From NCBI RefSeq assembly GCF_902652985.1, contig NC_047020.1:36704001-36768000 (forward strand): a DNA stretch of 64,000 bases, written 5' to 3'. The notes below the pieces were generated by a model, which saw only the letters and a list, made by a program, of their open reading frames with translations, did not search any database and was not told the DNA's origin. The DNA is from Pecten maximus. Lineage: Eukaryota. The position numbers and the translations under genes were made by a program. Shown here piece after piece: positions 1 to 64,000 of this stretch; positions within the stretch are counted from its first letter, which is position 1, and each line of letters begins with the position of its first letter.

Positions 1-2
1 TT

Positions 3-713
3 GTATTCGGTTGGAAATCTGTAGGATATTTCCCTATAAGGTTGTCTCTTCCTTTTGTGGAAAGTTGCATGTTTGGGAAACACACAGCAGATCTCAAAAC
101 GGAGTTTTTAAAAACATTACCAAAGGCTGACAGTGATGTTCTGAAAGGCTCAATGTCCAATTTCCAAGCAGTTTCGTTAGATGACCTGACGGATGTCCTC
201 GACACACATGATGTTAAGACAATTCCGAACCCAGGAAACATTGAACGCCTTGTGAGTGAGATCGCACACAAGGAACTTATTCAAGCTGGCATGTTTATTA
301 TCAACTGTTGGCATCCAGTGATGAAGCATATGAAGATGATCACTCATGAACGGTTGGTAATCATGTATGACCAACTGGTCCCATCACCAAGACGCGTGGC
401 GCAGCTATTTAAATTCCCGGAACACATGGCTCAGGAAGAGTTAACCACCGCAAACCACATGAAGCGCTTTGTCAGGGAACTAGATCACGGCAACCTCGGG
501 AACTTTCTACGATTCTGTACAGGATCAGACATTCTCTTATGCAAACACATACAAGTCAATTTCGTAGTCAATGAAGGTCTCGGGAGGCGACCAGTAGCAC
601 ACACATGTTCCTGTATGTTGGAATTGCCAAAAAAATACGAGTCATATCCTGTTTTCAGATCAGAATTCCTAACGATTCTGAAAGCTGGTGTTTGGGTAAT
701 GGACATAATATAA
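3..713 (+). CDS. HECT-domain E3 ubiquitin ligase (G2E3-like), C-terminal part; 5'-truncated by window edge
   Basis: Frame is open from position 3 (VFGWKSVGYFPIRLSLPF...). HECT C-lobe motifs FLRFCTGSD and RRPVAHTCSCMLELPKKYESY..F..EF, with the catalytic Cys in AHTC. Stop at 711-713; AATAAA at 1504-1509. Confidence 0.85.
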   Translation, partial: VFGWKSVGYFPIRLSLPFVESCMFGKHTADLKTEFLKTLPKADSDVLKGSMSNFQAVSLDDLTDVLDTHDVKTIPNPGNIERLVSEIAHKELIQAGMFIINCWHPVMKHMKMITHERLVIMYDQLVPSPRRVAQLFKFPEHMAQEELTTANHMKRFVRELDHGNLGNFLRFCTGSDILLCKHIQVNFVVNEGLGRRPVAHTCSCMLELPKKYESYPVFRSEFLTILKAGVWVMDII

Positions 714-1625
714 ACAAATACTCATACTTACATTGTGTACCAATATCTAGCTATTTTCAGCGGGGCTTATGTCATTGCCCTGGTATTCCTTAGCTATCAG
801 TGATATTCATGTTCAATGGTGTTAATGACATCTTTAAAATATATACCGTCGAATTGGCACAATTTGTATCATATAGTTTCACATCTAATGGTACATGTCG
901 TCACAAAAGAGTGCTGGATTTTGCATAGAACATCTTTGAGACCCAGTACTATAGTTTTTAAAATGACATGTACTTTTTTTTTTTAATTTAGTAGGGAACA
1001 GATGGTTCTCATAATATCTGTCGTGTTTAGTTCGTGTTCTTTAAAAACGATTGATAGTTAGTCCCGCGAATTTTAAATTTGAATATAACATTGCAATATG
1101 TGAGTTAGTGATACACATAACATGCATGGCAAATGCTTTCATAATCGTATGCCAATTATCTTAAGCATCTTATTAATCTTTTTATAGGTATTACACTGTT
1201 CATTTAAAACTTCTGGTTGAGCCACAATAAGCAGTGGTTAAAAACAATTGGATAAAATGGACTGTCAACGGTTCCTAATCGGTGACCTGTACATGCTTCT
1301 ATAGACTTGTCGTTATTGATTAAAAGCTAACTATATCATTTGTCTATGTCTTCTTATCTGTTTCAATCCTCATACTTTGTCAAAACATTTGGCCAAGCAC
1401 AAAATGAACATATTTCGATACACAAATCCCGCATACATCTGTTTGTGCAGTATGGAATGTATACACAATTCAATAATATAATGTCACGACCAGCATTTGT
1501 GAGAATAAAATCTATTGCATAGCACAATGATACGAGTACAAGATTCTATTTACCACAGGATAAAAGCGATGATCTCAATGTATTTCCCTATATTTAAGTC
1601 ACTTGCTCAGTTTAGCTTCGCTGAG

Positions 1626-2359
1626 TACGGAAGCGTATAGTGACCCCCCGAAACCAACTTATAAATGATTAAATATTAGTTTGTTATGACGTATGACCTA
1701 CTTAAAAGTTGTCTTCACGACTTTTATATAATTTTTAATCACACTAGCGACTGAAATGAAGCTTCTATATCATGATCTCGTTTTCATTACATCAGTTAAG
1801 TTGTCATGTGACATAATTTGTGTCAATTTTGTGACTACCGAATTTCCGACAGAAAAATCATTATCGTATCACAATATTCATCAAATAACCCGGTTTGACA
1901 ACTTGTAGAGTAATATCACGTTAAAACGGCTTAACCATTTAATTAAACCAAATGCTATGTTACAAAAATGGCTGTCAGACTCCAGTCGTTTTAACTTGAT
2001 AATATTACTCAACAGGTCGTCAAACCGAGTCATACGTTTTCGTAGTTACGTATTTGATAAATATTTTGATACAATTACGACTTTTATATTTAAACTATCA
2101 TTTACGAGTTCTTTTTTTCTCGTTATCGCGATAATGAAATACAAAATTGTAAGGTTATCACGAAATTGACATAAGTTATGTCACATAACAACTGAACTGA
2201 TGTAATGAAAACGAGATCATACTATAGAAGCTTCATGTAAGTCGCTAGTGTGATATATAAAAGTTGCGAAGACAACTTTTAAGTAGGTTGTAGGACATAC
2301 TAAGCTACTATTAAACCATTAATAAGTTGGTTTCATCGGGGTCACCACACGCTTCCGTA
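1626..2359. mobile_element. Non-autonomous foldback/MITE with long imperfect TIRs, IS3EU-type ends
   Basis: Starts TACGGAAGCGTATAGTGACCCC and ends GGGGTCACCACACGCTTCCGTA. Arms ~1626-1838 and ~2153-2359 are reverse complements. A second inner arm pair lies at ~1890-1931 and ~1984-2029. No TSD (GCTGAG vs CATATG). Confidence 0.8.
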
Positions 2360-2568
2360 CATATGGATGGAAAGTCGTGTATTATCCTCTATTTTCATAA
2401 TGTGTTGACTGCTTAAACCTAATAAGTATTTCAAACGTCATAATAAAAGAAAAGAGATCAGACGAAGACAGCGTCACTAGATACAGTATATTTATTAGAT
2501 ATCAGACATAAACGTGTAGCTACATTATGTTAGTACATGTAGATATGTCGTCAAGCTGATGTATTCAT

Positions 2569-2895
2569 TTACAACAGTGATTTTATTATATTTCTCAAAT
2601 TGTAATAAAGCTCCTTTTCTTGAGTAGGACATGTCGGCATGTGACACCTGTTTACGTCCATTATGTTCTGAGATAGTTCATAGACATCCTCATCACATGT
2701 ATATGTCCCTTTTGGCGTTGTCTCTTCTTCACAAATCTGTATACCCATTGCATCGACAGGACAGGTTCTGTCCTCCACATCATACATTTCTGGCATGGTA
2801 TACATAGTCACCGGACGGGAGCCTCCACGACACGGACCTTGGGCTGTGCGTATTTTGTGGGAGTTCCATGTTGCTACAAATTCATCTAGTTCTTC
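2569..2895 (-). pseudogene. Transposase exon 2 (C-terminal: EELDEFVATWNSHKIR...LYYNLRNIIKSLL*)
   Basis: Preceded on - strand by the acceptor TTTTTTTTGTCAG|GAA (phase 0). The ELD...WNSHxIR...P..MY motif is the usual continuation of this integrase-core family. PolyA signal on - strand at 2491-2496. Confidence 0.75.
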
Positions 2896-3369
2896 CTGAC
2901 AAAAAAAAATCATCATATGATAGCATGTTCCTTACATTTCTGACATGGTAACAATTCAAATGCTGCAACTGTATTTGATTTCGTTTTATTTTAAAATTCT
3001 GACTACCACCTTTTCATAGTTTTTGCTTAACAGGCATGACTGCAATAACGTTCACTATTTACCGAATGAATAATAAATCGTATCTGGGTGAAAAAACGTT
3101 CAGGTGACAAATCCGTAATAAATTAACGTTGGACTGAACCACCAAACAATATCTTAAAAAGAATCGGAATTGGGCATCGGCATAGGTGATTTATACTAAC
3201 AATGCTGATGAATCTTAGCCTATTTACTTTTTACTTCAGCGGATTCGGGATACACGAAAGTGCACCTAACATTTCTGGTATTAAACTGTTTGTATGATTA
3301 TGGTTGTCATCAGATGTCTTATTTTCTTATAGAGATAACTCTCAGAAATAGATATTTACATAAAATATC

Positions 3370-4194
3370 TCAGTTATAGAGAAATATATCTCTGGAAATA
3401 GAGAAATCCAGGAAATCTCCACAAAACATTGCGTTTTCATCATCGGTTAAAGATCTGAACAATTTCATCCAAAATTGACATGTTTGTTTCCTCAACATCC
3501 CCCATAACCACTCAATTCTTTGATTGTTTGTGCTTTTTCCGTATAGAAAACTTTTATTTCCAGCAAGTTCGTCGTCATGGTTTTGTCTAAGAAATATTTG
3601 CATTTGTTCAACATGTCCGTTTTCGGTCCCCATATCTGCACGTACTCTCTGTGGACACCCTTGTATTTGTTTTACTGCTTTTATGAAGTAGCTGGCTATA
3701 ACTTTTGGATCGTTGTTTGTCTTGTAGGCCTCCATCCAAATAATTTTGCGTGAGAAACCATCTATGCAACCATGAATTGAAATGCCGTAAGGTTTAAGTT
3801 TGTCATAACCGTCTATATGCCAGACGTAGTTAGGACCTTTGCTGAAGTATGTCCGTCGTCGTAGCCTCCGTCTTTTCCTAGCAGCTATCCCAGTACTATC
3901 CAATACGTGTAAAAGTGCCAATACCGTATCTCTTGGTATATTGAACCCATGTTGTAAACATTTCTGATGCATCCATCTGTATCCATGGTGAAAATTCGAT
4001 GCCATAACAAATAGTGCAACGTCCAATATGTCCGAGTGGTTTTTCCTTCTCGACAAATGTTGCTGTCGTAAGATCCTTTTCAATGTCGATCTACTAATAA
4101 CACAGCCAGACGAAATCGCCAATGACGACAATATTTCATCATTACTGAATCCCAGGTAAAAGCAACATTTCACAATGTCGGTAACAACTGCCAT
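3370..4194 (-). pseudogene. IS3EU-like DDE transposase (integrase core) exon 1, probably disabled at its 3' end
   Basis: ATG at 4194 (MAVVTDIV...). N-terminal HTH-like segment (ISRSTLKRIL), then GYRWMH, RRRLRRRTYFSKGPNYVWHIDGYDKLKPYG..IHGCIDGFSRKIIW, RVRADMGTEN and STNNQRIE, giving the D-D-E triad. After GDFLD the frame runs into low-complexity sequence and stops, with no phase-0 GT donor. Confidence 0.85.
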
Positions 4195-4277
4195 TCCGTA
4201 GTGTTGTATTACATAAGCTCCGGTTTCATGATGGAGCACACTGTTACATGTAATGCAAGACACTTTAATATATGTAT

Positions 4278-4684
4278 AAACGAGAAATAATCTCGTTATG
4301 ACGAGAAATAATCTCGTATATACGAGAAATTAACTCGTATATACGAGAAATAATCTCGTTATTACGAGAAATAATCTCGTATATACGAGAAATAAACTCG
4401 TTATTACGAGAAAGAAACTCGTATATACGAGAAATAATCTCGTTATTACGAGAAATAAACTCGTATATACGAGAAATAATCTCGTATATACGAGAAATAA
4501 TCTCGTATATACGAGAAATAATCTCGTATATACGAGAAATAAACTCGTATATACGAGAAAGAAACTCGTATATACGAGAAATAATCTCGTATATACGAGA
4601 AATAAACTCGTTTATACGAGAAATAATCTCGTATATACGAGAAAGAAACTCGTATATACGAGAAAGAAACTCGTATATACGAGA
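4278..4684. repeat. Subterminal tandem array, ~19 x 21 bp, each with a 14-bp palindrome CTCGTATATACGAG
   Basis: Unit CTCGT(ATAT/TATT)ACGAG-AAA(TAAT/TAAA/GAAA), read directly from the sequence. Confidence 0.95.
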
Positions 4685-5566
4685 TTTTTTATTTATTTTT
4701 TAATGATACCAACTAAGTCTATTTTTTTCATTGGTCCTATTCGGCTTCCGTATGCTAGGGAGCCCACAGAAGCATCGTTTCTGAAGTGAGTCATGTTGGA
4801 ACAAGCAAAGACAAGTCCGGTAATTCAAGAATTGGGTAATAACTCTAACCCATAATGGCTGTATTTGTTCGCAATGCATAAAACTTCAGGAAACTTAATG
4901 CGGTTAAAAATATCTTTTCGTGCCAAATCGCTCCAACAAATTCGTTTTGTATTCATTGGAGCTATGAAGTGTTCTCGGCGGCTGTTGATCGGACTTCGCT
5001 GGGGGTCCACTTAAGTGGCGATGAAACACCAATCGGTTAGATAACTTGTCTTTTCGAGTAGAATGATCATTTAATTAAATTGAATCGAAACCCAATGGAT
5101 TACGTTTTGGAGATTATTTTCACTTGAAGGAAATAATCGATACCACAATGGACTTCTCGTGTCTTTAATTAAAGGGACAAGAGTCTTTGAATTGGTATTT
5201 CATTTTACTAAATATCGTCAAAAGTACAGATTAACAGTTAAATTTCTATAAAAGCTCATGAAAGCAATTTACAAGCTCAGATTTAGAAATACTGGTATCA
5301 TTGTAAAGGCAATATACAAGTTAAAAACATTTAAGCAATAATTCCGTTCCTTAATGGTGGGATATAGTCAACTATGAATGAAATCCGCGTTCCATTGTTG
5401 TCAGAAATAGGTTTAATCGGGAAACACGCGAACGTTACTTAAGCTCATCACTGCTTACGTTAACATTCCTCTGTTTATGTTGGGTGACCGAGGACAATGT
5501 AGATATCGAGAAACCAAAAGTTAATACGGAAAGTATCAACGAGAGTTGAACCAGGGGTTCCGGAAG

Positions 5567-5770
5567 TTTTTTTGTTTTTTTGTTTAACGTCCTATTTAAG
5601 GACGTGCCAGGTTTGGAGGTGGAGGAAAGCCGGAGTGCCCGGAGAAAAACCACCGGCCTACGGGCAGTACCTGGCAACTGCCCCACGTAGGTTTCGAACT
5701 CGCAACCCAGAGGTGGAGGGCTAGTGATAAGGTGTCAAGACACCTTAACCACTCGGCCACCGCGGCCCCT
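5567..5770 (-). mobile_element. tRNA-derived SINE with V-type central domain, with TSD
   Basis: On the minus strand: GGGCCGCGGTGGCCGAGTGGTTAAG (A box), GAGTTCGAAAC (B box), GGTTTTTCTCCGGGCACTCCGGCTTTCCTCCAC (V-domain-like) and an A-rich tail. 9-bp TSD TTCCGGAAG at 5558-5566 and 5771-5779. Confidence 0.85.
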
Positions 5771-6347
5771 TTCCGGAAGAGTAATCGTCTTCCGCTCTAC
5801 GTTAAATCTGAGCTAAGTGACATTCTCAAACCCAAACTTGAGGTCACGGCAAGAAACTAGTCAAAAATAATCTAGACGAAGAACAACTTTTCGCAAAGAG
5901 TGCTAAACCACTGGAAATGAATTTAACTTCTGCGTAAATGAATATTAGAAGAACAAACCATTGTAGGACTCTGAATTGCTTGGCTGGCGAAAAATATTGA
6001 TATAAAATATCTAACATCTCCATGCAAAAGTCTACTTATTTCTAAATAAATATACGCTTCTTATTCATGCGTTATGTCTGGTCATTGAACCATGACGTAA
6101 TTGATATGCATGATTAAATTAGGTTAGTCCGTCGATTAACAGTAATTAGGTGCAGTAACCTGAGAGAGATATAACGTCCAATATAAACAGATTGTACAGG
6201 TCAGTGGGGTTAAACGTACTTATGCAGAGGACAAACACTTGTTCAAGTATAGTAATGGAAGAGGGTATGCCGAAAAGTACTGCCCGGAATCAAATGTGTT
6301 AAACCCGAAAGGAAAGTCAGGGAGTCTAAATCGGCCAAAACTACATT

Positions 6348-7312
6348 AAACAAGAGTACTGTCGGCGGTACAAAGCTCGCTTACATTGTATATCACTACA
6401 CCTCACACTAGAATGAGGGGCGAGTTCACCATCGGTACAAAGCTCGCTTACATTGTATATCACTACACCTCACACTAGAATGAGGGGCGAGTTCACCATC
6501 GGTACAATAAATCACTATACCTCACACTAGGATTAGGGGCCGAGTTCAATATCACTACACCTCACACTAGAATGAGGGGCGAGTTCACCATCGGTACAAA
6601 GCTCACTTACATTAAATCAATATACCTCATACTAGGATTAGGAGGTGAGTTCACCATCGGTACAAAGAATAATGGGGTAATTTCACCGTTGGTACAAAGC
6701 TCGCCTCATATTGTATATCATTATATCTAACACTAGAATGAGGGATGGGTTCATTATCGGTACAAAGCTAGATTTACATTGTATATCACTATTTCACCAA
6801 CTGGAATCTATATTGCAATATATTTATACCAATATTTTAACAAAAACAAATTGCAATATTTGAGGTAAAACTGACATAGTTAAAATTAGGTTTTGAATTG
6901 TAGAAAACAATAAAATTATTACGATTTTGAAACATATTTGTCACCAAAAATTAATAGATAACATTCATAGCAACCCTGATGCCAGATATTATTACCCTAG
7001 TACAATCATAAAGGAGCTAACTGATGCCTTTCAACAATTTCATCAAAACTTAACATTAGATTTGACTTACGTCCAAAAAGTTTTAAACAAAATCAGGGTT
7101 TTCCCAAAAAAATATTCATTTTTACTCCGGATAGTAATACTTAACCCCATGGCAACACTAAAACCAAATATTGGAACCCTAGTTCACATATAAAGGAGTT
7201 TACTCTAATGCCGTTCAACACGTGCAACAGAACCTTAACATTTAGAAACCAATACCGACGCCGACGCCGGAGTGACCACATACGCCCCTCCTCTCTTCAA
7301 GAGGCGAGCTAA
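6348..7312 (-). mobile_element. HINE (non-autonomous Helentron-associated element)
   Basis: One end is AAACAAGAG plus the short stem GTACTGTCGGCGGTAC plus subTIR AGCTCGC. The other end is a (GACGCC)n microsatellite plus GAGGCGAGCTAA (inverted subTIR). This layout is typical of bivalve HINE/pearl-like elements. Confidence 0.6.
6366..6795. repeat. 67-bp tandem repeat (2 clean plus several decayed or partial copies)
   Basis: Unit CGGTACAAAGCTCGCTTACATTGTATATCACTACACCTCACACTAGAATGAGGGGCGAGTTCACCAT starts at 6366 and 6433; the next unit start is at 6500. Confidence 0.9.
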
Positions 7313-10271
7313 TTATAGAAGGAAGTATCCCCTAATGTGATAGTTACCTACATGATATCATTGTATATTGGATAATTTTGGAAGTCAAGCAATATAAATA
7401 TATTTGGGTTCAACATATCTAAAGTATTAAAAGGAGAAGACGCTATGATCCAAGCGGGATTTAAATATTAATTTCACTCTCTGTGCTTGAAGAACCGACG
7501 GAGATGATGACATTTTAATTAGACTTTCTGGATCAACTCAACGAGGATGAGATGAAGAACGGGTGAGCATTCTGAGCAAACAAATAAGTTACTTCTTAAC
7601 TAGGTTGTTATCCACCGAACAACACCTAGATAAACTCATTAAATTCCCTCAAATCTAATGTCAAAGCACATTGCAGCGCGAAACGAGAACCCAGAGGCGT
7701 GTGTGTCTGTATCTAAGCGACAAATACACAACATCGAAGAACATGTTAGAAATCCCATAGGGGGGTCTTTTTTTATTCATACTTGCTCTCCTCTCTTTCA
7801 CTGAAGCGCCCTGGATTATTAAAATCTTTTACATCATTCGTTAAATACCAAAAAAACAAAAACACATTTTCTCAGCAACACCCATATACTTCTTTGCATT
7901 GTCGAGATATTAATTTATTTGCAACTCTCCGTCAAAACAGTTGATTGATATAAGCATTTGCAAAGTACATAAAGACGTTCACTTCTTTTCTGTTGAGGAT
8001 TTGACTGAAATAAACTAGCATCATCACCCGTATGTAAGCCATTCTGAGATTCCATGCTAAGAAATCACTCCCGGAAGCATTATGGAAGATTGGGGGTTTA
8101 ATCAGAGGCCAAGATTCTAAAGAACAAAACCTAGAATAAATTGGATGATCTTAATGACCTGTCGACATGACTCATCATGACGAAATATACTATAAAAGTA
8201 GAGATAATTTGTAAACGTATAATTCCATATTTACGACGGTTATTTAAGTAGCCACTTGATTGTAATGAACGGTGTGCGTGTGTGCGAAATTTACACTTGT
8301 TATATGGAATAAATATATTGAAGGTTATATCCTTGAGTCTGTGTTCATTTACTATACTTAATGGTTATCAAATTATAAGACCCCATTCCCAGTGGGCCCG
8401 AGATCAACGAACCTAGGTTAGGTCTCTTGGATAGAAACCGCTCCCTTTAACAATACAATGTACAAACAAACAGCATATGACTTGGTTGTTTGAAGAGCGA
8501 ACTGGAAACAATAGTGTATACAGCTACCGAATTTTATTGTTTTTATTCATTTTTCATATCCATTAATCTCAAAAAGATGTATCATTATCGATGAATTTTT
8601 ATTACAATTTGTATTTATCGGTCTTATCATTTTACTGCATGTAAGTGTATGGAATGTTCATTACAAATTGACGGTACGTATCCTGCAATCTCGCACGATA
8701 CCTAACAAACTGTGAATCTTGGCTGCAATATAACTGCATTAGCTCTTCCCGCTTATATAGACGATCGGGACACTGTATAGACAGTGTGTACCTTAACACT
8801 TTTCGATTTGTATGGAAAGTGAAAAGATGACAGTTTGTACCCTACAATAATTCATATTTTAACAGAAAACAATATCAAGACATACCTGTATTACCCTGTA
8901 TTTCGGCTATGATACAAGTATGCTTGACATGAAATGTGATCGCATATTCCCTATAATTATTCATAATTCACATTAAAAATATCTTTGGATATCAGCAAAT
9001 TTAGTGTAGAACATCAACCTATTGGTCTTTTTCAGTATTCTATGTTTATGGAATATTACGCAAAATAATAGCATATACCCTTCAATTATTCATATATCCT
9101 GAGTAAATAATCTCGCAAGGTACAGTAAATGTACAAATCACAGGTAGTCTTATTTTAGCGCTGAAAGCCTTCCGCAAAATCATGATCGCGTTAATTAAAA
9201 TTTCTTATATCTTTCCCAAGGTAACTACTATAAGTACGTCTCATTAATGCGCTGATGCGTTTGAATTCAGTTTTGCGCTAAACATTTGAGTACGCGAAAA
9301 TAAGCATGTACACGAAAATAAGCATATTTACAGTATCTTACAATATGAACCTGTTGACTCTTTCCGCTTCTCAATAGGACATTAGAAAGTGATATCATGC
9401 ACTCCTCAATGGGTCGTCTGAAGTAATGTGTCTGAGTGTGGTCAATGGTGATACGTCTTATGTCCAGACGATGACCTGAGTGGAGGCGAATCAATAGCAG
9501 ACGAGTTGTAATATCCCCTCCGCAGCTGTTAAGACATTTACCAAAATAAACAAATGCTTATTCCAAAAGTAATGCTTGTATGCTATCTACAGATATCCGC
9601 ACAGCGAAACAATATAATATGAACATAAATAGGCCAAAACGTCCCACATTAGTGGTGAGATTTCAAGAAAACGTACTGAAATTTGATAATAATTTCGTCG
9701 ACTGTAATTGACCCTGAATAAGTTTTTGCAATGAGTGAATGAAAAATAATACAACTCGTGATATCAATACAGAAAAAAACTAGTTGAATTGATTTTTTTA
9801 TCCGTTTTTACATCTTAAATTTTTCATCTTCAGCGTGATTGCTATGGGAGTCATAGTTCACTTTTAAATCAGCGTTCCTTAATTGAACTTTGACAGCCTG
9901 TCTCTTTCATGTCAATCAAATAAAGGTTTTGATTGACTGGGATCGCTAAGGGACCTATAGAGAGCAGATCACTATATTCGTTAAAGTGCAAATCAAAAAT
10001 TGATTCTTGGGAGAAAACAGTTTACATTATCACAGGTCTTGTCTGTCTATAATAGATGTTTGGAATTTGTTTCCAATGCCAATATTTAACTCATTTTAAA
10101 GATTTCCCCAATACTTGACTTAACATAAGTGATTTGACTTAACACCAGCGTCAAACTTTTGCAGCTTGAAAATCAAGTATTTATACATTTTGTCAAATCA
10201 ATTGATATCAGTAAACATGATTTTTTTTTTGTACAAAAGACAGACACATCAACAGTATATTTTAATAGATA

Positions 10272-10475
10272 GACAAGAGGCCCATGGGTCTGAACGGTCA
10301 CTCGCTTTCTGAAATATTTCAGTCAATTTGTCCCTTTTTGGTACCCCCAAGGCCATGGAACTGGCCATGGAACTGGCCATGGAAGGTTTCTGTAAAATTT
10401 CACTGAAATTGGTTTAGGGCTTTCGGAGAGGAAGTTATGAATATAAATTGTTTACGGACGGATGACGACGGACAA
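10272..10475 (-). mobile_element. Truncated HINE fragment
   Basis: ACAAGAGGCCCATGGGTCT hairpin end, TTTCACTGAAATTGG...TTTCGGAGAGGAAG repeat-core remnant and GGACGGATGACGACGGAC microsatellite. Confidence 0.5.
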
Positions 10476-13400
10476 ACATATATGCAGTACATTTCAAAAA
10501 GATACCAATGCATCAAACAACTGTGTGGTTCTAGGACTCATCAGTGATACAAGAGGCCAAGTATCTGGAAATCAAAAAGGGAAGTCAGGGAAGGGAACAC
10601 AACACAGACCTAAGATAGAGCAGGAGGTACACTTTCCCCGTAATTCAATTTATCTTGGAAAAAATAGAAAGAGAGAAATAAATTACCCGCGTCTAAATTC
10701 GTACAGATAGTGGTATCAGTTCAGAATATACACACAGATTTTTTTTCAGTGAGGCGTCATTAGAAGATGCAGTGTATTAAATTGCATTGAGTTATAAATT
10801 TGCATTGTTCTCATTCATTAGCATGCCTGCTCGTAACAGGTTTCCAACAAGTTTCTTTGTAAAAAATTGTATTGTCTTTCAAATTTACAGTTTTGCAGTG
10901 CCTCGACCAACATTCACTTTTTTCTTTGTTTCAGTCTGAGAAAGACATGCTATCAAAAAGTTAATCCTTACATTCTGATATTAGTACAATAAAATATTTA
11001 CTTTTTATTGATTTATTATTTTTTTCAATATAAAATGTTTGTTTCGGTGGCAGCTTGATTTGCTATAGGTAGTGTTTCTAATTCCTGATGCTGAGGCGCT
11101 GATATATCGGCCAAAAACGTTACATGATCTATGGTCGGATGGAGCTGTAGAATTCGATCCCTTCATTGCTGCAATGCAAGAAGAGACCTAACTGGTAAGT
11201 AGATTAGCCTCAATTTCGTCTGACCGGTGACGTGTACAACCTGTCAAGTTCATGTCTCTTGTTCGACCCTCTAATAGTCGGACCTTGGGACAGACCCCGC
11301 GTGACAGAACAGCGACAGAACCACGTGTGTTATTTGGAAAGAAAAAAACAATTAATTCCGGAAAAGAACGTCTTTACGACTGCTCGAGGACATTAAGGCA
11401 TATGTCCAGCTTGTTTGCACTGACCCAATAGGTATAAATCCATCGTAAAAGGTCCGTATGTGTTCATTTTGAAACAATCAATTGTGCTCGTGCTAAATTA
11501 TTCCATCAGCGCTGTTTGTGAAACCTACAATGTTAACTTATAGATTTTTAACTAAAACGTTCAAACCAATGGATTTCAAGAGAACCTGTTTTTAAGTGAT
11601 ATTTCTGTAAGTTAGTCTAACAAACAAATGCTGATATATCTTTGTGTGAAACGATATGTATTTTTTAAAGTGATAAGGAATGTTTCTTGTCAGAGTTCTT
11701 AAGCTAACTAGTCTCTGAACAACCGGGCGATTGGCATTCCCAGGGGTGCTATGTTTGGTTCCGTAGTGAAACCGAGCCGATGCGGTTATGATGTGTTTAA
11801 TTACATCCAATATTCTCTACCATATGAATCAATAATCTAGCTGACATTTTAATGGACTTGACAATACTTGTGTCATCCGTTCAACGTCCGATATATATGT
11901 ACATACGTATATATATATGCAAATCAAATATATGTGAAATGGACATTTGATGAATCGGAATTAAACATATTTCCGGATCCATATATTTGTATCAAATATA
12001 ATTTCAACATAGCAGATATCCACACTTTTCGATTGAAATGTACAATATTAGATTTACTATATGGTATTGCTAGGCTTAAACGCCTACATGTACAGAGAAA
12101 GACCCGTGTTGTTAACTACCGATAATTGCCGCCTTGGGGACAACTTTATTAGGGAAGGTCGCGTGTTCAATATATAACGAAACATACATGTTCTAAAACA
12201 CAAAAAACTCTATTAACACTGCTTTTTCTCTGTGGCACCTAACTCACGAACTTAGCAGAAGACAGTAATGAGTGAAAAGGCCGTAACAATGGCGGATTTT
12301 GTTGTGTTGCGGTTTCCCTATAAGCTTGTCAGGAAGCGAATCCGTAAGATATCACTATACGGCATTGTTGGTTTTAAAAATACACCAAAGTTTAAATTAA
12401 CGATCCTGTGTTTAAAATTCGCTCAGTCAATACTTGTTTAGAAAATCGTCAATTCAGCACGTGGCATTTCAATTGCTAGAGGCAAGCGTATTCACAATTT
12501 GTTGACAAATGTCGGCATCATCGGCGGAATAGTATTGTGATGCCATGGTTGAATAAAGGTACTTACTGTGCCAGTCCTGTCTGAATTAATTATGCATTCG
12601 AGTTACATTTGAATATTTCATGTCGGCGTCGTAATTCAGAGGGCCTTGGTTTAAACATAAATATGTCACCGACTTGGGTACTGTTCGCGAGGAATAATTA
12701 CACATCCCCACGGCCTTGCCTGGTGTAGTCTCAATCAAGCCTCGCACTCGCAATTATCGGTCTTGAAGGTCGAGGAATATTATTGCTCTTCGATAAAATT
12801 ATATATAAAGGATTTAATCAAAATTAATCAATATTCTTTATTGGTTTACAACAGCATCTTTATGGCGATGATATTTTTGTGATGTACATATTTTTTATGT
12901 AGAGATAAAGATTTTAGTTAACGATCAATAATGCGTTTTTATTAAGTCAAAGTTGGTGTATATCGGAGGGAGGGAAAGCAATATAATGATAGCAAAACAT
13001 GAAATTGATTTTTGCGTTCTGTTGCAAATTAAACGCCAAGGGTAGACATGAATAGAAAAAGGCTATATATAAGAGGCGCAGAAAAATGGAAATGCAATTC
13101 CGGATACAAACGAATTATGTAAATATGGCCATGGTGTGTGTTAGTCTGACATTGAGCTTCCAGGGCAGACGAATGTTTTATACCTGTAGCAGTATATATT
13201 GATTTGTCATCAAACGTCACCGGGACACTGATTCTGAAGACACCGTGATTTTACAGCGTTTGTTCCAGGCACCCATATAACAGATCTTATGAATAGTAAA
13301 GAGTCGCCATTGTCCGTCTCGTTTATCTGTAGCTTCCTTTTAAAGATCTCTGGTTCGTATTTAGTGTCAACTGCTTAATGGAAAGCTGATAACAACACGC

Positions 13401-14601
13401 TGCAAGATTATACAGGCTTTTAAATTTATAGTGAAAAAAAAACTGTAAAAAAACCTGAATAATAAAATAATATGTTTGACTTTATTCTAGTTGAATTTTA
13501 AAAGGCTACCTGGCAGAATACAACAGAATAAGATTGATGTCAACAAATGTAAATTATCATATAAATAATTTGTTTACCGTCCTCTATACAGATTAAACAT
13601 GGAAACAAAGGACATGGCAGTTTAGATACGTAATTTGTCACGACAGGTATAAATAAATATGCATGTACATGTATTCTTTTACATTTGTATTAAATGGCCA
13701 AAATGATAAACAATGCAACGGTATTATATTTTGTTAAGGTCCTCTTTCCATATTAAAAATCTGAACATGTCATAGCCTAGCATTCGATAAACCTGATACA
13801 ACAAGGCCATATGAGAGAAGGAACGACGGAAATAACTAAAATCTGTGGAAAACAAGTATATGTGACCACTATGGTGAAATGATTTGTATTCTTCAAATCA
13901 ATTTATTAAATAATGTTTTCTTTCCGGACCGTGTGGTATCGCGCCATATCATCGACGTCCTGACGTCATGTCATGTGACGTCAAATATTTGCGTCCATCT
14001 TATACATTTGGAGAAAACATCTTTATCAATTCACAGATACACAATTTACAACATTTTTGTATTTAATAAAATTGAAATACTCACATGGGTATGACATGCA
14101 ATTTTGTTCATCGTTTGCCAATATGCAGATAGGCAAAGCTATACCCTTTATAAGTAAACACAATATGCAGTGTATACGGTGTTGTTGTGAATATACGAGT
14201 TTCGTGTTTAACAAACGACTAGCAAATCAAGGTCGTGATGAAAACTGGTGTGCATGCAAGAAAACTAAAATTAAAAAAGAAACCATATATCCAAACTGCT
14301 GTCACTAGGATTCCCTATGCTCTAACCTCCATAATCCAAAGCCAAACGAAATCCTACGATTCTACTAGATGTTCTACATGTGCTGCTCGCGATATCATCC
14401 TTTGGGATATGGCAAGCCTATTACTTCATCCTTACTGTAAGACAAAGCTTACCTGAATGTGTTTGTAGATGGTAGTTACATGTGCAGGGACTCTTTTATG
14501 GTCTAAATTTTGTACATAAAAACTCTATATGAAGATATATTACCAAGCATCGCGTTTTACTATTACAAATTTTATTTGTTTTTAGTTGTTTAGGATCTTC
14601 G

Positions 14602-16862
14602 CAACAGCTAGGGTCATATGAGGATGGGTGGCTAGGGGAACACCAACAGCTAGGGTCATATGAGGATGGGTGGCTAGGGGAACACCAACAGCTAGGGTCA
14701 TATGAGGATGGGTGGCTAGGGGAACACCAACAGCTAGGGTCATATGAGGATGGGTGGCTAGGGGAACACCAACAGTCAAGGTCATATGAGGATGGGTGGC
14801 TAGGGGAACACCAACAGTCAGGGGTATATAAGGACAGGTGGCTAGAGGAACACCAACAGTCAGGGTCATATGAGGATGGGTGGCTAGGGGAACACCAACA
14901 GTCAGGGTCATATGAGGATGGGTGGCTAGGGGAACACCAACAGTCAAGGTCATATGAGGACAGGTGGCTAGAGGAACACCAACAGTCAGAGTCATATGAG
15001 GACAGGTGGCTAGAGGTACACCAACTGTCAGGGTCATATGAGGACAGGTGGCTAGAGGTACACCAACAGTCAGGGTCATATGAGGACAGGTGGCTAGAGG
15101 AACACCAACAGTCAGGGTCATATGAGGACAGGTGGCTAGAGGAACGCCAACAGTCAGGGTCATATGAGGACAGGTGGCTAGAGGAACACCAACTGTCAGG
15201 GTCATATGAGGACGGGTGGCAAGGGGAACACAACTGTCAGGGTCATATGAGGACAGGCGGCTAGGGGAACACCAACAGTCAGAGTCATATGAGGACAGGT
15301 GGCTAGGGGAACACCAACAGTCAGGGTTATATGAGGACAGGTGGCTAGAGGAACACCAACAGTCAGGGTTATATGAGGATGGGTGTCAAGGGAACACCAA
15401 CAGTCAGGGTCATATGAGGATGGGTGACAAGGGGAACACCAACAGTCAGGGTTATATGAGGACGGGCGGCAAGGGGAACAACAACAGTCAGGGTTATATG
15501 AGGACGGGTGGCTAGGGGGACACCAACAGTCAGGGTCATATGAGGACAGGTGGCTAGAGGAACACCAACCGTCAGGGTTATATGAGGACGGGTGGCAAGG
15601 GGAACACCAACAGTCAGGGTTATATGAGGACAGGTGGCTAGAAGTACACCAACTGTCAGGGTTATATGAGGACGGGTGGCTAGAGGAACACCAACTGTCA
15701 GGGTTATATGAGGACGGGTGGCTAGAGGAACACCAACAGTCAGGGTCATATGAGGACAGGTGGCTAGAGGAACACCAACAGTCAGGGTCATATGAGGACG
15801 GGTGGCTAGAGGAACACCAACTGTCAGGGTCATATGAGGACGGGTGGCTAGAGGAACACCAACTGTCAGGGTTATATGAGGACGGGTGGCTACAGGAACA
15901 CCAACAGTCAGGGTCATATGAGGATGGGTGGCTAGGGGAACACCAACAGTCAGGGTCATATGAGGACAGGTGGCTAGGGGAACACCAACAGTCAGGGTCA
16001 TATGAGGACGGATGGCAAGGGGGACACCAACAGTCAGGGTTATATGAGGACGGGTGGCAAGGGGAACACCATCAGTCAGGGTCATATGAGGATGGGTGGC
16101 TAGGGGAACACCAACAGTCAGGGTCATATGAGGATGGGTGGCTAGAGGAACACCAACAGTCAGGGTCATATGAGGACGGGTGGCTAGAGGAACACCAACA
16201 GTCAGAGTCATATGAGGACATGTGGCTAGAGGAACACCAACAGTCAGGGTCATATGAGGACGGGTGGCTAGAGGTACACCAACCGTCAGGGGTATATGAG
16301 GATGGGTGGCTAGGGGAACACCAACAGTCAGGGTCATATGAGGATGGGTGGCTAGGGGAACACCAACAGTCAGGGTTATATGAGGACAGGTGGCTAGGGG
16401 AACACCAACAGTCAGGGTTATATGAGGACCGGTGGCAAGGGGAACACCAACATTCAGAGTCATATGATGATGGGTGACAAGGGGGGCACCAACAGTCAGG
16501 GGTATATGAGGACAGGTGGCTAGAGGAACACCAACAGTCAGGGTCATATGAGGACGGGTGACAAGGGGAACACCAACAGCCAGGGTCATATGATGATGGG
16601 TGACAAGGGGGCACCAACAGCCAGGGTCATATGAGGATGGGTGACAAGGGGAACACCAGCAGTCACGGTCATATGAGGATGGTCGACAAGGGGAACACCA
16701 ACAGTCAGGGTCATATAAGGACGAATGACAAGGGGAACACCAACAGCCGGGGTAATATGAGGACGAGCGACAAGGGGAACACCAACAGTCATGGTCATAT
16801 GAGGATGGGTGACAAGGGGGACACAAACAGTCAGGGTCATATGAGGATGGGTGACAAGGGGG
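14602..16862. repeat. 42-bp minisatellite, ~54 copies
   Basis: Unit GGGTCATATGAGGA(T/C)(G/A)GGTGGCTAG(G/A)GGAACACCAACAGTCA; it accounts for all the repetitive ORFs in 14.5-17 kb. Confidence 0.97.
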
Positions 16863-18061
16863 TCCGTAATTTGAAATACTTTATTAACAAAACTGTTCCC
16901 CAATGGAAAACAAAGGTTCTCCCTGTTTATATTGGGGGATATCCCCATGCGCCTATTATCAAAGATAATTGGAGAATGTTAGTTTTTTATGCCGAAATCG
17001 CGAAATGTAACTTTCACGAAAACAACCGGACTTGCAGTAGCTACATTCTTGTTTACCGAGCAGTCAGTGCCTTTAAAATAATAAGTGTATGTTCCTGCGA
17101 TAAATGATTTGCGTTCACATCAGATAAACCCATTAACTTATTGTTAGATTGGTCTAACGCAATGCAATAAAAGAAAAGACGAATTTTTTTGGGGGAAAAT
17201 CACTATCGCCTGAGAAATGGTAAACCTGAAACACCGGCAGAGTCGTCAATGAAGTAAATGCTATCATTTTCAGAAGACAAAGCATTATGACCTTAAACTA
17301 TACTTTTTACCAGTATTCGTCTACTTTTTCTTGCCATCAGTCCTTTCTCTAGGTTCACACTTTGATGACTGGCATAGATAACATAAAACAGCCGTTTCAA
17401 TTCTTTATGGATTCGCTCTGATATAAAACAGAGCTACACAACGAATCGTTTCTCACATCAGACTTGTAAAATTTACGTCTTTGTAAGACAAAACCTGCCA
17501 TAGACCTGGTACACTGAAGCGAGAATTTTAATACAAGGCCTCGTAGCAAATCAACCTTTTTAAAATGAATTTGTCTATTAGTTTTACCTACTCCGAGGTA
17601 TCGGCTTAAAAAACTCTAGAGAGCTGTACATGGTAATTATGAGGGCTCCGTTGGTATTTCATCTTCGCTTCCTGTTGTGGGCTTAGCATATCGATTTTAA
17701 CTTTCAATTTGGACATTATGTTTCAGGAAAATTGTATTATTTCTATTTTAATTATCCTAACACCTCGAGGGGATTTAATTATACAATAATGTGAAAAAAT
17801 ATACGTCAAATAACAAAATATATTCCTGCAATGACCAGGAAAAAGAGATTGGCTGAGTAGATGCCATTATCTTCATCCTCTAGACACCTGAACCCCGTCC
17901 CTGCTTCCTGATTCTACAGTATCACAATTGGATTCTCCAGACAAGGAGGCCGATAACACGAGCACGTGACAGGTTTTATTTCCTTCCTCCTGGGTTCCGT
18001 GTATTTCCTTTATCTTACTTTAACATAAAGTATACCTCTGGAAATAATTGAAGTGAAATAT

Positions 18062-18645
18062 ATCTTATTCTGCAATATTCTCTTTGGTATCAGACGGGTT
18101 ACAGTATTCTACTGACTGATCGGTAGAGGCGACTAATACGTTTTATTCTATAATATTCTCCTTGGTGCTAGGCGGTATGCTCGGCAGAGGCGACTAATAC
18201 GTCTTATTCTATAATATTCTCCTCAGTATCAGAAGGTATGCTCGGCAGAGGCGACTAATACGTCTTATTCTATAATATTCTCCTCAGTATCAGACTGTAT
18301 GCTCGGCAGAGGCGACTAATACGTCTTATTCTATAATATTCTCCTCAGTATCAGACTGTATGCTCGGCAGAGGTGACTAATATGTCTTATTCTATAATAT
18401 TCTCCTTGGTGTTAGACGGTATGATCGGCTGAGGCAACTAATACGTCTTATTCTATAATATTCTCCTCAGTATCAGACGGTATGCTCGGCAGAGGCGACT
18501 AATATGTCTTATTCTATAATATTCTCCTCAGTATCAGACGGTATGATCGGCAGAGGCGACTAATATGTCTTATTCTATAATATTCTCCTTAGTATCAGAC
18601 AGTGTATTGGATTACGGCATCAACTGTATGATCGGCAGAGGCAAC
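18062..18645. repeat. 61-bp minisatellite, ~9 copies with decayed edges
   Basis: Unit TTATTCTATAATATTCTCCTCAGTATCAGACGGTATGCTCGGCAGAGGCGACTAATACGTC. Confidence 0.95.
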
Positions 18646-21519
18646 GAATCATAGAAAACATGAAGAGTAAAAGCTAATCCCCCAAACATATCATTCTGGT
18701 TATGTATATATTTCTATCTGCATAAATCATTACAATGTATTTCCGTATTATTTATGCTTCAAAAAATATCTCTTGACATCAATTCATTGTGATTGATTCT
18801 CTTTATTTAAAGCACAATACACATATTATACCGTATAGTTAGTTCTTTTTGCGGTTACAAATATTTGCGATTTACTCCCAAATCTGTGTGACATAATTTT
18901 TTGAGGTTTGGATACAGTCAGTTGTAAAATATGTTTGCATAGTATACGCTACCGACTTAAAGAATAATGAGATGTCCTACTCATCTGTTCATATCCTAAC
19001 GACGCTACAACAATAATCATGATGACGTAACCCCTCCACTACACGTGTTATTTGTTTAAAAAAAATGAAAAATAGGATTTATTTACAACTTGTGAAGTCA
19101 TCTTCTTACAACAATAATTCAACAACAGATGATATCATAGATTGTCAATTATTGTTGATTTTAGTATTGTGTAATTTGTGAAGTTAACACCTGCATAACA
19201 AACAGATCTTAATGTCAAGTTCGTCACACCCCCACCATACCAATCTAATACGATTTATTGGCCTCTCAATGGAAGCCGAAAATTAACTTTAAGCAATTTG
19301 ATAAATTGCTGTAGTTTACGAACGATTCACAAAAGTTTGAAGCAAAGAAATGCATTTTCAAGCGAAACCTGAAACGACAAAAACGAGCCTCAGCAAAATA
19401 AACCTTTACAGTAAATACAATTTTTCGTTCAAGAATTTGTGTATTGTTTTAGAGAAGCACTATGGACACAATGAAAGTGTATTAATAGTCGTGTTTGTTG
19501 TATATTGTACTTGTGATAAATGAGATCCCCCAACCTAAAATGTATAACCTTTGACCTCTCCCAATTTTACACATTTTGTGGTGTCCGTTGACATTACTCT
19601 TGGTTGATCTTTGGCCCAGAAAGGTAAGTGTGCCACACAATTAATGAGACTCCTACAAGTATATCGCCTTTACTACAATTTTTCTCGCTCATTTTGACTG
19701 GTTGTGTATTTATGGTGATATAAATGACACTTAAGTAGCAAATGTGTCCTCTCCTTAATATCTAAATGCTCAAATTATCCTTCAAGCATTAATGCTCCGG
19801 TAAGTAGAACGGCAGTATGATTATTAAATCTAAAGCAGTGTAATCTATTCCATGTGTTATTCTTTGAAAGGTAATTGTGTGACTTTACGAAAGAGCGGAC
19901 TGTCTCGAAATTCTGTCAATTTACCTCCCGGACGCTACTTTTTCATAGATATCATATATAAAACATGAAAAAACACACATCAGCATTATAAAGCATTAAT
20001 ACTTATGGTGATTATCTGAGAAAGATTTTGTATAATTACAAAACAAAATCAGTCCTGATTTTATTTTCATATTTTCATCGAAAATCTGTACTAATCTGGC
20101 GTCTTAGCAATTAAACACAACATTTTTGTTGGACTTTTAGTCAGTTATTTAACATGAGCTAATGATACAGAGAAAGCGATTGCATAAACAACGAACAACT
20201 TTTTTTGTATAATTATGTCAAAGACATGTTGACTTGTACTATTTCTTTTGTTGTTACGTTTAGCTTAACAATAAATTTCCTTCCTAATTTTATGGCTTTC
20301 TTTGGATACATTTTGTTAAGTTGCCGAATCTTTGGTATTTCAAAGCATTCTAATTATCAGCGTGGTTCAAAATCGTCGTTACGGCTGAAAGCTATTATGT
20401 CAATGACGCACTAAATCAATGAATATATTGCAATGAAATTTAATTATAGTCGAAATATCAGAGTTACCTTGCTTTTATTGTTTGACAATTAACATATCAA
20501 CACAATGATATAAAACACCCAGCACTTAATCTATTGTTTACGTAAATGTTTTATATCACAATTTTAATTGTAATTGCAAATTAATGTAAACATTTATATT
20601 AATAGCTATCATCAAATAAATCATAATTGAAGTCACTGATGTTATGTACTATATTCATATATAGACGATCAATGTAATTGACATATCTAGTGTTTGTCTT
20701 AAAGTGTGTGTAATTAAGCATAAAACAATGACAAATATAGCCAGCCTACTTTATGACACAAACGCCTGGTAAATCTCACCTGGGTTTTTTATACCTGCAA
20801 TTTCTCAGGTGTTTTTCATGTAATGCAGTGTCATCCTATCATATGTGTTTATTTACAGTAATTATGTAGTAGATCACATACATTACATTTGACACCTTGG
20901 CGACAGCAGGGAGACATATATCGAACTGTCAAAAACCGGTCCGAATCGATTACGACATTATCAATACTATCATTATTCTCTGTACAAGGACGTCAGGTAA
21001 TGTTGAAATACAAATATAAACTTCAATAGACCCAGGCCTTATCCAAAGTCTATCATTTATTTGAAAGTCACACTTTAGAAGATTTAGCTATACATGTGTG
21101 ATGTTAACACACATCTTTGAGAGTTTTTTGTGGCTTGGATATTAACTACTTTCCAGACTAAGTTCGTAAATGAAAAGAAAACTTATGTACTTAGATATCT
21201 ATTGTGAAGATTCGATTATAAAAAGTCATTTAATTTTATAGGTAATGCTATTGGTGTGCATGATTTCACACAACAAAGGAAAGAAGAGGAAAAGGTAAAT
21301 TAGGAATTAACTGGATTAAACTTACAGGCAATCTACAAAGTAAACAAACAATATATATATATACTATGTTGATATATCGCGAAATACAAAGTGTGTCATT
21401 TAAATTTACTTTGCTGTTACTACGTATACTGTGGGCACGCGGGGAGGTATAGTTACACCTTTATCATCATACCTGTCGACTCGTCGTCCTCTGTGCGTGT
21501 GTATACAGAGCGTATTGAT

Positions 21520-21550
21520 CTGATTGGCCACTTGGAAAGTGGGCGGGGCT
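21520..21550 (+). promoter_or_regulatory. Candidate protocadherin proximal promoter: inverted CCAAT box plus GC box
   Basis: CTGATTGGCC (NF-Y/Y-box consensus) followed by GTGGGCGGGGC (Sp/KLF consensus), about 420 bp upstream of the ATG, in an AT-rich background. Confidence 0.5.
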
Positions 21551-21958
21551 AAATGACCATTGTTTGAGATTTTTACTACTACACACGATTAAACACACAT
21601 TTGGGTGAATTTAAACAGGATAAAGGCTATTCTGTCAGTGGCTTTATTTATATTTTCACTTGTCTGCATAGAGTGGTGTAAAACTTGACTTGTCAGCCAT
21701 AGGATTAACACAAACAGTGCTTTGTTTACGAGGAGCTCTGCGGTATGATGCTGTTTAAGCAGTACATCTCTGCATATACCTGGATAACGTTGACATTTAC
21801 AGGTAGATAGTCACGGGTGAACCAGGTGTGTTGGTACGGTGCGTTTTGCTCATTACCATATCGATTTAATTAGCAATCTAAACAGCTGGATAGAAGCGTA
21901 TCTGTGCAGTGGCGGCCCCGGACCATGTTGTCTAAAGTTAAGTAAATGGAATTGCACG

Positions 21959-24592
21959 ATGGCCAATCTCCCACTACTACTGTGCATTATTGTACTGTGC
22001 TTTTTAGGGTTAGTCAACGGTGCCATTCAAATACAATACAGTACCACGGAGGAGAGTGGTATCGATGACGTCATCGGAAATACAGCCGTGGATGCTGGAC
22101 TGGCAAGTCTTGTGGCAAATGCCGAGGAGTTACAGGCACTGAGGTATAGTTTACTCAAAAATGGTAACCCGGACGCTTCTAGATTTTACGTCGACGAGAA
22201 TACTGGCGACATTCTGACTTCCGAATCTTTGGACCGAGATGTAATTTGCGCCTTTGTCGCTTCTGGTTCGGATTGTTATTTGACGATGTTCGTTATTGCA
22301 CAATCATCAACCGGAAGTTTCTTCAAAATTGAAGTTCAGATACTAGTGATAGACATTAATGATAACACTCCAACATTTGAACAGGATGTGGTCAGTCTTT
22401 CTGTACCGGAAGGGACGGAATCGGGTACATCATTCGCACTAGACGGTGCCCAGGATCCGGATAGTGGTATTTTCACTATACAATCATATAGTATTAATTC
22501 CAATGACACTCCATTCGTAGCCAAAGCTGACACATTTCCTGACGGCCAGTCCATGCTCAAGCTGATAGTTAATGGGACACTGGACAGAGAAATTACTGGG
22601 TTCTATATGCTCCACGTTTTGGCATATGATGGAGGTCAGCCCCCTAATATAGGATCGCTAATGGTCAACGTCACTGTGACGGACGTCAATGAATTCCCGC
22701 CGAAATTCACTCAATCTGTGTACAACGTCACCATTATGGAGGACCATGACGTAAACGGCAGTATAACTGTGGTGAAAGCCATTGATCCAGACGGTGGCGT
22801 GAACGGAGAAGTATTTTATTCACTCAGCCCTCTGCAGTCTGCTGCGGTGCTAGAGAGGTTCCGAATAGACTCAACTACAGGAGAGATAACTTTACGTACG
22901 TCCTTAGTGGAGGATAGTAAAGAGGGGTACCGGGTGATTGTAGAAGCCTATGATAGGGCAAAACAACCGATGATGTCACAAGCTCAAGTTTTCATCAAGG
23001 TCATTGACAATCACAATAACGTACCGACCATTCAAGTTGACCTATTGTCAAACACGAACTTTGCCGAGATATCCGAGCACGCGAGTCAAGGTGCAGCGGT
23101 CGCTCACGTAGCGGTAACGGACAAAGATACTGGAGCTAACGGACTGGTAGTGTGTAATGTCTTAAACGACAATTTCCGGATACAGAAATACGAGGATATG
23201 GAATATAAAATAGTTGTGTATACGTCATTAAATCGTGAGGTAGTAGAAGAATATAACGTCACGGTGAAGTGTGATGACGCTGGAACTCCACCAAAACACG
23301 TGACGTCATCGTTTAGGGTACTTGTACTGGACGAGAATGATAACGCGCCAAGGTTCACACAGCAGAACTATTATGCCCATATCAAGGAAAACAATGAGAT
23401 TGGCAAGAAAGCAGTTGTAGTAACTGCGACAGACATTGATAAAGGCACAAACGCCTTAGTGAAGTACGCGTTATCCCCGACGAACGACCAGAGATTCCAG
23501 ATAGAGACAGAAACTGGGCAGATATCGGTTAACATTCAACTGAACAGGGAAGTACAGGCACAGTATAGCTTCCAGGTCATGGCAATGGACCTCGGAACTC
23601 CGTCCCTAACCGGAACAGCTGTGGTATATGTAATTGTTGAGGATGAGAACGACAACTCGCCAACATTTGGCGAGAACCATTTCCACTTTTATGTGCAGGA
23701 GAATCTCGCGGCTAATACTAGTATCGGTATAGTTAGTGCTTACGATGTTGACCTTGGTGACAATGGCGTGATTGATTATTCATTAGTATCTCTTAAGGAA
23801 ACATCGGCGCCATTTTGGCTTATGGAAAACGGAAGTATCATGACGTCATCAATTCTAGACCGTGAGATAGTGGACCGGTATGACCTTAGGATGACGGCAG
23901 TCGACCGAGGTGACCCGCCTCGTGAGGGGTCAGCAATTATCACAGTTCACGTGATCGACGATAATGACAATGGACCCATCATCACGTTCCCCTCCGAGAC
24001 CAACAGCTCTGTCTCCATCCCGTACGAGACCCCTCAGAACCGGGTCATAAGTACCATTGATGCATATGATAAAGACTCTGGCATTAATTCAAAGCTATCA
24101 TTTTTCACAAGAGACTTAAATGTATCGGAGTACTTTTTATTGAACAGTTTTTCTGGAGATATTTACCTTATAAAACAGCTTTCTTCATCAGATATCGGAA
24201 TGTATACATTTGAGGTACTCGTTCAGGATGGGGGCACATTTCCGCTCTATGCCACTCGGACAATGACCATTGCCATTACGGACAGTTTGACCACTGAAAG
24301 TTTCCCCAAATATGTCACGATAGCGATCTGTATATCGGTCATCACCATATTTTTGGCAGTACTATTATTTTTTGCCATATATCTCGTGAGGCGTTACGAC
24401 CTACGAAAACCAGAAAGTTTTAACAAACAGGTCGACGATAGTTTCTCAGACAAGACCATACAGGACGAAATAGAGGCTGGCTTCGGGGACCTGACGATCG
24501 ACCGGAACAGCAACGTATACACCCAACAGACGTTCGGGGTGATTGGCATCCCCAAAAGGCCCCAGATCATCGACCGGTCCATATCGTTACAG
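21959..24592 (+). CDS. Protocadherin (7 cadherin repeats, delta-1/PCDH1-7-9-11-like architecture), large first coding exon, 878 codons
   Basis: ATG in context GCACGATGG; signal peptide MANLPLLLCIIVLCFLGLVNG. Six linkers (DINDNTP, DVNEFPP, DNHNNVP, DENDNAP, DENDNSP, DDNDNGP) define EC1-7, with LDRE and AxDxG motifs. TM YVTIAICISVITIFLAVLLFFAIYLV followed by RR. Strong phase-0 donor CAG|GTGAGT at 24592/24593. Confidence 0.95.
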
Positions 24593-51856: not shown

Positions 51857-54624
51857 TAATTATGAGCCAAGTTTTGACTAAGCATCATAATTATGCCACC
51901 CTCTTACAGTAATTTGTGGTTTTATGACAAATATCACGTAATGTACGATATATTAAACTTAAATATTGCCAATAAAAAGAATTAATGAAATATGAATATT
52001 GATTAATCGAGAAATCACTTTTTAATGATTTTAAATTTCAAAACATCAGAGCAAACTTTGTATTCATTTCTTATTTGTAGCTAAAATTCAATCTTAATGG
52101 TGACCTATCAAACTATTAAATGTATGTTATACTTTAAATTTTCTTCCCATACAGCTTTTGGTTCATTCATCTGTCATAGGGACATTAATAACCAGCAATT
52201 ACGGAGGGCGTACGTCAGGGGTCTCTCCTTTGGCTGTCACAGACGATTGGTACAGTAAGCCTGACGCCGAGAGGATTAAACAAAATGCCGGGGATGCTGC
52301 ATTGCGGTGCATGTAATATGTAAAAACAAATAACTCCATTTGCCAAACATTTTATTGAATTACAGAGAATCAATAAGTTTACATATCACGGAAGTATCAA
52401 TGCAATACTCGCGCGGCAAAAGTGACACTCCGTCAGACAGACGCTTGGAATTTTAAACATCAATTTGACGCTGAATTACACATATTAGATAAATCTTTAT
52501 CATGAAATATGTATATAGGATATGCCGAACTGTACTTAACTCGCGTCAAAAACAAAACTTAAAATTCAATGAAGCAGTATATTTTTTTTATATTCAGATG
52601 TTTATATTTCAAAAGCCTGGCCATCTCCCAATTGTACCAGTTATTGATTTCATACATCTATTTTTGTCTTCATCCCCCGATATTTAAAAAAAAAAAAAAA
52701 GCATTTTTGCTTGTATAAAATGTCAAACCCAACTGTTTGTATATCTACATGTCCAACATAGGAAATGTATCTGGTCTCTTCTTAGCATGATCATAAAAGG
52801 CGACTAAATCTGTGGTTTTTCATCTTTCTTTTTTTTAAACAAGGTTTGCCTGGTGTCTCTCTGGACACTGTTTCGCTGATGTCGTAGGGAGGAAGGCTAT
52901 GAACTATATTGTGTGTAGGCCTTGTATACAATATACAACTATTGGTTGAGAAAATCTCGAAGTGGGCGTCGTAGCTCGCCATATGTAGGGGATCAAATGG
53001 TAAAATGGTAAAATCCGAGCCCAACCTCCTAATCCCTGACCCCTTTCTCTCACTCATGACCCATGCCCTACCCCACCCAGCCTCCTACCCCACACTGCCT
53101 CATCAAGCCTCCTCCTACCCCCGCCCTGTCCCACCCAGCCTCCTATCTCTCTCTCTCTCCCCCCACCCTCCAACATACCGGGGTACAAAAGATCTTCGTC
53201 CTAAATATAACAAATAACCGTCACTTGGAAGGCGTCCGTATTATCACGTGTCCAGATAAGCAAGATTGGAATGTACAAAAGCACCAAACGGCGAAAATGA
53301 ATGAATAAATAAATGAATAAATAAATAAATAAATAAATAAATAAACAGAAACAGCACCTTGATAAATAGAAACATTCTTACAATACGAAATGAAGTAGGA
53401 GAGCAAACGTGAGCAGACATTGATTTAGAGAATATTTACAGTCTGTTAGAGAAGCACACAACATGTCACATTTTATAAACGTTTTCTCACCTACTTTATG
53501 ATGTATGGTGATGTATGAAGCCAATCAATTTTAAACAATTTTAATTACAGTCATTTTTTTTATCAGTGCGACAAGGAACTCCCATGAGACCATAGCTATC
53601 ATAACACAACCGAACGAAATGACAGTTATATTGCTTTGGGGTTCTCTCGTGTCATCGTAGTGGGACAATGTTAAAATGTTTACCTCAAACTCTAACTTAA
53701 CGAAACACCATTAACAGAAAACAAACAAAAAATCTAAACACTTTTCGGGAACAAATAGTCATCGTTCTGCTTGAAACGCTGGAAAGTTTGTGTTTCGAAT
53801 ATTGGAAAAAGGTACTTCTCAACGTCATTGCAGTATCTTGAAACATCAAAATGATGAATTCATCTATTTCTTTTTGAGTTCTCACTTAATATATGAGTTT
53901 TGTGTAAATAACATACACTTCATTCTCTCTTTGGTTAAAGTGCCCCGGTAGTTGGGTATCATGACCGCGTCATTCAATTGCATTTTGTGTTATCAAAACA
54001 ACAAGTTATATTTTTATTATGTTTCCGCTATCTGGAGACCGTGGACGTAATGACGGAAGTTCGAAGAGAGAAAAAAAAATGAATGAGTTTATCATCAGCC
54101 GCTGGTGGACAAAATGTTATCTGGAAAACATGTCATATGTTTATGCTAGCATGAGACCAATGGAGGTTATATTGGAAGTTGAGGAATATAAAATGACTCA
54201 GCTTACGCGCTGATGGACAGATTCGTGCTTAAATTAACCCGAAAAAAATAATCACTGGTAATAGTTAAGAGATGGTAAATCCCCCCCTTCCTCTCCTTGA
54301 ATACTTCCTATTAACTTTTCCTACTGGGACTCGCCCTTCAATGGTCTTTAAAAGTGACAATAACATTTGAAATATTGAATTAATTCGTCTAGGGATGGCC
54401 TTTGTCAAATTAGGTCAGAATCTGTTAATGGAGAAATATTCTTTAAACATTTCCCTATGGAGCCCCGTCCCTCATTATTCATGGATGCCAGAATCTCCCA
54501 GAATCTTCATTAAATTTTTACAATACAGACATCACAAAAAAATTCTAGGCACTGGGACTTGCGATATGAAATGAAATCGACATTCCTTTATAAGTATTTA
54601 GGTTTTTTTTTTTTTTTTTACGTA

Positions 54625-54679
54625 TTAACCAATTTTTGTTAAAGCAAGCCCCCCCCCCCACCCCCCCCCACCCCCCCCC

Positions 54680-54724
<45 letters not shown>

Positions 54725-55065
54725 CATCCACACCACCATCAACCCCTCCTCCCCTACCCCATCCGACCTAACCCAACTTCAACCCATCCCATGACCACTA
54801 TCCCCCCCCCCCCCCCCCTCCGTTACGTTTTTACAAATCTGTGTTTAAAGCAAGCACCCCCTCCCCCCATGCACTCACTCACAACACATCCAACCCCTCC
54901 TCCCCTACCCCATCCGACCTCACCCAACATCAACCAACCACATCACCACTAACCCCCACCCCAATCCCCAACCCCCGTTACAGTTTTACCAATCTTTGTT
55001 TAAAGCAAGCACCCACCCCCTACCCTACCCAATCCAAGCTCAACCAACCCGATCACCACTGCCCT
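54625..55065. repeat. C-rich imperfect triplication including poly-C and (CA)n
   Basis: TTAAAGCAAGC(A)CCC...CCCTACCC(C)ATCC(G)A recurs at ~54640, ~54845 and ~55000. Confidence 0.8.
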
Positions 55066-58000
55066 ACATGTAACAGTATTCAGTTATACAATTTCCAACC
55101 TTCTTGATCAAATTTTATCAAGTTTCCTTCAGCCACTTCGGAAAAGTAATATTGTAGAGACTTTTTCTCAGCGTTTAGAAACATTTTTTTTCTTCAGTGA
55201 GTTCAGTGAATGTTACTTTACTGATCTTATCAGAACCAATGAAAATCATCCATATATCAGAACAGATAGACTTTAATGGCTTCAATGGCGGTGATTATGA
55301 AGAATTCCATGTTAGAAAGAAGTTCTTCAAAGTACCATTTAAAGGTCTAAATTGGGTTTATTCGTGCCAAATTCGCGTCATGCAGTATGGATTCTGTGAG
55401 AAATTTTCCACAATGATGAACGCTATGGGTCCTGACTGCCCGTGGGTAAACAAACCCTATCTGTTACCGACAATATCTTACCTGGGCGTGACGGCGTTAC
55501 CTTTTAGTAATGAGGGGTTGGGATGAATGCTGATTAGCCTATTACCCTACCAAATATCTGTAACGACCGGTCAAATCACCTTGCTCCATGGCCCACTGGG
55601 CACAGGCAAATGTGGGCGTGGCTCTCTAGCTCGAGGCCGGACCGGAATTAGGACAGAGGTCATCATATACTATAATAGACTACGTCACCAAGAACTTTGG
55701 ACCAGTTTTCTCTTGAAAGAATCTACCTTCAGATTAAACAACCTAATATACATCTAATCATTGCTGTTTACTGTTTAAAAACAACTTCAAATTATTCTCA
55801 ATTTCAATTTCTTTCCTGTTTTAAGACCGTAGGATCAATGATATCTCTTCACAAATATACTGCCCGTTTTCATTTATATAACTTCATAATGTGTGTAAAA
55901 TAATAATAATGTCAGTTTCTGTTATCGTAGACCCTGGGGCTGATGGGTATACATGTATATGGCTGACGCAGCCTTTGTGAAATTGCACAGAAACAGAGGC
56001 GTCTCATTGTTCAAAACGGGGATGTAGGTCCTATTTTACCTTCTAATTGTAGTTGATTATATTTGCTGCGGGGTGGACACGTGTCACTGGGTGTCTTAAT
56101 TTATAGAGTTTCACGGGTAAACAAGTAAACAAAACGACACTAATTTGATGATAGGCAAGTCAATTACAAGGTTTTCCACGAGTAACATTTTCTTGCGGCA
56201 AAACATTTAGTAATTCACTGGAACGTTACTGTAATTTGTGTAGAGGGAAAAGCGCTGATGAATTTAAGATAAGGTGTTATTTGAGAGGGTAATTTTCAAA
56301 ATACGTACAGTTTATATATACTTACCTGTTAATTAGAAACAGAAATGACCGTGTGGCTAACCTAATAGCCGTATCACCTTATCGACTCAGGTGTGATTGC
56401 CATTAATTGGTTAATTTGCACGCTCTGAAATTAAATAAAATTAACATTAAATTTGGCCTTGTTTATGTTTTCTTTTACTTGAAATAGCAAAGTTAACAAT
56501 GTTGTCTTTGAATTTGATCTAAAAGTATCTGTCAAAGTTTTTTTAAGTGACAAGGTCATCATTTTCATGTCGAGACAAATTGTACCCCAATAAAGGGGTG
56601 TGTGGGGGATTGGGGGTTAATACCGGTATACTCAACATAGATAATGGACTTAATTACGTGACAACTGACCGAGCCTAATCGACAGAAATAACAAGGCGAT
56701 GTATCAAAGCCACATGCGCCGACGCATTATATGTTAAGGGGGAATACTTTTACCGGGGTATGTATCAACATGCACACCTTAGGTGTTAGGTCAAGTCTGG
56801 ATCTAATCCGCGACGTAAACACTAGCGGAAAATGAAATGGACTTTCTGCTTAATGACATTTCCATTAATTTGTCCTGTGTAATTACGGCGACTAATCTGT
56901 TTATGTTGATGTCTGTTTTAGTATGACAGGTGTATGACGCTTTCTCTACACAAAGGTTTCGTGTTACGGAAGCTTTCCATTTAATACCTTGTATCAACAA
57001 GCTTGCATATATATTTTACTTTCTCTGATCGGATTGAAGGTTTGTCAGCAAAAGTTGTTGTTTTTTATACAGAAGTCCCAACTAAACTACTCAAGCTGTA
57101 GCTTCAACAAGTCTAATCCCTATGATCCGATTAGTCAACAAAACCACAAAGGCGCATGTCAACCGGAACTGTGTGATCCATTTGTATTACTGCGCGTTTC
57201 GTAAGTAATGCTCCTCGTAGGTAAAGTGTTAAATGAAAACAGATGACATTTGTTACGCAGGTTTCCATTGAACAAGTAAAACCATGGCCTGTTAAATCAA
57301 AACAAGCCATCTTTTAGATTTATGTACAGTGTGGTATGAATAAAAAAGATAAAAAGAATGAGGAAATTTTGCTTAATCAAACTCCTATCTGCGTTTCTTT
57401 TCGACAGATTTATATTTATCGAGTTAGCTGTATCTTAAGCTATCTGTCCAATTACCTCCTATATCAGTCAATTAAATTATGATCGATGTTTCCCAATGAA
57501 TATAAAGTATGATGTGTGTTTAAATGAATCATCTTTACAATAACTTAACAAAGTCCACTGTGTCCCGTATATGATAGTAAACCGTAAATATTTATTTCAA
57601 TTTATTTTCAAACTAGCTTTAATCGTTTTTAAAGAAGATAAAATGTTTTTACACAAAATTTACAATATCCCCGGCTGGGGAAATTACACTCAGACGCCAA
57701 GCATTCGCCAGATCAAATTAGAGACTTTGCAGGTTATTAGTTTGAAATCTCTCTCACAAGCAATCATGATTAGCTGTTTACGTAATAACAGGCATTTTTA
57801 CAGATTTTGTCTTTCATGGAAAATAAGTTATACGACGCTGTTTTTGCTTATTCCAAGGGCAGGTCTGAAATGTCAAGGAGAGTCATGTTCTCTCTTCGAA
57901 TTTTTATCGCTAAAGGTGGCGACATTGGTATATAACAGTCACAAGACCATTGCTGTTTTTTGAGTATGTATTGTAGTTCCATGTATTGGTGAAGACAGGC

Positions 58001-59290
58001 AACAGGGTTGAAAATTGGGGACAGAAATAGGGCTCGATGTAGCCTCTCGGAAACCATCGATCCGCTTTTTAGAAGGGATAACGAAGCGATCTGGTGTTTA
58101 GATGCTACTTCAGTCTGCCACGATTTCTAATTGCTAACAAAAACCTGGAAGTCTGTATCCGATAAGACGTCTGACACCCTTAACTCGTCTGTCGACTTGA
58201 CGATAAATAGAGAGGGACCTTTATATCGATATTAGCCTTTCTTTTCTGTAAAACAATGAACAATTATTTTCTTTCTTGAAGTTTTTGCCTAAAGAATGAA
58301 GCCCATTCACTCTTCCCCTAATCTTGCCCCCCCCCCCCCCCCCCCTCCCCTTCCCCTTCTTCACTCACTCACTCATAAACTCCTTTTCACATTTACAGAA
58401 CATATATACCTAGTTTCTAAGAAATACTGTTTTACAATTATTTCTGATTCCAAAAGGAAAAGAAATTACGGGGGGGAAGGGTTAATATATTTATCGCTAT
58501 GATTACTATTATTATAACCCGTGAGTGAAATTGGAATGCAACTTAACTTTAAGCTACATTTTATGCATTAATCAAAATGATTTACAAAGTGCAATTTCTA
58601 TGAAATATGGGACGACAACACTCGCAGCTTTTTAAAATTCCAATCGCAATGGAACATCCGACGATGATGTTTCCAGTTTTGCAAGACAGGAATAATAGCA
58701 TATTGATCTGTATTTGAATAATGCAATTAAATCGTTCATAACACCTTAGAAATCCGCTAGTTCAGTTCCGAACGGTTTAAAGTAAGCATTTGTGTTGCCT
58801 TCTTCATAGTTTCGGAGTCGTGTTTTGTTTTTTTCGTAAGCGCAATTTCGTGTTCTGTCCTTCCTTCAATCTGACGGCTGAAATCGAAAGTTCTGATATG
58901 ATAAGACAGGTGTGACTATGTAGGAACAATGTGATACCATCTTGTATGGTATCTTTGGCAGCTAAGAAATCTCGAGAGGCGGCACGCGCTGAGTCCATTA
59001 GTGCCGAGACGGACGAGTATAGCGGCGTGACGTCACACGGAACTGGCTGGGAGACAAATCTGTTTTATGTATGAAGAATGTCCAAACATACCCCAACGTT
59101 AATGAGTTTGTTTAGTAGGTATGGACAACATTTCATTTCCATTCAGCCATTTATGAATTATACTCTCTGGCTAAATATCCGTCCATTTAGAATGATTGGG
59201 ACGTCCTGTTGGTAACTATGTTAGAATGGGAACTGTTGAGATGAAAAGTATGGTTATCTTTCATATAATCCATAAAAGCATAGGGCAGCA

Positions 59291-59342
59291 TAGCCCGAGT
59301 TTCTTCTTACCCTGACACCACATCCAGAAGAAACTCGGGCTA
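59291..59342. mobile_element. 52-bp miniature inverted-repeat element, AcademH-like
   Basis: Perfect 17-bp IR TAGCCCGAGTTTCTTCT ... AGAAGAAACTCGGGCTA; flanks AGGGCAGCA / AGGGCGTCA (7/9 identical). Confidence 0.5.
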
Positions 59343-62300
59343 AGGGCGTCACACTTTGTTTTAAACAGTTCTCTTCCTGTAATTCGATATTCCTGACGAA
59401 CATTCAGAAATTCCAGGAAACCAATTTAAGTACCATCTTTTCAATTACAATTCTCATTTTTGTGCGACAAAAGATGATAATGTGAGGAGGTTGATTAAAC
59501 ATTTATCTTTACGCCAACGTTAAACGAATTCAAACAATTCACCATTTGATTAGCACGTGTCATAATTATCAAGACTATTGTTCCGGACACAAACAATAGG
59601 AGAGTATGTTTGGAAATAGTCGGTGTGGTGGCGTTGTTAGGGGGTTAAAGGGTGGCGGTCGATCTAAATGGACGATGAGGGATAACAGAGTGAAAATACC
59701 TCGTGGCAATTATGACGTCATATCCTGTACCCTGTACTCGAATTTAAGATAAATTATTTTTTTCATTTCTTTTATTATGCGTTGACAATATTTCCATATT
59801 CATTACGCACCCATCGTAACAAAACTAGAGAAAAATATCCGTAAAGCTAACCAATCCTCCTAGTGCTTGATACGGAGGCTGGGCTGATGCGGACCATATG
59901 ACAATATCACGTGACTGCAGCCAAAGTAATCGACATCCCAATACACCTGATTACACCTGGACAAACAGTGCCGTAATAGGGTCATGACCCTCAGAGCGAG
60001 CTTAAAGAAATATCGCTACATCAAAAACCGCACGCGCTTTCCCATTATCTGTGCAACATGGCCTCATAATTCGCCTTTCTTTCCTCATCGATTTTTACGT
60101 AAAGACAAATTTCTGTCGTAGATGAAAGATTCATAACGGTATTTGCTGTCAGTAAAGGTCGTGGAAAATTGTTAAAACGAGTTCAGGGGATCCTAACTCC
60201 GGCTAAGAAGGAGATAAACAATCCGACGAATTCAGAACCTCAATATCGTTTTAATTAAAGTTAAATAAACTCGTGGGTCATGCATGTGGTCAGAAATTGG
60301 ACGCTTTGAGATCGGTGGATATTTTGAACGAAGAAATCAATGACTATTATTACGTCGGCTATCTATTTTTTCTCCCTTGTGTATATTGACTAGATATACC
60401 TATCGGTACACGTCTCGCTGGTAAACAATAAAACTTACTGTAGGTGAATGCACACACGTCAAATGAAACGGACACATCAATATACATTACGACATCTTGA
60501 TTTATGTCGCTTTAAAACCAGAGCAGACACATATTTGGATCTCTTTCACATATTGCCTGTACTGTTTATTCCTGTTTTGTGAAAGGTTGAAGGCGAGGCA
60601 CTAGCTTATCCTGACATTTCATTATTTTGTTACTTCTCTCAGCTGGATAACGAAATAACAATATGTCACAAATCAAATCTACCGTCAAATTGGAGACAGG
60701 AGTGTAGTAAATGTATGTTTATATGACTGACCTTCTCAGGAAGCATCTGATACAATCATCTTTTTTCTATGAATACGTCACAGACTCGAAAGACAAAACC
60801 AACGCATATCCCCGAGTTTAAAGTTTGACCGGATGGTGACGTTAGAACTGGCGGCCTCGTGTTCAGAGAGGTGAAAATACGGTGCACGTTCAATATATCC
60901 TGTGTGCATCTAAAGCACCGTGTTGCGAAAACGAGGGATATACATATAAATATGTTGATGAACTATTCAGATTGGTGATGTAAGAAATAGTGAAGCTACA
61001 ATGAAGCTAAACGCGATGTAAATGAAAACTTTTAAAATAATTGCAAAATAAGTTATATCAGCTTATATCAATCACGCTTGTGGGTTCGGACAAATACGTG
61101 TTCGTCCAACGGGCCTCGCTGACGAAAAAGTCATCTACGTGTATTTAGCAACCCCACCCCCCTCCCCCAGCCCGATCCCTATCCCCTATCCCCACCCCAC
61201 CTCCTCATTTCCCGTCTGCAGTACATGTATTACATTCAAGTTTCTGAATTTCATAGCAGTTGGATTTAGGGTTTTAAGTGAAAACCGAGAATAAGTCCCT
61301 AATGTAGCAAAATTAGTATTTGAACCAGATAACTGTTTACTACTAACATCAAAATCTTCCTATGCTGTTTCACAGAAGAACACTACCCTAATGTTCGTGA
61401 CTTCAATGGATACCCCTGACGGACACCAATACATTAGACAAAACTCGCAGATATCCGTGTATTTACCGAACCAATAAAACCAGAAAATCCTGCTTAAAGA
61501 ACGCATAAAGCTCCATTAGACGGAAGACATTCCCTAATCCTCTTGTCGATAAGGCTGACCCGACGTATTCCCAAAGATCAGGGGCCCGTTCGGGTATTGA
61601 ATGCATGGAATTAAGGTATTATGCTACATAGCGCTTACACTCGGCACGTTTAACATGGATTCTAGGGACTAGAGATAGATGCACTGGGGTAGTCGCCCGA
61701 TTTAACTTTCTAAAAGGTATAGTTAATAGAAATCCGTGTCGACAAGTGTATTCTTAATTTTGTATGGCCCCTTTGACAATTGTATTCCGCCCAGCCCGAC
61801 CCCCTGGGACAAAATGTCACCAACGACAGACAAGAGACCACCCATGGAAAAGAGGTACATTTTTTTGAAGGTCGGGGTGTGATAACTTCTCCTTGACTCC
61901 TTGTACATTCTCCCTGAACTTCATCCACCTCCTCATCGGTTTTGAGACGATATATTCGATTATATATCTCAATCGTGACGTAATTTTTGTGGGATAAATG
62001 CTAATATACTCAAAGCATGCCATATATAGAACTCTCCGCGAAACTTTAAAAACACAAGCAATTTATCTGACATTGCCACTCTGGGGCTTCCCATTCAAAT
62101 AGATTCTCACTCGAAAGTGGTAGATAACTGATTATCCTAATATGTTTAAAATGTCGTTAAACTGCAGGAATTCTTATATATATTTTTTGTTTCGTGACAA
62201 ATTTCCGTCAACATTCCAAGAGAGCAATACATATATGCCGATGTTGTAATAAAATTAATTTCGAAATATTCATTTCAAAGGTGGGATATTGAAAAAACTA

Positions 62301-64000
62301 ATTTATCTATTTATTCATTTTCATTAAATTTCATTTTTTTTAACCAAGCCAGGTAAGATATATACAAGAGTTTGACGTGCGGCTTTTAACAAATCTCACC
62401 GAGAATGAAATGCCCTTTGAGCTGTTTTTGTTACTCCCGTTGAGTCTACATTAGGGCCCGTGTCTCCACATTAAGGGATAGATGTTAACAGGACCCAGTG
62501 ACAGGTCTGTACAATGAAATGTCATTAGGACCCCACTCCTCACCTGGGCCAGCGTGTACCTGAACGGGACTCCCGTTTGTGTTGCGCCGTGATTGATGAA
62601 AAACCCCATCACAACAAAAACTCGACTCAAAATAACAGCAATAAAACTAATGATTCATTATTAGTAACATGATATTTACACACATGTGTAACGATCAAAA
62701 CATGTTTTTTTTTTATCTATCTAGACCGCACACACAAAGAAGTTGTATAGAAAGGGAGAGAGAGAAGGGGAGGGGGAGGTGGGGCACAAGTAATGTAACA
62801 CCTGCAAAACATCATAAAGAATGTTTTTTATTTGAAATTAAAAGTTTGACAAAAAGTAGCAGAGATAAGAGAAATTGTAATGGTTTTATTTGAAAATAAA
62901 TGGAGGAAGAAATAAATGATTAGATTTGGAAGACTTTATTTCAATATAATTGACATGAAATATTCAACATTTAAACGAAGGCATTTAATAATGTGAATTT
63001 GACTGCAATGGGTAGTGTAAATAAATATGATGGAATAGATAGGCTTGAGATAGTCTCGGGAACATTCTTTATTTAGAAATAGGTGATGGGGCATTAAAAT
63101 GGTCTAGTGACTGAGGATATATATAGGGTAGATAAAAATATAGTCGTTCGCAGAATTCCTTGTTAACAAATTGATTTGGAAAGATGACAATGCAAACGCG
63201 ATACGAGTTCGTCACATAAATCTGGTGACGTCATAACAGGCACTAAAAACATATAACAAATGTTCCGGGTTTTTGTTTTTTTTTAAATTTTAGTATTGAT
63301 TTAATCGCCAGTTAAAGACATGCTGATGATTCTCGCAACGTTAGGACCAGGGGAGTGCGACATTTTACATGGAGCAGATAGAGATAACCGGTAATGGGTC
63401 TTTTTAGTGAATTTCCTGACTGTTGTCAAAAAACATAATAATAAAACAGAAAAAAGAGAGAAAGAAAGAAAATATTACAACACAAAATAGCGATTCAATG
63501 TTTTATTTCTAAAATTTTAAAAATTGTTTATATAAATTCAGTTTTAGGACAAGTAACATAAAAATGCCCGCGCTCGTCATATGATAATACTATGCGTGTG
63601 TTGTATTTGGTAAAAAAGACACAAAACGGCTATCGATGGTTTATAAATCGAAGTGCTAGGAATACTATCAATCATTTTTCGCTATTGTTAGGAGCATTCT
63701 AAAGCCCGCTAAATTTTAATTCACTTGCGAAATAACCAAATGGACCATAGGGATTTTACATTTAAGTGTTAAATAAAGACCGTGAAACAGGGCTAGGGAT
63801 GTCTGTCAAATCCCTGTGGTTACTTCAAAATCTCTAATGATGTTTTCAACGCCATGTGTTGTACATAAATATGTTGTTGAATGCTTTGAAGGTAAATTAT
63901 CCATACATAAAAGCGTGTTTTCTTTCGTTTTTCCTGTCAAAACCAATTATTTCACAATCCCCTACCACAAATATATGTAAAAGCGTTTGCCGAAATATAC

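Follow-up and report, generated by a model that had tools for sequence, protein, structure and literature searches.

A HECT ubiquitin ligase gene is a stable component of a two-gene IS3EU/GingerRoot-like transposon lineage in the scallop Pecten maximus

Results

Organization of the C6 element

In this study, we characterized the start of a window of 64,000 nucleotides of the Pecten maximus genome (NC_047020.1, positions 36,704,001 to 36,768,000, hereafter C6). Positions 1-4752 of the window are the right-hand third of a 13,723-bp transposon, C6:36695030-36708752, which is young and belongs to the IS3EU/GingerRoot kind of cut-and-paste DNA transposons. An earlier note, drawn from the window alone, had described a HECT reading frame converging on an IS3-like DDE transposase and a TAY..RTA-type terminus, and had predicted a left end carrying a 21-bp array and the duplication TGCTAG. 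The right terminus is of the type described (Table 1), and the left end was found at C6:36695030, which is 8,970 bp before the window begins. It starts with TACGGAAGCC, is directly preceded by TGCTAG, and is followed by an inverted 21-bp array (C6:36695098-36695550) mirroring the right one. Since this predicted left end was recovered with 104/104 identical terminal bases and a matching TGCTAG, the boundaries of the element are not due to chance. Each 21-bp unit contains a short palindrome, and the arrays are presumed to be binding sites for the transposase.

Both genes of the element face inward, each begins just inside an array, and each has one intron. As the note had stated, an AATAAA signal of each gene points to the middle, at 1504 (plus strand) and 2491 (minus strand). 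The two genes are separated by a palindromic spacer with arms at 1650-1839 and 2153-2334, and no target site duplication (TSD) was found at its element-like ends. The right arm of the spacer (2089-2547) also forms part of deletion derivatives elsewhere.

Table 1. Features of the C6 element. Positions refer to the window unless given as C6 coordinates.
Feature	Position	Strand	Remarks
HECT gene exon 1	C6:36695665-36695736	+	Outside the window, just inside the left array
HECT gene exon 2, last 237 codons and stop	1..713	+	HECT C-lobe, catalytic Cys in AHTC
HECT gene 3' untranslated region	714..1510	+	AATAAA at 1504; contigs reach 1213-1329
Palindromic spacer between the two genes	1626..2358		Element-like ends TACGGAAGCG ... 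CGCTTCCGTA
Transposase exon 2, C-terminal 109 codons and stop	2569..2898	-	Located by tblastn with full-length relatives
Remnant of transposase intron	2899..3406	-	5' part and splice donor gone in the C6 copy
Transposase exon 1	3407..4194	-	Begins with the ATG 4194-4192; encodes a helix-turn-helix region and the DDE core
Right subterminal array	4274..4684		19.6 copies of the 21-bp unit GTATATACGAGAAATAATCTC
Right terminal inverted repeat	4649..4752		Ends ...GGCTTCCGTA; 104/104 bases identical to the left end
TSD TGCTAG	4753..4758		Same 6 bp as C6:36695024-36695029

The two genes of the C6 copy

The convergent gene on the minus strand does encode an IS3-like DDE transposase, which matches the Pfam profiles rva_4 (integrase core, E 9e-29) and rve (E 1.5e-4) and displays the motifs WHIDGYD, CIDGFSR and GTEN in exon 1. 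Its alignment to P0130 begins at residue 1. Upstream of the core, only helix-turn-helix-type matches were obtained and an N-terminal HHCC zinc finger is absent. Relative to the C15 copy (L038:389-588), the C6 copy bears a 200-bp deletion at window 3406/3407 that removed the splice donor, and the exon-1 frame continues beyond the deletion until a stop codon at 3370-3372 (ORF 3370-4194, minus strand). The acceptor is ...ttgtcag/GAAGAACTAG, with exon 2 starting at 2898. In agreement with this structure, a spliced contig from run X1 joins the two transposase exons, the joint ending at window 2899 and 2899-3406 being skipped.

On the plus strand, the window ORF at 1-713 contains RRPVAHTCSCMLELP and matches the Pfam HECT profile (E 2.4e-6, 27.9 bits; cut-off 23.9), bearing out the HECT frame with an AHTC motif proposed previously. 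The proposed lack of introns holds within the window only, as the gene has an intron of about 7.2 kb further upstream, after which exon 2 begins at C6:36702926. In the C6 family, the splice between exons 1 and 2 is predicted from the NCBI model P0006, splice signals and motif similarity. P0006 is NCBI's own spliced model of the C18 paralogue, and was used as the spliced protein in our searches. Assembled contigs from three studies span HECT exon 2 and run on into the 3' untranslated region, with nothing past the positions given in Table 1; they are limited to these two parts and do not reach the start of exon 2. Both genes are thus covered by contigs; the run type was labelled RNA by guess, and the spliced transposase contig alone shows RNA.

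The earlier note had taken this copy to be intact, which it is not: the C6 copy is defective in both genes. In addition to the transposase deletion, the HECT frame is shifted at about C6:36703103-36703153, some 850-900 bp ahead of the first base of the window. A 24-nt 'intron' was considered as the cause of this frame change and rejected as far too short. Given the frameshift and the deletion, the C6 copy must have been mobilised by the enzymes of another copy.

Domains and fold of the ligase

In the element-encoded ligase, a protein of about 630 amino acids, a SAM-like head is followed by a ubiquitin-like beta-grasp domain and then by a complete HECT domain. The AF2 model of P0006 (pLDDT 84) retrieved 102 matches in the PDB at E <= 0.001 with Foldseek, and 45/45 of the matches listed are HECT-domain entries. 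The best among those listed is HUWE1 (6xz1_A, E 1e-11, probability 1.00, 385 alignment columns). As modelled, P0006 has a complete two-lobed HECT fold. The catalytic cysteine, C599 of 633, is invariant across 69 relatives, as are 26 further columns. Pfam HECT is matched by 67 of these 69 proteins (best E 5e-9), with marginal scores of 24-31 bits against the cut-off of 23.9. Such scores barely over the cut-off indicate that the ligase sequence is very divergent.

The middle domain was identified as ubiquitin-like (Z 9.6) and most resembles the RAWUL/ULD domain of Polycomb PRC1 subunits. The N-terminus is weakly suggestive of a SAM domain: it matches Pfam SAM_3 at E 0.0012, under the cut-off, as well as an Atlas cluster in which some of the members have SAM_1/SAM_2. 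The note had suggested that, if the ligase is element-encoded cargo, many molluscan 'G2E3-like' annotations would be transposon genes. Membership in the G2E3 family (G2/M phase-specific E3 ligase) was considered and rejected, since the fingers ahead of the HECT domain are absent; no Pfam match to PHD-type or zf-HC5HC2H fingers was obtained in any of the 69 relatives, and the Atlas G2E3 cluster (PHD_G2E3 plus zf-HC5HC2H) aligns with the ligase only at TM 0.45. The relatives themselves are labelled 'uncharacterized' or 'HECT domain-containing'.

Recurrence of the layout in other families and species

The same arrangement was found in further elements. The C18 element (13.5 kb) holds both genes inside its ends, with the TSD ATTTTG/ATTTTG, and the C3 element (9.6 kb) has the same layout with flanks GATATA/GGATAT, off by one base. 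On the metagenome contig L023, an element at 20-7731 has the TSD ATATTG/ATATTG, arrays at both ends and exon 1 just inside the array. The termini read TACGAAAGCC in C18 and L023 and TACGGAAGCG in C3, and all three elements have equivalent subterminal arrays built of other unit sequences. In no family examined does a left end lie between the two genes. At the C10a and C3959 copies, element ends were not found in the surrounding DNA examined.

Of the 34 HECT loci in the genome, 16 lie within 20 kb of a transposase, in each case in convergent orientation, which bears out the co-occurrence and orientation anticipated earlier. The other half or so show no transposase match within that distance; at least two good HECT copies, C2:35748618 and contig C2318, lack a transposase in the surrounding DNA examined. 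A sister transposase family of at least 11 near-identical copies, carrying HTH_21 plus rva_4, has no HECT gene in the 20 kb around the one copy examined. One family is present on three chromosomes (C3, C10 and C1) with both genes carried and 1-8% divergence. Copies in which the reading frames are open also occur naturally. The DNA of window 1-1600 matches just one other place, C816. This was considered as a haplotig of the C6 locus and rejected, as its right flank differs and reveals a second insertion. Deletion derivatives on C12 and C2 retain the exon 1 region beside the terminal arrays of the element; for the C12 derivative, a second end was not found in the DNA examined.

Relatives of the HECT protein occur in Pinctada, Crassostrea, Ptychodera, many teleosts, Xenopus and Tribolium, and relatives of the transposase in other species of most of these groups. 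In broader terms, relatives of the two genes are present in bivalves, teleosts, a frog, beetles and acorn worms. Linkage across species is read from the metagenome contig, from four HECT/transposase match pairs on contigs of equal reported size, and from one pair of neighbouring Sarotherodon locus tags, ACER0C_024914 and _024917, which lie three apart. For the 'Thiodiazotropha MAG' protein P0001, the scan of genome contigs returned no match.

Co-evolution and selection

The congruent trees foreseen by the note were recovered: every supported clade is common to the HECT and transposase trees, and the distance matrices are correlated in a Mantel test (p = 0.0002). Within families, dN/dS is 0.29-0.56 for HECT, below 1 as had been expected, and 0.27-0.43 for the transposase. 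From these sequence comparisons, the ligase gene is judged to be under purifying selection. Conservation of gene position, orientation, intron position and domain order extends to families that differ by 50-70% in protein, and across phyla.

Discussion

Our results show that the ligase gene is a stable component of this transposon lineage and not a recent capture: three scallop families and one metagenome element contain it within their termini, it moves with the transposase, and it is subject to purifying selection. We consider it likely, overall, that these are two-gene IS3EU/GingerRoot elements in which the ligase gene is a fixed component. As to mechanism, the transposase would bind the palindromic 21-bp units, cut at the TA ends and insert with a 6-bp stagger. 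The catalytic cysteine of the ligase would accept the ubiquitin of a host E2, and the SAM-like and ubiquitin-like modules may hold the enzyme in place. Albeit tentatively, we favour the reading that the substrate of the ligase is a host protein which restricts transposition or brings about silencing of the element.

A somewhat less probable target is the element's own transposase. The ligase might limit the level of this enzyme as a form of self-restraint. Alternatively, it might remove the transposase from DNA once strand transfer has taken place and thereby allow host repair to be completed, in the way that other transpososomes are taken apart by unfoldases. Paired genes that converge and start beside the same kind of array are likely co-regulated, and agreement of their trees is what would be expected of partners needing continued mutual recognition. 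However, physical linkage alone yields such agreement, and the SAM-like and RAWUL-like modules typify chromatin-bound host complexes more than they do a dedicated enzyme-substrate pair.

These modules lead to a more specific proposal, which we regard as unlikely in its present form: the ligase may be an anti-silencing weapon against chromatin repressors, docking on Polycomb-type or other SAM-polymer complexes that its HECT domain would ubiquitinate for removal. The proposal comes from the combination of a SAM-like head with a ubiquitin-like domain closest to the RAWUL/ULD of PRC1 subunits. If it were true, one of the most widespread 'uncharacterised HECT protein' families of fish, frogs, molluscs, beetles and hemichordates would constitute a mobile counter-defence system.

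Slightly more doubtful still is that the HECT gene is a passenger without a role in transposition, either an old capture kept by linkage or a catalytically inactive scaffold. Other DNA transposons carry passively moving genes, such as TET/JBP in fungi, and fungal IS3EU elements have a different second gene, an alpha-kinase (PMC12730594); the sister transposase family without HECT at the copy examined points in the same direction. A passenger, however, would hardly keep its layout and domain order over such divergent families and phyla, nor a dN/dS well under 1, nor the invariant cysteine and 26 other columns of the 69 relatives. Finally, the idea that the HECT ORF is a host gene beside which a transposon landed, or that two independent ends flank it by chance, is already refuted: the single further match of window 1-1600 would alone suggest a single-copy gene, but that match represents another insertion whose flank differs, the matching TSD and the 104-bp perfect ends enclose the ORF, the C12 and C2 derivatives keep exon 1 beside terminal arrays, and the layout recurs in other families and another organism, so that the ligase is element-encoded, as the note had supposed, and the HECT ORF does not represent the terminal exon of a single-copy host gene.

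Because this two-gene arrangement is found again in further families and animals, many 'uncharacterised HECT proteins' of animal genomes are probably transposon genes. This applies to the multi-copy proteins of about 600-700 amino acids annotated as 'uncharacterized' or 'HECT domain-containing' in teleosts, amphibians, bivalves and beetles, which should not count as expansions of the host E3 ligase repertoire. With a ligase as a fixed and selected transposon component, the ubiquitin system would join the tools used by mobile DNA in animals, next to the known proteases, kinases, helicases and dioxygenases. Such a ligase would also provide a function-level name for the so-far unnamed second protein of animal IS3EU elements.

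With cellular HECT E3s (HUWE1, the NEDD4 family, E6AP and UBR5), the element ligase shares the two-lobed fold of about 330 residues and a catalytic cysteine placed 34 residues from the C-terminus. In contrast, it is only 12-17% identical to them and is transposon-encoded and multi-copy, and it has a SAM-like and one ubiquitin-like domain in place of the C2/WW, RCC1 or PHD-type finger modules of cellular HECT E3s and G2E3. Herpesvirus ICP0, HPV E6 with E6AP, and Salmonella SopA are examples of genetic parasites that bring or recruit a ubiquitin ligase against host restriction. Unlike the scallop element, these effectors come from viruses or bacteria, and the analogy is only a lead.

Among transposons, accessible passages on IS3EU list as hallmarks TA..TA ends, TAYGG..CCRTA, a 6-bp TSD and two proteins (PMC10045372, PMC12730594, PMC8232023). 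In the passages concerned, IS3EU/GingerRoot elements (2019, PMC6839031; Kojima and Bao, 2023, PMC10045372) likewise encode two proteins and an integrase-like DDE transposase that lacks an HHCC finger. They also have TA..TA termini (TACGG..CCGTA in the C6 element), a 6-bp TSD and long terminal inverted repeats of >30 bp, which in the C6 element are identical at 104/104 bases. IS3EU was first reported from zebrafish, beetle and acorn worm (PMC11934779), and the host groups of our relatives overlap these taxa (fish, beetle, acorn worm). The long subterminal 21-bp arrays and the splicing of both genes in the C6 element go unmentioned in the IS3EU/GingerRoot passages of PMC6839031 and PMC10045372. 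In the accessible open literature, the second protein of animal IS3EU elements is not identified and no paper connects IS3EU with HECT; in the scallop elements, it is a SAM-like/ubiquitin-like/HECT ligase.

In fungi, IS3EU elements carry an alpha-kinase gene, accompanied in some cases by a gene for a TET/JBP dioxygenase (Kojima, 2025, PMC12730594). They resemble the scallop elements in the TAYGG..CCRTA termini, the 6-bp TSD, a second gene opposite in orientation to the transposase, and an element-borne enzyme that could act on host regulation (PMC12730594). They differ in their accessory enzyme, which in fungi is a protein kinase or dioxygenase and in the scallop a ubiquitin ligase. Moreover, TET/JBP genes switch between superfamilies (PMC12730594), whereas the scallop HECT gene tracks its transposase.

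Structure of the C6 element

The transposon whose right-hand third lies in the window (C6:36704001-36768000) spans 13,723 bp (C6:36695030-36708752), as read from its ends on both sides. On the right, GGCTTCCGTA stops at window position 4752 and is followed by TGCTAG. The left end, found by a DNA search of the genome as a reverse copy of array and terminus at C6:36695030-36695487, reads atcgTGCTAG and then TACGGAAGCCGAATAGGACC, followed by the inverted array. The terminal 104 bases at the left are the reverse complement of the terminal 104 bases at the right, and TGCTAG is found on both flanks. Hence, matching ends and flanks define the element and place the HECT gene inside it. An earlier note, made from the sequence alone, had expected such a left end with its array and TGCTAG, which is present as predicted. 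The parts that it had described (a HECT open frame, a convergent transposase, a pair of AATAAA signals, the right terminus and TGCTAG) were all located in the window.

Features of the C6 element and of related elements
Feature	Position	Strand	Details
HECT exon 1 (predicted)	C6:36695665-36695736		ATG...CAGAAG/gtaagt; MTEDSFYDYVDSLGVASDILRDQK; ~100 bp inside left array
HECT exon 2, start	C6:36702926	+	acceptor tttcag/ATTGACC; begins with IDQYVIQLMSEEEMKKYIPLHGDR
HECT gene, 3' part, end of long open frame	window 1-713	+	Pfam HECT, E 2.4e-6; carries RRPVAHTCSCMLELP
AATAAA signals	window 1504 and 2491	+ and -	both point toward element middle
Transposase exon 2	window 2569-2898	-	
Transposase exon 1	window 4194 (ATG) down to ~3407	-	Pfam rva_4
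21-bp array	window 4274-4684		19.6 copies; right side of C6 element
C18 family element	C18		13.5 kb; both genes inside ends TACGAAAGCCGGTTGGGACC; target site duplication (TSD) ATTTTG
C3 family element	C3		9.6 kb; both genes inside ends TACGGAAGCGTATTAGGGCC; flanks GATATA/GGATAT
Metagenome element	JGI contig L023		7.7 kb; ends TACGAAAGCCGAATGG; TSD ATATTG

Exon 1 of the C6 HECT gene was placed from its position, splice signals and motif similarity rather than from reads. The same two-exon design, with exon 1 beside the array, is found in the metagenome element. In the C18 paralogue (NCBI model P0006), residues 1-29 are encoded 57 bp inside the left array and residues 28-633 a further 5.8 kb away. 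Intron 1 of the C6 copy is 7.2 kb long and contains, upstream of the window, a nested repeat of about 2.4 kb (C6:36698944-36701371; L001:4944-7371 in the fetched locus) that occurs in dozens of copies genome-wide with 87-93% identity. In exon 2, the SAM-like part and the 536 codons that follow it are in different frames; the reading frame changes at about C6:36703103-36703153, and an intron was ruled out as the cause. The transposase, which matches the integrase core family rva_4 of Pfam (E 9e-29), lacks 200 bp at window 3406/3407 that are present in the C15 copy (L038:389-588). Missing with it are the splice donor and the 13 codons at the end of exon 1 (KCLIQFCFTEIIQ).

Logan contigs from three studies, in runs whose RNA type was guessed, cover HECT exon 2 and the 3'UTR (L022:1180-3329 in a piece of the C6 locus); none covers the region between the two genes. 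These HECT contigs show small indels relative to C6 and thus derive from other, partly decayed copies. In one contig of run X1, transposase exon 1 runs directly into exon 2, with the junction exactly at the acceptor, and the exon 1 part includes 36 nt found, among the loci fetched, only in the C15 copy. This contig therefore represents a spliced mRNA of a copy whose exon 1 is intact.

The C816 copy is 98.3% identical to the C6 copy and has both lesions, the HECT frameshift and the 200-bp loss. Its right flank, CATATG, is unlike that of C6, so the defective version has been mobilised in trans on at least one occasion. On C12 and C2, shorter deletion derivatives still have the exon 1 region adjoining the terminal arrays, and fragments of array plus terminus (82-94% identity) occur at dozens of genomic places. 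A scattered third copy of this family (C8:42799110-42829768) matches intron 1 and the exon 1 region at 97-99% identity and contains the nested intron repeat; neither HECT exon 2 nor the transposase matched anything in it, and the array and terminus nearby are oriented inconsistently with one simple element.

Between the two genes of the C6 copy lies a palindromic stretch (window 1626-2358; arms 1650-1839 and 2153-2334) with element-like ends, TACGGAAGCG and CGCTTCCGTA, at which no target duplication was found. Its right arm, extending to window 2547, also lies directly against the arrays in many short derivatives. The palindrome could represent a nested miniature element; alternatively, it may be an internal hairpin favouring deletions. 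CATATG occurs both at the C816 flank (C816:7034-7039) and after the internal CGCTTCCGTA (window 2359-2364), which may be a coincidence or a hint of rearrangement.

Two other features of the window were recorded. Long overlapping open frames on both strands at 14499-16880, with a tandem peptide-like repeat (HPSSYDPDCWCSPS), form a repetitive cysteine-rich coding-like array that has no relation to the transposon. Tandem repeats of 67, 52 and 40 bp with one common core, ATCACTACACCTCACACTAGAATGAGGGGCGAGTTCA, lie at 6366-6587.

The ligase gene is a stable part of the element

Five lines of evidence establish that the ligase gene is a stable part of the element. Two further scallop families, C18 and C3, and a metagenome element enclose both genes within their own ends (Table). 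In the metagenome element, 21-bp arrays stand at both ends, exon 1 lies directly inside the array, and the HECT gene (+) is convergent with the transposase (-). Genome-wide, a transposase match lies within 20 kb of 16 of the 34 HECT loci, always in convergent orientation (16/16); given no more than 362 transposase candidates in the 918-Mb genome, the chance expectation for such pairing is about 1.6%. Copies of one family, located on C3, C10 and C1, have both genes at 1-8% divergence. The distance matrices of the two proteins are correlated (Spearman 0.58, Mantel p = 0.0002), and the two maximum-likelihood trees have all their supported clades in common, namely C3a+C10b+C1, C3959+C17b, C18+C17a and the group of C6, L023 and C18. 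Neither tree resolves the deep nodes, so they show no supported conflict. Within families, HECT has a dN/dS of 0.29-0.56 and the transposase one of 0.27-0.43, from small counts and with dS saturated between families.

Four further metagenome contigs (L024-L027; JGI samples Ga0224511 / Ga0224510, two related samples of which one is that of L023) encode HECT proteins that share 84-88% identity with the L023 protein. Thus, the source organism of L023 also has a multi-copy family.

Two good HECT copies stand unpaired, as no transposase was found in the flanking DNA fetched around them. The copy at C2:35748618-35750460 (L012/L013) has an open frame of 551 aa interrupted by one TGA, and an element terminus still lies beside the expected exon 1 position; the copy on contig C2318 (L014:943-2922) has an open frame of 660 aa. 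These copies could have arisen as deletion derivatives, or could be ligase genes in the course of being retained by the host. A sister IS3-like transposase family occurs at C3:52512086-52512856 and at least 10 other near-identical places (L019:5918-7273). Its intronless 452-aa open frame is 43% identical and contains HTH_21 plus rva_4. Around one copy, the 20 kb fetched showed neither a HECT gene nor TACGR ends; the adjoining 1112-aa ORF there is a LINE reverse transcriptase.

The ligase protein and its relatives

An AlphaFold2 model of the HECT protein, built with 69 relatives, reached a pLDDT of 84. Residues ~300-630 match complete HECT domains (HUWE1, 6xz1_A: E 1e-11, probability 1.00, 385 alignment columns), all 45 listed matches of the structure search are HECT-domain entries, and C599 is invariant among the 69 relatives. 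Residues ~115-220 form a ubiquitin-like beta-grasp, best matched by the Polycomb ULD/RAWUL domain (5fr6_A; Z 9.6, rmsd 2.4, 80 residues). Since ordinary ubiquitin-like domains come next (Z about 8), the resemblance to Polycomb is no more than a lead. The evidence that the five-helix N-terminus is SAM-like is weak. The earlier note had suggested that many 'G2E3-like' annotations in molluscs might be transposon genes; the protein described here is not G2E3, because it lacks the PHD-type fingers.

A word search returned 190 relatives of the HECT protein at E <= 0.001; among the matches listed, most measure 590-720 aa and multiple copies are common. Their hosts are Pinctada, Crassostrea, Mactra, Dreissena, Ptychodera, many teleosts, Xenopus, other frogs and Tribolium, and transposase relatives occur in the same animal groups. 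Several pairs of matches to the two proteins lie on contigs of equal size (38,123, 245,806, 8,845 and 1,281,550 bp), and the two Sarotherodon genes carry the locus tags ACER0C_024914 and _024917. These are pointers to cross-species linkage, not proof.

Discussion

The anatomy, linkage, selection and fold of this system are shown; beyond them, a mechanism can be proposed. The transposase would bind the palindromic 21-bp units, whose sequence varies from family to family, cut at the TA ends and insert with a 6-bp stagger, as described for IS3EU. A host E2 would charge the ligase cysteine with ubiquitin, and the SAM-like and ubiquitin-like modules of the ligase would pick the target. We lean, tentatively, towards a target among host factors acting to restrict or silence the element. 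Viral E3 ligases offer an analogy for a ligase aimed at host restriction. It is this analogy, together with one to the accessory enzymes that other transposons carry, such as TET/JBP in fungi (PMC12730594), that makes us prefer a host target to the element's own transposase, which we regard as less likely. Amino-acid distances are larger for the HECT protein (0.5-0.7) than for the transposase (0.36-0.5); this faster evolution fits a host-directed role but proves nothing.

HECT or ubiquitin is not mentioned in the open IS3EU/GingerRoot literature that we searched. Of 62 open papers naming IS3EU, two use the word "ubiquitin" as well, and judging by titles and abstracts both look unrelated. The second protein may well be familiar to Repbase curators. 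IS3EU is described as present in Repbase since 2012-2013, with TA..TA termini, a 6-bp TSD and TAYGG..CCRTA ends (PMC10045372; PMC12730594), and as encoding only two proteins (PMC8232023, citing Kojima 2019). The gene opposite the transposase in fungal IS3EU families encodes an alpha-kinase (PMC12730594), whereas in the scallop element the second gene encodes a HECT ligase.
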